From the NCBI GenBank assembly GCA_965248265.1, contig CBDFJF010000002.1, positions 1,984,001 through 2,048,000 on the forward strand: 64,000 nt of DNA. The letters are read 5' to 3'. A model generated the notes under the pieces. The model was given only the letters and a program-made list of their open reading frames with translations. It searched no databases and was not told where the DNA came from. This DNA is from Candidatus Latescibacterota bacterium. GTDB lineage: Bacteria; Latescibacterota; UBA2968; UBA8231. A program made the translations under genes and the position numbers. Shown here piece after piece: positions 1 through 64,000 of the stretch; position 1 is the first letter of the stretch; each line of letters starts with the position of its first letter.

Positions 1-1
1 A

Positions 2-982
2 GATCTGGAATACTATCCGATACTCTTCGATTTCGTCTACGGCGACTCGGATATTACCGAGGAGCGCATGCAGCTGGCGCTGGCACAGTTCATGCGCAGC
101 ATTCAATCCTTCGACTCCCGTTTTGACGACGGGCTTGCGCAGACGGGCGATCTCCAGGCGCCCTTTCCAAACTTTTCAGCGGTAGAGAATAATGGCAAAC
201 AGTTGTTTCTGGGCACACCGGTTTTTGATAACAACGGCAATCGCACATCCGGCGGCTTGGGCTGTGCAGGCTGTCATGAACCCCCGGAATTCGACATCAA
301 ACTCGACTCCGGAAACAATGGCTTTACCCAAAGCTTGGGTGGCGAAGGAGACTTCGACGTCACCCGCGTTCCCACCCTGCGGGATCTCGTAGATGCCAAT
401 GGCAATTTGCATGCCGGCCTGATGCACACCGGTTCCATTAACAGCCTTCGGGCCGCGGTCGACCACTATGAGCGCATTGCAATTGTCAGGGGTAACGATA
501 GCATCGATCAGGACCTGGTGATCAACGGCAACGGTTGGCATCTGAGAATGGGGCAGCAACAACGCAGCAATGTCGCCGCATTCATGGAAACATTGACCGG
601 CTCGAATGTGTATACCGACAGCAAATGGTCGGATCCGTTTGACTCAAATGGTGATCTGATGGTGAGACGGGTGGACATTGCGACCAGTGTTGAGTCCGTA
701 AGTAGGGTAGATGCTTTGACCTTTGAGCTGGAACAGAACTATCCGAATCCGTTCAATCCCGCCACGATCATTGCATACCGGGTTGCTCAGGCCAGCAGAG
801 TGAGCCTGAAGATCTACAACGTTCTCGGTCAAGAGATAGCGACCCCGATTCACGATTTTCACGAGGCAGGAAATTACCGGTTCAGGTTTGATGCGGCCGC
901 GCTACCTTCCGGCCTCTATTTCTATCGCCTGATTGCCGATGGTCAGCTGGTTCAGACCCGTAAAATGCTGGTGCAAAAATAG
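2..982 (+). CDS. Cytochrome c peroxidase/MauG-like protein with C-terminal secretion (T9SS-CTD/FlgD-Ig-like) domain, 5' partial
   Basis: CAGCH heme motif; RVPTLRDL and GLMHTGS motifs typical of CCP/MauG C-terminal halves; C-terminal LEQNYPNPFNP...LPSGLYFYRL. Frame is open back to the window start (DLEYYPILFDFVYGD...). Confidence 0.8.
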   Translation, partial: DLEYYPILFDFVYGDSDITEERMQLALAQFMRSIQSFDSRFDDGLAQTGDLQAPFPNFSAVENNGKQLFLGTPVFDNNGNRTSGGLGCAGCHEPPEFDIKLDSGNNGFTQSLGGEGDFDVTRVPTLRDLVDANGNLHAGLMHTGSINSLRAAVDHYERIAIVRGNDSIDQDLVINGNGWHLRMGQQQRSNVAAFMETLTGSNVYTDSKWSDPFDSNGDLMVRRVDIATSVESVSRVDALTFELEQNYPNPFNPATIIAYRVAQASRVSLKIYNVLGQEIATPIHDFHEAGNYRFRFDAAALPSGLYFYRLIADGQLVQTRKMLVQK

Positions 983-1024
983 ACGTTCATACACCAGTCA
1001 CCCAAAATGAGGGGAGAGGACAAA

Positions 1025-1681
1025 ATGATTCGTTTTTCCAGCAGGTTATTCGTTGCCTTGATAGCGTGCGGAGCCACAAACGGGTGGCCACAGACTACCA
1101 CACCTGATCCCCTGGACGTAATCCCCGCTGGCGAAATCGCCGGTGCCCTGAACGCGGCTTCTGTCAGGCAAGGACCGCCGCCCTTCACACCCGATGGCAT
1201 TCCCCATCAGCAACACGATCAGAACGCCCCGTTGGACATGCAGAATGCGTTGATAGCGTCGATTGAGGTCCTGCCCGGCGTGTATGTCACAGAAACGCAG
1301 TTTTCTCTTCGGGGCTCTCTGGGATGGAGACTGGAACCGGATTTCGGTACGGGACCGGATGACGCCTTCATCACCACTGAAACCCTGGAGTTTGGCCACC
1401 TGCATGAACCCTTGGACGGCAGTATGCATATGCTGCTTCCGTTGGCATTTTCCGCACTGGCGCTCGAGAAGGGCTGGGGGATCATTCATCCGTTGAGCGA
1501 CAACATCTCCGGCGAAAACTCAGAGTATGTCATGATTTATGGTCCCAGAGATGAAAACGAGCTGCGAACGATCTGGATAATCGCCCAGATCTCGTACTAC
1601 CACGCGCGCGGGTTGAGCATGGAGGTCACCTCGACGGCAATCACGCCCACAACGTTGGGCGGGATCAAGCAGGGCATGTGA
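1025..1681 (+). CDS. Exported DUF5519/luciferase-family protein
   Basis: Signal peptide MIRFSSRLFVALIACGA; EFGHLHEPLDGSMHMLLP, KGWGIIHPL and YVMIYGPRDENEL motifs; C-terminal TAITPTTLGGIK tail. Confidence 0.7.
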   Translation: MIRFSSRLFVALIACGATNGWPQTTTPDPLDVIPAGEIAGALNAASVRQGPPPFTPDGIPHQQHDQNAPLDMQNALIASIEVLPGVYVTETQFSLRGSLGWRLEPDFGTGPDDAFITTETLEFGHLHEPLDGSMHMLLPLAFSALALEKGWGIIHPLSDNISGENSEYVMIYGPRDENELRTIWIIAQISYYHARGLSMEVTSTAITPTTLGGIKQGM

Positions 1682-1823
1682 GTTGTGATCTGCATGCAGA
1701 AATGCGTTACAGCATACTCATCAGGCTTGAATCTCAAGCCGCTGCTGCGGCCTGGAGCCTGTAAGGGGAGGATTGTAGCCAATTTGCTTGGGTGCACCAA
1801 TCCGCATAGCCGGCACGGACGGC

Positions 1824-2930
1824 TCAAGAAACCGCAGCCCCTCCCAGCGGCTTGGCCGCCGAGGTCGTGATCTGTTCGTGGTACTCCTCCTCGCCCAGGA
1901 CCTCTTTCTTGTTTCTTAACCGGGCCGGCTTGGGGACGATCTTCAGGCTGCGGTCGGCGATGGGGAACTTCACCGGGGTGTGGTCGTTGCGGTGTGATTC
2001 GCGCAGGCCGATGGCGATTTCGAGGACCTTGCGCATGTTGGCGCCGCTGCAGCGGGGCTCGATGTCCTGATCCAGCGACTCGACGAGGGACTGGATGCCG
2101 GCGCGCTGGCGGGTGCCGCTGGGGTTGATCCAATCCGCCCGGTCGCCGAAATCGTCGAAGAAGCTCTCATCCTCGACCAGCTTGCCTTGAGCCTTGCCGC
2201 GCCACAGGTGACCGCTGGAGAAGTCGGTATAGTAGACGCCTTCGGTGCAGAGGAGTTCGACGCCCCTGAGGAGGACGGGGTGTCGGTGAATGAAACCGTC
2301 GATGCCGTTGGTGAAGCGGACCAGACCGCCCATGTTCTGGTCGTTGTCGCTGGCCGGATCGTCGCACCAGCCGGTGACCCAGTCGACGTCGGCGTCGCCG
2401 GCGAACAGGCGCAGGACGCTCAGTCCCTGGCAGCCGCCGCCGGAAATCTCATTGGTGGGCATGTAGAGGTTGATGCTGCGGACCTCGCCGATCTCTCCCG
2501 AGCCGATGAGGCGTCTGACCTTCCAGTGCTGGGGCATGTTGCGGAAAGCGTCGCCGGCGGCCAGATGAATACCACGGGAGGCGCACTCCTCGACCATCTG
2601 GTCTGCTTCTTCGAGACTGACAGCCATCGGTTTCTCACAATAGATGGCTTTGATCCCCGGTGCTCGGGCGCAGTCGATGACGACCTGGGAGTTGGGACCC
2701 ACTGGCAGGATGGGCGCGACGATGTCGAGCTCTTCGGCGGCCAGCATCTCGTGGTAGTCGGCATATCCCTTTACCGGGAAGCGTTCCAGGAAGATGTCGA
2801 GATTGCCGGGGTCGGGATCGGCGGCGGCCACGACCTCGGTGCGGGGATTGCCCTGGTAGCCGCGCGCGTGCCCGTGGCCCTTGCGGCCGACGCCGATCAT
2901 GCCGGCGCGGTAGATTGGTTGTGTCGTCAT
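1824..2930 (-). CDS. Gfo/Idh/MocA family oxidoreductase
   Basis: YRAGMIGVGRKG Rossmann motif and CEKPMA motif; start reassigned to MTTQPIY at 2930. Confidence 0.85.
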   Translation of the reverse strand: MTTQPIYRAGMIGVGRKGHGHARGYQGNPRTEVVAAADPDPGNLDIFLERFPVKGYADYHEMLAAEELDIVAPILPVGPNSQVVIDCARAPGIKAIYCEKPMAVSLEEADQMVEECASRGIHLAAGDAFRNMPQHWKVRRLIGSGEIGEVRSINLYMPTNEISGGGCQGLSVLRLFAGDADVDWVTGWCDDPASDNDQNMGGLVRFTNGIDGFIHRHPVLLRGVELLCTEGVYYTDFSSGHLWRGKAQGKLVEDESFFDDFGDRADWINPSGTRQRAGIQSLVESLDQDIEPRCSGANMRKVLEIAIGLRESHRNDHTPVKFPIADRSLKIVPKPARLRNKKEVLGEEEYHEQITTSAAKPLGGAAVS

Positions 2931-3138
2931 GATGAGATACGATAGCTCGATGCGCTGCTCGTCGCCAGCAGCGCCATCCGAGTGATCAGCGTGCATCCCG
3001 CAGCAAAGTCGACCTCGCCTCAGTTGCCCCAACGGAGGTAGCTCGATACACTTCGAGCTGCTCCATCTCAGCGTGGTCGAGTTGCGTGTTCCAGCATTCG
3101 ACAACCGGACAACCTTTCGATCGCAGGCGGCGCGAATC

Positions 3139-3891
3139 ATGCCAGACAACCCAGCAACCGGTTTCGCCATCGCCTTCGGACGCTCCTTGCTGGGCGCCGG
3201 CCGCGACCTGCTTCCCATCGTCCTGGTCATCGCCGTGTTCCAGGTAGTCGTCGTAGACCAGTCCCTACCCGGAACAGCGTCCATCCTGGTGGGCTTGGTG
3301 CTGGTGGTGGTGGGCCTATCCCTCTTTGTGATGGGGCTGGACATCGGTCTGTTCCCGCTCGGTGAGGCATTAGCTGAAGAGTTCGCCCGCAAGGGGAGCC
3401 TGGCATGGCTGCTGGTGTTCGCCTTTGCGCTGGGGGCCGGCACTACGGTGGCCGAGCCGGCGCTGATCGCCGTGGCCCGGGAAGGGGCCGTGGCGGCGGC
3501 TGAGGCCGGAGTCATCGACGACACGCCCGACGCCATCGCCCGTTACGCTCTGGGTGTCCGGCTGAGCGTGGCCCTTTCCGTGGGTGTGGCCATCGTGCTC
3601 GGCGTGTTGCGCATCCTGCGCGGCTGGTCCCTGCCCGTGATGATCGTCTCCGGCTACGTACTGGTCATGCTCATGACGCTGGCCGCGCCGGCCGAGATTG
3701 TCGGGTTGGCCTACGACTCTGGCGGGGTCACTACATCCACGGTCACCGTGCCGCTGGTCACCGCGCTCGGGGTGGGACTGGCGCGCACGATTCACGGCCG
3801 TGATCCGGTCATGGACGGCTTCGGGCTGATCGCTCTGGCGTCGCTCACGCCGATGATCTCGGTCATGCTCTTCGGTTTGGTGATGAGCTAG
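3139..3891 (+). CDS. DUF1538 membrane protein
   Basis: [30 protein letters not shown] and [11 protein letters not shown] motifs; multiple TM segments. Confidence 0.9.
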
Positions 3892-3896
3892 GCGTT

Positions 3897-4658
3897 ATGG
3901 AAGTCCTCTTCAATCCCGTCGAGTTATTGCTGGACACTGTCCGCGACGTGTTGCCCGTGCTGCTCCTGCTGGTGGTGTTCCAGACCGTGGTGCTGCGTCA
4001 GCCCTTGCGCAGGCCGGGGCGCATCCTGTTGGGATTCGGCCTGGCCCTGGTGGGCATGGCCTGCTTCCTGGGCGGGCTGGATCTGGCGTTGTTCCCGACC
4101 GGACGCAACATGGCCAGGCTGCTGGCCGAGGGGGCGCAGGCGGACGGCGTCACACGCTGGACCGCATATGGCTGGGTCTATTTATTCGCCTTCCTGATAG
4201 GGTTCTCCACCACGATCGCCGAGCCGTCCCTGATCGCAGTAGCGCACAAAGCCGAGGAGTCATCACGGCGTTCAATTTCAGCCACCGGTCTGCGGGTGGC
4301 GGTGGCCCTGGGGGTTGCCGTGGGCATCACCCTGGGCACGTTCCGCATCGTCACCGGGACGCCGCTCTACCTCTACATCCTGGTGGGATACGTGGTGGTT
4401 GCGGTGCAGACGATATTCGCACCGAGGATGATGATCCCGCTGGCCTACGATTCGGGCGGCGTGACCACGTCTACGGTGACTGTTCCTCTGGTCGCAGCCC
4501 TGGGATTGGGACTGGCGGCCAACGTGCCGGGTCGCAGTACCGTGGTGGACGGCTTTGGTCTGATCGCCTTCGCCAGCCTGTTCCCGATCATCAGCGTGCT
4601 GGGCTACGCCCAACTGGCCCAGTGGCGTTCACGTTCTCGCACACAGACATCGAGTTAG
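3897..4658 (+). CDS. DUF1538 membrane protein (second paralog)
   Basis: [23 protein letters not shown] and DGFGLIAFASLFP motifs. Confidence 0.9.
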   Translation: MEVLFNPVELLLDTVRDVLPVLLLLVVFQTVVLRQPLRRPGRILLGFGLALVGMACFLGGLDLALFPTGRNMARLLAEGAQADGVTRWTAYGWVYLFAFLIGFSTTIAEPSLIAVAHKAEESSRRSISATGLRVAVALGVAVGITLGTFRIVTGTPLYLYILVGYVVVAVQTIFAPRMMIPLAYDSGGVTTSTVTVPLVAALGLGLAANVPGRSTVVDGFGLIAFASLFPIISVLGYAQLAQWRSRSRTQTSS

Positions 4659-4669
4659 GGGGAAATAAC

Positions 4670-4996
4670 ATGGCCGACAAGTGCATCGTAGCCATGGTCA
4701 AGCCGGACCTCACGGACAAGGTAGTGGATGCGGCCAAAGCAATCGGCGCCACTGGAGCAACCATCATCGACGCGGCGGGGACGGGCGCGCGCGAGGCCAA
4801 GACGTTCTTCGGCTTGAGCCTCGACGTGCGCACCGAGGTCGTGCTGCTGCTCGTCAAAGAGGATGCCGTCGTCCCGGTATTGGACGCCATCCGCGATGCC
4901 GGGCACTTCCACGAGCCTGGCACCGGGATCGCGTTCGTGATGGCAGTGGAAGCCGCCATCGGCTTCGAGAGCCAGCGTGAGCCGCCCCCGACCTGA
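4670..4996 (+). CDS. P-II family regulator associated with DUF1538
   Basis: GATGATII..GTG and GTGIAFV P-II-like motifs; G-rich RBS before MADK. Confidence 0.85.
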   Translation: MADKCIVAMVKPDLTDKVVDAAKAIGATGATIIDAAGTGAREAKTFFGLSLDVRTEVVLLLVKEDAVVPVLDAIRDAGHFHEPGTGIAFVMAVEAAIGFESQREPPPT

Positions 4997-5031
4997 GAGT
5001 GGCCAAGGGGCCGTGCAAAGGAGAGCCGAGG

Positions 5032-5073
5032 AGGAGCGTAGAATGTCAGACACGATCAACGGCACCAGTCGAT
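5032..5073 (+). repeat. Copy of RBS + first codons (MSDTINGT) of the 14834 gene
   Basis: 39/42 nt identical to 14823-14864. Confidence 0.85.
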
Positions 5074-5951
5074 TGGGCATCCAGGACAGGGGATCTATGG
5101 AGCTGTCGCACGTCGATATCAAAAACGTCCTGACGCGCACGACTGGGTTTCTGAAGACGGTGACGTCGCACTCGTTGCAGCCCTACCGGGGGTGCTCGTA
5201 TGGGAACTCGCTGTGCGGCGTGGGATGCTACGTGCAGCACAGCCACTGGGTGACGAAGGGACGAGCGTGGGGAGGATTCCTGGAGGTGCGGCGCAACGCG
5301 GCGGCCGCCTATCGCGATCGTGTAGAGGCCGAGCGACGATGGGCACTAAAGACCCGTGGCCGATTCGGTATCTTCATGTCCAGTTCGACGGATCCGTTCG
5401 TCCCGCAGGAGTCGAAGTACGGTGTGTCGCGGTCTGTTCTCGAAGCGATGGTGGAGTCACCGCCGGATCTGCTGATCCTGCAGACTCACAGCCATCGGGT
5501 GACCGAATACACTGATCTCATCCAGGCAGTCGACGGTGTATGCGATGTCCGCGTTCATGTGTCGATCGAAACAGACATGGAATCGTTCCCCGGTCTGCCG
5601 CCGCACGCCAGTTCCGTCGACAAGCGGTTCCAAGCGGTAGAGGCGATACGAGACTCGGGGGTACATACGGTTGTCACCGTGTCGCCCCTGCTGCCGATTC
5701 AGGATCCGGAAACCTTCTTCGAGCGAATCGGGGCATGCGCCTCAGCGGTCGTGCTCGATCATTTCATCCAGGGAGATGGCTCCGAGGACGGCCAGCGTAC
5801 GCTACAAACACCCTTACCAGATGCCATGCGCGCCGTCAACGCAGAGTCTGTCGCACTGGAGTATCGGGATCGAATGGTTGAGGTGGCCGAACGGCGGATG
5901 CCCGGGAGGGTGGGCGTGAACATCGATGGGTTTGCGGGCAGGTTCGTATAG
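5043..5951 (+). CDS. Radical SAM protein, SplB/Rv2578c-like (alternative start 5097)
   Basis: SLQPYRGCSYGNSLCGVGCYV, MSSSTDPF, QTHS, VSIET and VSPLLP motifs. Confidence 0.75.
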   Translation: MSDTINGTSRLGIQDRGSMELSHVDIKNVLTRTTGFLKTVTSHSLQPYRGCSYGNSLCGVGCYVQHSHWVTKGRAWGGFLEVRRNAAAAYRDRVEAERRWALKTRGRFGIFMSSSTDPFVPQESKYGVSRSVLEAMVESPPDLLILQTHSHRVTEYTDLIQAVDGVCDVRVHVSIETDMESFPGLPPHASSVDKRFQAVEAIRDSGVHTVVTVSPLLPIQDPETFFERIGACASAVVLDHFIQGDGSEDGQRTLQTPLPDAMRAVNAESVALEYRDRMVEVAERRMPGRVGVNIDGFAGRFV

Positions 5952-5965
5952 CCAACCTGACAGGT

Positions 5966-6024
5966 CTCTTCGTTGACAACACGCCGTGTACGACACAGCT
6001 TGCGGGAGTGTGTGTAGTCACCGT
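5966..6024 (+). promoter_or_regulatory. Repeated promoter module copy A (TTGACA-N17-CAGCTT)
   Basis: First 21 nt identical to 14734-14754 and similarity continues to TCACCGT; TTGACA at 5973-5978. Confidence 0.6.
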
Positions 6025-6091
6025 GCGCCGCAGGTCGAGGTGACGGTGGAGTCCGAAGGGCGCATTGGATGAACCCCGACGAGAGAATGAC

Positions 6092-8551
6092 ATGGCAACC
6101 AGACTCCTCCCCGTAGTTTTCTTCCTGCTCGCCAATGCCGGACAAGGGGTGAATGCCCTCGTCCTCGTCGAAGACGGCGAGCCCCGGGCACAGATCGTGT
6201 TGGGCTCGCAACCCACCAAACTGGAGAGACTGGCCGCAAGCGACTTGCAGCAGTATCTGAAACAGATGTCGGGAGGAGAGCTGCCCATAGTCACCACGGA
6301 CGAGCCACCCTCTGGACCCGTGGTGCTGATCGGTCAGAGCAAGGCGGTGCGTGACCGGCTCGGAGCTCTGCTTGGAGAAGAGCATCTCGGGTACGATGGG
6401 TATGTCCTCAAAACCTTCCCCAACGGTCTGGTAGTCGCCGGAGCCGAATATCCTCCGGGCCGTGAGCCGAACCGCTGGCGGGACGATCGCTACAACGCCA
6501 ATGGTACCCGGTACGCCGTATTCGCCCTGCTCGAAGAGCTGGGCTGCCGGTTTTTCAACTCTCGTCCCGACGGCGAACACGTGCCGCAGTTAAGGACGAT
6601 TGCAGTCGGCGAGATCGATATCGTCAGCCGGCCGGACGTGGCGCTGCGCTACCTGTGGCTCAGTGGCGACTATGTTCCCAGAGAAACCAAATACGCCTTC
6701 GCGCTGTGGGCGTTGAAGAATCGGCTGGGTGGAGCGCAGATTCCTCACGGGCACAACTACATGGTCATGCTGCCGCCCGATCGCTACTTCGACGAGCATC
6801 CCGAGTATTACGCCTACGACCGGGCGACCGATCAGCGCACCATCATGACCCACGGCGACGGAGGTTTGTGCCTGAGCAATCCCGACGTCGAACGAATCGT
6901 CGTCGATGGAGTGCGCGACAGCTTCGACAGCCGCGATTCCTGGGCCTACTCCCTCAGTCCCAACGACGCGGCTCCCGAAGATTGGTGTGAATGTGATGCC
7001 TGTCTGGCCATGGACAGCGCACAACCGAATCCGGCATACCTCAGAGGCCTGGAGACTGACGCGCCGCGGCAGGTGATGGCGTTTCCCCGCATCGGACTGG
7101 CCACGCGCGTGTTGCAATTCAACAACCGGGTGGCCGAACAGGTGGCGCAGACCCATCCCGGGCGGCTGCTGACCTACTACTCCGATTACAGCAACATGCC
7201 TGGGCCACCAGTGCGGACCGACGGGACACTGATCATGCAGGCCCATCCCGCTGTGGTGCCGATCATCGTGCTGGACAAACGCTGGTGTTCCATTCACGGG
7301 ATAGACGACCCGGACTGCCCCCGCAACGCCGACTTCCGCTGGCGACTCGACGGCTGGCGCCGCACGGCCGACCGCTGGATGGGCCGCGAATGGATCGGGG
7401 TTTCGTTCCGGAGACCGACGCCGCAATACTCGCTCGCGGGTCCGCGGATTCGGTACTTCGGAGACCTGGGAGGGTTTGTCGGATACAGTGGCGAGATCCT
7501 GGGCCGGTCACCGGACACGGAGCTGACGCTGTATGTCCTGGCAAGGATGCTCTGGGATACCGACCTGGACGACCGGGCGCTGATCGAGGAGTACTTCCAG
7601 CTGTATTTCCAGGAAAGCGCCGGTCCCATGCGCGATTACTATCGCCGGCTCGACGAGGTCGCGCGTACACTCGGCGGCCACGCGTTTTACGTCCATTGGG
7701 ATCAGTGGACGCTCGAAGTGCTCGAAGAACTATCAGACTTACTGAGCCAGGCGGAGGGTTTGGCCCGCCAAGACATTGTCAAACGACGCCTGCAGAATGA
7801 ACGGAGCGCGCTGACGGCGTATACCCGGTTCAACACCGGCTGGTTCGCCTCCCGAGAGTGGGAAGCGGACGGCAGTGATGAGAGTAGACACCGGGCGGTG
7901 GCTCGCCTCGATTCCGGCATTGCCTTCATTCGCCGGATTGAAGATGAAGATATCGTCGATGACGTGCGGATGTCCCGCCATCTCGAAGCTGTCCGCTACG
8001 AAGTACTGAATGCAGTGGGAGAGGGGCAGCAGAGGGCCAGTGCCCGCACCTTCGACGGTTTTAGCGACCAGGAAACGTTCGGCGACCTGAGCACGGATTA
8101 CGAGGAGATCGTTTCCCTGCCAGAAGAGTGGAAGTTCCGCACCGTTTCCGAGCAAGCCGGGCTGCGGGAGAGGTGGTTCGCCGTGGATTTCGATGATTCC
8201 GATTGGGATGCGATTCGAATCGGGGAGTTCTGGGAGCTTCAGGGCTATCCCGATTACGATGGCCGGGCCTGGTACCGGGTAGAATTCGCGATCCCGTCTG
8301 TCCCGGCGGACACGCCGCTACTGCTCTATTTCGGGGCCGTCGATGAAAGCGCCGAGGTGTGGATCAATGGGCGCAAGGCCGGGCAACACCGGATCGGACA
8401 GAGCGGTTGGGACAAGCGCTTCGCCGTCGACATCACGCCGTTCGCGCGACCGGGGGATGACAACGCGATCGCCGTGCGCGTACGAGATGAGATCCACATG
8501 GGCGGGATCTGGAAATCGGTGAAGCTGTTCACGGCAAAGGCCGCTCCCTGA
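6092..8551 (+). CDS. DUF4838 domain protein with C-terminal GH2-type sugar-binding domain
   Basis: Signal peptide; GH67/GH20-like N-domain (LGYDGYVLK, GTRYAVFALLEELGCRF); YFDEHPEYY, LCLSNPDV, SLSPND...WCECDAC; C-terminal WKF...DYDGRAWYR...FGAVDESAEVWING...GGIWKSV. Confidence 0.85.
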   Translation: MATRLLPVVFFLLANAGQGVNALVLVEDGEPRAQIVLGSQPTKLERLAASDLQQYLKQMSGGELPIVTTDEPPSGPVVLIGQSKAVRDRLGALLGEEHLGYDGYVLKTFPNGLVVAGAEYPPGREPNRWRDDRYNANGTRYAVFALLEELGCRFFNSRPDGEHVPQLRTIAVGEIDIVSRPDVALRYLWLSGDYVPRETKYAFALWALKNRLGGAQIPHGHNYMVMLPPDRYFDEHPEYYAYDRATDQRTIMTHGDGGLCLSNPDVERIVVDGVRDSFDSRDSWAYSLSPNDAAPEDWCECDACLAMDSAQPNPAYLRGLETDAPRQVMAFPRIGLATRVLQFNNRVAEQVAQTHPGRLLTYYSDYSNMPGPPVRTDGTLIMQAHPAVVPIIVLDKRWCSIHGIDDPDCPRNADFRWRLDGWRRTADRWMGREWIGVSFRRPTPQYSLAGPRIRYFGDLGGFVGYSGEILGRSPDTELTLYVLARMLWDTDLDDRALIEEYFQLYFQESAGPMRDYYRRLDEVARTLGGHAFYVHWDQWTLEVLEELSDLLSQAEGLARQDIVKRRLQNERSALTAYTRFNTGWFASREWEADGSDESRHRAVARLDSGIAFIRRIEDEDIVDDVRMSRHLEAVRYEVLNAVGEGQQRASARTFDGFSDQETFGDLSTDYEEIVSLPEEWKFRTVSEQAGLRERWFAVDFDDSDWDAIRIGEFWELQGYPDYDGRAWYRVEFAIPSVPADTPLLLYFGAVDESAEVWINGRKAGQHRIGQSGWDKRFAVDITPFARPGDDNAIAVRVRDEIHMGGIWKSVKLFTAKAAP

Positions 8552-8562
8552 GTTCGACGTTC

Positions 8563-9264
8563 CTACTTGGTCGCCTTGACGCTGTCAACGAGGGCTTGGG
8601 CCCGTGGCGTCGAGAACGGGAAGTTGTCGAGCACGTCATACTCCCACACGTTGGTCGGGAAGATGACGACCAGTTCTGCGACTTCGTCGTCCAGGTTCTG
8701 GAATGAGTGGGGCACCATGGGCGGAATGTTCACCATGTAGGGCCCCTTAAAGACGAAGATCTCGTCTCCGAGCGCGTACAGCACCGTTTGTTCTTTAGTC
8801 AGGACGTGGGATTCTTCGCCTTTGTGCGTGTGCATGGGCGGAGCGCCGCCCGGAGCTGTGTAGGTGATGCCGATGGTCAGGTTGCGGTAGCCGTGGCGCT
8901 GACCTTCCATCACGTGGACATACTCGCCCGGACCTGGATTGATGACGACGAGATCGTCCTTGCTCAAGGCGAAGTCGGGCACGGAATCCATGGCCGGCAT
9001 TTTCCAGTTTCCGGGAATCCTCCGGTTCTCGATGATCCCGTGCGGATGATGAAGCGCGTGGAGGGCTTTTCTGGTTGCATCGATCTTGCTGATGAGCTCT
9101 CCGTGCGCGACTTCTTCACCGGGCCGCGCATCGTTCTCGGTGTGCGTCACCGTCGGCTCGGGCGGGCCCTCGGGTTCGTGAGCGAGGATCGGCGATGTCG
9201 ACAATAGAATCAACCCGAGAATCAATCCGGTGGCATACGATAGGACAGGTGCAGGAACTCTCAT
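8563..9264 (-). CDS. Exported cupin domain protein
   Basis: Signal peptide; PPMHTHKGEES and IPPMVPHSFQN cupin motifs. Confidence 0.8.
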   Translation of the reverse strand: MRVPAPVLSYATGLILGLILLSTSPILAHEPEGPPEPTVTHTENDARPGEEVAHGELISKIDATRKALHALHHPHGIIENRRIPGNWKMPAMDSVPDFALSKDDLVVINPGPGEYVHVMEGQRHGYRNLTIGITYTAPGGAPPMHTHKGEESHVLTKEQTVLYALGDEIFVFKGPYMVNIPPMVPHSFQNLDDEVAELVVIFPTNVWEYDVLDNFPFSTPRAQALVDSVKATK

Positions 9265-9482
9265 TTTGTGTTCTCCTTGTGCTCATTTGAGTGACAACAC
9301 CGAAAAATAAATGTAGCTGCATCATGAGACAATCATGGGGCGCTCTTCACAGCTCGAACAGCTTCCTCACTCTGCCCCGACGGATCGGGAACCGGCTGCG
9401 CGCAGGTCCGTCCAAACTTGCCTGCCGCCGGCACGCGCCCTAACCTGTCGTTGCCACCGACCAACCATCAGGAAACCACACA

Positions 9483-10871
9483 ATGCAAACACAGTTCGAT
9501 GAAACCGGATGCCACGTCCTGCGGGGCGTACTCACCGAAGCGGAGGTAGACCGCCTCGCCGGCCCGATCCGCGCCGCGTTCGCCGCCGGCGAGTACGACG
9601 GCTACAAGGAAGAGGCCGCCTATCCATCGCCAGGCGTCTACTCCATGGGCCCGCGCATCCTCGAGAAGCACCCGGAGATTGCTGAGGTCAGCCTGGCCCA
9701 TCCCGCCATCGTGGCGGCCATCGAAGAGCTGTTCGGCGAGCCGGCGAGGCTGGCGCAGTACTGGTCGATCATGCGACCGCCAGGCGCCGGCGTCGGCGAC
9801 GAACCCTTCGCGCCCGGCAGCGGCGCCCACTTCGACTACAAGCCGTGGCGCTGCGTCGGCTCGTTCGTGAAGTGGATGTTTGCCGTGGTCCCGTTCGTCG
9901 ACTACACCGAGGCCGCAGGCCCGTTCGCCGTCGCCCCGGGTTCACATCTGAAGACCCGGGTTCTTCCCTCCGACGGTCGCGTCCACCAGGTCGATGCCGC
10001 CCAGGTTCCGACAGCCTTGGAGACCGCTTTCATAGACCCCGGTCTGAAGAAAGGCGACGTGATCCTGGCGCACGGCTTCGCCTGGCATGAGGCCCGTCCC
10101 AACACCGGCGACAGCGACCGTTGCGGGCTGTACATGAAGTTCTACGCCCGGTCCTCACCCCCCGCCTGCGGCCCGATCACATACCCTTCCCAGGTCCACG
10201 ACTTTCTGCCCGACCAGCGCAAGTACCTGGTGCCCAACCACCGGGGTGACGGCAAGTACACTGCCCTGCGCGAGGGCCCGGTGGGAGGCATCGACGAAGC
10301 TCGGATGGTGATCGAAGACAGTGAAGGACGCGTCCTGCTCCTGCGCGACGGGGCTGACGGGTGGGCACTGCCCAGGTTCGCGGCAACGGAGGACGAATGC
10401 ACCAGCATCTTGGACGTCTGTAATGTGATGGGGTCCGTACTCACGCAGGCCCGCCAGCAACTGGGCCTGGTATTGCCCTGGCTCAGCTGGCTGCTCGACC
10501 TCCCGGGTTCCGCTCCGGACGGTGGGTCGGGGGGCGAGTGGCGCTGCCGCGTCTACGGTCACCGGCAGCCGGACGCCCTGCCGGAGCTCGGCGGCGACGC
10601 CCCCGAACATCGCTGGTTGACTGCTGCCGAGCTGAGTGCGGTGTCAGCCGATCAGCTCGAATGCGGCGGTGATGAGCGGCGTTGGCTGCGTATGTGGCAG
10701 GACGAGGAGGATGAGGAAGGGCACGCGGTCACCAGGAGTTTCGGCCTGCCGACCACCGACGTTGAGTATTATTCCTACAACCGCGGTGGCAACCCTGAAG
10801 GCAACTACCGTGTTGGCGTATTCGACAGTGAGGGCTGCCGGACGCCACCACCGCCGTCCAAGCTCGTTTAG
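9483..10871 (+). CDS. Phytanoyl-CoA dioxygenase (PhyH)-family protein with C-terminal Nudix-like region
   Basis: HFD (HxD), VAPGSH, KKGDVILAHGFAWH..PN motifs; C-terminal GRVLLLR...WALP segment. Confidence 0.75.
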   Translation: MQTQFDETGCHVLRGVLTEAEVDRLAGPIRAAFAAGEYDGYKEEAAYPSPGVYSMGPRILEKHPEIAEVSLAHPAIVAAIEELFGEPARLAQYWSIMRPPGAGVGDEPFAPGSGAHFDYKPWRCVGSFVKWMFAVVPFVDYTEAAGPFAVAPGSHLKTRVLPSDGRVHQVDAAQVPTALETAFIDPGLKKGDVILAHGFAWHEARPNTGDSDRCGLYMKFYARSSPPACGPITYPSQVHDFLPDQRKYLVPNHRGDGKYTALREGPVGGIDEARMVIEDSEGRVLLLRDGADGWALPRFAATEDECTSILDVCNVMGSVLTQARQQLGLVLPWLSWLLDLPGSAPDGGSGGEWRCRVYGHRQPDALPELGGDAPEHRWLTAAELSAVSADQLECGGDERRWLRMWQDEEDEEGHAVTRSFGLPTTDVEYYSYNRGGNPEGNYRVGVFDSEGCRTPPPPSKLV

Positions 10872-10912
10872 TGCGAACCAACAGGATGATTCGGGGCTTG
10901 ATGGCGGGTTTC

Positions 10913-12346
10913 TCAGCCCTCTTTGGCGTCGCTGCTGCGGAAGCTGTAAAGGTGGGCGTCCCGCAGGTGGAAGACCAGGCGGATACCGCGGCCGGCATGC
11001 TCCCTCATGCTCCTGTCGCCGGGCCAGCGGATCGCCGCCGCGTCGGTATCTCCCCTGGCGGGGTGGTTGCCCTCGAAGGACGCGCGCTGGTCTCCGGAAA
11101 AGCCGGCGACCGGCTGACCATCGGCGTCGAATACCTCGATTAACATCTGGCCGCCGGCCAGGCGTGGATCGGCGTCGAGCTCGCGCGACGTAGACGCGTT
11201 GACCATCAGATCGCCTCCGGGCCATTGCATCGGCTTCGTGACCAGCCGGCCATCCATGTAGCCGGCAGAGACGGATGCGAAGCGGTCGACGGTGATCTCG
11301 GCGAGGCCGATGTTGCCGACTTTGTGGGGTCCCTTCTTGACGTGGATGTGGGAGCCGCTCTGGCCGCCGAAGTAGATCCTGAGCTGGTTGCCGGATTGCA
11401 CCGGCCCCCCCGTCGAGCAGGTCGTCCACGCGGCGTTCCAGGGGAGGGTCGGACCGATGAAGGCCTGCCGATTCGGCGGCATGTGCCAGGTTTCCAGGTC
11501 GTGGCTCCACACCAGCATGATCTCGAAGTGGGTCGGAGCCCCGAACCAGCGCTCGGCCAGGCCGAGGTACATGTCGCCGTAGGGAAAACCGACCATGCCG
11601 TGATACTGGACATCCGGGGGATCGAGCAGGTCCGACCTGAGGATGATCCTGGTGTCGGAGAAGCTCTTGAAGTCGGGGCCCCGGGACATGCCGACGCTGC
11701 GTCTGGCGAGGCTCTGGTCCTCTTTGTAGGTGACCACGAATTCGCCGTTGACTTTCCGCGCCCACAGATAGTAGACGTCGCTGCCGGCCAGGGCTCGAGT
11801 GCCCTCGCGCCCGTCCTGGTAGTCGTGGACCGCCTCGCTGGGCGGATAGGGTACCACGACGTCAAGTTCGGTCCAGTGGTAACCGTCCTTGCTGACGGCT
11901 TCGTACATGCCGTAGACGGGATGGCCGGTCTTGCTGGGGCCGCGGTGGACCATGGTACGGAAGGGGTATTCGTCTTCCGGGTCGTGGTAGACGGACACGC
12001 AACGGCAGTGGGTGATGGCGATGTTGTTCTTTTTGCTGCCGCGGAATTCGTGAATGCCCAGTTCAGGTCGCGTCCAGTGGAATCCATCGGTGCTGTCGGC
12101 GACGCACATGGCGGCGCGAAAGTCGGGGGAAGCAGTAGTGTAGTACATCCGCCAGGCTTCACCGATCTTGAAGACCGTGCCGTAGAACGCCAGGTTGGTG
12201 CCCTCCCACGGCATCTCCGGGCGCATGACCGGCTCTGGAAAGAGGTGGGGCTTGTGCCAGATGCGCGTGAGCATCGACTGCTCCTCGATCCAGGTGTCAT
12301 CCAGGAACAGCTGGCTCTTCGTCAGGTTGTGCTCATGATCGTCCAC
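10913..12346 (-). CDS. Five-bladed beta-propeller glycoside hydrolase-like protein
   Basis: QLFLDD, PVMRPEMPWEG, ADSTDGFHWTRP, SKDGYHW, SHDLETW and DRFASV..G.LVTKP motifs; GTG start at 12346 after GGAG. Confidence 0.7.
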   Translation of the reverse strand: MDDHEHNLTKSQLFLDDTWIEEQSMLTRIWHKPHLFPEPVMRPEMPWEGTNLAFYGTVFKIGEAWRMYYTTASPDFRAAMCVADSTDGFHWTRPELGIHEFRGSKKNNIAITHCRCVSVYHDPEDEYPFRTMVHRGPSKTGHPVYGMYEAVSKDGYHWTELDVVVPYPPSEAVHDYQDGREGTRALAGSDVYYLWARKVNGEFVVTYKEDQSLARRSVGMSRGPDFKSFSDTRIILRSDLLDPPDVQYHGMVGFPYGDMYLGLAERWFGAPTHFEIMLVWSHDLETWHMPPNRQAFIGPTLPWNAAWTTCSTGGPVQSGNQLRIYFGGQSGSHIHVKKGPHKVGNIGLAEITVDRFASVSAGYMDGRLVTKPMQWPGGDLMVNASTSRELDADPRLAGGQMLIEVFDADGQPVAGFSGDQRASFEGNHPARGDTDAAAIRWPGDRSMREHAGRGIRLVFHLRDAHLYSFRSSDAKEG

Positions 12347-12351
12347 GTCTC

Positions 12352-13500
12352 TCACTCCACGATCTGATTCATGGCGTCGCGGTACCACTCGTCGCCGTGG
12401 ATCTCCTTCTTGTAGTTCCAGCGCCATTTGACGGGAAACAGCTGCAGAGACCGGTCTTCCAGCGGCATGGACACCGCTGCCTGGTCGCGCTGGGCCGAGG
12501 CGCGCATGGCCAGACAGATTTCGAGTGCCTGCTGCAGATCTTCGCCCGTCGTCAGCCGCAGTGGCGCCTTACCGTCCAGCCTGTCGACGATGGCTGCCAC
12601 CGTGGCTGTTATGCCGTCGGTGGAGATGACCCAGCCATCCTTGTCCCGCACTCTGGAGCCATCCGGATTGGAAGTGGGCGTGTTCTCGGGAAAAGCGCCT
12701 TCGACTTCACGCAGATCCCCCAGGGACCCGGCCTCGACGCCATCGGCCGGCTTCCACAGGCGCAGGTCCGGACTGCTGGAACTGTCGTTGAAGATCATCC
12801 CCCTGGTGCCGATGACCTCGACGCCCTTCCAGGGGTTGTTGTAGTGACAGAAGCAATCGATGCCGTTGGCGAAGCGGATGTGCCCGCCGATCTTGCCCAG
12901 GCTGGTCTGTCCCTCTTCGTGGGCTTTTTCATAGTCGCTGAAGGGATCGCCGGTGACCCAGCCCGTCACCCACTCGACGGCAGCGAAATCGGCGAAGTGG
13001 CGGGCAAGGTTGATGCTGTGGCAACCGCCCTGGCCGCAGTCGTCGTAGGTGTTGATGCTGTGCACGTCGCCGATCTCTCCGGCACGGATCATGTCGAGGG
13101 CCTGCCAGAAGTGGGGCCTGTTCTTGGAGACCAAACCGGCGGCAAAGGGGATGTCGCGCGAGCTGCACTCCTCAACCATGCGGTCGGCATCCTCGAGGCT
13201 GGCCGTCAACGGTTTCTCGCAGGAGACGAGTTTGACGCTGGCCCGGGCGGAGGCGATGACGGCGTCCGCGTTGGCGCGCACGGGCAGCACCGGCACGGAA
13301 ATGTCGATCTCTTCGTTGGCGAACATCTCCTCGTAGGTGTCGTAACCCCGGGCACCGAAGCGCTGGCGAAACAACTCTAGATTCTCGGGATCCGTATCGG
13401 CGCCGGCGACCACTTCGCAGCGCGGATGAACGGCGAAACCGCGCGCGTGATGGCTGCCTTGCCGGCCGACGCCGATGATACCTACGCGATAGGTTGTCAT
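12352..13500 (-). CDS. Gfo/Idh/MocA family oxidoreductase (paralog of 1824-2930)
   Basis: YRVGIIGVGRQG, CEKPL and QGGCH motifs; start overlaps the upstream stop. Confidence 0.85.
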   Translation of the reverse strand: MTTYRVGIIGVGRQGSHHARGFAVHPRCEVVAGADTDPENLELFRQRFGARGYDTYEEMFANEEIDISVPVLPVRANADAVIASARASVKLVSCEKPLTASLEDADRMVEECSSRDIPFAAGLVSKNRPHFWQALDMIRAGEIGDVHSINTYDDCGQGGCHSINLARHFADFAAVEWVTGWVTGDPFSDYEKAHEEGQTSLGKIGGHIRFANGIDCFCHYNNPWKGVEVIGTRGMIFNDSSSSPDLRLWKPADGVEAGSLGDLREVEGAFPENTPTSNPDGSRVRDKDGWVISTDGITATVAAIVDRLDGKAPLRLTTGEDLQQALEICLAMRASAQRDQAAVSMPLEDRSLQLFPVKWRWNYKKEIHGDEWYRDAMNQIVE

Positions 13501-14639
13501 GGGGAATGCTCCTTGATGTAGTCTTCATTCAGATTTATACCGAGGCCGAGTCCGCCGGGCACGGCGATGTTGCCGCGCTCGTTCGGTAGACGCGGGGGGT
13601 CGATCTCGTGACCGTAATAGCCGTCGTCGTGCGGGGTGAAGACCTCGACCATCAGTCCGTTGGGGACCGCGGCTACGCAGTGAATGTTGGCGGCGTCGCC
13701 GATGTGTGCTGCCACCGGTATGCGGAAGGCGTCTGCCAGGGCGGCGATCTTGCGCCACTCGGTGATGCCGCCGCACATCCGGGTGGCGTCCGGCAGCAGG
13801 ATGTCCGCCGCTCTGCTGGTGATCAGATCGCGGAAACCCCACGACGTCTGATCGGTCTCGCCGGTGGCGATGGCGGTGTCGATGGAGTCGGCCAGATGCT
13901 TCATGCCGGCGATGTCGTCCATGAGCAGCGGATCCTCGAACCAGTAGGGATCGACCTCCTCCAAAGCCCGCATCTGTTTCAGCGTGCTGGAAACACCGCC
14001 GCTGTAACTGCCCGACATGTTGAAGTCCATCATCAAGCGGGCGTCGGGTCCGATGATCTGTCGCACCAGGCGGGCGCGCTCGAGGTCTTCGCGCACGTTG
14101 CGACCGACACGCATCTTGACGGCGGTGAATCCCATGTCGACGTAGCGCTGCATTTCGGGTCCGATGTACTCCATCTCGGCGCCGTGGTCACCGAGGCTGA
14201 TGTAGTGGCCGCCGCTGGCGTAGCACGGTATCTCATCGCGGAAACCGCCCAGGAGCTGGTGCACAGTCGTGCCCAGCTTCTTGCCGATGATGTCCCAGAT
14301 GACGGTGTCGACGGCGCTCATGGCACGCACCACCTCGCCCCGCGTGACCGGTTTGCGCCAGGCCTCGTCGTCACCGCCGAACATCCGGCGCCACAGGCGT
14401 TCGTAGTTGAGCGGGTCCTCACCGATGATGCGCGGTTTCAGGTAATCGAGGATGATGTCCGTCGACAACCCGTGCAGGGAGTGGGAGACGCAGACGCCGG
14501 TGATGGATTCATCCGTGAACACTTCGACGATGCTGAAGGTCCAACCCGAACGCAGAAACGACCCGGTCACCCGAGCATTGGTGAACGGTTTGTATTGGGG
14601 AGTGGCGATGCGCCGGATGCGGACGTCGGTGATCTTCAT
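13497..14639 (-). CDS. Mandelate racemase/muconate lactonizing (enolase superfamily) enzyme
   Basis: MKITDV start, SAVDTVIWDIIGK, KMR, D-E-E metal ligands (MMDFN, FEDP, TGE), GLGI. Confidence 0.9.
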   Translation of the reverse strand: MKITDVRIRRIATPQYKPFTNARVTGSFLRSGWTFSIVEVFTDESITGVCVSHSLHGLSTDIILDYLKPRIIGEDPLNYERLWRRMFGGDDEAWRKPVTRGEVVRAMSAVDTVIWDIIGKKLGTTVHQLLGGFRDEIPCYASGGHYISLGDHGAEMEYIGPEMQRYVDMGFTAVKMRVGRNVREDLERARLVRQIIGPDARLMMDFNMSGSYSGGVSSTLKQMRALEEVDPYWFEDPLLMDDIAGMKHLADSIDTAIATGETDQTSWGFRDLITSRAADILLPDATRMCGGITEWRKIAALADAFRIPVAAHIGDAANIHCVAAVPNGLMVEVFTPHDDGYYGHEIDPPRLPNERGNIAVPGGLGLGINLNEDYIKEHSP

Positions 14640-14733
14640 GGTACAGGGACAAAGCGCGATATCGTCGCCACCGTCAAGATCGCGGCAGGTGCCGGGCTGT
14701 TGATTAGCGCTCGTTACCGGGCTGTGTAGCGCG

Positions 14734-14794
14734 CTCTTCGTTGACAACACGCCGCGCTTAGCACAGCTTGCGGACGTGTATGTGTGATCACCGT
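14734..14794 (+). promoter_or_regulatory. Repeated promoter module copy B
   Basis: TTGACA at 14741-14746 and CAGCTT 17 nt later; homologous to 5966-6024. Confidence 0.6.
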
Positions 14795-14833
14795 TCGTGG
14801 CGCCAGATGAGCCCAGACGAGTAGGAGTGTAGA

Positions 14834-15418
14834 ATGTCAGACACGATTAACGGCACCATTCGATGGTCGGGAGAGCACTGGATCAACTACATCCGCCGCT
14901 CCGGTGAGGAGGCCGACAGCGCCAGTATCAGCTTGTATCACACCTGCTATAGTGAAGCAGGGGCGGGCACCGTGGCCTTCGTCGACATCCCCGGAGCCGG
15001 ATTCGCAGCGCGGTGCACGGACAACCGCGAAATCGCCGACTGGATCTTTGACCAGTTGATCCGCGGTAGGGGCAATCAGTTCGACCGCGATCTTCCGGTC
15101 GTCGACGCGAGGTTCGACCGCAGTGGAGACATCCGCACCAACCCCTCCTGGACGATGGAGGCTGACGGTCACACCATCACGTCCACATGGAATCTGAGCG
15201 AGCCGGCCACGATCCATTGGGGCCCGGTGCCGTCTGGAATACCGAACGTGCAGATTTTCGCTCTGCTGTTCTTCACCTACGACGTGTCATTGATCTACAA
15301 CGGCGATTCGGTTGAAGGAGCGCCCTACACCAGGGACATCTGGCAGCCGACCATCGGAGGCGACCGCAGCTCCTGCGTTTTCGCACTGGCTGAAACGACC
15401 ATCAACATGGAAGGGTAG
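14834..15418 (+). CDS. Hypothetical protein
   Basis: AGGAG RBS, 194-aa ORF with genome-like codon usage. Confidence 0.7.
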   Translation: MSDTINGTIRWSGEHWINYIRRSGEEADSASISLYHTCYSEAGAGTVAFVDIPGAGFAARCTDNREIADWIFDQLIRGRGNQFDRDLPVVDARFDRSGDIRTNPSWTMEADGHTITSTWNLSEPATIHWGPVPSGIPNVQIFALLFFTYDVSLIYNGDSVEGAPYTRDIWQPTIGGDRSSCVFALAETTINMEG

Positions 15419-15459
15419 GCGCTGCTAAACGGTCAGGAAGGGGGCGATGGGAAGCGGAC

Positions 15460-16332
15460 TCAGAATGCCGTGCGCCTTGAGCTGCGGGCGTCGCGCACCA
15501 GCTTGCCGCTGTGGTAGACGCCCTGGATAGCCCGGTCGCGCCAGTGTTCGGAGGCGTCGTAGTACTTCGCTTTAGTGTCCACCGTCGTCATCAGCACACC
15601 GGGGCGCTCGTTCCTCAGTTTGTCGGTGATGACGCCGTCTGGACGCACGAAGAAGCTGGACCATGCGCACGGCGGCGTGGAGCTGTTGTTGGAGCTGATC
15701 CACATGTGGTTGTTGGCCGCGTAAGTCTGCATGGTGGGTGGTACGATGATGCCCCAGATGTTCAGGCGCTTCAGCGTGGCCTTCGACATGCGCGCGTTGT
15801 GGTAGGAGTGAAACATCAGCTCGACACCGCGCTTCTTGTATTCGCGATACAGCTCGTCGTAACGGAAATCGTGGCAGATCTGGGCGCCGCAGCGCACCCC
15901 CTTGATCTCGAAGATGGAGAAGTGCGAGCCGGAACTGTAGTGCGCCAGGTCGTTGGTCTTTCCCGTGCGGTCCCCGACACAAAACATCTTGTCGTAACGC
16001 TCTACGAGCCGGCCCCGGTCGTCGATGATGTAGAGGCTGTTGTGGGGCTTGCGCCGACCCGTCAGACGGTGCGCTGAGCCCACGACCACCCACAGCTTCA
16101 GTTTCCTGGCCTCCTCGGCCACCTGCTGGTGGGCCTCGTCGAGCCGATCCCAGTCGAAGCCTTCCATCGATTTCATTTCCACCCCTGCGTAGCCGGCGAG
16201 ACAGACCTCGGAGAAGTGTGCCACGTGGGCACCGCGGCTCTTGGCCGCTTTCATCTGCCGCAGCACGCAACCGAGATTGTGCTCGATATCCGCTTCCACC
16301 GAAAACTGGCAGGTGGCCACCTTGAGTTTCAT
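15460..16332 (-). CDS. Carbon-nitrogen hydrolase (nitrilase superfamily)
   Basis: E-K-C triad: FSEVCL, YDKMF, QICHDFRY. Confidence 0.9.
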   Translation of the reverse strand: MKLKVATCQFSVEADIEHNLGCVLRQMKAAKSRGAHVAHFSEVCLAGYAGVEMKSMEGFDWDRLDEAHQQVAEEARKLKLWVVVGSAHRLTGRRKPHNSLYIIDDRGRLVERYDKMFCVGDRTGKTNDLAHYSSGSHFSIFEIKGVRCGAQICHDFRYDELYREYKKRGVELMFHSYHNARMSKATLKRLNIWGIIVPPTMQTYAANNHMWISSNNSSTPPCAWSSFFVRPDGVITDKLRNERPGVLMTTVDTKAKYYDASEHWRDRAIQGVYHSGKLVRDARSSRRTAF

Positions 16333-16431
16333 GCTTCTCGCTCCCTTGTTTCTCCATTCGGCGATCAGTGATCCGATGATCGACGGCCCGGCCTCACCGC
16401 CTTCACCTGGTTGTTGTAGAGTCGCAGACCG

Positions 16432-17409
16432 TCAGTTCATTTTCGTCATGTCTCTTCCAGACATGTCGTCCTGGTCTGACATGGCGAGGCGGAAGCCCGT
16501 GTTCTCACGCGTGGTCGAATCCGGCGAGCTGTTGCGGTGAGTCGTGCGCACGTTGGGCCGGGTCTCGGCGAAGAACCCGCCGCGGAGCACGCGTTCCTGG
16601 CCGCCCTCCGGACCTTTCGGGTTAACGGCCGGGCTGAACGAATAGTAGTTCTCTTCGAAGTAGTCGGAGCACCACTCGTAGACGTTGCCGGACATGTCCC
16701 AGACGCCGAAAGGGGAACGGCCGAGAGGGAACTCGTCAACGGGAAGGGTAGTGCCAACCATGTTGTTGGAGTTGCAGCGTTCTCCGTCTACGAAACGATT
16801 GCCCCAGGGATACAGACGTTCATCGTCGCCGCGCGCCGCCATCTCCCACTCGGCCTCGGTGGGCAGGCGGCCCCCCATCCACTCCGCGTATTCCCTGGCG
16901 TCATGGAAGGAGACGTTGACGACGGGATGGCGCGCCAGTCCGGTAGGATAGGTCCCGCGCTGCCAGTGGATCGGGGTGGTGTGACCGGTGCAGTTGACGA
17001 ACTCACGGTAGTCCTGATTCGTCACCGGATAGGTGTCGATGTAGTAGGAGGAGATCTGGACCAAGTGCGAGGGGCGCTCGTTGTCGGGTGAGTCTTCTTC
17101 CCGCCCGCCCATTGAGAACGAACCCGTCGGGATGTGGACCATCCTTCTCTTGTTGGCCTCGGGAAGCAGCTCCACCCGCCTCTGTTCGACCTCCTCCATC
17201 TGCAGATCGATGTCTTCCTGGCCGCTCCTGATCTGGACGAGGTCTTCCTGAACCTTGCCCATACGCTGCACCATATCCCGATGCCGAGTCTCCTGGTGGT
17301 CGATCATCTCCATCAGCTTCTTGGAGGGTTTGTTGAAGTCGAGGAGGAGCATGACGAAATACAGACTGATTGCGCAGGTCAATATCCACCACATCCAACT
17401 GTCAGTCAT
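16432..17409 (-). CDS. Membrane-anchored formylglycine-generating enzyme (SUMF1/FGE-sulfatase) domain protein
   Basis: N-terminal TM and coiled coil; FSMG, PVTNQDY, RLPTEAEWEMAARG, DMSGNVYEW and GFR motifs. Confidence 0.9.
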   Translation of the reverse strand: MTDSWMWWILTCAISLYFVMLLLDFNKPSKKLMEMIDHQETRHRDMVQRMGKVQEDLVQIRSGQEDIDLQMEEVEQRRVELLPEANKRRMVHIPTGSFSMGGREEDSPDNERPSHLVQISSYYIDTYPVTNQDYREFVNCTGHTTPIHWQRGTYPTGLARHPVVNVSFHDAREYAEWMGGRLPTEAEWEMAARGDDERLYPWGNRFVDGERCNSNNMVGTTLPVDEFPLGRSPFGVWDMSGNVYEWCSDYFEENYYSFSPAVNPKGPEGGQERVLRGGFFAETRPNVRTTHRNSSPDSTTRENTGFRLAMSDQDDMSGRDMTKMN

Positions 17410-17481
17410 AACCGATCTCTCCTGTATGGGGCTCTTGCGCCACGCGGCGAGCCCGGTCCTCCGCTCTCTCTAATGTTTCTA

Positions 17482-17718
17482 TTAACTAATCCTCACCGCC
17501 TCCACCAGGTTTTCATCGAAATAGTCGGTTCCGATCGTCACCATAAACTCACTCACATGCTCGGATCGAGCCAGGCCGACCCCTTCGAGGTAGGACCGAA
17601 CCGAGGCTAGCTCCGTGAGGCGGTTCAATCCTTGCCAACCGCCCGGCGGGCAAGTATCGTAGCAACCAGGTCCAGCGCCAAAAGGAGGCACTATCATGCG
17701 ATCTTTTTTTGTGCTCAT
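17482..17718 (-). CDS. Small hypothetical protein (78 aa)
   Basis: Strong RBS (GGGGGAAAGGA) before ATG 17718; fits the gap between two same-strand genes. Confidence 0.45.
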   Translation of the reverse strand: MSTKKDRMIVPPFGAGPGCYDTCPPGGWQGLNRLTELASVRSYLEGVGLARSEHVSEFMVTIGTDYFDENLVEAVRIS

Positions 17719-17777
17719 CGCCGTCCTTTCCCCCTTGCTCGCCCCACCCCGCCCCGGAAGTGTTGCAGTCGACGCCC

Positions 17778-18758
17778 CTATATAGGAGTTGCCGACCAAA
17801 AGACAAATCGAAATACTGTCATATTTGAAGTATTCCCTATGTTTCCAACAGCTCGGGCTACTTCGATCCACTCGGGGTGGCTATCAGATTTAACCTCAAT
17901 CCTATAGTCGTTTGCTACCTGAAGCTCAAACGCTATCCTAATGACCAAAGATTGATCAGGTCCACTGTAGGATGGATCTGTTAAATCATACGAGAGTACG
18001 ATGTGTTCAGTTCCGTCTGCGGCAATAAACCCCTGCCTAATGAAGCCGCCCTCGACCAGCGGTTGGAATCCGATCTCACTTCCCGTTAATTCTGAGCTAT
18101 CCGTCACTACAATAATGTTCGAACCACTCGGGAAGAACGCAGCCCCCCCTTCGCCATCCGCCGGAGAGTCGTCCGTCAGCCGAACTGTGATGGCACTGGG
18201 AGTTTGTTCATCGCCGGACAAAGGAAGGCCACTCATGACATATGTGCCATCTTGGACCTCTACCGGCTCAAAACTTTCTATATCCAGACTTAGAGTATAG
18301 TCTGTCTCTTCTTCGCCAAATGAGAATACGACGACAATGTATTTTCCTGCATCTAAGAGTACACCTTCTTCAGAATAACCGGGCGGACGATAAGCGTACC
18401 CGACGCGGGTATATGTGTCATCCTCAACTTTCAATATGGAAAGCTGGGCTTCGATTGAGGTTTCTAAAACAATTGTCGCTATGTTAACAGGTTGATCTAA
18501 ATTCAATTCAAAAACGTGACCGGTCCCAGGCAACAACATACTCTGTATAATTTCATCCTCGGACAAAGAGCCCATTATTACAGCATTTACTCCTATTGCA
18601 GCTAACGTGATCTCGCTTTTCTCTACATCGCTTGAAAGAGAGTCAATCCTGGCCCCAAGCTCAGCTATATCTTCTTCAAGTTTGTCTATGTCCGTCGGTT
18701 TAGCAGACTCACATCCCATAAAACCAATAGCCAGCATGAAAACCAACATCCATCTCAT
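17778..18758 (-). CDS. Hypothetical lipoprotein (lower GC)
   Basis: Lipobox-like FMGC after a hydrophobic signal; coiled coil then beta-rich domains; GAGG RBS. Confidence 0.7.
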   Translation of the reverse strand: MRWMLVFMLAIGFMGCESAKPTDIDKLEEDIAELGARIDSLSSDVEKSEITLAAIGVNAVIMGSLSEDEIIQSMLLPGTGHVFELNLDQPVNIATIVLETSIEAQLSILKVEDDTYTRVGYAYRPPGYSEEGVLLDAGKYIVVVFSFGEEETDYTLSLDIESFEPVEVQDGTYVMSGLPLSGDEQTPSAITVRLTDDSPADGEGGAAFFPSGSNIIVVTDSSELTGSEIGFQPLVEGGFIRQGFIAADGTEHIVLSYDLTDPSYSGPDQSLVIRIAFELQVANDYRIEVKSDSHPEWIEVARAVGNIGNTSNMTVFRFVFWSATPI

Positions 18759-18877
18759 TCCTCGAGTCTCCTCTCCACTCGGCAGCAGCGACAAAGCACA
18801 GCCGCGCTGAACACGCTTGCCCCTGGGTTTCTACATTGTCAGGTTAGGCGACGCCCCGAACGACGAACGTCGAGACG

Positions 18878-19297
18878 TCAGCTCTCGGGTAGACCCCAAA
18901 CTTCTGGCGTGGCTATCTCTACGCTATTCCCTCCCGGATCACGAAAGTAGATAGAATGGCCTCCACCCGGCCACGGGAAGTCCGCCTCAACCGCGACACC
19001 ATGCGAATTGAGGTGGGCTCTCCATTGCGCCAGTTCCTCCCTCTCGGCTCGAAAAGCCACGTGGCCTTCCCCGCTGGCCCCGTGGAGCGGTACCGGCACG
19101 CCGGAAACAGCAGCTTGGTGTTCGCGTGTCGATTCCGGGTTGAATACCAGAAAAACAGCTTCTCCGCAGCGAAAGAACGCGTGTCGATCCTCAACCCGTG
19201 CAAAGCATTCCAGCCCCAAGATTGTCGCGTAGAATTGTTCCGCCGCATCGAGGTCTGAGCAGTAGATGGCTGTCTCAAGTACACCGCGTGCTCTCAT
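18878..19297 (-). CDS. VOC/glyoxalase family protein
   Basis: VLETAIYCSDLDAAEQFY, GHVAF and SIYFRDPGGNSVE motifs. Confidence 0.9.
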   Translation of the reverse strand: MRARGVLETAIYCSDLDAAEQFYATILGLECFARVEDRHAFFRCGEAVFLVFNPESTREHQAAVSGVPVPLHGASGEGHVAFRAEREELAQWRAHLNSHGVAVEADFPWPGGGHSIYFRDPGGNSVEIATPEVWGLPES

Positions 19298-19367
19298 GCT
19301 GTTTTCCTCATCTTCGGCGGTTAGTTCGCTTATGATGTCCTCTTGGGTTGCTCGCCGCTGAAGTCTT

Positions 19368-19454
19368 TCACTTCTCGGCCAAAAGCTCCTCCACGTGCTT
19401 TTGAAAGTCGAGCATATCGGGAGGAGTTCCGACATAGGCATAGCGCACGATTCC
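19368..19454 (-). pseudogene. Possible C-terminal remnant of a redoxin/TlpA-like gene
   Basis: Translates GIVRYAYVGTPPDMLDFQKHVEELLAEK*, directly preceded by an in-frame TAA. Confidence 0.35.
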
Positions 19455-19560
19455 TTAGATCGCCATCAATCTCGATCCCCGTTAATCGCACAGATCGCAG
19501 GACTACGGAGCTACGGCTACAGCATCTGTCACGCGGGCTCTGAACAGTGGATGGATCGAG

Positions 19561-21057
19561 TCAGAATGCCTGATCCGTCTCCCTCATCGGTAGGCTAACT
19601 GTCACCTCCGTACCTGTCCCAACTTCGCTTTGGATCCGGATTTCCCCATGATGATCCTGGATAATCTTGAAGTCAGTGGACAGTCCAAACCTCATTTTCA
19701 TCCGGCTGTCACCGGTTTGAAAGCCAAAGTCGAAAATGCGCTCCAACTGTTCGGGTGGAATCCCTATACCTGTATCAGAGAAACAGATATAGACGGTGTC
19801 ATCTGCCATTGAGGTGCTGATCTCTATTTCTCCTGTGCCTTCGATGGCTTGAAGCGCATTCTTGAGAAGATGCATGAAGACCTGGTTCAACTGTCCGGGA
19901 GCGCAATACACCGGCTCGATATCACCGTAATTCTTGGTCACGGCGATCTTCTCACTGATCTGGCTTTCCAGCAGCGTCAGGGCGCTGTCGATCCCTTCGT
20001 GGATGTCCACCGTCTGAAACTCGGCCTCGTCCAGCCGGGCGAAATTCCGCAGGCTGCCGACCACAGCGCTCACACGTTCGGTACCGTTGGCTATCACCCG
20101 ATTGGCATTGGCCACTACTTCGAGCATTGACTGAATGGTCCGATTGTCCTTGACAGCGGGGAACGTGGTCTCAAGCGTCCGTGTCAGTTTGTCTACGGCG
20201 CGGATCAACGTGTCGTGCATACTGCCGATGGCCCCCAGCGGCGTGTTCATCTCGTGCGCCACGCCGGATACCAGATCGCCCAAAGAGGCCATTTTCTCCT
20301 GCATGACCAGTTGGTTCTGCGTCTCTCTGAGCAGGCGCAAGTTCTGTTCCAGTACCCTGTTCTGTTCCTCTACCCGCTGAAAATCGAGATAACGCACATA
20401 GCCCAACGACAGGGCATCAGTCAGTTCCTGGACGATGGTCAGGTGCTCTGCCACTCGTGTAGGTGTTATGAGGCCGACGATGCCATGCTCAAACGGCACG
20501 TAGTTAAAAGCCCATTCGGCTCTATCGGGTATTGGAATAGGCCGGTCCAGGCCCCAGGACTGGGTCATCGCCTCAAACCTTGACGCATAGTCCTCGCCGC
20601 TGACCGCAATCGTTATCACTTCCCCTCGGCGCCACGAATCGATCATTGTCTGATCCCTTGAACTGGACAATTTCACTTCCCCTACCACGATCTCGTCATT
20701 GAACTCAAACAAGTGGGACGAAGTCCATGAGATGCCGAACTTTCTCGGGTTGGGGAAGGCGTAGTAGCGTCTTCTAACATGAACACCATCCTCATCCTCC
20801 TCCAAGAATCGAATGGTGGGTCCCAAGTTCTCGATTCCCAGATTCACCATCTCCTCCCACATCATTCCCATTACCTTGAGGAGATCGTCGCTGGACCGCA
20901 TGGCCATAGCCTCTGCCCGCATCCGCTCTACAGCCAACTGACGCTCGACGCCGGATACATCGCCCCTCGTCACCTTCTTGCGGAGGTCGGCATTCTCACC
21001 ACGCAACTCATCCAGTTCCTCGATGAGCTGAGCCTTCGTCTTTCTCTTGTCATTCAT
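19561..21057 (-). CDS. Cytoplasmic sensor histidine kinase
   Basis: EKMASLG..GVAHEMNTP H-box, QLNQVFMHLLKNA, DTGIGI; degenerate G2 box (MRFGLS); no TM segment. Confidence 0.9.
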   Translation of the reverse strand: MNDKRKTKAQLIEELDELRGENADLRKKVTRGDVSGVERQLAVERMRAEAMAMRSSDDLLKVMGMMWEEMVNLGIENLGPTIRFLEEDEDGVHVRRRYYAFPNPRKFGISWTSSHLFEFNDEIVVGEVKLSSSRDQTMIDSWRRGEVITIAVSGEDYASRFEAMTQSWGLDRPIPIPDRAEWAFNYVPFEHGIVGLITPTRVAEHLTIVQELTDALSLGYVRYLDFQRVEEQNRVLEQNLRLLRETQNQLVMQEKMASLGDLVSGVAHEMNTPLGAIGSMHDTLIRAVDKLTRTLETTFPAVKDNRTIQSMLEVVANANRVIANGTERVSAVVGSLRNFARLDEAEFQTVDIHEGIDSALTLLESQISEKIAVTKNYGDIEPVYCAPGQLNQVFMHLLKNALQAIEGTGEIEISTSMADDTVYICFSDTGIGIPPEQLERIFDFGFQTGDSRMKMRFGLSTDFKIIQDHHGEIRIQSEVGTGTEVTVSLPMRETDQAF

Positions 21058-21235
21058 GGCAGTAGAATAACAACCCCGTTGTAGGTATCATGGGAGCAGA
21101 AGAAGACCGGCAGCAGGGCTATCGTAGCCCAGACGGACAGAGAGGGAGTTCGCATAGATCGCATTGATATCGACTCAGAGTTGGCCGATAGGGTACGGAG
21201 ATTCGGAGGGTGGGCCAAGCTGGGGGCTACTTCAT

Positions 21236-23374
21236 TTAACTAATCCTCACTGCCTTCACCTGGTTGTTGTAGAAGTCGCTGACTAACAGGATATGAGAGT
21301 CGAAGAAGCAGATCCCGTGGGGCTCATTGAACGGGGCTGATGTGGCAGGGGTGTCATCGGCTGCGTTGCCGTGCTCGCCGTTGCCGACGACGGTCTCCAG
21401 GCAACCATCCGCATTGACCCGCCGCACCCGGTTGTTGCCCATGTCGGAGAAATAGAGGTCGCCGCTCGACGGTGCCAGGGCGATGCTGCGCGGTGAGCTG
21501 ATCTGCGCCTCCACAGCCGGCGTACCATCGGGGGAGTAGCCGGGCTGTCCGGTGCCGACTACGGTCATTATGAGGCCGCTGGTCAGGTCGACCTTGCGAA
21601 TTACATGCTCGGTCATGTCGCTGAAGTAGAGGACCCCGCCGCCAGCTGCCAGGGCCAATTCTGATGGAGAACCGATGCGGGCTTCGGTGGCCGGTCCACG
21701 GTCACCGGTGTAACCGGGCAGACCAATGCCGGCCACGGTGGTGATGATGCCGGTGGCAGCCTCTACCTTGCGGATGCGTCCGACCGCCGTATCACTGATA
21801 TAGAGGTCCCCGTTGTCTGCGTAAACCAGGGCCTCCAAGAAGCCGAAGCAGGCGCTCACCGCTGGTCCACCATCCCCCTTGTCCCACTGCTGACCGGTGC
21901 CGGCAATGGTGGTAATGACACCGTCATCGCCCACGCGCCGCACGTGCGAATGCCGGCAGTCGGCGATGGTCACCCGTCCCAGCGAATCGACGGCGACGTG
22001 GCTCGGGTTGCCGAGGTAGGCGTCGTTGGCAGGACCGCCGTCGCCGCCATAGGCGCGTGCGCCGTTGCCGGCGACTCCGCGGATGATGCCGGTTATCGGG
22101 TCGATGGCACGAATGCGCTGATTCCAGCGGTCGGCCAGGTAAATATGCCCGTCGGGGCCGATGTCCATGCCCTCGACCCCGTTGAGGAACGCATTGGTAG
22201 CAACCTCGCCATCGTGGACACTGGTTCCGCCCAGAACAGTTGTGACGATTCCGGTGACGCCATCGTAACGGCGCGTGCGGCCGGAGCAGTCACAGTAGTG
22301 GACGGTGCCATCGGGATCGGCCCATACGCCACCTTCTATTGAAGCGACACGGGTTTGCGGTCCCGGCAGGCCCTCCGCGCCGAAACCAGGTTCACCGGTG
22401 CCCACCAGCGTCGTGACGATGCCGGTGGCTCCATCGACCTTGCGGACACGGAAGCCGTATTTCTCACCCACGTAGAGGTTGTCGTGTACGTCGAAGCAGA
22501 TGGCATCCGGCATCAGGATGCTGGCTTGCGTTGCCGGTCCGCCATCACCGTTGGAGGCGCGTTGGCCGTTGCCGAGTACCGTCGTGATGATGCCCGTCTG
22601 CATGTCGATCTTGCGAATGCGGTCGTTGGAGTTGTCGCAGACGTAGAGGTTGTCCTTCGAGTCGAAGGCCAGGTGTTCTGGATGCCAGAACGCGGCATCG
22701 ATGGCTGGGCCGCCGTCGCCGTGGTACCCCTGAAACGAACACCACTGGCCGCCGGCAGGCCGGCTGTTGCCACTCTCACTCGGATAATGGCGGGCGTCTT
22801 GACCGGCAAAGCGCTCGATGATGCCGGTCTTGGCATCGATACGGCGCACGTTGTTGGACCATTCGCCGGCTAAGAAGATGTCGCCGTTACGGGCTACGGC
22901 GATGCCGCAGGTGGTGTCGGTCTCTGCCTCCACCGCCGGTCCGCCATCACCTCCACGGCCAACCTTTCCACTGCCGGCCACGTGGGTGATGATGCCGGTG
23001 CGGCCATCGATGCGGCGGAAAATCGAGCAGTTCTGGTCGTTGACGTAGACGTTGCCCTCGTAGTCGAGGCACACATCGTGCGGATAACTCATCCGGGCTT
23101 CGTTCGCCGGTCCGCCGTCGCCGGTCCATCCGGGGATACCATCTCCGGCAAAGGTGTGGAGGATGCCGTCGCCGTCGATGCGCCAGACACGCTGCCCCTG
23201 GTAATCGGCAACGATGAGGTCGCCCCCATGCGGTTGGTTCGGCGGCAGGCGAACGATGCCGAAGGGCCAACCGGCGTCCGCCTCTTTGGCGGGGATGCCG
23301 TCCTGATAACCGGCGCCTGCGATCGTCATCATGTGGCCGGGGGCCAGCTTCTGAAAGCGCTCGTGCAGGTTCAT
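21236..23374 (-). CDS. NHL-repeat (teneurin-like) beta-propeller protein
   Basis: About 12 repeats of the type RIRKID..TGIITTVAG.G...GDGGPA; no signal peptide. Confidence 0.9.
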   Translation of the reverse strand: MNLHERFQKLAPGHMMTIAGAGYQDGIPAKEADAGWPFGIVRLPPNQPHGGDLIVADYQGQRVWRIDGDGILHTFAGDGIPGWTGDGGPANEARMSYPHDVCLDYEGNVYVNDQNCSIFRRIDGRTGIITHVAGSGKVGRGGDGGPAVEAETDTTCGIAVARNGDIFLAGEWSNNVRRIDAKTGIIERFAGQDARHYPSESGNSRPAGGQWCSFQGYHGDGGPAIDAAFWHPEHLAFDSKDNLYVCDNSNDRIRKIDMQTGIITTVLGNGQRASNGDGGPATQASILMPDAICFDVHDNLYVGEKYGFRVRKVDGATGIVTTLVGTGEPGFGAEGLPGPQTRVASIEGGVWADPDGTVHYCDCSGRTRRYDGVTGIVTTVLGGTSVHDGEVATNAFLNGVEGMDIGPDGHIYLADRWNQRIRAIDPITGIIRGVAGNGARAYGGDGGPANDAYLGNPSHVAVDSLGRVTIADCRHSHVRRVGDDGVITTIAGTGQQWDKGDGGPAVSACFGFLEALVYADNGDLYISDTAVGRIRKVEAATGIITTVAGIGLPGYTGDRGPATEARIGSPSELALAAGGGVLYFSDMTEHVIRKVDLTSGLIMTVVGTGQPGYSPDGTPAVEAQISSPRSIALAPSSGDLYFSDMGNNRVRRVNADGCLETVVGNGEHGNAADDTPATSAPFNEPHGICFFDSHILLVSDFYNNQVKAVRIS

Positions 23375-24609
23375 GATATCGTGTTTCCTCGCTCCTGTTC
23401 GACCAGGGGGCGGCTGCCGTCGGCGGTGACGACGAAGGTCTGCTCGATCTCGACCGCACCGATCCCCGGCGCCATGACCGTGACCTCCAGATTGATGACC
23501 ATGTTTTCTTCCAGTGGCAGGTTGGACGGTTCGTCGACGCAGTCATCGCTGATGCTGAGTCCATTGTCGGGCACCAGTATCGGATAGTCGCGGATCTCGA
23601 GGCCGAGACCATGTCCGTGCGGAAAGGTGGCGGTGACACCGCGCGCGGCCATCGTTGACTGCATCGCCTCCTGGACGACCGACGACCGAACGCCGGGGCG
23701 GACGCAATCGACGGCAGCGGCCATGCAGGCCTGCAGATCACCGTAGCAGTCGCGCAACGGCTGTGGGGCCTCCGGCATTTCGATGGTCACGGCGGTGTCG
23801 GAGAAATAGCCTTTGTAGATACAGCCGAAATCGGCGCAGAGGATGTCGTCCTCGGCGAGGGCGTAGTCCGGCTCCTGCGCCAATCCCAGGCCGCGCAGAC
23901 TGTAGATGAAGTGTTCGAAGTCGGCACCCGAAGCGGCGACCTGAGACCGGTAATCCTGGATGGCTGCAGATAGACTCACACCTTCGAGGGTGCTCCTGAT
24001 GCTGGCGAGGCCGGCGGCCTCCGAGATGGCAGCGGCTCCGGCGAGACGTTCAATCTCTTCGTCGCTTTTCACCATGCGAATCAACCGAAACAGATTGGTA
24101 CAGTCCTTGAGTTGAGCGCCCGGAAGGGCGGCTCCGATCAGGCTGTCGTAGACATCTGGCAGGGGTTCGATTTCGAGGCCCAGGCAGGCGCCATCGAGGC
24201 CGCGGTCACGCAACAGCGATAACAGCGCGTCGGTCGGAGTCTCAGCCACGGTCGGCCGGGTCAGCAGCTCGTCGAGTGTCTGAAGTCGTTCCTCGAGCGG
24301 GTCGGCGGGCCATTCCAGGTGTAACCCGGGGTCGCCGTAGAAACGCAGATCGCTGATTCCAAGATCGACCGCGTTGGCGGCGAAGATGGGGTTGACGATC
24401 AGTGCGGGTTCGCCATCGCGCGGGTACAAGGCGTAGCCCTGGAATATCCGGTTGGGGCTGCCCGGACTCAGCATGTACTGCTTCATCAACGGATCGAGCC
24501 AGCAATAGTACTCGGTCAAGTAACGGATGTTGACCGGGGATGTGGCGATGATGGCATCCAGTCCGCACCGATCCAGGTAGGCTAGTGCGCGGGATTCATT
24601 TAGTAGCAT
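23371..24609 (-). CDS. M24 (Xaa-Pro peptidase/creatinase-like) family protein
   Basis: RMVKSDEEIE, DFG..YKGYFSD, GHGLGLE, NLE and EIEQT motifs; stop overlaps the NHL gene start. Confidence 0.85.
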   Translation of the reverse strand: MLLNESRALAYLDRCGLDAIIATSPVNIRYLTEYYCWLDPLMKQYMLSPGSPNRIFQGYALYPRDGEPALIVNPIFAANAVDLGISDLRFYGDPGLHLEWPADPLEERLQTLDELLTRPTVAETPTDALLSLLRDRGLDGACLGLEIEPLPDVYDSLIGAALPGAQLKDCTNLFRLIRMVKSDEEIERLAGAAAISEAAGLASIRSTLEGVSLSAAIQDYRSQVAASGADFEHFIYSLRGLGLAQEPDYALAEDDILCADFGCIYKGYFSDTAVTIEMPEAPQPLRDCYGDLQACMAAAVDCVRPGVRSSVVQEAMQSTMAARGVTATFPHGHGLGLEIRDYPILVPDNGLSISDDCVDEPSNLPLEENMVINLEVTVMAPGIGAVEIEQTFVVTADGSRPLVEQERGNTIS

Positions 24610-24700
24610 GGCGTCAGTGTAGGATGATCCGCCGGGGGGTTCAAGACCATCTGCGTTGAGCGGGGTTGTGGCTATGACTAAGTTTCACCTATTCAATGAT

Positions 24701-24742
24701 CGACCTGAGTACACCGACCTGAGTACACCAACCTGAGTACGA
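24701..24742. repeat. Tandem 14-bp repeat x3 (CGACCTGAGTACAC)
   Basis: 24701-24714 and 24715-24728 are exact copies; 24729-24742 is the variant CAACCTGAGTACGA. Confidence 0.9.
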
Positions 24743-24760
24743 CAACCATCGAGATTACAT

Positions 24761-25237
24761 ATGAAACTTCTGGCCCTTCGAATGATCCAAGCCGTTGCCG
24801 TCATTGCCCTATGCTGCCATCAGACCTCGGCAGCCACCCTGGAAGCAGTGAGTGCCGAAGTGGACAGCCTGTCCGCCGTACGAGATTCCCTACAGGCCGA
24901 CATTGAATTGGTTGAAGCTCAAGTGGACAGCCTGAAGGCTCTGCAGAAGGAGTTGGAAGCCGAACGGGAATCGGAGAAAGTGCCCGAGGTGTTCGTCGTC
25001 AATGAAGTGGTCGGTAACGCCATCGACGCCACCGAGCGTGACCGCTACGGCCTGTTTCCGAGCATTACCGAGTTTGTCTCAGCGACGTACTACAAGCGGC
25101 CCGATGGATCGTTCTATGTCGAGCTCGCGACCCGGGGTTCTGACGGCAAGAACAGCAAAACCCGCAACGATGTCGTCTCCGCCGGTATATCATACGTGCG
25201 CTCCAAGATCGAAAGCACTCAATCGAAGTCAGACTGA
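24761..25237 (+). CDS. Secreted hypothetical protein with coiled coil
   Basis: Signal peptide ending TSA-A; VDSL heptads. Confidence 0.65.
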   Translation: MKLLALRMIQAVAVIALCCHQTSAATLEAVSAEVDSLSAVRDSLQADIELVEAQVDSLKALQKELEAERESEKVPEVFVVNEVVGNAIDATERDRYGLFPSITEFVSATYYKRPDGSFYVELATRGSDGKNSKTRNDVVSAGISYVRSKIESTQSKSD

Positions 25238-26004
25238 GGAACGCGCGAGAACTCACGGTAGAACCGGGCCACCTCGGCGACTGTGATTTCCAGCATGGCG
25301 TTGCCGAGTTCAGATGTCGCTTCGGCCGGGTTGTCGGTGTGACCGGGTCCCTTCTGCCAGGTGCCATAGCTCTGGACGACGGCACCGGTGAGGTCGACGT
25401 CGAGACCGATGTCGGCGTTGGACACGTCGTCGACCTGCTGCCGCGCCGACTCGTCGACCCAGTCCGGCCGCAGGGCCATCACCATGGAGGTCTCGAACTG
25501 GCCGGCATGGCCGGGAATGCGAGAGGCCGGCAAGAGGTCCGCCTCCACCAGCGCGTCGCGGCACAAGTCCCAGTAGTTGCAGCTGGCGGCCACGATCGGC
25601 AACCCCATCCGATTGACGGCATCCTGGCCGACAACTCCGATGTGGTCTGAGTTACCGCCGTGTCCGTTGAGGATGACGACTTTGCGGAAACCACTGCGTG
25701 ACAGGCCGGCGACCACCTCGGCGACGACCTCTATGAAGGTAGCGCTGGTAAGGGTCAGGACCCCGCCGAAGGGCTTGTGGTGGAAGGAGCTGCCGAGGGC
25801 CAGCGGCGGTGCGATGACGACGGGCACCTGGTCGGCGGCCGCTTCAGCGGCGCGACGGGCGACGGTCGTACACAACAGGGTATCGGTGCCGACCGCCATG
25901 TGAGGCCCGTGTTGCTCGGTGGCTGCGGTCGGCAGGACGCCGATCGCCCGCGGGGCGATTTCCAGGATCTGCTCCCGGGTCATCTCTTCGAAAAGAACCG
26001 TCAT
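25219..26004 (-). CDS. Creatininase family protein
   Basis: EQHGPHMAVGTD, NGHGGN and HAGQFETS motifs. Confidence 0.92.
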   Translation of the reverse strand: MTVLFEEMTREQILEIAPRAIGVLPTAATEQHGPHMAVGTDTLLCTTVARRAAEAAADQVPVVIAPPLALGSSFHHKPFGGVLTLTSATFIEVVAEVVAGLSRSGFRKVVILNGHGGNSDHIGVVGQDAVNRMGLPIVAASCNYWDLCRDALVEADLLPASRIPGHAGQFETSMVMALRPDWVDESARQQVDDVSNADIGLDVDLTGAVVQSYGTWQKGPGHTDNPAEATSELGNAMLEITVAEVARFYREFSRVPQSDFD

Positions 26005-26043
26005 GTCATTTCCCTGGTGAGTGTCTCATGTTGTTCAAGGTCG

Positions 26044-27639
26044 TCAGCTCCTGGGCGCGCCGCCAGCGCCGACATGGTCGATCGGTAACACGATCGTGAA
26101 GCGGGTGCCCCTGCCGACTTCGCTGTCGACGAGAGCCCGAGCACCATGATTCTCCAGAATGTTGAAACTCGTGGACAGACCCAATCCGGTGCCCACGCCA
26201 ACACCACGGGTGGTGAATCCGGGATCGAAGATTCGAGGCAAGTCTTCCGGAGGAATGCCCACACCCGTATCCGTGATCGTGACGTGAACTTGGTCGCCGT
26301 CAGTCCTGGTCTGTATGGTCACGGTGCCCGATTCCTCAATCGCCTGCATGGCATTCGTCAACACGTTCATGAAAACCTGGTTGAGCTGATTGGCAAAGCA
26401 GTTCACGTGAGGCAGGTTGCCGAACTCTTTGACGATCTCTATGCGGCTCTTCATTTCGTGTTGGAGCAGGGTCAAGGTGCTCTCCAGGCCCTCGTGGATG
26501 TCGGCCTTCTGAAACGCGGCCTCATCGAGACGGGCAAAGTTCTTCAGACTCTGAACGATGGTACCGATGCGCTCGCTGGCTGTGACGATTACGTCGGTAT
26601 TGCTCTTCAGCGACTGAAGCGCCCTCATCATCCTGGGCTCCTCTCTGATCTGTGAGGCCTCAGGGCTGGCATCGACGGTTTCCATGATCCGGTCGACGCA
26701 CAGAGAAGAGGTGTCGGCGGCACTGTGCAAGGCACCTATAGGATTGTTGATCTCGTGTGCAACGCCCGCAACCAGGTTGCCGAGGGATGCCATCTTCTCC
26801 TTCATGACGAGTTGTTGTTGGGCCTGGCGCAGCGACGCCGCCATCTGCTCGAAGGAGCGTGCGAGGCTGCCGATCTCGTCCTTGCTGTTGATGCCCAGCT
26901 GCACGTCGAGGTCGCCTTCGGCCACGGAGTGGGCAGCTCGCTCCAGTTGGCGAACGGGGACAGCTATGAGCCGGACCAGAGTAAACGCGATTATGGCAGA
27001 GAGAGCCAGTGTCGAGACTAGCAGGATGAGCGTAACGTTTCGCGCCTTGTTGAAGGTGCGCTCGGCGCGTTCGGCAGCCTCGATGGAATTGGTGTTGTTG
27101 ACACGGACCAGTTCCTGCAGATCCCTGCTGAAGTCTTCATACACTTCACGGGCCTCGCCATTGAGCAGGGCGACCGCGCCCTCGCTATCGTCGTCTGCCG
27201 ACAGGCTCAAGAAGGCGAAGGACAGATCGAGGTACTCCTCCCATTTGGGGTCGAACCCTTCCTCGTAGAGGCTCTTCTCCGTCTCGGAATACAATCCCTG
27301 AGCCTCGGACAACTGCTTCAGTCGCTCATAGGCATCCAGGTTCTCATCGACCCGGTCCAGCAGTTCAACGATCGTGGTCTGTTGTTGGTCTCTTTGCTCC
27401 GTGGCGAACGCCAGCTGCAGCTGATTGGCGCGCAGTTCGGAGGTAGTGAGGTTGATGTGGGACAGGGCGATGACGCGCGGCAACCAACTGGTCGAGACCG
27501 TGTTGATTTCGTCCTTCAGCTTCGCCATCCTGGCCAGGGAATAGATGTTGGCGCAGGTCATGATCAGGAGGACGAGGCCGAAACCGAGGATCTGCTTCGA
27601 GCCGAGGTTCAAATCCCGAAAAGCCATGACCGGGATCAC
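26044..27639 (-). CDS. Membrane sensor histidine kinase (four-helix-bundle MCP-type sensor + HAMP)
   Basis: TM-periplasmic helical bundle-TM, HAMP (SKDEIGSLARSF), AHEINNP, GTGLGLS. Confidence 0.9.
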   Translation of the reverse strand: MIPVMAFRDLNLGSKQILGFGLVLLIMTCANIYSLARMAKLKDEINTVSTSWLPRVIALSHINLTTSELRANQLQLAFATEQRDQQQTTIVELLDRVDENLDAYERLKQLSEAQGLYSETEKSLYEEGFDPKWEEYLDLSFAFLSLSADDDSEGAVALLNGEAREVYEDFSRDLQELVRVNNTNSIEAAERAERTFNKARNVTLILLVSTLALSAIIAFTLVRLIAVPVRQLERAAHSVAEGDLDVQLGINSKDEIGSLARSFEQMAASLRQAQQQLVMKEKMASLGNLVAGVAHEINNPIGALHSAADTSSLCVDRIMETVDASPEASQIREEPRMMRALQSLKSNTDVIVTASERIGTIVQSLKNFARLDEAAFQKADIHEGLESTLTLLQHEMKSRIEIVKEFGNLPHVNCFANQLNQVFMNVLTNAMQAIEESGTVTIQTRTDGDQVHVTITDTGVGIPPEDLPRIFDPGFTTRGVGVGTGLGLSTSFNILENHGARALVDSEVGRGTRFTIVLPIDHVGAGGAPRS

Positions 27640-28064
27640 TCACTTTCAGGTATCACGAGGAGCGTTTTGACATGGTCGGTTGACATCGCCCTGCTGACAA
27701 AACTCAACGCTCCGGGCGTTGAGGCCACTTTTTCGAGGATTTCGCTTTCCGATTTCAGCACTTCTGGCGGGTCGCCCTCGCCGGAAAGCATTTTCTTCAT
27801 CCAGATCGACTTCAAACGTGAAGGCCTCTTGCCGAGGAAATCATAGAACGTCTTCTTGGTCGTGTTCTTCGGCTTCAGGTCAATCAAAACGACCGCGGTC
27901 TCGTCGGGCCACCGGTTGCGATCACCGGTGTAGTAGTCGATCAGGTCCGCGCGGCTCAGCGTGTCCAGCGGTACGGTTGGATGCGCGATGACGGCAACTT
28001 CGAAGTCGGAGCCATACGCCTGGGCAGCCACGGCAAGGGCAGCCAGCGTGATCCATGTCCGCAT
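27636..28064 (-). CDS. Small periplasmic protein, phosphate-binding-protein-like single domain
   Basis: Signal peptide; VAVIAHP..P...LS, W....LSGEGDPP and VASTPGALSFV motifs. Confidence 0.75.
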   Translation of the reverse strand: MRTWITLAALAVAAQAYGSDFEVAVIAHPTVPLDTLSRADLIDYYTGDRNRWPDETAVVLIDLKPKNTTKKTFYDFLGKRPSRLKSIWMKKMLSGEGDPPEVLKSESEILEKVASTPGALSFVSRAMSTDHVKTLLVIPESE

Positions 28065-29242
28065 CAGAACACCGCCGAAATGGCTGCGGTATAGAAATTG
28101 AGGTCACTCTTGGTAGTCCCTTCTGTAGGAGGGGTTTCTCTCGAGCGCCCAACCGCGTACCCGACCTTGAGAGCAATGCCGTCGGTGAGATCGTAACGAA
28201 GGCCGGCATTGGGCACCTCAATCCTGCCCTTGCCCAGGGTGGTCAACTCGTCTTCCTCCACCCAGTAGCTGACGTAGGAAGAGAACTCTTCCGTCCATTG
28301 GTAACCAAAGGTGAGATAGTAGAATTCGAGTCTGATCAGAAAATCAGGAATATCATCATCATAGCGGACTCTGATGTACTCCGACTCGAAATGGTAGTCG
28401 CCGAAGTGACCGGACAAGTCCGTGCCCAATCGAATTCTGCGCACTTCCTTGAAATCCGCTGGATTGTGGCCCAGCGCCTCGGCGCCGGTCTGGAAGAGGT
28501 TGGTGTAATCGTGTGTTGCCGATACGCCGAATTTCAAATCCCGGTAGCGCAGACCGAGGCGGCCGCCGATCAGGAGGGTGGCGGTCGTGTCGACACCGCT
28601 CTGGCTGTTTTCATCGTCATCGAACACCCCCGTGATGTCGGCGTTGTCGTTGATATTGGGACTGTTCCCAAGGTATGCGGCGTAGTCGATCTTGACCTCG
28701 CCCTTGGGCACGGAACCGTAAGCCTGAACGAAGGCTCTTGTCGGTGTGAATTCATCGAGGAGGATGATCTCGTTAAAGGAGGATTCGTACACCAGGGGTC
28801 TGATGATGTAGGGAATTAGGGGTGTTTTGTTCTTGATCTCGTTGAAATGATTGAAAATCGGAATCTGCAAGCCGAGCTTGAGGCTGAAGGCCCTGTTCAT
28901 GCGGTATCGCACCCAGGCCTCCTCGAGGTTGAAGGCTCCCCAGCGCCGAAACGAAGAGTAGGAGTTCACCATCTCGAGATTGACGAACGAGGTCCAGCGC
29001 TCGCTGACCGGTTTCTGCAGAAAAATGTTCAGTTGTTGCGTGATGAAGGAGTTCAGGGACTCCCCCTGCTGCGAAGTCTGGTCAGGAAAACGAACCTTCT
29101 GGTCCACCTGCTGGAAAATGTTTTGTGAGTAGCCGAAAATTCGCAGTCGGTCGTCCTCGGCCGCGGTGGAGTTGGCAGTGGCGATGGTCAGCAACAGGGC
29201 GATGAGGGTCGCCGTCTGGCGTTTCGATACTCGATCTGACAT
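28064..29242 (-). CDS. Outer-membrane beta-barrel (porin-like) protein
   Basis: Signal peptide, LEEAWVRY, alternating beta strands, C-terminal Phe (SAVF); GGAG RBS. Confidence 0.75.
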   Translation of the reverse strand: MSDRVSKRQTATLIALLLTIATANSTAAEDDRLRIFGYSQNIFQQVDQKVRFPDQTSQQGESLNSFITQQLNIFLQKPVSERWTSFVNLEMVNSYSSFRRWGAFNLEEAWVRYRMNRAFSLKLGLQIPIFNHFNEIKNKTPLIPYIIRPLVYESSFNEIILLDEFTPTRAFVQAYGSVPKGEVKIDYAAYLGNSPNINDNADITGVFDDDENSQSGVDTTATLLIGGRLGLRYRDLKFGVSATHDYTNLFQTGAEALGHNPADFKEVRRIRLGTDLSGHFGDYHFESEYIRVRYDDDIPDFLIRLEFYYLTFGYQWTEEFSSYVSYWVEEDELTTLGKGRIEVPNAGLRYDLTDGIALKVGYAVGRSRETPPTEGTTKSDLNFYTAAISAVF

Positions 29243-29263
29243 GATTCTCCAAATCTGTGATGG

Positions 29264-29279
29264 TGCGATCAATATGCCT
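29264..29279 (-). promoter_or_regulatory. Candidate sigma54 -24/-12 promoter for the porin operon
   Basis: AGGCATATTGATCGCA (GG-N10-GC) about 21 nt upstream of the porin ATG. Confidence 0.35.
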
Positions 29280-29397
29280 TCCCCGAGCATGTGCGGCAAG
29301 CACTCTGGCCTGAGAGAATCCCCGGGTTTCACGAGGTTCGTTTGGAGTGCGACCAGTAACTTCTTAGGATACTGGACTCCCATCGGGATCCGAATCT

Positions 29398-30426
29398 ATG
29401 CCCATTCTTCCGTTTTTCGTGCGCCGCGGTTGGTTGATGACGAGCCAGTGGCTGACCGATCGCGACCGACCTGATCTCGAACGACTGCGCAGTCTGACGA
29501 GTCCGGAACGATTCCTGTGGGCGATCCTGCCTCATGCAGCGCGTACCTTCGGTTCCTGCATTTTGTTGCTTCCCAGAGACAAGGCCTACGCGGCCGCGGT
29601 CGGTTATCTCTACTGCCGCACGCTGGATACCTACGAGGATCTCGCCGCTGATCCCGCACCATTGCTCCAGACGTTCGGCAACCGCTTCGACGCCAGACCG
29701 TTGCCGCCGCCGCCGCACCTCGTCGATCCTCAAGTACAGGACATTCGGGATCGTGCTCACCTGGTTCTCGTGGAGTGCCTGGATCGAGTGGATGCAGTAT
29801 TCGCGCGTCTGGAAAGAACCCACCAGGAGTCGATCGCCCGCTGTGTCAGCGACATGGCGATCGGAATGCAGCAGCGCCGCGCCGACGGCTCAGGGGATGT
29901 GTTGGCTTATTGCCGGGCTGTGATCGGACATCCCGTCGTCTTCGCGCTGGAGCTCCTGCTGGAGCGCCGTCTAGATACGGAGGAGCGCGCCAACGCAATG
30001 CGAGTAGGGGAGATGGTGCAGCTGGCGAATATCACGCGCGATATTGAGAAAGATCTGTCCCGCGGTGTCGTCTACGATACGCGGCTACAGGACTCGCAGG
30101 ACAGCGACACGGTCCGCGCCGTACGGGACGATCTGATGCGGATGGCGTTGGAGCGGATGCCGGCCTACGAGCATCTCATGAGTATGTTGGAACTGCCGCG
30201 GTTTCAACTGGGAAGAGCCTCGGCGCTGCTGATGTTGTTGTTCACCAACCGCTACTACGATGAGTGTGCCCGGCGTCTGGGATATGAAGGATGGGCGGCT
30301 GCGGAGTCGACGGCAGGACTGTTCGCGCGTGTGTTCCCGGCGGCTTTCTCGCACCGCTATGCCATGAGAGTGGCGGGAGGCGTTGAGCGGGCCCTGGACG
30401 GCTTCAGTCGAACGGTGGATGGTTGA
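29398..30426 (+). CDS. Squalene/phytoene synthase family protein
   Basis: LPHAARTF, YLYCRTLDTYED, YCRAV and QLANITRDIEKD Asp-rich motifs. Confidence 0.85.
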   Translation: MPILPFFVRRGWLMTSQWLTDRDRPDLERLRSLTSPERFLWAILPHAARTFGSCILLLPRDKAYAAAVGYLYCRTLDTYEDLAADPAPLLQTFGNRFDARPLPPPPHLVDPQVQDIRDRAHLVLVECLDRVDAVFARLERTHQESIARCVSDMAIGMQQRRADGSGDVLAYCRAVIGHPVVFALELLLERRLDTEERANAMRVGEMVQLANITRDIEKDLSRGVVYDTRLQDSQDSDTVRAVRDDLMRMALERMPAYEHLMSMLELPRFQLGRASALLMLLFTNRYYDECARRLGYEGWAAAESTAGLFARVFPAAFSHRYAMRVAGGVERALDGFSRTVDG

Positions 30427-30433
30427 GTGATGG

Positions 30434-32131
30434 TCAAGTGGTCGCCACGGCGACCATCTGTCTCACCTTATCCACACTGAACGGTTTTTGAAGATGGTGA
30501 TCGAAGGCCTGTAACCTGGGATCGTCATCCGGCAGGTGCCAACCCGTTATCAGGATCGTTGCCAGTGACGGGTAGCGCTGGCACAATTCCAGGGCAACCT
30601 TGTCACCCGCCACATCAGGCAGTCCGAGGTCGACGAAGGCCACATCGAGTGTAACTCCTGCAAACTTCTCCCCGATGGCTTCCCGGCCATCTCGAGCTCT
30701 GTACACCACGTGATCGCGTTGGAGGCAAGCGGTTATTACCTCCGCCACGTGATCGTCATCTTCAACAACCAGTATGTTGCTGCGCCGGGTAACGGCCGAC
30801 GAAGGAGGCTCAGCTTCTTCTTGTTGGGGAATCGCGCCTCTCCATGCGGGCAGCACGATCGTGAAGACGGCCCCTTTGCCTGGAGCGCTCTGCACATCGA
30901 TGCTACCCTCCCAGCGGGTTACCGTGCCGTAAATGGTCGACAACCCCAATCCGGTGCCCACGTCCATCTTGGTCGTAAAGAACGGTTCGAACAGACGCCG
31001 ACGAGTGGCCTCGTCCATGCCGACTCCGGTGTCCTGGACAACCAGCTGAACAGCGTCGCTGTCGTCGGACGCAGTGCGAATCGTGATTGTGCCTCCGTCA
31101 GGCATGGCATCGACGGCGTTCAACAGCAGGTTGGTGAGAATCTCATTCATTCCGTTGACAGTACCGCTGACGTGCGGCACCGCTTCCAGTTCCATGACCA
31201 CTTCAATTGCGATGCCAGCAAATGCGGTTTCGTCCTGCCACCTGGGCCTGGTTGTGTGGACGGTTTCGCGAACAATTTCGTTGAGATCGACGGGCTCTTG
31301 AGGTTGTTCGCCTTCCATGCGCACGGCGCGATGAAGACGTTTGACGAGGTCGCTGGCCCTGACCGTGCTGGCGACGATCTCATCGATGCTGGAAGCGATT
31401 GCCTGGTCCTTGTTTTCCTCCTGCAGCAGGGTGGCGTACCCAAGAACCACGCTCAGCATGTTGTTGAGGTTGTGGCTGACGCCAGCGGACATTTCGCCAA
31501 GAGCGCGGAGTCGTTCCAGACGGACAAGCTCACCAGCGACCTTGTTGCGTTCCGTCATATCCTCCACCACGGCCTGCAGGTGAGGTATGTCCTGAATGGT
31601 CACCGGTCTCAGGCTCAATAGCGCATCGTAAGGCGTCCCGTCCTTGCGCTTGAACTTCACCTCCAGCTGTCGGACCGCCCCCTGCTCCTGAAGGAGTTGG
31701 AGCGCCCTGTTGCGTTCTTCGGGGTCGAAATAGAGCTCGGCGACTGTCTCGGTCGCTTCCATGTCCTCCGGAGTGTAACCGCCCGGCCTCAAGATCGCTT
31801 CATTGAAGGCGATGATCTTGCCGCTCATGTCCGTCACGCCCAGACCGACGGGAGCCGCCTCGAAGAGGACGCGGAATTTCTCCTCGCTCTCGCGCAATGC
31901 TCGCTCCGTGCGCTCGTGTCTCGCAACCAACTTGACCTGGATGAGGCCGAAGGCTATGAACAGCAAAAACAAGGCACCCCGGAAGTAGGCATCCATGGGT
32001 GTCACGTCGAACAGCAGGACGTCGAGGAAGGGACTTTCGTAGAAGAGCAGGTAGTCGAAAAAGGCATCCAGAATGCACGCAACCAGACCCGTCAGGGCCG
32101 CGAGGATTATGATCCTGCGTTTACTCTTCAT
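30434..32131 (-). CDS. PAS-domain hybrid sensor histidine kinase/response regulator
   Basis: Two TM, PAS, SHNLNN H-box, EPFFTTK..GTGLGLS, C-terminal REC. Confidence 0.92.
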   Translation of the reverse strand: MKSKRRIIILAALTGLVACILDAFFDYLLFYESPFLDVLLFDVTPMDAYFRGALFLLFIAFGLIQVKLVARHERTERALRESEEKFRVLFEAAPVGLGVTDMSGKIIAFNEAILRPGGYTPEDMEATETVAELYFDPEERNRALQLLQEQGAVRQLEVKFKRKDGTPYDALLSLRPVTIQDIPHLQAVVEDMTERNKVAGELVRLERLRALGEMSAGVSHNLNNMLSVVLGYATLLQEENKDQAIASSIDEIVASTVRASDLVKRLHRAVRMEGEQPQEPVDLNEIVRETVHTTRPRWQDETAFAGIAIEVVMELEAVPHVSGTVNGMNEILTNLLLNAVDAMPDGGTITIRTASDDSDAVQLVVQDTGVGMDEATRRRLFEPFFTTKMDVGTGLGLSTIYGTVTRWEGSIDVQSAPGKGAVFTIVLPAWRGAIPQQEEAEPPSSAVTRRSNILVVEDDDHVAEVITACLQRDHVVYRARDGREAIGEKFAGVTLDVAFVDLGLPDVAGDKVALELCQRYPSLATILITGWHLPDDDPRLQAFDHHLQKPFSVDKVRQMVAVATT

Positions 32132-32264
32132 GAGTGACCGTCTACCAACTCGACTTGCGGTTGCCCCACGGTCTCGCGCACAGGGCCTCTATTTCGGAGA
32201 AAAAAATGTGTCCGGCGTGTGAGGCGAGAGCCACGGCGGGAGGCGCCGCGGAGCGCTCGGTGCC

Positions 32265-33431
32265 TCAAAGATCCTGAAGAAGGACGAGGACGTTCTGGTT
32301 CTGAGTGTTTGCCTGCGCGAGGATCGAAGTGCCGACCTGGGACAGGATCTGCGCCCGGGTCAGATTGGTGACTTCGGCGGCGAAATCGGCATCGCTGATG
32401 GTCGATTCAGAGGCCTGAATCGAGGTGATGGCCTCCTCGGTCGAACTGATGGAAAAATTGAGCCTGTTCTGCACGGCGCCGATGGTACCGCGCTCCTGCG
32501 CGACGGTGCTGATGGCGCTGTCTATGGAGGTGATAGCGGTCTGGGCCGTCGAAATGCTGGCGACTGAAGTGCTAGCCAGATTCAGTTGGGTGCCGGTCGC
32601 GCGCAGGTCGGGAACGGAAACCTCGATGCGGTTGGCGGCCGTGTTCGTCGACCCAACTTGGAAGGAGCCTCCCGTACCAGACTGTATGACGATCTGAGTA
32701 CTGCCAAGATCACCATCCAAAAATTGACCTGTGGCGCCGGTGACGTTGGCTCCTGCAAGTGTGACCTGGATCCCCAGCGTATCGAAATTGGCGACTACCT
32801 GGGTGCCGGTCGCCACGACCCCTGCATCGAGAATGGTTCCAACAGATAGAGTCTGCGAGAGGGTGCCGTTGCCCAGTGTTATTTGGTTGTCACCAGCTGT
32901 GTCGACGAAGTTGAAGGTCCCCGCCTGGGCTCCCGAGAGCCTTACCCCTGTCACGCCTGTTACATTGCTGGTGGCAAGTGTACTGGAAGTCGCGTCGACC
33001 GAATTGCCGAACCCGGTGAGCAATACCTGGTTGTTGAAGGTCGTGCTGAGGGCGATGCGATCGATCTCGGAGACCAGTTGGCTGAACTCCGTCTGTATCG
33101 CCTCTCGATTGGTATCGGTGAGGGTGCTGGAGGAGGATTGAACCGCCAGTTCGCGCGTGCGGATTAGAATGTCGTTGACCTGGGCCAGAGAGCCTTCAGC
33201 CGTCTGCAGCAGGTCGTTGGCCTGCGAGGCGTTTTTTTCACTGGCTCGCAATCCGGCCAGATCGGCTCGCAAGCCTTCGCGTACCGACAGACCAGCTGCG
33301 TCATCGCTGGCGCGGTTGATCCTGAGGCCGGAAGACAACCTCTCCGTCGTCGCGCTCAGTGACTGGGTGGTATTGCCCAGGTTCCGAGCGGCATTCAGCG
33401 CCGAAATGTTGGTGTTTATGCTTAGTGCCAC
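32265..33431 (-). CDS. fliC: Flagellin (orphan)
   Basis: INTNISAL, ERLSSGLRINRASDDAAG, RELAVQ, GAVQNRL, ISDADFAAE and LAQAN motifs; GTG start. Confidence 0.93.
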   Translation of the reverse strand: MALSINTNISALNAARNLGNTTQSLSATTERLSSGLRINRASDDAAGLSVREGLRADLAGLRASEKNASQANDLLQTAEGSLAQVNDILIRTRELAVQSSSSTLTDTNREAIQTEFSQLVSEIDRIALSTTFNNQVLLTGFGNSVDATSSTLATSNVTGVTGVRLSGAQAGTFNFVDTAGDNQITLGNGTLSQTLSVGTILDAGVVATGTQVVANFDTLGIQVTLAGANVTGATGQFLDGDLGSTQIVIQSGTGGSFQVGSTNTAANRIEVSVPDLRATGTQLNLASTSVASISTAQTAITSIDSAISTVAQERGTIGAVQNRLNFSISSTEEAITSIQASESTISDADFAAEVTNLTRAQILSQVGTSILAQANTQNQNVLVLLQDL

Positions 33432-33569
33432 TGTAGTAGACCTCTTGGGGGAAATCTACCTCAAGGTACATCACACAAGCGCGGGTATCAAGTATAAAAA
33501 ATAAGGGGTTATCGCAGGGCGGGGACGACTGCCCTTTTGGCAGTTTATCGACTGCCTATTGTAGCCGAC

Positions 33570-36182
33570 TCAGGCGCCGGCACTCCGCTCACGCGTGAGT
33601 CCTGCTGCTTCATCGATGATTCTGGCCACGTCGTCGCTCTCAAACGGTTTGCTCAACAGCAAGTCGACGTCGGCATGTTGATCCGTGTTATCCCTGAACT
33701 GCCATCCCGTCATCAGCACCGTTGCCGTCGTCGGCGACCGCTGCTTGACCTCCTGAATGAGTTCCAGGCCTGAGACTTCCGCCATTACCCAATCGGTTAC
33801 GATAACGTCGAAGTCGTGGGCTCGGATGCGCTCCTGCGCCGACTGGCCGCTGGACAGACATTCGACGCGGTGCTGGATTAGAAGAGGCTGAATCATCTCC
33901 AGTACCCGCGGTTCGTCGTCGACTACCAGGATGTCGAGTTTCTGCAGACGTGGCGGCGCCTCCAGGTCGTCTTCGTCCAGTGACTCGGCCGCCTCGCTCA
34001 ACGGAACGCTGATGACGAAGGTTGTGCCCGAATCCGGCCGGCTCTCAATGCGGACCCGACCACCCATGCCCCGAACCAGTCCCCACACCGTGCTCAATCC
34101 CAACCCCGTGCCGCTCTCGGAGCCTTTGGTCGTGAAGAAGGGCTCGAAAACCCGCCTGCGCGTCTCCTCATCCATACCGATGCCGGTGTCTGCCACGGTC
34201 AGTTGGATCTCACCCGAATCAAAGCGTGTAGACACGGTTATGGTGCCCCCATCGGGCATGGCATCGACGGCATTGAAGATCAGATTGGATAGAATCTCCT
34301 GCCAGGCCGACTCCGGTGTCTCAATCGGTGGTACGTCGGCGAGGTCGGTCTCCACATGGATCGAGCGTCCCTGGCGCTCCGGCTCAGACTTCCACTTGGG
34401 GGTCGTCATGTCGATGACCTCGCAGACAACCTTGGACAAGTCGACCTGGTCTGTTCTGTCCGGATCAGTGGGCCGGCCGAAGGTCTGGATGCGGCGGACG
34501 ATCGCCGAACAATTGCGCGCCGATTCCAATATGCGCTCTGCTTCTTCGCGCACCGGGGTGGACACGTCCTCCCGCAGCGCCAGCAGCTCCGCATTCATCA
34601 AGATGACTGTCAGGAGGTTGTTAAAATTATGCGCCACCCCGGCGGCCATTTCACCAAGAGCTCTCAGTTTTTCTGCTTGATGCAATTGCTCGCGAAAGCG
34701 GACCGTGGCCAACTCGCGCTCGCGGCGGTCAGTCACGTCTCTGGCAATGGCGTGAATGCCCACAGGGTCATCCGCCTCGGTCAACCACCTGGAAACAACT
34801 TCGAAGGTTGAGGTGTTACCGCTGCGTCCGATGAATGCGGCCTCGAAACTGGGACGCGGATCACCGGCTACGGCCAGTTCCTCCTGAACGCGAAGCCGTT
34901 CGGTGTCCTCGGGTGCCAGCACAGAGTAAAGGCTGGTACCGACCAGCTCGCGCGAGTCGAAGCCAAAAAACTGCTGCGCGGCGCGATTGGCGGAGGTCAA
35001 TACCAGGTTCAGATCGGTCGTGAAGACGAGATCGTTGGCGTTGTCGAACAGGTCGCGGTAGGCGCGCTCTGAGGCCTCCAGCGCCTGGGTGGAGAGGGCC
35101 AGTGCTGCAGCCATATCATTGAAATACTCCGCGAGACCCCCGAATTCGTCCCGCCGCTTCACCGGTATTCGATGCCCGAGCTCGCCAGCCGCCAGCCGTT
35201 TCGTGCCTTCCTGCAACTCTTCCACCGGCTGCGTCAAACGGCGGGAGCCGATTACACTGATGATGATGGCAACCAGCAGCACCGCACCGCCAATGCCGAG
35301 CAGGGCGCGTTCCAGGATGCCGACGAATTCGAGCGCCTCATCGAGAGACAATTGGATTACGTACAAGGTCCGGTTGGCCTCGCCAACGGCGCCGGTTACG
35401 GACTCACGATCCGAGAATGAAGGATCGAACACATGAGCAACAGAAAAGAAGGTCTCCTCGCCGACATTCACGAGGAAGGTTTCACCCGTTGTGAGCTCTG
35501 CTTCTTCGAAACCGCGCAACAGCTCTGCATGGTCATCGCTGTCCCAGGAAGATCCCATGAGTTCATCGCCATGGAGAAAAGAAACGTGGCCATGCATCAG
35601 CTGTTTCAGTCGCGCTGCCTCGCTGTCATCCATCAGGAAACCGGTTATTAGGGCGCCGACAATCAAGTCCTGGGCGAACACGGGTACGCTGACTATCTGA
35701 TAGAGCCGCCCTGCTTCGGCCAGCAGTCCAGTATAGTCACGGCCGCTGACGGCATTGGCCACAGGACTCACCAGGCGTAAGTCCTGACCATAGGTAGGGG
35801 CCTTGCCGCGTTCGATATAGGCCAGTACGCGGCCGGCGCAGTCCGTGGCAACGAACAGGTCGCTGTCTATCATCACCTGAAGCTCGTCTGCAACGGGCTG
35901 AACCGTGCGCGCATGGCTGTCGAAGTCCCCAGCCGGGATATCCAGGGTGGCGGAGAAGCGGGGGCTGTCGGCTACGACTTCCAACTGCTGTTGGCGAAAT
36001 CTTGACCGCTCGAACAATAGCTCCTCGAGCACGGCGCTGGACAAATCCAACTCCTCACGAAGCTGACTCTTCACTTGCCTTTCGACATACCCTCGAGTCA
36101 CCAACAGCGCCAGGCCCACGAGCGAGGCGACGATAAGGCATATAAAAAGGATGAGGCGGGTTCTCAGCGTCAGCGGAACCAT
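33570..36182 (-). CDS. Hybrid sensor histidine kinase (Cache-like periplasmic, HAMP, PAS, HisKA, HATPase, REC)
   Basis: TM...TM, RRDEFGGLA HAMP, PAS, AHNFNN, GTGLGLS, REC (VVDDE, TDWVM, KPF). Confidence 0.92.
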   Translation of the reverse strand: MVPLTLRTRLILFICLIVASLVGLALLVTRGYVERQVKSQLREELDLSSAVLEELLFERSRFRQQQLEVVADSPRFSATLDIPAGDFDSHARTVQPVADELQVMIDSDLFVATDCAGRVLAYIERGKAPTYGQDLRLVSPVANAVSGRDYTGLLAEAGRLYQIVSVPVFAQDLIVGALITGFLMDDSEAARLKQLMHGHVSFLHGDELMGSSWDSDDHAELLRGFEEAELTTGETFLVNVGEETFFSVAHVFDPSFSDRESVTGAVGEANRTLYVIQLSLDEALEFVGILERALLGIGGAVLLVAIIISVIGSRRLTQPVEELQEGTKRLAAGELGHRIPVKRRDEFGGLAEYFNDMAAALALSTQALEASERAYRDLFDNANDLVFTTDLNLVLTSANRAAQQFFGFDSRELVGTSLYSVLAPEDTERLRVQEELAVAGDPRPSFEAAFIGRSGNTSTFEVVSRWLTEADDPVGIHAIARDVTDRRERELATVRFREQLHQAEKLRALGEMAAGVAHNFNNLLTVILMNAELLALREDVSTPVREEAERILESARNCSAIVRRIQTFGRPTDPDRTDQVDLSKVVCEVIDMTTPKWKSEPERQGRSIHVETDLADVPPIETPESAWQEILSNLIFNAVDAMPDGGTITVSTRFDSGEIQLTVADTGIGMDEETRRRVFEPFFTTKGSESGTGLGLSTVWGLVRGMGGRVRIESRPDSGTTFVISVPLSEAAESLDEDDLEAPPRLQKLDILVVDDEPRVLEMIQPLLIQHRVECLSSGQSAQERIRAHDFDVIVTDWVMAEVSGLELIQEVKQRSPTTATVLMTGWQFRDNTDQHADVDLLLSKPFESDDVARIIDEAAGLTRERSAGA

Positions 36183-36197
36183 TGCAGTCTATCAGAC

Positions 36198-36866
36198 TCA
36201 GAAATCCAGCGGCAGGTTGACGACGCTTGTGTGCGAGGGAACTGTGATTACCGCGTGCTTCTCTCCGGCCGTCGGGTGCCAGGCCTTTACCGTGTAGGAC
36301 CCCGGAGGAATGTTCTCAAGGCGGAAGGCCCCAGATGAATCCGGAGCCGTGAAGAAGTGATGGTCCAGCACAACGATGTAGGCCTTCATGCGGGAGTGTA
36401 TCTCGCAGCGCACGACCACGATGGCATCCTCGTCAAAACGCACGCTGGCCTTCTCGCCGCCAGCGAAGCGGCCGAGGTCGAAACGGTCGCCGGAAACGAT
36501 GGAGAAGACGTTGTGATAGTAGTCGTCTTCGTTGGGGAACTCCACCTTCGAGCCGACCGCAATCGGCAGGACATGCGGAATAAAGCGGTCGCTATTCTGT
36601 CGCATCACCAAAGGCCCGGCGGCCGGTGTGGGGGGAGAGGAGGCAGGTGGATTTTCCAGATAGACAACCACATCGACCGGTGACGGCGCTCGTGGTGTTG
36701 GCCGTTTTGCCGACGAGCGATAAACGCCGCGGTTATATGCCACCGGTTTCTCGCGTTGAGGCGCGGCAGTCAACGATACGGTCCCCTCTATCGTCGCAGA
36801 CCGGAGCGGCATGGCGTTGAAGACCAGAGTGACGGCTATCGTGATGGCGAAAACCAGGCGCTTCAT
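36198..36866 (-). CDS. Periplasmic cupredoxin-like/carboxypeptidase-regulatory-like protein
   Basis: Signal peptide; FPNED..YHNVFS and CEIHSRM (H-C-H-M type-1 copper-like set); C-terminal G.YTVKAWHP. Confidence 0.8.
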   Translation of the reverse strand: MKRLVFAITIAVTLVFNAMPLRSATIEGTVSLTAAPQREKPVAYNRGVYRSSAKRPTPRAPSPVDVVVYLENPPASSPPTPAAGPLVMRQNSDRFIPHVLPIAVGSKVEFPNEDDYYHNVFSIVSGDRFDLGRFAGGEKASVRFDEDAIVVVRCEIHSRMKAYIVVLDHHFFTAPDSSGAFRLENIPPGSYTVKAWHPTAGEKHAVITVPSHTSVVNLPLDF

Positions 36867-36897
36867 CAGTCGACGGTCCTCAGGGGATCAGAATACA

Positions 36898-38163
36898 TCA
36901 GAAAACAATGGTCAGTTGGGCGGCGACGATGTTCTCGTCAGACGAGGATGGCCGGCCCGAGTCGTTGAGTTGAGCGACCAGCTTGTAGATGACAGCATCG
37001 CTGGCGCGATATCCCAGGCCGAGTTCGATCCGATCGACATCATAATCCCACGACTGTACACTGCCGCTACCGGTACCGTCATCGATCTCATCATAACGCA
37101 AGCCACTGTACCGTCCGGCGGCCAGTAGTCCGGGAGCCAATTTGTAGGTGGCCTCGGCATAGAATCCGATCACACTCAGGTCCTGCACGCCTCCACCCGC
37201 ATCGACGATGTTCGGTGATTCCCATGAATTGAAGGCGATCTCGCTCGTCAACGACAGGTGCCGGATTCCGTATTCCATGGCAAGGCCGGTGATTTTCTGG
37301 TCAAAGTCTTCTACTCCAACGCCGTTCAGGTGCGGGGCCACGGATCGGTCCAGGTAAGGCCCCTGCGCGTATGAGCCCTGAACGAACAAACCGGCAAATG
37401 GTACGAATCCCAGGCGGCCGGCAACCTGTCTGCCGTCATTGTTGTCACTGGCACCCGAGCGCGGATCCGACAACGTGCCCTGAGTCACTGCCAGGGAGTA
37501 CTCCAGCCGCCAGGCTGATCCAACGATGCCGCCTCCGAAGTCCCAGCAGGAATCGTATATCATTGGCAGACCCCTGAATGAGGCCGGGGATCCCCCGCCG
37601 CCATAACCGGTGAACCGGCCGGGGAAGCCCTGACCCCGGTGGGCCAGCAGGTCGGCATTGTCGGATGGTAGCTGATTGGAGCGCAGCGATGAAGCGTAGT
37701 GATACATCAACGGGTAGCCGATCAGTGGGTTCTTATCGGAATAAGCCCGCTGGGTGAAGTGCCCGAAGGGTGTCGGTATCTTGCCGATCTCGAGGTTGAG
37801 ATGTCCCTTCTCGCCGGCGATGACGTTGTAGCGCAGGTACGACCGAAGAAAGGACCCAATAGAGGCGCTGCTGGAGGGGTCCAGAAATGTGCGGTTGAAG
37901 ACGGTGAGGTGGTCGTTGACGGCAATGTCAGCGGCAAGGCTCAGCCGCACGTGGTTGAAGGGGCTGTCGCCTCTTCTCTGTCGGTTGTCATCGAGCGCAT
38001 CACTATCGGCCGCAGAGAGCAGGAAGTCGACGGTCGCGCCCGGAAACACGGATGGACCTGCCATCCCCGCCTCATCAGATTGGGCCGTCTGGGCTGCACC
38101 AGCAACACAGAGCGCGCACAGGAAGGGAAGGCAATACGCGGATGGTGTTCCGAACACCTGCAA
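36898..38163 (-). CDS. Outer-membrane beta-barrel protein
   Basis: Signal peptide, GKIPTPFG.F, DNNDGRQVAGRLG, C-terminal IVF; TTG start after GGAG. Confidence 0.75.
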   Translation of the reverse strand: MQVFGTPSAYCLPFLCALCVAGAAQTAQSDEAGMAGPSVFPGATVDFLLSAADSDALDDNRQRRGDSPFNHVRLSLAADIAVNDHLTVFNRTFLDPSSSASIGSFLRSYLRYNVIAGEKGHLNLEIGKIPTPFGHFTQRAYSDKNPLIGYPLMYHYASSLRSNQLPSDNADLLAHRGQGFPGRFTGYGGGGSPASFRGLPMIYDSCWDFGGGIVGSAWRLEYSLAVTQGTLSDPRSGASDNNDGRQVAGRLGFVPFAGLFVQGSYAQGPYLDRSVAPHLNGVGVEDFDQKITGLAMEYGIRHLSLTSEIAFNSWESPNIVDAGGGVQDLSVIGFYAEATYKLAPGLLAAGRYSGLRYDEIDDGTGSGSVQSWDYDVDRIELGLGYRASDAVIYKLVAQLNDSGRPSSSDENIVAAQLTIVF

Positions 38164-38337
38164 AAGATTGCTCCAGTCGTTGTAAACGGACGCTTACTTT
38201 GGAATCCCCAAAGATAGGTCATGAGGGCGCAAGACCAAACTGCTTTGAATCACCGGCTCGGATTCAGTGATGGGCAGCATGTGGAACGAGAACTATTAGC
38301 GCTCGAGGGATACTTCGGGGAAGCCATCCCCGAGCAC

Positions 38338-39477
38338 CTATTTTTTCCCAGTTCTCCGAGCACGCGGGAACCGTTTGTCGAGGAAACGCCCGTTTTTCTG
38401 CAACAGTTCGCCGTCCGCGTAGATCTCACCGCCCGGACGCAGATCACAGACCATATCCCAGTGCAGGCCGCTCTGGTTGTTGCTGCCGGTCTCGGGGTAG
38501 GCGCTGCCAAGGGCAAGATGGATGGTGCCGCCGATTTTCTCGTCGAAGAGCGTATTGCGGGTGTACCGGGTGATGTTGTAATTGGTGGCGATGGCTGCCT
38601 CGCCGACGTAGGCTGAACCGCGGTCCATGCCTACCATGGCTTTCAGGAAGTCCTCACCCTTGCTGGCCTCCGCCTTGACGACGCGGCCTTTCTCAAAGGC
38701 CAATCGCGCGCCGACAACCTCCTGCCCGCCGTGCACGGCTGGAAAACTGAAGGCGATGTGCCCCTCGACACTGGTTTCCTCCGGCCCGGTAAAGATTTCG
38801 CCATCCGGGAAGTTGTACTGGCCGTCGCAGTTGATCCAGGTGCGACCCTTACAGCTATAAGTCAGGTCGGTGTCTTCGGCGACGATGCGGATGGAGCGAG
38901 CCCGGTTGAGGCGCCTTGTCAGTGCCTGCTGCGACTTGGAGATGTCCTTCCAGATCCGCACTGGATCTTTCTCGTCCAGAAAGCCAGCTCCAAAGACGAA
39001 ATTCTCATACGCCTCCAGCGACATCTCGGCGTCCTGGGCACTGGCATGACACGGCCACTGAGTGCCCACCCAACGCAGGTCGCCGCGAGCGCTGCGATCC
39101 ATGAATATCTTGTTTAACGACCGGTTGGCCTTGGATGCGAGGGCCATCTTCTTGGGATCTGAACCGCTCAGGGCTCTCGTGTTCTGGCTGCCCCAGATGC
39201 CAATCGTAGCGTCGACACTCCTAAGCTTGTGTCTGCTGTACGGATTGACCCAGGTCAGCTGCTTGGGCTTGGCGACTTCGAAGAAGATCTCCGACAGACC
39301 GTCAATGCCGATTTCCGTCATCGGATGCGCACCGCATTCCAGTGCTTCGCGGTAACAGGCCCTTATCAGTGGTGAGGCGATGGCATCACCGCGAATGATT
39401 ACCGTGTTGCCCGGCTTCAGCTTGACCGAGTAGCGGGTCATCAACTGCGCCAGCTTGTCGATACGGGGGTCAGCCAT
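38338..39477 (-). CDS. Aminopeptidase, M29 (AmpS/PepS) family
   Basis: NFPDGEIFTGP, GEAAI, TLFDEKIGGTIHLALGSAY and HWDMV motifs. Confidence 0.93.
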   Translation of the reverse strand: MADPRIDKLAQLMTRYSVKLKPGNTVIIRGDAIASPLIRACYREALECGAHPMTEIGIDGLSEIFFEVAKPKQLTWVNPYSRHKLRSVDATIGIWGSQNTRALSGSDPKKMALASKANRSLNKIFMDRSARGDLRWVGTQWPCHASAQDAEMSLEAYENFVFGAGFLDEKDPVRIWKDISKSQQALTRRLNRARSIRIVAEDTDLTYSCKGRTWINCDGQYNFPDGEIFTGPEETSVEGHIAFSFPAVHGGQEVVGARLAFEKGRVVKAEASKGEDFLKAMVGMDRGSAYVGEAAIATNYNITRYTRNTLFDEKIGGTIHLALGSAYPETGSNNQSGLHWDMVCDLRPGGEIYADGELLQKNGRFLDKRFPRARRTGKK

Positions 39478-39742
39478 CGGTGGAAGCCTTTCGGTGGTCA
39501 GCCATCTTGGTGATCAATTCATCATCGTCGGCGCTCGCCATCACCAGCTCGTAAAACGCGTCGGACGAAATCTCCGCTTCCTCCAGGAAGCGCTCGTCTG
39601 CCCCTCACGGGAATATGTAGTCCCCGAGCCGGCCGGCCTTGAGTGCACGGACCTTGTCTGAAATCCGCGCCAGCCACGGCATGTCGCCGATGACGAGGCC
39701 CCGGGCGCGTGGTTTGAAATCCAGGTTGTCTGATTCGCTCAT
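39470..39742 (-). CDS. DUF5069-like small protein, probable selenoprotein (Sec at codon 46)
   Basis: MSESDNLDFKPRARGLVIGDMPWLARISDKVRALKAGRLGDYIFP-U-GADERFLEEAEISSDAFYELVMASADDDELITKMADHRKASTDG; TGA at 39605-39607; ATG 2 nt after the upstream stop; final TGA overlaps the aminopeptidase ATG. Confidence 0.8.
39575..39592 (-). promoter_or_regulatory. Bacterial SECIS-like hairpin
   Basis: CGCTTCC-TGGA-GGAAGCG perfect 7-bp stem starting 12 nt after the in-frame TGA; G at loop position 2. Confidence 0.7.
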
Positions 39743-39744
39743 GA

Positions 39745-40845
39745 TTACTCTCTTTCCAGGAAGGAATGCACCGCTTCGCTGAATAGCGATCTGAAGTCAG
39801 CAGCGGGTGTATCGGATGTCAGTGGCGAGGAGAGGATGTCGACGAGTTGCCGCAATCTGTGCTGTGGGCGCTTCCAGGCATGAAGGAGTGCTCGGTGGTG
39901 TGGCAGGGACGGTTGCGCAAGTGAACGGCACAGCATGGCAGCCGCCTGCAGATGAAACAGGATATGGTGACCGTCGAGGGCGAAGACGCCGTCAGTAACT
40001 TCCTTGGCATATACCATGACGAACTCCGGACTTAGGGGGCATACGAATTCACCATCCTCACGACCGGCACCCAGGCTGGTCGCGTACTGCACCAGACGTC
40101 GCTCCGGCCAGTCCCAGCCGATCTTGGCGAATTCGATGAAGCTGACCGTGCCGGTGGCATCGTCAATGACGACATTGCGGGCATTGAAATCAGTACTGGC
40201 CAGCGTCGGCTCTCTCTGGCTGAGCGTCATCCAGATATCGTCCAGGCGAGCGACCAGGGCTTGTCCGGCCGAATCACGGGCCCCGCAGTGGCTGAGAAGC
40301 ACAGCCAATCCCTCTTGGGCCTCTGCTGGAGCGCTGGTTGCAACTTCGGCGTGGTGCCTGCGTGTAACAGCGCGCGACACGTGGGGAAGTAGGAGCTCGC
40401 ACTGTTCAGACAGCACATGCTCGATTCCGCAGAATCCGGCTACCAATTTCGCGGACAGATCTGGCGATATGCCGAACTCCTGGGCGTGGTCGTCCAGAGT
40501 ACGGTCCCCGCAACGCTCCAAATAGATGAAGCGAGTCCCGGGGTCGACAGCTAGAGCGCGGGGCACGAGACAACCGTGCTCTGCCAAAATGCCGAGAACC
40601 TTGGACTCAACGATGAGCAGGTCGTCGGCGGCGCCCTCTGTGGACGATCCGAAGGCCTGGTGTTTGGCGACCACGCGCGATCCATCTTCCAGTTCAACAG
40701 ACCAGACGCCTGCTGACAGTTCGTCTAGGTTGATGACAGCCTGCTGTGTTGAGGAGAAACTTGCTACATGCCGCCGGAGATAATCCTCCAGTGATTGATC
40801 GGACGGGCCGCCAGAGCTGGTGAGGTGATCGACGGCGAGGCTCAC
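39745..40845 (-). CDS. Phosphotransferase (APH/kinase-like fold), atypical motifs
   Basis: VVAK, E..VL..L, VPRALAVD, YLERCGD, TDFNARN and IEFAKIG motifs. Confidence 0.65.
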   Translation of the reverse strand: MSLAVDHLTSSGGPSDQSLEDYLRRHVASFSSTQQAVINLDELSAGVWSVELEDGSRVVAKHQAFGSSTEGAADDLLIVESKVLGILAEHGCLVPRALAVDPGTRFIYLERCGDRTLDDHAQEFGISPDLSAKLVAGFCGIEHVLSEQCELLLPHVSRAVTRRHHAEVATSAPAEAQEGLAVLLSHCGARDSAGQALVARLDDIWMTLSQREPTLASTDFNARNVVIDDATGTVSFIEFAKIGWDWPERRLVQYATSLGAGREDGEFVCPLSPEFVMVYAKEVTDGVFALDGHHILFHLQAAAMLCRSLAQPSLPHHRALLHAWKRPQHRLRQLVDILSSPLTSDTPAADFRSLFSEAVHSFLERE

Positions 40846-41216
40846 GGCAGGTCGAACACGATCACTTGGGCGGTGAGTTTGCCAGCTTGACTGTTGAAAC
40901 CTGGATTTTCATTCATGGCGAAGTGGATGACCCCATCGCGATCGGTTATGAAGTCGTGCCGACTGCCCACTGCAATCGCAGGTCCGTCGCCGATGCGGGC
41001 GATCAGGGCGCCAACGTTGACTCCGGGCATGAGGTAACCGTCGCCCGCTAAGTGATTGTAGACGCCGTCGGCACCGCACCAAACGATCTGGTTGCGCATG
41101 TCTGGCGACCACACGTCCTCCACATCGATGACGATGCGCTGACCCTTCTCTACGCGAATCAGGGTGTCCTGCCAGCTCGGGCTGGGACGAACCGTGCGGG
41201 AGATTGTCAGAGCCAT
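40842..41216 (-). CDS. LecA/PA-IL-like jelly-roll domain protein
   Basis: WQDTLIRVEKGQRI.I....W, GADG, GALIARIG and G.IHFAMNE motifs; no signal peptide; alternative GTG at 41231. Confidence 0.65.
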   Translation of the reverse strand: MALTISRTVRPSPSWQDTLIRVEKGQRIVIDVEDVWSPDMRNQIVWCGADGVYNHLAGDGYLMPGVNVGALIARIGDGPAIAVGSRHDFITDRDGVIHFAMNENPGFNSQAGKLTAQVIVFDLP

Positions 41217-41264
41217 TTGCGCTTCTTTCACTTGGCCAATAGGGTCTGTAAGTCCATCACTCGA

Positions 41265-41292
41265 AGGATATGATCACACTGTCTGCCGTCAA
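41265..41292 (-). promoter_or_regulatory. Candidate sigma70 promoter of the lectin-kinase-selenoprotein operon
   Basis: TTGACG-N16-TATCCT on the minus strand. Confidence 0.45.
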
Positions 41293-41475
41293 GTTTTAGG
41301 AACCTGATTGAGCCAATCACCCAATACAATCACTCATGCCCAAAAAGATGCGGGGGTTGCGCTGGTTGTTGGCCGGTCAGGGACTCAACTCCAGCGCCTG
41401 CCATTCCTGTTGCGGATCCGGGCAACGCAAGCGGATGACATATAGAGGAGGAAGAAGCGAAATGAGTTCCGCCGC

Positions 41476-44115
41476 CTAAAAAAAGAACGGCGGTGGATCC
41501 GTGCCGTGTCGTCGGCGGTACTCGCGAACGAATGGTGCACCGAGCAGATCGTAATAGTGCCACGCCGTCTTCTCACCGGGATTCAATCTGATAGCCCGCC
41601 CGTAGGCGGCGAGGGCCTTCCTTTTCTGGCGTTTATACCGCAGGACATCCCCCTCCAGAACCTGGCGCTTGCCCTCAAAATAAGTGACCAATCGCGGCAG
41701 CATCGCGCCGCGTCCGACATCGGTCGCGAACTTCAGGTAGCTCTCCAGGGGGGCTACTGGAGTGCTTTCGAGATGGCGCTGGAGGTCACCCAGAACCCTC
41801 CATACATGGGCGCGAAAACCGCGGCGGCCGGCGAAACTAAGATGAGGATGATCGTCCGTGTTGATCGGTCCCTCACCGACATACCCGGCAAACAAAACTT
41901 CGTCGAATAGAAAGCAGCTCAGCACATCAATGGGCGTGCCCAGATCCACCTCGTCCAGGCTCTCGCGCACCCGCAGGCGATCGAACTTCCTTTGAAACGC
42001 CTCCACGTCAACACTCAAAGGCTGCTTGGTCCCGACCATGATGGCGTAGTTGTTCGTCCGCCACAGGGTCGCGTGTGGGAAGGCGGAATGGAAGGTACGC
42101 AGGACCGTCTTGAAGTCGTCGACCTGCATGCCGTGAAACGGCAGCCATTGTACGAAGATGCCGTCGTCGTTCAGGTGAACGCGGCACAGCTCGTAGAAAT
42201 CGCGTGTGTAGAGGACCCAACTGTCGGTGCTGGTGGGATGGGTGGCATCGCCGGTGATGACGTCATATTTGCGGTCCGTCGTCAGCAGGTAGTTGCGGCC
42301 GTCGTCGACGATCACCCGCACCGGCAACTCATCCAACCGGTCGAGGACGTCGTGATTGAAGCTTCCGTACTCCTGTCGGGCCGCCTCGACGACGTCGGGG
42401 ACGATTTCGACACATTCCACCAGCGCCAAGTCGTGCTGTGCCACCGCGCCCAGGGAGATGGCACCGCCAAGTGCTACGACCAGGACATCCTGTGGGTCGG
42501 GGTGCAGCAGCAGCGGGAGATGGCCGAGAAGGCGGAACAGCTGGAAGGAGCTGTAATCGGTGGGTACCTGGCCGCCGCGGTTAAACTGCAGCAAGCGGTA
42601 CCCTGGTTTGGATAACACCGTCACGACACCTTCACGACCCTCGCTGTAGTAGGCGAGCTTGCGCACCGAATCACGAGGCTCAGCGATCGTTCTCAGGACG
42701 TCGTCTGGCGCCAATATGAGTATGAGAACGGCGATCGCCATGGTGCCGCCGACCACGGTTTTTCTGCGCCGGGGAGGACGAATCCCCGGGTGCAACAGCA
42801 ACACGATCAGGCCAGCGGCCAGGTTGATGAGGCCGAGTGCCTTGAAGGTTCCCTCCGTGCCGAATGCGGGAATCAGCAAGAACCCTGTGGCGAAGGCGCC
42901 GCCGATGGCGCCCAGGCTGTTGACGGCATAGACGTCCCCGACACCACGGCCCAACAACGACAACTGACGCGTGTTGATGCGGCTGACAACAGGAAACAGG
43001 GCACCCATCAAAAAGGTTGGCACGAACATGATGGTGAACGAGACGGCGAATATGCCCAGGCGATAGCGCCACCATGCTTGAGCCTGCTGGATGAACCCAA
43101 TCCACTCCGATGACCATATGAAAAGGAACACGGAACAGACGCCCATGATGCCGATGAGGACTTCCATAAAACCGAACAGCGCCAGCAGGTCCCTGTTGGC
43201 CTTGAGGTAGCGACTGCATGCAAAGCTGCCGAGCGAGATACCAAGCAGAAAGGCGATCAGGATGATGCTGAACTCGTAATGGGTGTTGACGGCGAAAGCG
43301 ACGATGAACAGACGCAGCCAGGCGACCTCGTAGCCGAGGGCGGCGAATCCCGATAGCGCAAAGCCAACGATGACGATGGTGATGAGGTGGTGGGGTATGG
43401 GACCATCAGAGCTGGCATCCGCAGCTGGTTCAGAAGTCGTCGCAGCGGGGCGAGCCTCATCCTGCAATCGTTTGCGATCAAGGAGCAGGGCGAGTGCGGC
43501 GACGACGAAATTGACGGCCGCAACCGAATAGGTGCTGGCCCTCAGGCCCAGGGCCTCCATCAGGAAGAAGGTGATCGTGATGACGCCGGCCACGGCGCCC
43601 AGCGTGTTGACGCCGTATAGCCATCCGACGCCGACGCCCACACCGGACAGGCGGCGCACGACGAACTTGGACAGCACTGGAAGCGTCGCTCCCATCAGGG
43701 ACGTCGGTATGAGCAGGAGTACGAAGCTGATCAGAAATCGCAGCGTTGGGTGCAGCACACTGCTTTCGGGATCAAGGGTCTGCAGCAGCGCCGCGGAAGA
43801 TCCGATTTCGCGGGCAAGGGTCGGAAAGAGAAGGGCGTAGGAACCGACACCCGCTTCCAGCAAGGCGAACACGCGCAACGGCCGCTCGACACGGTCGATG
43901 TATCGGCCAAAGACAAAGCTGCCGAGCGCGAGACCGGCCATGAAGGCACTCAAGACGGTACTGACGGCGAGCAAGGTAGCGCCGAAGACGACCGTCAGCA
44001 TCCGGGCCCAGACGACCTGATAGACCAGACCACACGCTCCGGACAGGAAGAACAGGGATGGAATCACCCATCGCAGCTGTGGGAGGTCGCGACGCGCAAG
44101 ATTCGGGGTCTTCAT
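41476..44115 (-). CDS. Fused MFS/spermidine synthase-like membrane protein with C-terminal TPR
   Basis: SGACGLVYQVVW, LYGVNTLGA, DDGRNYL, YDVITGD, LYTRDFY and QWLP motifs; TPR-like tail. Confidence 0.9.
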   Translation of the reverse strand: MKTPNLARRDLPQLRWVIPSLFFLSGACGLVYQVVWARMLTVVFGATLLAVSTVLSAFMAGLALGSFVFGRYIDRVERPLRVFALLEAGVGSYALLFPTLAREIGSSAALLQTLDPESSVLHPTLRFLISFVLLLIPTSLMGATLPVLSKFVVRRLSGVGVGVGWLYGVNTLGAVAGVITITFFLMEALGLRASTYSVAAVNFVVAALALLLDRKRLQDEARPAATTSEPAADASSDGPIPHHLITIVIVGFALSGFAALGYEVAWLRLFIVAFAVNTHYEFSIILIAFLLGISLGSFACSRYLKANRDLLALFGFMEVLIGIMGVCSVFLFIWSSEWIGFIQQAQAWWRYRLGIFAVSFTIMFVPTFLMGALFPVVSRINTRQLSLLGRGVGDVYAVNSLGAIGGAFATGFLLIPAFGTEGTFKALGLINLAAGLIVLLLHPGIRPPRRRKTVVGGTMAIAVLILILAPDDVLRTIAEPRDSVRKLAYYSEGREGVVTVLSKPGYRLLQFNRGGQVPTDYSSFQLFRLLGHLPLLLHPDPQDVLVVALGGAISLGAVAQHDLALVECVEIVPDVVEAARQEYGSFNHDVLDRLDELPVRVIVDDGRNYLLTTDRKYDVITGDATHPTSTDSWVLYTRDFYELCRVHLNDDGIFVQWLPFHGMQVDDFKTVLRTFHSAFPHATLWRTNNYAIMVGTKQPLSVDVEAFQRKFDRLRVRESLDEVDLGTPIDVLSCFLFDEVLFAGYVGEGPINTDDHPHLSFAGRRGFRAHVWRVLGDLQRHLESTPVAPLESYLKFATDVGRGAMLPRLVTYFEGKRQVLEGDVLRYKRQKRKALAAYGRAIRLNPGEKTAWHYYDLLGAPFVREYRRRHGTDPPPFFF

Positions 44116-44276
44116 GCGACTGCGGTCGTCGAGATCTCAGATACCGAAGCCGAATTCGGCGCATCGAAATAGTCGGTCTTGAGCAGTCGCAGGCGATTCT
44201 CTACGCTTGATCGCGTGGCCGCACACATGGTGTCCATCCCGGTGTTGCCGAGTTTGCGACGCACTAGTTCGGGCAT
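44112..44276 (-). pseudogene. Internally deleted aldo/keto reductase remnant (54 codons)
   Basis: MPELVRRKLGNTGM...SVENRLRLLKTDYFD: two AKR motifs collapsed together; stop overlaps the next ATG. Confidence 0.6.
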
Positions 44277-44331
44277 GGAATCGATTCAGATGGTGACGAG
44301 GAAGTAGGCGTTTTGAGAGGGAGACAAAATA

Positions 44332-45006
44332 GTGGCCAATCTGTTGGGAAACAAACCGAGATCAGGATGCGCGTGTTCGCTGCTGCTGAGCCTCAGCCTT
44401 GTCTGGGGTTGCACCGATGGAGATCCCGGGCACGAATTGGAGGAGCGGGCCAAGCCGGGGAATTCACAACCGCAGCCACCCATCTTGTTCGACCTACCCG
44501 CCTTCGAGTTCACCAGCCAGGAGGGCAAGACGTTTGGATCGGAACAACTGCAGGGCAAGGTGTGGATAGCCAACTTCATCTTCACCCGCTGTGTGCTCAG
44601 CTGTCCCGTGCAGACGAGCCACATGGCCAAGCTGCAGCAGCGCCTTGCACAAAGCGCAGGTTGGGAGGACATGGCTCTTGTGAGCTTCAGCGTGGATCCA
44701 GAGTACGACACCCCCCAAGTCCTCACCGAATACGGCTCAGGGTATGGCGCTGACTTCGTGCACTGGCGTTTTCTCACGGGTCAACGGAGCCTGATCTGGG
44801 ATTTGAGCAAGAACGGATTCAAGCTTCCAGTCGCGGAGCGTCCGATGGAGGTCGGACTGCCTCTGTTTCATGCCCCTCATCTGGTTCTCGTCGACCAACA
44901 TCTGCGCATACGTGGCTTCTATGATGGAATGACCGGCGAGGAATTCGAGCAAATCAGCGACGACGTCGAGCGTGTGCTGGAAGAGGCAGCCGCGCCGGAT
45001 GGCTGA
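44332..45006 (+). CDS. SCO1/SenC family copper chaperone lipoprotein
   Basis: FIFTRCVLSCP (CxxxC), SFSVDPEYDTP, WRFLTG, conserved His. Confidence 0.9.
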   Translation: MANLLGNKPRSGCACSLLLSLSLVWGCTDGDPGHELEERAKPGNSQPQPPILFDLPAFEFTSQEGKTFGSEQLQGKVWIANFIFTRCVLSCPVQTSHMAKLQQRLAQSAGWEDMALVSFSVDPEYDTPQVLTEYGSGYGADFVHWRFLTGQRSLIWDLSKNGFKLPVAERPMEVGLPLFHAPHLVLVDQHLRIRGFYDGMTGEEFEQISDDVERVLEEAAAPDG

Positions 45007-45074
45007 CCGATGGCAATGAACACGATTCTGGCGACCCACGCTATCATGCGTCGCTGAGCAGAGAAAGGAGAAAC

Positions 45075-45968
45075 ATGAGTGCGGAACTTGAGATCATAGC
45101 AGACGATGGCAATGTGGTCGGCGAAGGTCCGATCTGGGACGGGCAGCGCCAGCGGTTGCTGTGGACGGACATCGAGAGTGGTCTGGTCTACCAGATTGAT
45201 GCTGAGGGGAAGAAGCGCATCATAAGCCGCGACCTCATCGTCGGCGCGATCGGCTTGAACGACGATGGCAGGTTGATCTTCGCGGGGAGAACGGGAGTAC
45301 GCCTATGGCGAGGGCAGGACGATTACAAGACCCTGGTAACGGAGTTCGAGGGCGAAGCCCTTGACTTCAACGATGGCATCATGGGTCCACAGAGCAGGCT
45401 CTATGCAGGCACGGTGTATTGGGGCGAGAACGGCATGGAAAAACTGGGGAAGCTCTACCTCATTGAAGGAGATGGCAGCACCAGGGTCGTCGTCGAGGAT
45501 GTCGAGCTTTCCAACGGATTGGGCTTCAGCCCGGATAATCGCACGCTCTACCATACCGACACTACCGTGCGAAAGATCTACGCGTTCGACGTCGATGCCG
45601 GCTCCGGTGAGTTGTCGAACAAACGGGCCTTCGTGACAGTCCCCGACGATGAAGGCATTCCCGATGGGATGACGGTCGATGCGGACGGCTTTGTATGGAG
45701 CGCGCAGTGGTACGGTTCGCAAGTGGTGCGCTATGATCCCGATGGAGCTGTTGAGCGGCGGATTCCAATGCCGGTACAGCAGGTTTCCTGCGTCATGTTT
45801 GGCGGTCCGGATCTGACGGATCTGTACATCACTTCGGCAGCGTACTCGTGGCGGAGTGACGTGGCGCCGCCGGGGTATGACTTCAATGCGCCGAATATCG
45901 GAGGGGCGTTGTATCGGCTGCGAACGGATGTTCAGGGGAAACCTGAGCATGTGGCTGGCTGGTCGTAG
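45075..45968 (+). CDS. SMP-30/gluconolactonase/LRE family protein
   Basis: GEGPIWD, FNDG, SNGLGFSPD, PDGMTVD and FGGPDLTDLYITS motifs. Confidence 0.93.
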   Translation: MSAELEIIADDGNVVGEGPIWDGQRQRLLWTDIESGLVYQIDAEGKKRIISRDLIVGAIGLNDDGRLIFAGRTGVRLWRGQDDYKTLVTEFEGEALDFNDGIMGPQSRLYAGTVYWGENGMEKLGKLYLIEGDGSTRVVVEDVELSNGLGFSPDNRTLYHTDTTVRKIYAFDVDAGSGELSNKRAFVTVPDDEGIPDGMTVDADGFVWSAQWYGSQVVRYDPDGAVERRIPMPVQQVSCVMFGGPDLTDLYITSAAYSWRSDVAPPGYDFNAPNIGGALYRLRTDVQGKPEHVAGWS

Positions 45969-46134
45969 AGGGGATTCGCGTGTGTATTGGGCTCGTGTGT
46001 GACGGCTTCGCATCATGTGCATGCGTCCCCCACAGTGCAAGCAGCGAAGCAGGACCAGACCCGGGCCGCGAGAATGAACAGGTTCATCTCACGTTTGGAG
46101 AAGGGAGTTCCGTCGGTCTGAGACCGGCCTGAGC

Positions 46135-46401
46135 ATGCGTAGAGAGATTGTCGTGGGGTTGATCGTCATCGTCACCATCGTGGTTGCCCTCACCTATTCC
46201 ACGATGCAGCTGCGTCAGCACACCTGCCGCGTCTGTATCACCTACAACGGCCAAACGAACTGCGCCACGGCCTCTGGCTCCACGAAGGAAGAGGCGATAC
46301 GGACAGGGATCTCCACAGCTTGCGCTCCAATCAGCAACGGCGTGACACAGACGATCCAGTGTGGGAACACCGCTCCGACCAGCATCGAATGGCTGCAGTG
46401 A
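46135..46401 (+). CDS. Small membrane-anchored Cys-rich hypothetical protein
   Basis: N-terminal TM followed by CRVC...C...C...C. Confidence 0.65.
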   Translation: MRREIVVGLIVIVTIVVALTYSTMQLRQHTCRVCITYNGQTNCATASGSTKEEAIRTGISTACAPISNGVTQTIQCGNTAPTSIEWLQ

Positions 46402-46765
46402 AGAAGCGCCACTGCGTGTCTGATCGTCAAGCCGCGTAGTCGGGGACTGTGACCGTCCGCAGAGGCACGGCGAGATCTAGAATTCACATTCTAAAGAGAT
46501 CGATAGTTTAGATCCCTCGGGACCTTGGTGTCGAGTGGAACTCTGGCTTTGTGAGGGTGCGATGTGCGCTTCGCTCAGCTCGGCGGGCATGATGGTCTTG
46601 GATTCAGATCCGCAAGGTCCGATTCAGGCGCATCGATCGGGCTACGGTTTCATCTTGCCATGCCTTTGATCGGTTACAGAGGATCGATAGCTATCTTATG
46701 GAGTGATTTCCAGCCCTGTCGGCCTATTGATGGCATGCATTAATTCCGGTCGAAAAACAGATGAC

Positions 46766-47611
46766 CTAATAGAATTGTTTAGAGATCTCTTTGAGCGTCT
46801 TAAATTCAAATTCTGACAATTGGCCGACCATTCTATGAACCAGTTTGCAGATTTTGGTGCGGTCTCTTTCCCGAATCCAGTGTTTAGCCATCCAGCCCCC
46901 AGGTGTTCGAGGTATGAGATCCTTCAAACGGTATGCCGGTTTGGGATGCAGTCCGCCCGGTAAAAAATCTTCGATATGGAGCATCAGGTTGATGACCATC
47001 CGGTCAAATCGTCGAGCCTCCCACATAAATAGGGATAAAAATGCCAAAGAACCACTATGTCGGAAGGACAAGAATGTGGGAGATATGAGTGGAAATAACA
47101 GGCAACTGGTTGGAATTTCGAGCAAGCCATCCCGAATAAAATAGGGAGATCGTTTCGACCAGAGCCAGGGATTCTGGAACGGATAGGAGCTAAAAATACC
47201 CAAACGCTGGGGAGTTGAACTGCTATCGATTCGATAGTCCAGATTACGCAGTTCGTCCAGGGCGAAGTCATTGACTTTGCAGCAGGTGGGCGACCGAAAA
47301 GAGTGGGGAGAAAAGCCAAGGAAGTCTTCGAAACATTTTTTAGAAACAGACAGAAATTCCAACGCTCGGCCTTTTCCTATTTGCAATGCCTGTTTTTCTT
47401 GATCGTTGTGATAATGTGAATGGGTGCCCAATTCATGGGGTCCTGTGATCAGGTCTGCGATTGCAGATCTAAATTTAGACATGTTCAGCATAATGGTGGG
47501 GATCAGGAAGGTCACAGGCAGATTGGCCTTTTTCAACCATTCGTTACAACGCAGAATATCGTCCGGACTGTCTCCTGTGTGCAGGTCAATTGTCAGCGCA
47601 ACAGTTGACAC
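46766..47611 (-). CDS. Polysaccharide deacetylase family protein (low GC)
   Basis: ALTID, VTFLI, HELGTHSHYH, SFRSP, IDSS and LLEIP motifs. Confidence 0.75.
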   Translation of the reverse strand: MSTVALTIDLHTGDSPDDILRCNEWLKKANLPVTFLIPTIMLNMSKFRSAIADLITGPHELGTHSHYHNDQEKQALQIGKGRALEFLSVSKKCFEDFLGFSPHSFRSPTCCKVNDFALDELRNLDYRIDSSSTPQRLGIFSSYPFQNPWLWSKRSPYFIRDGLLEIPTSCLLFPLISPTFLSFRHSGSLAFLSLFMWEARRFDRMVINLMLHIEDFLPGGLHPKPAYRLKDLIPRTPGGWMAKHWIRERDRTKICKLVHRMVGQLSEFEFKTLKEISKQFY

Positions 47612-47649
47612 GTAACTATCCTCTTTGAATTTCTGAGTAGGTCTTTATC

Positions 47650-48387
47650 ATGGCACGAAATAGGTTCACTCCTTTTGTACTGGATCCGGTTGCATATCGA
47701 AATTCTTTGAGCGTCACAGATCGGGCGTTTCTGGACCTGATCGGTCATGTGGATGGACAGCGCATTCTGGATATGGGATGTGGTAACGGCTTCCTCTCAA
47801 TTTATATGGCCCGGCAGGGAGCTTGTGTCACTGCAATCGATTCGGCTGTACAGGCCGTTCACAACACCAAGCAAATGGCCTGTGTGAATGGGTTGGATTC
47901 AGGATTGAAGGTGTGCCACATGGATGCTCGTACACTGGGTGACTTAGGCGGATCATATGACCTGGTTGTGGGACGTTTTATCCTCCATCATATCGAGCCT
48001 TTCCCCGCATTTGTCGATTTGTTATCCCGATTTTTAGGGGCTGGCAGGGGTGTTTTTTTGGAAAACAGCGCCCGCAATCCCATTTTGATGTTTTGCCGAT
48101 CTTATCTGGTGGGAAAGTTTGGGATTCCCAAACTTAGCAACGCGGAGGAGTTTCCTTTTGAACAGCGGGAAATTGAAATACTCCAACGAAGATTTCGTTC
48201 TGTCAAGGTCTATTCCCCCGAATTTCTATTTTTTAATTTAATGAGTACCTATTTCTCTCACCCCAATTGGTTTGGCCATGTTTTCAAGGGTTTGGACACA
48301 GGGCTGGCCAGGTGTTTTCCATTCCTCCGACAGTACAGTTATTGTCAGATCATTGAATTTCGCCATACTCTGGGTCAAAAAGCCTGA
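47650..48387 (+). CDS. Class I SAM-dependent methyltransferase (low GC)
   Basis: ILDMGCGNG and YDLVVGRFILHH motifs. Confidence 0.85.
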   Translation: MARNRFTPFVLDPVAYRNSLSVTDRAFLDLIGHVDGQRILDMGCGNGFLSIYMARQGACVTAIDSAVQAVHNTKQMACVNGLDSGLKVCHMDARTLGDLGGSYDLVVGRFILHHIEPFPAFVDLLSRFLGAGRGVFLENSARNPILMFCRSYLVGKFGIPKLSNAEEFPFEQREIEILQRRFRSVKVYSPEFLFFNLMSTYFSHPNWFGHVFKGLDTGLARCFPFLRQYSYCQIIEFRHTLGQKA

Positions 48388-48494
48388 AAGCCCAAGCATC
48401 CCTCTATTCCGACTCGCTCGCCTGTTCCAATCAATGTTATCTGGCAGTTTACGGTAGTGGGTGAATTCATTCGCACACATTGAGATCCCCGGCT

Positions 48495-49184
48495 CTACAC
48501 CATGCGGGCGGTGGCCAAGCGGGCGGCGAAGCGTAGGGCGGAGATCATGTTGGTGTGGTCGGCGATGCCTTTGCCGGCGATGTCGAAGGCGGTGCCGTGG
48601 TCGACGGAGGCGCGGATGATGGGGAGGCCGAGGGTGACGTTTACCGCGTCGGCGAAGGCGACCAGTTTGATGGGTATGTGTCCCTGATCGTGGTACATGG
48701 CGATGACGCCGTCGAATTCGTCGTTGAAGGCGCGGTAGAACAGGGTGTCACCGGGAAGGGGTCCGGTGACTTCCCAATCTTGAGCCTGTGCACGCTGTAC
48801 AGCTGGTTCGAGGGCGATGGCGTCTTCTTCTCCGAAGAGGCCGTGTTCGCCGGCGTGCGGGTTGAGGCCGGCGACGCCGATCCGGGGGCGTTCATAGCCC
48901 AGATCGACAAGAGCCTGACGGGCCAATGCGATCGTCTCGTAGACGCGTTCTTCCGTGAGCCGGCCAGGTACGTCGTGCAGGGCGATATGGGTGGTGGCGT
49001 GGATGACTTTCAGGCGTTCGGACACCAACATCATGCGGTAACTCTTCGTACTCGTGAGGTCGCCGAGCAACTCGGTATGCCCCGCGTAATTGAAACCGAC
49101 GCGATTCATGGCCTCTTTGTTCAAGGGTGCTGTGACGATGCCGTCGACCTTGTTTGCCAGCGCCAGCTCAACGGCGGTCTCCGT
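48495..49184 (-). pseudogene. pdxA: 5'-truncated PdxA/PdxA2 (4-phospho-threonate dehydrogenase-like)
   Basis: IVTAPLNKEA, GHTELL, GLNPHAGE, AMYHDQG and SVDHGTAFDIAG motifs; frame closed by TGA at 49191-49193 so the N-terminus is missing. Confidence 0.8.
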
Positions 49185-49194
49185 GCCCCGTCAG

Positions 49195-49381
49195 CGTCGC
49201 GATCACGGCTCTCCGCATTACAGACCATGACGTCTGCTGGCGGCGCTTCCAACTTCTGAGGTGGTCCCGAGATGACCCGGGCACTGAAGCCAGCCCGAAC
49301 AAACTGAAGTCCCGTGTCGCAGGCGCCAGTGAAATCGTCAGCGATGATGAGGCAGGACAGGTCGGGGGCGGTCATGTTCAT
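49195..49381 (-). pseudogene. N-terminal fragment of four-carbon acid sugar kinase (DtnK/DUF1537 type)
   Basis: IIADDFTGACDTGLQF and NAESR motifs, then an abrupt out-of-frame join to pdxA. Confidence 0.75.
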
Positions 49382-49552
49382 AACCCGGACACGCGTGAGT
49401 GGGGTGTATCACCAGTTACGAAATACAAACTCCTCCAGGCTTGAAGATAGTCAAGCTATCGCCGCGCATTCAGGTCTTCTGACTGGCAGTATCATCGGAC
49501 CGATGGTATGTTGACACCACGCCAATGTGTGTGTCTGAAGGAGAAGGTCCGC

Positions 49553-50088
49553 GTGAAGATCACCCACTCGGTAAACATCTGGAAGTGCCGGTCTACAAAT
49601 TGATGGGCGGACAGAAGATTCGGGAAGCGGTCAAGGTTGCGGCATGGACTCGCCCAGCTTCGCCGGAGCACTTCCGGTCCGAGGTGCGACGGGCGGCGGA
49701 TCAGGGCTACATGGTTTTCAAGATGCACTCGGCTGACGGACATTCCATCAACCTGGATGATCAGTACGAAGAGGATGTCACTACCGAGACCATCCCCGTC
49801 ATAGAGGGATATTCACCCGTACCTGAGGGCCCAGGCCTGGGATTCGAGGTAGACGAGGACGCCATTGCCCGGCTGGCGGCCAACAAGCCGATTGAGCGGC
49901 CGCGGTTTGTCGGTATTCTGCATATGCCGGGTGGGCACACGTTCTACGGTCCGGGGCAGGTGGCGCCCTACGGTGAGGAGGGTACCATTCGGGGATTCAG
50001 GACGGAGGTATGGGAAGAGGACGGGTCCTCTGAGTTCGAGAAGATCTACCAGCGCGTCCAAGAAGAAGGGCGGATTCCAGCCGAGTGA
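49553..50088 (+). pseudogene. Internally deleted enolase-superfamily (mandelate racemase-like) gene
   Basis: RBS + GTG MKITH out of frame with GKHLEVPVYKLMGG...FKMH, then jumps to PEGPGLGFEVD; metal-ligand barrel missing. Confidence 0.7.
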
Positions 50089-51110
50089 AAATCGCCCTGA
50101 TCGGCCTGCCGCAGGCCGGCAAGAAAACGCTCTTCCACCTGCTTACGGGTAAGAAACCCCCTGAAGTCCGCAAGCCCGGTGAGGTGTTGGAGGGCATGGC
50201 GTCGATTCGCGACGAGCGCGTCGATGCCCTGGCCCGTGTCTGCTCACCACAGAAGACGACCTACGCACAGAATCATTTCGTCCTGTGCCCCGATGCTGCG
50301 CCCGGATCCTACGAATGGCTGAGCGAAGCTCGCCGCTGCCAACTCGTCTGCATCGTGGCCCGTGCTTTCGAGTCGGAGCAGTTGTATCACCCCGACGGCA
50401 GTGTCGATCCCGATCGTGATTGTGAGAACCTGGAAGCCGAACTGTTGCTGGCGGACATGGAGATCATCGAGAATCGACTCGCGCGTCTGGAGAAGGAGGG
50501 TCGTACCGGCCTGCGTGATGAGCAGAAACGCGAGGAGGAGGCTCTGAAGCTATGTTTGCCGGAGCTGGAGGCGGGAAAGAGACTTGCCGATGTCCCACTG
50601 GCGCACTACCAACTAGATGCCATTCGCAGCCTAGATTTTGTCACGCTGCTACCAATGTTGCGGGTCTATAATGTTTCCGAGGACGAGTTGGAGCGTGACT
50701 ACGGGGAACACGTGACGGCCGTTTCATGCAAGATCGAACAAGAGATCATGGAGATGGCTGATCCGGCAGAGCGGGCCGAGTACATTGAAGCGCTCGGAGT
50801 CACCGCGTCTGGTCTGGATCGCGTCAACGAGGGATCTTACGATGCGCTCGGCCTGATGTCCTTCTACACGGCCGGCGAGGATGAGTGTCGAGCCTGGACA
50901 ATATCCAAAAAATCCCTGGCTCCAGTTGCCGGCGGCAAGGTTCACAGCGACATCGAGCGCGGATTCATCCGGGCTGAGGTGATCAAGCTCGATGATTACG
51001 TCGAGACCGGATCGGAGGGTGCCGCAAGGAACGCAGGAAAAATCCAGACACGCGGGCGCGACTACGTCGTCGAGGACGGCGACGTGATCCATTTTCTGTT
51101 CAGCGTGTAG
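50085..51110 (+). CDS. ychF: YchF-like ATPase (DUF933/TGS C-terminus)
   Basis: GLPQAGKKT P-loop, ELLLAD, FYTAG.DE.RAW, HSDIERGFIRAEV and DYVVEDGDV motifs. Confidence 0.8.
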   Translation: MKIALIGLPQAGKKTLFHLLTGKKPPEVRKPGEVLEGMASIRDERVDALARVCSPQKTTYAQNHFVLCPDAAPGSYEWLSEARRCQLVCIVARAFESEQLYHPDGSVDPDRDCENLEAELLLADMEIIENRLARLEKEGRTGLRDEQKREEEALKLCLPELEAGKRLADVPLAHYQLDAIRSLDFVTLLPMLRVYNVSEDELERDYGEHVTAVSCKIEQEIMEMADPAERAEYIEALGVTASGLDRVNEGSYDALGLMSFYTAGEDECRAWTISKKSLAPVAGGKVHSDIERGFIRAEVIKLDDYVETGSEGAARNAGKIQTRGRDYVVEDGDVIHFLFSV

Positions 51111-51127
51111 GAAGGTCCTCACCCCGG

Positions 51128-52477
51128 ATGTCGGATTTCACCCCCTGGCAGTTGCTGGTCGATTTCGGTTTCGCGGCTGGGTTGCTGCTGTGCGGGCAAC
51201 TCGTGCGCTCGAAGGTTGTGATCGCACAGCGCCTGTTTCTTCCCGCCGGAGTGATCGGCGGTTTTTTCGGACTGGCACTGGGTCCCAACGGTGTCGGCCT
51301 GGTGCCGATGTCCGCGGCGATCTCGATCTATCCCGGCCTGCTGATTGCTCTGGTGTTTGCCACACTGCCATTTTCCAGTGCGCAAGTCGCCTTCGCCAGC
51401 CTGTCGAGAAGGGTCGCCGATCTGTGGACCTTCTCCTGCGTGGCGATCCTGTTGCAATGGGGGGTCGGGATTCTCCTGACTCTGGGCGTTCTGAGAGCCG
51501 TCTGGACGGAAATCAACCCCGGTTTCGGCGCCTTGGTCGCCGCTGGTTTCGTCGGTGGGCACGGCACCGCGGCGGCAATGGGTGAGAGTTTTCGCGCACT
51601 CGGGTGGCCCGAAGCCGGTTCCCTGGCCATGACGGTGGCGACCGTCGGTATCCTCAGCGCCATCATCGGCGGCATGATCTGGATCAAGTGGGGGGCGCGC
51701 TCAGGCCACGCCCAGTTCGTGACGCGATTCGACGATCTGCCCTGGAGCCTGCGCACAGGATTGGTACCGGCTGGAGAGCGTCAATCGCTGGGTAGCGGGA
51801 CGGTTTCCGGAAACTCCATAGACAGCCTGGCTCTTCACCTGGGCCTTGTCGGTGTCGCCGCCCTCGGCGGTTACTTTCTCAGCCAGTGGTCATCGGGACT
51901 CACCCAGTACGGCAAGCTGCCCGTGTTCTGCATGGCCTACGTCGCCGCGATTGTCCTCCACCGGCTGCTGCGGGTCACCCAGGTCGAGCACTATGTAGAC
52001 GGTAAAACGATGACCCACCTGGGAGGCGCTTTGACCGATCTACTTGTCGTCTTCGGCATCGCCTCCATCAAGCTCTCTATCCTGATCGAGTTCGCGGTAC
52101 CGTTGACGCTGATTTTCGCAGCCGGCATCGCAACCTGTGGCATGCTCTTCCGTCTGCTCGGCCCCCGTTTCTTTGCCGCGTACTGGTTCGAGCATTCGCT
52201 GTTCACCTGGGGATGGATCACCGGGGTTACGGCCATGGCCATCGCGCTGCTGCGCATCGTGGATCCGCGCAACGAGTCATCTTCGCTGGCCAATTTCGGT
52301 CTGGCCTATCTGTTCATCGCCCCACTCGAAATCGGACTTGTAGTCATGGTGCCGGTTTTGTTGGTAGGGGGGCACGGTTGGCTGGTGGCGGGGGTGGTGT
52401 TGGCCGCAGCCGCAGTATTGACCACACTCAGATTGTTTACGGGAGCACGATCACAAACCAATGGGGTGACCGAGTGA
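51128..52477 (+). CDS. gltS: Sodium/glutamate symporter family protein
   Basis: LFLPAGVIGG and GFVGGHGTAAA motifs; about 12 TM. Confidence 0.85.
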   Translation: MSDFTPWQLLVDFGFAAGLLLCGQLVRSKVVIAQRLFLPAGVIGGFFGLALGPNGVGLVPMSAAISIYPGLLIALVFATLPFSSAQVAFASLSRRVADLWTFSCVAILLQWGVGILLTLGVLRAVWTEINPGFGALVAAGFVGGHGTAAAMGESFRALGWPEAGSLAMTVATVGILSAIIGGMIWIKWGARSGHAQFVTRFDDLPWSLRTGLVPAGERQSLGSGTVSGNSIDSLALHLGLVGVAALGGYFLSQWSSGLTQYGKLPVFCMAYVAAIVLHRLLRVTQVEHYVDGKTMTHLGGALTDLLVVFGIASIKLSILIEFAVPLTLIFAAGIATCGMLFRLLGPRFFAAYWFEHSLFTWGWITGVTAMAIALLRIVDPRNESSSLANFGLAYLFIAPLEIGLVVMVPVLLVGGHGWLVAGVVLAAAAVLTTLRLFTGARSQTNGVTE

Positions 52478-52923
52478 ATGCGGACAAGCTGAAAAATATC
52501 ACGGACAAGGTGCCGGCGTTTCGCGACCTGACTACCCGTCAGTTGCACGGGATGATCCAGGCTGGAGAAACCATCGTCCGGGAGCAGGGGACAGTCTTGT
52601 GCAAGGAAAGTGAGACGAGCACGGACATGTTCATCCTGCTGGCGGGGGAGCTGTCCGTGGAGACGAACAACATGCAACTGACGGCGGTGAAGACCTCGGA
52701 CATCGTTGGCGAGATGAGCTTGATAACTGGATTACCGCGCAGTGCAACCATCAAGGTGGTCAAGGAGGCTACCCTGTTCGTTGTGCGCAAGCAGGAATTC
52801 GACAGTTTGATGCGAGAGAATGCGGACCTCGCGGCGAAGATTTATCGAAACATGCTGCTGTCCTTGTGCTCAAAGCTGAGGGATACCAATATCCATCTGG
52901 TGGCGAGTAATCTGGGGGTGTAA
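52474..52923 (+). CDS. Cyclic nucleotide-binding domain protein
   Basis: MFILLAGEL and VGEMSLITGLPRSATI motifs; GTG start overlapping the gltS stop. Confidence 0.85.
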   Translation: MNADKLKNITDKVPAFRDLTTRQLHGMIQAGETIVREQGTVLCKESETSTDMFILLAGELSVETNNMQLTAVKTSDIVGEMSLITGLPRSATIKVVKEATLFVVRKQEFDSLMRENADLAAKIYRNMLLSLCSKLRDTNIHLVASNLGV

Positions 52924-52941
52924 GCCGCAAGCCGGAAGCAC

Positions 52942-52989
52942 ATATCAAGAAATCTTGATATTGACATGTGGTTATGGGCATAGTAAGTT
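52942..52989 (+). promoter_or_regulatory. SahR-type operator palindrome overlapping a sigma70 promoter
   Basis: ATATCAAGAAATCTTGATAT (52942-52961), then TTGACA (52961-52966)-N17-TAAGTT (52984-52989). Confidence 0.85.
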
Positions 52990-52999
52990 CTGAACCACG

Positions 53000-53932
53000 A
53001 TGGCCGATTCCCTCAAGATTCACAAGGCGCTGGCAGATGAGACCCGGCTCAGGTTGGTTCGGCTGCTTTCCCAGGGTCCCCTCAACGTCAACGAGATCAT
53101 CGATGTCCTGCACATGGGACAGAGTCGTATCTCCAGGCATCTCAAGATCCTGGCTGAAGCCGAGCTGGTGTCGAACCGACGTGAGGGTACGTGGGTTTAC
53201 TACCACGCCAACAACCATTCTGCGGGCAACCTGACCTCCGAAACGCTGGATTTGCTGCGTCGCCACGAGCACGATTTACCCTTTCACGATGAGGATCTGC
53301 AAGGCCTGCAGGGGGTGGTTGAGCGCCGCCACGCCCAGACCAGGGATTTCTTCAACAAGGTCGAGGATCCTCGGCAACTACATCAGGGATTGCAGCAAAA
53401 CGGTGATTCCTATCGGCAGATCGCCATGTCCTTGATGCAGAACCGGCACCGCTCCGTTCTGGATCTGGGAACCGGGGCTGGGTTGCTGCTGCCGCGATTG
53501 CTGGAGAAGGCCGAGCAGGTGATTGCCGTCGACTCATCGACCAAGATGTTGGAAATGGCCCGACACACTGCTGGGAGCGAGGCCGGGCGCTGTGATTTCC
53601 GTTTGGGCGATCTGGCTCACCTGCCGGTGGCCAACGGTGAAGTAGACGCCGTCATGGCCTGCATGGTCTTGCATCATCTATCCAATCCAGCCGGTACCAT
53701 CGCTGAGGCCCACCGGGCACTCAATACTGGAGGAGAGCTGTTGATCGTCGATCTGTGCAAACACAACGATGAAAGTTTCAGAGAAAGCCAGGCCGATCTC
53801 TGGCTCGGTTTCGAACCCACCGAAATAGAGCGTTGGCTGGCAACGAATGACTTCGATCTCCTCGACACCGGCATTGCCGGCGATACGGGGAGTTCCCATC
53901 AACTCATCACATTTCGAGGACGGAAAAAATGA
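53000..53932 (+). CDS. sahR: ArsR-HTH + SAM-binding methyltransferase-domain regulator
   Basis: [31 protein letters not shown] and MVLHH motifs; directly upstream of ahcY. Confidence 0.85.
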
Positions 53933-55260
53933 CTGTAGCCGCTGAAAAGACGATTGATGTGCAAGTGCAGGACTTCAAGGTTGCTGATCTGGAGCTGGCC
54001 GAATGGGGCCGGCAGGAGATCATTCTGGCGGAAAAAGAGATGCCAGGTTTGATGTCCCTGCGGGAGGAGTACGCAGCGCAGCAGCCGTTGAAGGGAGCAC
54101 GGATTTCAGGTTCCCTGCATATGACCATACAGACGGCTGTTCTCATTGAGACGCTGACAGCACTGGGCGCAGAAGTTCGTTGGGCGTCATGCAACATTTT
54201 TTCCACGCAGGACCACGCGGCCGCTGCCATCGCCGTTACCGGCGTGCCGGTGTTCGCCTGGAAGGGCATGAGTGAAGACGAATACTGGTGGTGTACCGAT
54301 CAGACGCTGAACTGGGGCGAGGATGGTGGCCCCAACATGATTCTGGATGACGGCGGTGATCTGACCAAGTGGGTCCATGACAAGCGCCCGGAGTTGTTGC
54401 CCAATGTGCGTGGTGTCTCAGAAGAGACGACCACGGGTGTCCATCATCTCTACCAGATGATCAAGGAACAGACCCTCAAGGTGCCGGCCATCAACGTCAA
54501 CGACAGCGTCACCAAATCCAAGTTCGACAACCTCTACGGGTGCAGAGAAAGCCTGGCCGACGGCATTAAGCGTGCTACCGACATCATGATAGCCGGCAAG
54601 GTCGCCATCGTCGCCGGATATGGCGACGTCGGCAAGGGTTGTGCTCAGTCGATGGGTGGCTTGGGTGCGCGCGTCATCGTCACTGAGGTCGATCCGATCT
54701 GCGCTCTACAGGCGGCGATGGAAGGGTATGAAGTCAGAAAAATGGAAGATATCGTTGCGGATGGGGACATCTTCATCACTACCACCGGATGCAAGGATGT
54801 CATCACCATCGACCACATGGCGAGTATGAAAGACGGCGCCATCGTCTGCAACATTGGTCACTTCGACGTCGAAATTCAGGTGGCCGAGCTCGAGGCCTTC
54901 ACCGGCATCAAGAAGGAGGAAGTGAAGCCGCAGGTCGACAAGTACACCTTTCCAGATGGCACATGCCTCATCCTTCTGGCGGCCGGACGGTTGGTGAATC
55001 TGGGTTGCGCCACGGGGCACCCCTCCTTCGTGATGTCCAATTCATTCACCAATCAGGTGTTGGCGCAAATCGAGTTGTACAACAACCACGACAAGTATGA
55101 GGTCGGGGTATACATGTTGCCGAAGCATCTGGACGAGAAGGTTGCCCGGCTTCACCTGAAGAAATTAGGTGTGGAGCTGGACGAACTCACCCAGGATCAG
55201 TCAGCCTATCTGAACATTCCGGCAGAAGGTCCGTACAAGCCTGAACACTATCGCTACTAG
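53929..55260 (+). CDS. ahcY: S-adenosyl-L-homocysteine hydrolase
   Basis: [45 protein letters not shown] and GHPSFVMS motifs. Confidence 0.98.
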
Positions 55261-55321
55261 GATCTGCACTTGAGTCTGTCCGGGCGGCCGGGATGCTCGA
55301 CGCTCAGGATGCGCAGCAGCT

Positions 55322-56404
55322 TCACGGAGGGGGGGGTGAAAACAGGCTCAGGTACTGGCCCAACCCTTCGGACTCGAGATTCTCCTTTGGCACAAAACGC
55401 AGAGAGGCGGAATTGATGCAGTAGCGTAACCCGGTAGGGGCCGGGCCATCCTCGAACAGATGGCCCAGATGTGAGTCGCCATGGGTGCTGCGTACTTCAG
55501 TCCGCGTCATGAACAGCGTGCGGTCTGTCTTTTCAACGATACTGTCAGACTCGAGTGGCTGCGTGAAACTGGGCCAACCGGTACCTGATTTGAACTTGTC
55601 GGTCGAACTGAACAACGGCTCGCCGGAAACGATGTCGACATAAACGCCGGCCTTCTTGTTGTCCCAATACTCATTACGGAACGGCGGCTCGGTGTCGTCT
55701 CGCTGCGTCACCGAATACTGCAGATCGCTCAGTTTTTGGCGCAGCTCTTCGTCGGACGGCTTGACGAAACCGTTGCCGCCACTGCTCTTGTCAGCGTGCA
55801 GATCTCGTCCCCAGATACTCTCGATGAATTGGTCGCGCCCCGAGCCACTGCGATATCGGTGATAATGGGCGGCGTTCTTCTTGTAGTAATCCTGATGGTA
55901 TTCCTCGGCACGATAGAAGGTAATGGCCGGCCGGACGGGGGTGACGATCGGTTTGTCGAATCGGCCTGAAGCGTCCAGAGCGGACTTAGAGGTCTCTGCC
56001 AGCTTCTTCTGTTCCTCATCATGATAGAAGATGGCTGAGGTATATTGCAGACCGCGGTCGTAAAATGAACCACCGGCATCCGTGGGATCGAACTGACGCC
56101 AGTAGTGGTCGAGCAGTTCCTGGTAGGATACTTCCTCAGCGACGTAGGTGATCTCCACGGCTTCCAGATGGCCGGTCCTGCTGGAGCTCACCTGCTTGTA
56201 GGTCGGGTCCTTCTCCGGGCCGCCCGTGTACCCCGAGACAGCGGATACGACTCCGGGCAGCTTGTCGAACGGGGCTTCGATGCACCAGAAGCAACCACCA
56301 GCAAAGGTCGCTTTCTCGATCGTGCCTGCATCGGCACCCTGTTGCTGGACAGCGACCACGGCTACGATGGCCAGTGCGGCCAACACTGCGAAATTGGTCT
56401 TCAT
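55322..56404 (-). CDS. msrAB: Exported bifunctional methionine sulfoxide reductase MsrA-MsrB
   Basis: Signal peptide; [16 protein letters not shown]; [12 protein letters not shown] and RYCINS motifs. Confidence 0.95.
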
Positions 56405-56760
56405 CTCAAGACTCCTGGTAGGCATCCTAGCGGACGTTCCGTGCACCGAATTTCAGCATGGGCTGCCAATTCATCAATGGGACGCGTGATGCTCCGTTGG
56501 GTTGCAAGGGGGGGTCCCTGCGTTTTTTCCCTCTAGACTGGTTTGTGACCCCGGGGCGCTCCAAAACCCACCCCACCACCCCACAACTTCGTTGTGAAAG
56601 CCCGGGAGCGCCCCTGCCCCCACCAACCCCACCTACAAACCAGTCCTCGGGAAAAAAGGCGCAGGGACCACGCCATGAAAGAAGGGGAGCAAACACACGG
56701 AGAGGCTCTAGGGGGAAAGCGCACCCTACACAGGTCGATCTGAGTACACAGGAGGGGCCG

Positions 56761-57663
56761 TTATTCTGGTGCAGGATCTGAGGGCGATCTGGCGAGGGTG
56801 ACTTTGGTCCATTCCTCTATGGGTTGGAAGCTGTTACCGGAGAAGGCGCCACTTCGACCTCCGCGGCCGCCGTAGCCTCCTCCGCGACCCTGTCCAAAGC
56901 CGCCATCTCTGCCGCCGAAGCCACCGCCCTGACCGCCGAAACCTCCTGCGGTCTGGCCGGTCAGGTCGCGGTTCTGGAAGGCGCGTTGGAAGTCTATTTC
57001 CCGGGTCTTGAAGCCAACGGCAATGTTCTTGCCGGGTTTGGATGGTAGTGGTGGGAGCGGGTACTGGCCTGCCAGGGGAAAACGGGCTTCGTAGACCAGG
57101 CGCCCATCGGCGAGGGTTACCATGACGCGCACGTCCTTTTCGCCCAACATCGTCAACGAGCGGATTTCTTTTTCACCCCTACCGAGCAGCATGGGTTGTT
57201 GCGTGGCGAGGATGCGTTCGAAAGCGTCCTGAAGCTGTGCCGGTCCGGCCCTGCGCAATCCTTCCTGTTCATCCCGATACCGCCGGCCTTGAAAGTCGCC
57301 AAAAGCAGCCTGGTCTCGCATTGGGTCGCGATCCATGTTGAACATACCAAGTGGGTACCGGACCCCCAGGATCTTGCTCTGACGGCCACCGGGATCGATC
57401 CACACTTCGAAGCCTCGCATGATGGCCTGGCGTTGGAGATTGCGATCGGCGGTGCTCAGCGTCAGGTACAGGAAGTCGTCATCGTTGGCCACGCCGATAT
57501 CGACTGGCCAGTCCTTGACGTACAATTTCAGATCTTGCCAATCGCTGTCGTCGCCGTCGATGACGATGTCGCGATCGGGCCAGCGGCTGTCGATTCTCAG
57601 GCCCCCACAGGAAAGCAGCAACAAGGCGAGAAGGATCGAGATTGTCGCTACGTGTCGGTCCAT
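56761..57663 (-). CDS. Hypothetical lipoprotein with Gly-rich GGFGG repeats
   Basis: LLSC lipobox, IDGDDSDW, C-terminal GGFGG repeats. Confidence 0.75.
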   Translation of the reverse strand: MDRHVATISILLALLLLSCGGLRIDSRWPDRDIVIDGDDSDWQDLKLYVKDWPVDIGVANDDDFLYLTLSTADRNLQRQAIMRGFEVWIDPGGRQSKILGVRYPLGMFNMDRDPMRDQAAFGDFQGRRYRDEQEGLRRAGPAQLQDAFERILATQQPMLLGRGEKEIRSLTMLGEKDVRVMVTLADGRLVYEARFPLAGQYPLPPLPSKPGKNIAVGFKTREIDFQRAFQNRDLTGQTAGGFGGQGGGFGGRDGGFGQGRGGGYGGRGGRSGAFSGNSFQPIEEWTKVTLARSPSDPAPE

Positions 57664-57756
57664 CGATGACTCCTGGATCTTGGAGGAACTCGTGTGTATT
57701 GTGATTAGACACTCGAGGCGCGGATTCGTTCAACGGCGGGAACGTAGGGGGAACAT

Positions 57757-57794
57757 AAAAAAAGAGCCGAACACCCGCAGGTGACCGGCTCTTT
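57757..57794 (-). terminator. Rho-independent terminator
   Basis: AAAGAGCCG...CGGCTCTTTTTTT on the minus strand. Confidence 0.8.
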
Positions 57795-57980
57795 CACTCT
57801 GGAAGCACCACGCTAGGCGTGGCACCTCACATGGCTTCTGGTCTGGATAAGAACCTCCTTCCTGCAAAGACGCGGCATACTGATTGGGGGCGCCGCGCAC
57901 GAAATGGAGGCGTGTTATTGGCCCTTGCGGCAAACAACACCTTACCTTTATCGGTCGTCCCTCGCCGAGCTTTATTCTCT
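57757..57980 (-). ncRNA. Structured noncoding RNA candidate (family not assigned)
   Basis: Nested hairpins in a 330-nt intergenic region ending in an intrinsic terminator; see findings. Confidence 0.55.
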
Positions 57981-57995
57981 AGCGGATATTTGCTT

Positions 57996-58817
57996 ATGAA
58001 ACTCAGCGTGTTCACAGACGAGATCAATTCATCCCTGCCGCGAGCGCTGCAGCTGGTGAGTGAGTGGAATCTTTCGCATGTCGAGATTCGCACCATTATG
58101 GGTGGGCGTTTTCCCAGATTGGAGGACGCCGAGCTTGCGGATCTGGACTCGAGCGTGAAAGAGGCAGGTTTAGCGGTTTCTGCCGTGTCGCCCGGGTACT
58201 TCAAATGTCTGATCGACGATGCCGAGATTGAGGCCGGTATCAGCGAAGGGTTGCCCCGGGCTTGTGAGTGGGCCCTGAAGTTGGGGACCAACTCTGTGTC
58301 GAGCTTTGCCTTTCGGCGCTCAGAGGGAGAGATGCCGACGGTGCAGGTGGTGGACTATCTCGGGCGCATGGCCGATGCGGTGAATTCGGCCGGCTGCCGG
58401 ATGCTGCTGGAAAATGAGGCGGGGTGTTGGGGTGGTACAGGGCTTGAAGCGGTCGACATCATTCGCCAAGTGGGATTCGAGCGCCTTGGACTGTGCTGGG
58501 ACCCAGGCAATTCGACCCGCGCTGGTGGTGATCCCTCAGTGGAGTTCGAGCAGATTCGCAGCTTCATCGAGCACGTTCATCTGAAGAACTACGAACCAGC
58601 GCAGGGCCGGTGGTCGGTTCTCGACCGTGGTGTGGTGGATTGGCCAGGGATCATGGCATTGCTTCGCGACATCGACTACCAGGGATTTCTTATCCTCGAG
58701 ACGCATACCGATATCAGCCTGCACGAGTTCGCGCCACTCGAAGGGCAACTGGATGGGAAGGAAGGAAATACGCTCCACAATCTGAAATACTTACGTGGGC
58801 TGCTTGACGGAAGTTGA
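57996..58817 (+). CDS. Sugar phosphate isomerase/epimerase (xylose-isomerase-like TIM barrel)
   Basis: LSVFTDEI, LLENE, WDPGN, HVHLKN and LETH motifs. Confidence 0.88.
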   Translation: MKLSVFTDEINSSLPRALQLVSEWNLSHVEIRTIMGGRFPRLEDAELADLDSSVKEAGLAVSAVSPGYFKCLIDDAEIEAGISEGLPRACEWALKLGTNSVSSFAFRRSEGEMPTVQVVDYLGRMADAVNSAGCRMLLENEAGCWGGTGLEAVDIIRQVGFERLGLCWDPGNSTRAGGDPSVEFEQIRSFIEHVHLKNYEPAQGRWSVLDRGVVDWPGIMALLRDIDYQGFLILETHTDISLHEFAPLEGQLDGKEGNTLHNLKYLRGLLDGS

Positions 58818-58829
58818 GGCGCCGCCAAC

Positions 58830-59888
58830 CTATCCTCGTTCGATAATTCCACCACCCAGACAGGTGTTGCCGTCGTAGAACACGGCGTGTTGCCCAGAGG
58901 CGATCCCGGCGTCAGGCTCTGCGAGCTCGACGTAGAGGGTATCCGTCGATGGGCAGAGGCGGACTCCACAATCGGCCAGGTCCGGGGCATGCCGGATTCT
59001 CACTTGCAGCTTGTCCGAATCGGGAGCACCACTGATCCAGTTGATGTTGCGCACGGTGAATGAGGAGCGTCTGTTGTGTTCCAATTGGTCGCGGTGCACG
59101 ACATAGACGATGTTGCGCTCAGTGTCCTTGTCAGCGACGTACCAGGGACCGCCTCCGAGCCCGAGTCCGAAGCGCTGACCGATGGTGTAAAACCAGAATC
59201 CTTCGTGCTCACCCAACCGCTGAGTGGAAGTCTGGTCGATGATGTCACCTGGTTGAGTGCCCAGGTGGAACTGGATGAAGTCCCGGTATCGTATCTTGCC
59301 CAGAAAGCAGATTCCCTGGCTGTCCTTACGCGCGCGGTTAGGCAGCTCGACGCGGTCGGCGATTTCGCGCACTTGTGTCTTGCGTAGATGGCCGATCGGG
59401 AACAGGGTTCTCGCCAGCTGATCCTGATTGAGATTGGACAGGAAGTAGGTCTGGTCCTTGACCGGGTCGGTACCGCGCTTCAACAACCAGTCGCCGTTGT
59501 TGGCCAGGATCTGAGCATGATGTCCCGATGCCACTTTGGCGAAGCTGTCGTCAATACAGTCGAAGAAGGCGCCGAACTTGATGTGCTGATTGCAGAAGAT
59601 ATCCGGGCTGGGTGTACGCCCGCTGCGCAGTTCGCTCAGGGCGTGGGAAACGACCAGATCGAGATACTCGGCTTGCAGCGGTACGATCGTCAGAGGGACA
59701 TTGAACTGCTCACACACGGCGCGTACGAAGTGTAGATCCTCTTCCCAAGGACAGTCACCGACGTAGGCCACTTCATCCTCGAGCCACACCTTGAGGTAGA
59801 AGGCGTGGAGATCGTGACCCTGGTCAGCCAGCAGGCTCAAGGCGACGGAGCTGTCGACTCCACCAGATAGCAGAATAGCGGTTTTCAT
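58830..59888 (-). CDS. mnmA: tRNA 2-thiouridine(34) synthase
   Basis: SGGVDSSV, TPSPDIFCN, KDQTYFL, DSQGICF and YTIGQR motifs. Confidence 0.97.
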   Translation of the reverse strand: MKTAILLSGGVDSSVALSLLADQGHDLHAFYLKVWLEDEVAYVGDCPWEEDLHFVRAVCEQFNVPLTIVPLQAEYLDLVVSHALSELRSGRTPSPDIFCNQHIKFGAFFDCIDDSFAKVASGHHAQILANNGDWLLKRGTDPVKDQTYFLSNLNQDQLARTLFPIGHLRKTQVREIADRVELPNRARKDSQGICFLGKIRYRDFIQFHLGTQPGDIIDQTSTQRLGEHEGFWFYTIGQRFGLGLGGGPWYVADKDTERNIVYVVHRDQLEHNRRSSFTVRNINWISGAPDSDKLQVRIRHAPDLADCGVRLCPSTDTLYVELAEPDAGIASGQHAVFYDGNTCLGGGIIERG

Positions 59889-59935
59889 GCTGGAAAACGT
59901 ACAGGCTGAGAGAATGAGGAGCAACACAGAAGACG

Positions 59936-61150
59936 GTGAGTGAGTCAGATCGAGGTCTTCGCAAGATAGTCATCTCCCTCTACGTGCCGACGCTGCTGAT
60001 GGGGTTCTGCGGTGCACTGGTGGTACCGATTCTACCGCTGCTGGCCCTGTCTTTCGACGTGTCGTATGGGATGACTGGCGTCGTTCTGGCTGCACCCGGA
60101 ATCGGTACCCTGATCTGTGACATGCCGGTGGGCACACTCGTGCGCCGGATCGGCTATCGGTGGGGAATGCTAGCCGGTGGGAGCGTCATGTTCGTGGCCG
60201 CCCTGGCCGTGTTTACCTCAACCAGTATCGTTGAGCTTTTCATCTATCGTCTGTTCACGGGAGTCGGGCTGACGCTGTGGGGCATATCGATCCAGGCCTA
60301 TCTGTACGAGTCCATCGGACAGGCGCAACTTGGCCGAGCAAGCGCCCTGATAGGTGGCATTTATCGGTTGACCAGCTTCGTGGCCCCCGCCCTTGGTGGG
60401 TTCATGGGAGAGGCGCTCGGGCTACGCTTTCCGTTCCTGCTCTATGCCGTCCTATCGTTGGTGAGTCTGGCCGTCGTTTTCGCGTCCGTGCCCAGGCCCG
60501 ATCTCGGGAATCGTAAAGTCAGGGATGAACGTTCCGGTCGTTTCAGAGACCACCTCAGAGCGAATCTGCGCATCGTACTGCGCGGCGGACCGGGCTACGC
60601 CGTCGGGCAGATCACGCGCACGTCCCGCAATGTGATAATCCCGCTATTCGCAGCGGAAGTGCTTGGACTCAGTCCCTCGTCGATCGGCCTGGTAACGAGT
60701 CTGTCGTTCGGAATAGACCTGATCATGGTATATCCAGCAGGAGTGATCATGGATCGCTGGGGTCGAAAGTTTGCCTATGTCCCCAGCTTCTTCCTGCAGG
60801 GAATGGCGCTGTCAATGATTCCGTTCACCACGAGCTTTGTCGAACTACTCGTCGTCGCCATGGCCCTCGGTTTTTCCAATGGCATCGGAGCTGGGACAAT
60901 GCTGGCGCTGGCCGGAGACCTGGCTCCGGAGAAAGGACGCGGGGATTTCCTGGGCATCTGGCATTTCGTGGGAGACGTTGGCGGGACAAGCGCCCCATTG
61001 ATCATGGGCAAGGTTGGTGATCTGGCGGGTCTTGGTGCCTCAGCGTTCGTGGCGGGAGCATCAGGAGTATTGGCGGCGGCACTATTGGGTTTCCTGGTAC
61101 CGGAAACGCTTGCAAAACCCGAGAAGGGAGATGGTCCTATCAAGGGCTGA
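59936..61150 (+). CDS. MFS transporter
   Basis: 12 TM, G.LV.RIG and MDRWGRK loop motifs. Confidence 0.9.
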   Translation: MSESDRGLRKIVISLYVPTLLMGFCGALVVPILPLLALSFDVSYGMTGVVLAAPGIGTLICDMPVGTLVRRIGYRWGMLAGGSVMFVAALAVFTSTSIVELFIYRLFTGVGLTLWGISIQAYLYESIGQAQLGRASALIGGIYRLTSFVAPALGGFMGEALGLRFPFLLYAVLSLVSLAVVFASVPRPDLGNRKVRDERSGRFRDHLRANLRIVLRGGPGYAVGQITRTSRNVIIPLFAAEVLGLSPSSIGLVTSLSFGIDLIMVYPAGVIMDRWGRKFAYVPSFFLQGMALSMIPFTTSFVELLVVAMALGFSNGIGAGTMLALAGDLAPEKGRGDFLGIWHFVGDVGGTSAPLIMGKVGDLAGLGASAFVAGASGVLAAALLGFLVPETLAKPEKGDGPIKG

Positions 61151-61190
61151 CTGCAACGGTAGTAACGATGTGTACGTGGGGTTGAACACG

Positions 61191-61230
61191 AGAGAGGCTG
61201 CTCGCAGGTGACGGAGCAGCCTTCTCTTTT
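61191..61230 (+). terminator. Rho-independent terminator after the MFS gene
   Basis: AGAGAGGCTGCTC...GAGCAGCCTTCTCTTTT. Confidence 0.7.
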
Positions 61231-61360
61231 GTGGCATCCAACAAGCCAACACACCATTTTCGGAACCAGGTCCCGGTAACCTGTTGTGGCCAACTCAGCT
61301 ACAGGTCCGGAAAGTATGTGGCCATGGAGGCATCCTCTTAGCAGCAACAGGGAAGCACTG

Positions 61361-64000
61361 ATGGAAGAGAAACCAAAACGACCCAGCATCAACGGCCGGG
61401 GTGTGTGGCAACAGTTTACCATCCAAGACGGTCTTCCTGACATGAAGATCGAATGCATTTATGAGGACTCTCAGGGAATACTCTGGATAGGCACACACGA
61501 TCGAGGAGTAGTCCGCTATGACGGCAGAGAATTCCAGACCTTCACTCGTCAGGACGGACTGTCTGGTGATGGTGTATTCAGCGTCATTGAGGATGAGTCT
61601 GGTACGCTGTGGTTTGGGACCAATGGGGGAATAACGGCCATGGATGGTGGCGCCTTCGTCCAATTGGAAGGAACAGAAAGCCTAAGTTGCCTTTGGGGAG
61701 TTTGTGTCAGCGATGGTGCCATATGGTTCGGTTTGGAAAAAAAACCTGCGCAGTCGCCTGCGGTTTGCCGCGTATGGGGCAAACAGAGAGAAGTGCTGTT
61801 TGCGGAAGGTGATCCACCAGATGCAGGTGGGAGTATTCACCGTACGGTGTCTGATGGTATGGGTAGTGTACTGTGTGCCGGACAGGGCGTTTTCCTATCC
61901 AGCGATGAAAGTATGTCTTCGATCTCGAGTCTAGATTCGCTGATACATGTAAACGATATGCTTCTTCGATCTGATGGTTCAATTTGGATATCTGAATACC
62001 GGGGAATTTTCAAGTATGAACCCTCGGAGGATCGAATTGAGTGTATCTCGTCAAACAGAAACGTAGAGGCGTTGGCTGAGGACGCTGACGGTGTTGTATG
62101 GCTTTGTGGAAACAATGGAAAGTTGTGGTCTTGGGATCCGGTAGCCGGTTTTGAGGAGAAGCTAGACCTCGATGCTGTGTTTTGGCGTGGAATGATATTT
62201 GACCATCGAGGTCGGCTGTGGATCGGATCTTACGGATCGGGTCTGGTCTACTATGAGGAAACGAGGATACAGGTTTTCGGTTGCGCGCAAGGATTGCCCA
62301 ATGAACGAATCAGGAATGTTGCGTTGGACAAAGATAAGCGAGTATGGGTCGGCACTGAGTCAGGTTTGGCGGTCGTTGGCAATTCTTCGATTGAACCTGT
62401 TGGTGCACAGCTTCTCGCAGAAGAAAAGATTTCAAGCTTGGAAGTGGATCGGTCGGGCCGATTGTGGATTGGCACACGAGCCGGACACGTGATTACATAT
62501 TTCAACGGTGAGTTTACAGAGCAGGAAGCGGTCCGGGAGTTCGAGCGATACAGTATTAGCAAGTTGGCGGTAGACTCACTTAATCGAGTTTGGTTCGCTT
62601 CTCGCCATGGCCTCGGATTCGGCTACTACGATGACGGCATAGTGCAACACTATCCCGCTACACAAGAGGAGAACTATCCCACATGGGTCGGTGCAATGGC
62701 TGCGGACAAAGATGGACACATATGGATCGGTTCCGCCGAACCAAGTAAATGGAGCGGGCTATGTCGCGCAGGCGATTCAGAGCTAACCAGATATCCCTTG
62801 GCAGAGGCATTGCCTATTTCATCTCTGTGTGTTGAGGATCAAGTGGTCTGGATCGGTTCAAGCGAAGGGTTGTTTTCGTTGCACAGACGGACAGGAAGTT
62901 TATGCAAGACAACACAACGGCTTTCGTGCCAGATCGTAACCGCCATTACTGTAGCCAGCAACGGAACCCTGTGGATAGGTACGGAGGGGGGTGGCGTAAA
63001 TCATTACGATGGGACCACTGTTCAAGCCATACAGATCCCAGGCGATGTCCAGCGCAACGTTATCAACGACATCTGCGAAGATGTCTTTGGTGATATGTGG
63101 ATTGCTACCAATTGCGGGTTGGTGAGGTTCCAGAGGACGAGGATGCCTCCATCCGCCGAGATTCTAAGTGTTCTTGGGCAAGATGAGCAAAACGGTTCCG
63201 AAGAGGTCCGGGCGTACAAGGCGGGGCGAGAGATCACCATCAGGTTTTCTGGATACAGCCCTGACGAGCACACCTCCCACCTAACATTTCTGTACCGCCT
63301 TGTCGGCTGCGAGGACGATTGGAATCAAACGGATGAGACAAGTGTAAGCTACGCTGGCCTAAAGCCTGGCTCATATCGCTTCGATCTTCGAGCTGTTGAC
63401 CGTGACTTGAACCGGTCAGAGATCGCTTGTGTCGAGTTGAGTATTGCACCGACGCCCATGGATGTTGCCTTGAATGAGGCACTGTCAGGAGACAGCGGAG
63501 GCCAGGAGTTTATTGGTCACAGTGCATGCATTCTGGAGGTCATGGACAGGATCAAAGACGTGGCGCCGAGCGACCTAACGGTCTCGATTTTCGGGGAGAC
63601 TGGCACTGGGAAGGGGTTGATCGCCAGAGCCGTACACGCGCTGAGCGATAGAAAATTAGGGCCTTTCGTTTCCGTGAACTGTGGCGCGTTACCCGAAGGC
63701 CTTGTAGACAGCCAACTATTCGGTCATGAACGTGGGGCATTCACCGGTGCGTCTGCTCGGAGAGTGGGCAAGTTCGAGCTAGCCGACAGCGGTAGTATTT
63801 TCTTGGACGAAATCGGAGATCTGCCAATTGAATCCCAGGCAAGGTTGTTGCATGTCCTTCAAGAGTTGTCTATCGAGCGAGTTGGCGGTAGTCGGCAGAT
63901 TCCCGTTAGTGTGCGGGTTATAGCTGCAACCAACCGAGACTTGCCTCAAGCTGTTCAGGAAGGGTATTTCCGAGAGGACCTATTCTATAGGTTGAACGTT
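61361..64000 (+). CDS. Reg_prop beta-propeller + Y_Y_Y domain fused to sigma54 (NtrC-type) AAA+ activator, 3' partial
   Basis: Not in the ORF track (no stop in window). MEEKPKR...QDGLP...EDSQGILWIGT repeats, FLYRLVG...W...YAGLKPGSYRF, then GETGTGK, NCGALP, FGHERGAFTGA, FLDEIG and FREDLFYRLNV in the same frame. Confidence 0.88.
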   Translation, partial: MEEKPKRPSINGRGVWQQFTIQDGLPDMKIECIYEDSQGILWIGTHDRGVVRYDGREFQTFTRQDGLSGDGVFSVIEDESGTLWFGTNGGITAMDGGAFVQLEGTESLSCLWGVCVSDGAIWFGLEKKPAQSPAVCRVWGKQREVLFAEGDPPDAGGSIHRTVSDGMGSVLCAGQGVFLSSDESMSSISSLDSLIHVNDMLLRSDGSIWISEYRGIFKYEPSEDRIECISSNRNVEALAEDADGVVWLCGNNGKLWSWDPVAGFEEKLDLDAVFWRGMIFDHRGRLWIGSYGSGLVYYEETRIQVFGCAQGLPNERIRNVALDKDKRVWVGTESGLAVVGNSSIEPVGAQLLAEEKISSLEVDRSGRLWIGTRAGHVITYFNGEFTEQEAVREFERYSISKLAVDSLNRVWFASRHGLGFGYYDDGIVQHYPATQEENYPTWVGAMAADKDGHIWIGSAEPSKWSGLCRAGDSELTRYPLAEALPISSLCVEDQVVWIGSSEGLFSLHRRTGSLCKTTQRLSCQIVTAITVASNGTLWIGTEGGGVNHYDGTTVQAIQIPGDVQRNVINDICEDVFGDMWIATNCGLVRFQRTRMPPSAEILSVLGQDEQNGSEEVRAYKAGREITIRFSGYSPDEHTSHLTFLYRLVGCEDDWNQTDETSVSYAGLKPGSYRFDLRAVDRDLNRSEIACVELSIAPTPMDVALNEALSGDSGGQEFIGHSACILEVMDRIKDVAPSDLTVSIFGETGTGKGLIARAVHALSDRKLGPFVSVNCGALPEGLVDSQLFGHERGAFTGASARRVGKFELADSGSIFLDEIGDLPIESQARLLHVLQELSIERVGGSRQIPVSVRVIAATNRDLPQAVQEGYFREDLFYRLNV

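What the first reader, a model, noticed from the sequence alone, without database searches (positions are those of the whole stretch)
39470..39742. Hidden probable selenoprotein: DUF5069-like gene with in-frame UGA and SECIS hairpin
Seen: the 270-nt gap between the kinase-like and aminopeptidase genes is one frame interrupted by a single TGA (39605-39607) in GDYIFP-TGA-GAD. The ATG lies 2 nt after the upstream stop, and only the read-through stop overlaps the next start (ATGGCTGA). A perfect hairpin CGCTTCC-TGGA-GGAAGCG begins 12 nt after the TGA. Knowledge: from recall, DUF5069 proteins have the pattern PR...WLAR..DK.RA...G.LGEY.YPC..D..FL, which puts the TGA at the conserved Cys. Bacterial SECIS elements are hairpins just 3' of UGA with an early loop G. 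Inference: a Sec-containing redox or metal-binding member of a family of unknown function that I do not know as a characterised selenoprotein family.
Basis: partly seen in the sequence, partly recalled or inferred. Interest (0 to 1): 0.92.

Follow-up and report, generated by a model that had tools for sequence, protein, structure and literature searches.

The report
Unannotated DUF5069 selenoprotein gene
A small gene hidden between two annotated-looking genes almost certainly encodes a selenocysteine-containing member of a protein family of unknown function, and the selenium marks that family's conserved cysteine as its reactive residue.

Summary
Window 39742-39470 is one 90-codon frame with a single in-frame TGA (39607-39605). 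A perfect 7-bp hairpin with a UGGA loop starts 12 nt after it.

The read-through protein matches Pfam DUF5069 on both sides of the TGA (E 4e-14).

- **Sec/Cys pair:** the TGA sits at the family's conserved Cys column, including the Cys of the only solved structure, 3omd.
- **Machinery:** the genome has selA, selB, tRNA-Sec and a Sec-containing selD, and uses TGA as its commonest stop.
- **Conservation:** within the phylum, 119 of 168 genomes carry an orthologue; 104 have the TGA and 15 have no stop.
- **Hairpin:** in 80 named loci, all 63 TGA forms found by my pattern keep the UGGA loop. None of the 16 Cys forms keeps both the full stem and the loop.
- **Translation:** codons after the TGA are under purifying selection (median dN/dS 0.33).
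- **Machinery link:** TGA forms occur only in genomes with selB.

DUF5069 is not among the 119 selenoprotein families in a 2026 review, and the protein matches no NCBIfam model.

Verdict: a genuine, unannotated selenoprotein and a new family of a known kind. Its biochemical function is unknown. A conserved three-gene cassette with an APH-like kinase is the only lead.

The parts
39470..39742 (-). Coding sequence of the DUF5069 selenoprotein: 90 residues plus the stop (ATG 39742-39740, stop TGA 39472-39470).
   Evidence: The frame was read. Pfam DUF5069 scores 53.3 bits against a cut-off of 27, matching residues 11-88. Orthologues of the same length were found.
39605..39607 (-). In-frame TGA, codon 46, read as selenocysteine.
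   Evidence: It sits at the same column as Cys in 7 of 30 and 16 of 80 orthologous loci, in the paralogues and in PDB 3omd. The TGA is kept in 104 of 119 orthologue-bearing genomes of the phylum.
39575..39592 (-). SECIS-like hairpin: 7-bp stem (39592-39586 pairs with 39581-39575) and UGGA loop (39585-39582). It starts 12 nt after the TGA.
   Evidence: Six stem pairs and the invariant loop are conserved in all 23 Sec forms aligned, with a compensatory C:G/G:C exchange. The UGGA loop is kept in 63 of 63 TGA forms, and 6 of 6 pairs in 61 of them.
39593..39604 (-). 12-nt spacer between the UGA and the hairpin.
   Evidence: Read. The spacing is the same in all aligned Sec forms, with no indels.
39745..40845 (-). 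Upstream APH-like (protein-kinase-like fold) gene. Its stop lies 2 nt before the selenoprotein's ATG.
   Evidence: Pfam APH E 1.4e-4, below the cut-off. The gene lies immediately upstream of the DUF5069 gene in 58 of 80 loci. Its alignment keeps invariant K52, E71, D205 and N210.
40842..41231 (-). First gene of the conserved cassette: a 129-aa protein with no Pfam match. A PA-IL-like fold is a weak lead only.
   Evidence: No Pfam family was found. Orthologues are 60-78% identical and sit upstream of the kinase-like gene in 57 of 80 loci. The Atlas lead is PA-IL on 17% of the members of one neighbouring cluster.
38338..39477 (-). Downstream Peptidase_M29 aminopeptidase gene. Its start overlaps the selenoprotein's stop by 8 nt. 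It is not part of the conserved cassette.
   Evidence: Pfam E 8.5e-88. It was found next to the DUF5069 gene in 0 of 80 other loci.

Best explanation
The minus-strand gene at 39742-39470 encodes a 90-residue selenoprotein of the DUF5069 family.

**How the UGA is read.** During translation, UGA at codon 46 is not read as stop. A hairpin 12 nt downstream (6-7 bp stem, UGGA tetraloop) acts as a bacterial SECIS element. It recruits SelB carrying Sec-tRNA(Sec), so selenocysteine is inserted and translation continues to the TGA at 39472-39470.

- Shown by comparison: the Sec/Cys pairing, the co-conserved hairpin, coding constraint after the UGA, and presence of the machinery.
- Inferred: actual Se insertion, and SelB binding to this hairpin.

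**What the protein does.** The protein is a small cytoplasmic domain with a beta-hairpin and four helices. In the model, the Sec sits immediately before helix 2, in the motif Y-x-[YF]-P-U-x-A-D. Invariant basic residues (R12, R14, R26, K30, R32) are found elsewhere in the sequence.

I read the Sec as a single reactive selenolate, acting as a nucleophile or redox centre on an anionic or partner-bound substrate. This is an inference, with roughly 40% odds for a redox or selenol-transfer role.

In this organism's family-level clade, the gene is the last of a conserved three-gene cassette. The cassette runs PA-IL-like 129-aa protein, then APH-like kinase, then DUF5069. The three proteins therefore probably act in one pathway.
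For: 1. **Family membership across the TGA.** The Pfam DUF5069 match spans the TGA: residues 11-88, E 4.1e-14, 53.3 bits against a cut-off of 27.

2. **Sec/Cys pair.** In 30 relatives' loci, the TGA (23 loci) or TGC/TGT (7 loci) sits at one column. In 80 named loci there are 64 TGA forms (63 found by pattern, plus L139 read by eye) and 16 Cys forms. In the phylum, 119 of 168 genomes have an orthologue, 104 with one TGA and 15 with no stop. The column is also Cys in this genome's full-length paralogues and in PDB 3omd. Among representative-library domain hits, it is Cys in 113 of 169, with 30 Ser and 15 gaps.

3. **Hairpin.** Six stem pairs and an invariant UGGA loop are kept in all 23 Sec forms. 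92.5% of cells are paired, against 24-65% when the partners are slid. Pair 18:31 is C:G in 14 and G:C in 9. Of 63 TGA forms, 61 have 6 of 6 pairs and 2 have 5 of 6, all with UGGA. Of 16 Cys forms, none has both.

4. **Translation past the UGA.** Median dN/dS is 0.33 downstream against 0.20 upstream among 13 Sec forms. Invariant residues follow the UGA: A48, D49, F52, L53, F63, V67, D73.

5. **Machinery in this genome.** selA scores 560.9 bits, selB 332.8 bits, and selD 352.2 bits with its own in-frame TGA. tRNA-Sec scores 68.9 bits and ARAGORN calls it SeC(tca). The selD SECIS has the same build: 7-bp stem, GGUC tetraloop, 10 nt after the UGA.

6. **Link to the machinery across 41 relatives.** All 27 TGA-form genomes have selB, and 26 of 27 have selA. 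The 5 genomes lacking both have the Cys form (3) or no orthologue (2).

7. **TGA is a normal stop here.** It ends 1487 of 2535 open frames of at least 400 codons.

8. **Truncated gene calls.** 11 of the 150 listed library proteins end exactly at profile position 45, as expected if gene callers stop at the UGA.

9. **Independent sequence.** A 3171-nt contig from another study covers the stretch with 41 differences. A 217-nt contig from an RNA library covers 39448-39658 with 11 differences. Neither has a listed difference at 39605-39607.

10. **Structure.** The model has mean pLDDT 84.5, with helix 2 at residues 47-55, so U46 sits at its N-terminal end.

11. **Cassette.** The 129-aa gene and the APH-like gene lie upstream in 57 of 80 loci.
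Against: - There is no direct evidence of selenium in the protein. No proteomics or labelling data exist, and the RNA-library contig may derive from DNA.
- The hairpin of this one sequence is not significantly more stable than shuffles (z = -1.82).
- The stem overlaps the conserved F-L-E-E codons, so part of its conservation is protein-level. The counter-argument is that Cys forms encoding the same F-L-E-E (L045, L055) use other synonymous codons.
- The loop is UGGA. From recall, it lacks the G-U dinucleotide that SelB contacts in the E. coli fdhF element.
- No Rfam family matches.
- states that 9 more differences were not shown, so absence of a difference at the TGA in X5 and X18 rests on the listed rows only.
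- The protein covers only positions 4-81 of the 133-position Pfam model, and this genome also holds DUF5069 fragments that look like pseudogenes.
- For function, there is no second conserved Cys. Ser replaces Cys in 30 domain hits. Structure search finds only a protein of unknown function. The contexts of the paralogues share no theme.
Confidence: 0.9

Rival explanations
1. The TGA is a true stop. The locus is a decaying DUF5069 pseudogene, or it makes only a 45-residue peptide, and the hairpin is incidental.
For: The gene is shorter than the Pfam model, covering 4-81 of 133 positions. The same genome has DUF5069 fragments, one interrupted by TAA (C1:774422-774675) and one of 55 aa. Gene callers do end proteins at this TGA. 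The single-sequence fold is not significant.
Against: - The same TGA at the same column is kept in 104 of 119 orthologue-bearing genomes, at down to about 41% protein identity.
- The frame after it stays open with the same length and has a median dN/dS of 0.33.
- No other stop or frameshift appears in any of the 30 loci.
- The stop of the long frame is coupled to neighbouring genes.
- A pseudogene would not keep a hairpin with a compensatory base-pair change.
Confidence: 0.03
2. The UGA is read through without selenocysteine. This could be near-cognate decoding as Trp, Cys or Arg, or a reassigned code, with the hairpin only slowing the ribosome.
For: Read-through as such would explain the open, conserved downstream frame. 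The loop lacks the G-U of the E. coli element (recall). No Rfam SECIS model matches.
Against: - TGA is the commonest stop of long frames in this genome, ending 1487 of 2535, so the code is not reassigned.
- The only sense alternative ever seen at the column in orthologues is Cys, in 16 of 16 and 7 of 7 cases. That is the signature of Sec, not of Trp or Arg read-through.
- TGA forms occur only where selB is present (27 of 27). The three orthologue-bearing genomes without selA and selB all have Cys.
- The hairpin's geometry matches the SECIS of this genome's own selD.
Confidence: 0.03
3. It is a real selenoprotein but not a new family. It has already been described under another name, for example 'hypothetical protein GOS_A' of the 2008 ocean survey, or in a database or supplement I could not open.
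For: GOS_A had 2 Sec sequences, 155 Cys homologues and no recognised domain in 2008, from marine samples (passages of PMC2398784). The runs that hold this stretch are marine.
Against: - The 2022 review still lists GOS_A with no domain, while giving Pfam DUF numbers for other families (passages of PMC9312934). A DUF5069 member would probably have been labelled.
- Table 1 of the 2026 review (119 families), read in full, has no PF16798/DUF5069.
- Full-text searches for 'DUF5069' and 'PF16798' give 0 papers.
- The protein matches no NCBIfam model, including the selenoprotein-specific ones.
Confidence: 0.08

Closest known systems
Bacterial selenoprotein genes with a coding-region SECIS (for example selD of this same genome, and E. 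coli fdhF)
   Same: An in-frame UGA sits at a Cys-aligned position. A short stem-loop lies 10-13 nt downstream, with G residues in a small apical loop. Decoding depends on selA, selB, selC and selD. This genome's selD has a 7-bp stem and a GGUC tetraloop 10 nt after its UGA. This gene has a 7-bp stem and a UGGA tetraloop 12 nt after its UGA.
   Different: The loop sequence is UGGA rather than GGUC. The protein family is not one of the listed selenoprotein families. SelB binding was not tested.
Pfam DUF5069 (PF16798), with the crystal structure 3omd (uncharacterised protein, Leptospirillum rubarum)
   Same: The sequence match is above Pfam's cut-off. A profile of the orthologues finds 3omd at E 3.9e-14, with its Cys aligned to the Sec. 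The predicted fold superposes on 3omd with TM 0.76 over the query and rmsd 1.1 Å.
   Different: It is a short form of 90 aa, lacking roughly the last 50 positions of the 133-position domain. It has Sec instead of Cys. The family has no known function, so this comparison gives none.
Single-Sec families of unknown function found by Sec/Cys-pair screens (for example DUF523, DUF3179 or DUF1858 selenoproteins in the 2026 review table)
   Same: These are DUF-type proteins recognised as selenoproteins only from a TGA/Cys pair, a SECIS-like hairpin and Sec-utilising hosts (PMC13188914 Table 1; passages of PMC12013277).
   Different: This one has no UxxC or CxxU redox motif and no thioredoxin-like fold. 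It is concentrated in one class of Latescibacterota-labelled MAGs, with two loci labelled Poribacteria.

Membership tests
Bacterial selenoprotein (Sec-decoding gene) | In-frame UGA aligned with Cys in homologues (a Sec/Cys pair) | tested here: met
   The column holds TGA or Cys only in orthologues. Among representative domain hits it is Cys in 113 of 169.
Bacterial selenoprotein (Sec-decoding gene) | Stem-loop just downstream of the UGA with a small apical loop containing G (SECIS), conserved with the UGA | tested here: met
   UGGA is kept in 63 of 63 TGA forms, 6 of 6 pairs in 61 of them, and one pair shows a compensatory exchange. The hairpin is degraded in the 16 Cys forms. Background rate is 0.036% of TGAs.
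Bacterial selenoprotein (Sec-decoding gene) | Host has selA, selB, tRNA-Sec and selD | tested here: met
   All four score over their curated cut-offs.
Bacterial selenoprotein (Sec-decoding gene) | The region after the UGA is translated (coding constraint) | tested here: met
   Median dN/dS downstream is 0.33. Invariant residues follow the UGA. The Pfam match spans the UGA.
Bacterial selenoprotein (Sec-decoding gene) | UGA forms occur only in Sec-utilising genomes | tested here: met
   27 of 27 TGA-form genomes have selB and 26 of 27 have selA. The 5 genomes lacking both have Cys or no orthologue.
Bacterial selenoprotein (Sec-decoding gene) | Selenium physically present at the residue; SelB binds the hairpin | not testable with these tools
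   This needs 75Se labelling, mass spectrometry or a reporter assay.
Pfam DUF5069 (PF16798) | Score above the family's gathering cut-off | tested here: met
   53.3 bits against 27. In the genome search the score was 47.6 bits, also over the cut-off.
Pfam DUF5069 (PF16798) | Full-length domain (133 profile positions) | tested here: not met
   Only positions 4-81 are matched, and the protein ends after about 90 residues. All orthologues share this short form. It is a short subfamily, not a fragment.
Pfam DUF5069 (PF16798) | Same fold as the solved member 3omd | tested here: met
   Foldseek gives TM 0.76 over the query, rmsd 1.1 Å and 73 aligned columns, and it is the only hit with probability 1.00. 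The model's mean pLDDT is 84.5.
Any of the selenoprotein families already listed (2026 review, NCBIfam selenoprotein models) | Match to the family's Pfam or NCBIfam model | tested here: not met
   No NCBIfam family matches at E <= 0.01. PF16798 is not among the domain IDs of the 119 families.

The most novel reading that the evidence does not exclude
The Sec marks the catalytic residue of the whole DUF5069 family. In Latescibacterota, the short Sec form would be the third enzyme of a selenium-dependent small-molecule pathway, encoded by the conserved cassette of PA-IL-like binding protein, APH-like kinase and DUF5069. For example, a phosphorylated sugar-like or amine-like intermediate made by the kinase would be attacked or reduced by the selenolate. 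This would be a chemistry not yet linked to selenium, and the first function for DUF5069.
Probability: 0.15. Interest if true: 0.7.

Novelty: new member of a known kind. Interest (0 to 1): 0.55.

Why it matters
- **Annotation.** The gene is missed or cut at codon 45 by ordinary gene callers: 11 truncated calls among the 150 listed library hits. More than a hundred genomes therefore carry an unannotated protein. A dedicated model would let annotation pipelines call it.
- **A new family.** It adds a family to the roughly 119 selenoprotein families listed in 2026, and it extends selenium use to the little-studied Latescibacterota-labelled lineage.
- **A functional handle on DUF5069.** The family has 639 representative clusters at E <= 1e-3, one crystal structure and no literature. 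Selenocysteine is almost always at a reactive site. The conserved Cys before helix 2 is therefore the residue to mutate and to probe.
- **A testable partner set.** The conserved kinase-containing cassette names specific candidate partners.

Tried and rejected
**Function leads that gave nothing**
- Foldseek of the model against the PDB found only 3omd, a protein of unknown function. All other hits had E > 4.
- phmmer against PDB sequences found nothing useful for the 129-aa neighbour and nothing for the APH-like protein.
- NCBIfam had no model for this protein or for its three neighbours.
- The contexts of three paralogous DUF5069 loci in the same genome share no theme: Cys/Met PLP enzyme, beta-helix protein, lactonase, zinc ADH, MerC-like, Peptidase_C26, Fpg, radical SAM/SPASM.
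- The contexts of orthologues in the two more distant families differ from the window's.

**Other attempts**
- Complex prediction on a natural Cys-form DUF5069 with its own APH-like neighbour (alignments A3 and A4) gave 'no answer', score 0.00. This is no evidence either way.
- Rfam (E-value mode, 39400-39800) returned only chance snoRNA-like hits with E > 3 and no SECIS family.
- The promoter and terminator scan found no more sites than shuffles do. One promoter-like site at 41292-41265 (-), upstream of the 129-aa gene, is only a hint.
- In the read-laying, runs with small shares (X7 and others) cover only the conserved hairpin region and come from other organisms' orthologues. I draw no habitat conclusion beyond 'marine or seawater metagenome labels'.
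- The Sec/Cys tree (76 distinct cores, 72 columns, quick method) needs at least 6 changes, but well-supported branches force only 1. The direction and number of Sec/Cys switches are therefore unresolved. Row L128 (too short) and duplicate sequences were left out.
- The TGA in the second domain of G008's triple-DUF5069 protein aligns with Gly, not Cys. I rejected it as a second Sec site.
- A genome-wide screen looked for a TGA followed by a 6-bp stem and a GG-containing tetraloop, with at least 25 open codons on each side. It gave 28 places. Only selD and this gene look like real coding contexts, so it found no further candidates.

**Literature**
- 'DUF5069' gave 0 papers and 'PF16798' gave 0.
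- '3OMD' gave 22 papers; the 10 listed are unrelated, because the term is a metabolite abbreviation there.
- 'Latescibacter' plus 'selenocysteine' gave 4 papers; none of the 3 listed has both terms in its title or abstract, and I did not read them.
- What I saw of each paper:
  - PMC13188914: section 7, parts 1 and 2, including the whole of Table 1.
  - PMC12013277, PMC2398784, PMC9312934 and PMC13326102: passages only.
- Supplements are closed. Dataset S2 of PMC2398784 (GOS_A sequences) and Table S2 of PMC13326102 (BSepDB families) could bear on novelty.
Full report
**Observation.** The feature lies on the minus strand. Reading 39742 down to 39470 gives one frame of 91 codons, with a single internal TGA at codon 46 (39607-39605) in ...LGDYIFP-U-GADERFLEE....
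- The ATG (39742-39740) follows the TAA of the upstream gene by 2 nt.
- The final TGA (39472-39470) lies inside ATGGCTGA, overlapping the start of the next gene.
- Twelve nucleotides after the internal TGA comes CGCUUCC-UGGA-GGAAGCG, at 39592-39575.
- Folding this single sequence is not significant (z = -1.82; 13 of 200 shuffles fold as well).
- Such an arrangement is rare, though. Only 82 of 230,937 TGA trinucleotides in the genome have a perfect 7-bp stem and a 4-nt loop with an early G at 9-15 nt.
- The flanking genes are a Peptidase_M29 aminopeptidase (E 8.5e-88) and a weak APH-type kinase-like protein (E 1.4e-4, below cut-off).

**What the protein is.** With Cys standing in for the TGA, the protein matches Pfam DUF5069 at E 4.1e-14 (53.3 bits, cut-off 27). 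The match covers residues 11-88, so it lies on both sides of the TGA, but spans only positions 4-81 of the 133-position model.
- No NCBIfam model matches.
- The genome holds 11 DUF5069 matches, including full-length single-domain proteins, a protein with three tandem domains, and fragments.
- Aligned with these, the TGA falls on the Cys of ...GEYHYACPMDQ... and ...GDYEFNCKLD.... The tandem-domain copies have Ser in a slightly longer loop.
- A profile of the orthologues finds one solved structure, 3omd (unknown function, Leptospirillum rubarum), at E 3.9e-14. Its Cys aligns to the same column.
- Among the 150 best of 639 representative clusters (E <= 1e-3), there are 169 domain hits. Their column holds Cys 113, Ser 30, gap 15, Gly 4, Ala 2 and Asn 2, as far as the script printed.

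**Sec machinery and code.** All four components score over their curated cut-offs.

| Component | Bits | Note |
|---|---|---|
| selA | 560.9 | |
| selB | 332.8 | |
| selD | 352.2 | has its own in-frame TGA |
| tRNA-Sec | 68.9 | ARAGORN calls it tRNA-SeC(tca) |

- The selD Sec codon (…TCGUAAK…) is followed, 10 nt later, by a 7-bp stem with a GGUC tetraloop. This is the same build as the hairpin studied here.
- TGA ends 1487 of 2535 open frames of at least 400 codons, so it is the ordinary stop in this genome.

**Orthologues.**
- *Relatives (41 genomes).* 34 have an orthologue (E <= 1.9e-18): 27 with exactly one TGA and 7 with none.
- *The 30 loci fetched.* The TGA (23) or TGC/TGT (7) is always at the same column, with no other stop or frameshift.
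- *Species-representative genomes.* A scan gave 143 relatives. In the best 80 loci, 64 have TGA (63 by pattern, L139 by eye) and 16 have Cys.
- *Record titles.* Most name Candidatus Latescibacterota MAGs. Some are labelled Gemmatimonadota, two Poribacteria (both TGA) and single ones other phyla. MAG labels may be unreliable.
- *Phylum set (168 genomes).* 119 have an orthologue, all in four families of one class and 0 of 36 in the other ten families. 104 have one TGA and 15 have none.
- *Tree.* A quick tree of 76 distinct core sequences (61 Sec, 15 Cys, trait column masked) needs at least 6 Sec/Cys changes, though well-supported branches force only one.

**The hairpin goes with the TGA.**
- In 23 Sec forms, six stem pairs and the UGGA loop are conserved. 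92.5% of cells are paired, against 24-65% when the partners are slid.
- Pair 18:31 is C:G in 14 sequences and G:C in 9. Pair 17:32 is G:U, A:U or G:C.
- In the 80-locus set, all 63 pattern-found TGA forms have UGGA. 61 have 6 of 6 pairs and 2 have 5 of 6.
- Of the 16 Cys forms, one keeps 6 pairs but with a UACA loop. Three keep UGGA with 3-5 pairs. None keeps both.
- The stem lies over the conserved F-L-E-E codons, so protein constraint contributes. But Cys forms that also encode F-L-E-E use different synonymous codons, which break the stem or the loop.

**Translation past the UGA.** Among 13 non-redundant Sec forms, median pairwise dN/dS is 0.20 for the 36 codons before the UGA and 0.33 for the 36 after, at dS of about 1.3. 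Residues A48, D49, F52, L53, F63, V67 and D73 are invariant in 33 sequences.

**Link with the machinery.** Across the same 41 relatives, selA is found in 35 and selB in 36.
- All 27 TGA-form genomes have selB and 26 have selA. The exception is 81% complete.
- Five genomes lack both. Three of these have the Cys form and two have no orthologue.
- Four further Cys-form genomes do have the machinery.

**Sequence reliability and expression.**
- One run holds the stretch identically and may be the source.
- A 3171-nt contig from a different study covers all 601 bases with 41 differences.
- A 217-nt contig from a metatranscriptome library covers 39448-39658 with 11 differences.
- No difference at 39605-39607 is listed for either, although 9 differences were not shown. 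An RNA library can also contain DNA.
- Sequencing error is in any case excluded by the conservation.

**Annotation state.** In the word-indexed protein collection, only 11 proteins match. Eight are full-length Cys forms of 89-93 aa and three are fragments of 52-64 aa. None carries an informative name. In the representative library, 11 of the 150 listed hits end exactly at profile position 45, which is where a gene caller stops at the UGA.

**Structure and function.** The AlphaFold model (33-row alignment) has mean pLDDT 84.5. It shows a short beta-hairpin and helices at 24-35, 47-55, 60-69 and 73-88, so U46 sits at the N-terminal end of helix 2.
- Only 3omd resembles it (TM 0.76 over the query).
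- There is no second conserved Cys. The invariant residues include R12, R14, R26, K30, R32, Y42 and D49.
- From established knowledge, Sec in proteins is almost always a reactive residue, and Cys at a helix N-terminus is typically activated. I therefore infer a single reactive selenolate.
- The substrate is unknown.

**Genomic context.**
- The 129-aa gene (40842-41231) and the APH-like gene (39745-40845) lie directly upstream of the DUF5069 gene in 57 of 80 loci (the kinase in 58). This holds for Sec and Cys forms alike.
- The M29 peptidase is there in 0 of 80.
- The kinase-like alignment keeps invariant K52, E71, D205 and N210. From general knowledge of the APH/protein-kinase fold, this fits an active enzyme.
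- The 129-aa protein has only a weak PA-IL-like lead.
- A complex prediction of kinase plus DUF5069 returned no answer (see Tried and rejected).

**Comparison with what is known.** The mechanism is that of ordinary bacterial Sec decoding. The family is not ordinary among selenoproteins.
- The 2026 review's Table 1 of 119 families and subfamilies, read in full, has no DUF5069/PF16798 (PMC13188914).
- No paper in the library contains either term.
- BSepDB's main text describes 111 known families and does not mention it (passages).
- The one loose end is 'hypothetical protein GOS_A' (2 Sec sequences, no domain; passages of PMC2398784). The 2022 review still lists it without a domain, which argues against identity. 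I could not see the sequences.

**Verdict.** This is a genuine, unannotated selenoprotein gene (confidence about 0.9 by comparative criteria) and a new selenoprotein family within a known mechanism. It is of moderate interest, and its biochemical role is still open.

Noticed in passing
G000:C2:1010876-1011799 (+), outside the window: The genome's selD is itself a selenoprotein. It has an in-frame TGA in ...TCGUAAK..., followed 10 nt later by a 7-bp stem with a GGUC tetraloop.
   Followed up: partly
window 39745-41231 (-), and loci L034-L126: A conserved three-gene cassette runs 129-aa protein (no Pfam family, weak PA-IL-like lead), then APH-like kinase, then DUF5069 gene. It is present in 57 of 80 loci, often with overlapping stop and start codons. 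The kinase-like protein has an invariant Cys (C83) besides the catalytic-type residues.
   Followed up: partly
G000:C1:303712-304959 (+) = L146:3198-4496: A 432-aa protein is made of three tandem DUF5069 domains. In each, the Cys/Sec position is occupied by Ser in a slightly longer loop (…YKYG.DSG.D…). Relatives have the same architecture.
   Followed up: partly
L143 (G008:C1:2154800-2157000, minus strand): In a relative's triple-DUF5069 protein, the second domain has an in-frame TGA at a column where the other domains have Gly (…EFL-U-IDVD…). This is not a Sec/Cys position. It may be an error, a break or something else.
   Followed up: partly
G000:C1:774422-774675 (-) and C1:2365752-2365868 (+): DUF5069 fragments in the same genome, one interrupted by TAA and one only 55 aa of open frame, look like decayed paralogues.
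   Followed up: no
window 39573-39614: In two metagenome runs, depth rises several-fold only over the hairpin and F-L-E-E stretch, because contigs of other organisms' orthologues match there at 88% likeness or more. This shows how conserved that stretch is at the nucleotide level.
   Followed up: no
window 36198-36866 (-): A 222-aa open frame has only sub-threshold matches to CarboxypepD_reg-like and cupredoxin-type domains.
   Followed up: no
L042 / L099 (Cys form, TGT): One Cys-form orthologue, from a genome in which selA and selB were not found, still has the full 6-bp stem but with a UACA loop. This looks like a recent Sec-to-Cys switch with the hairpin not yet decayed.
   Followed up: partly
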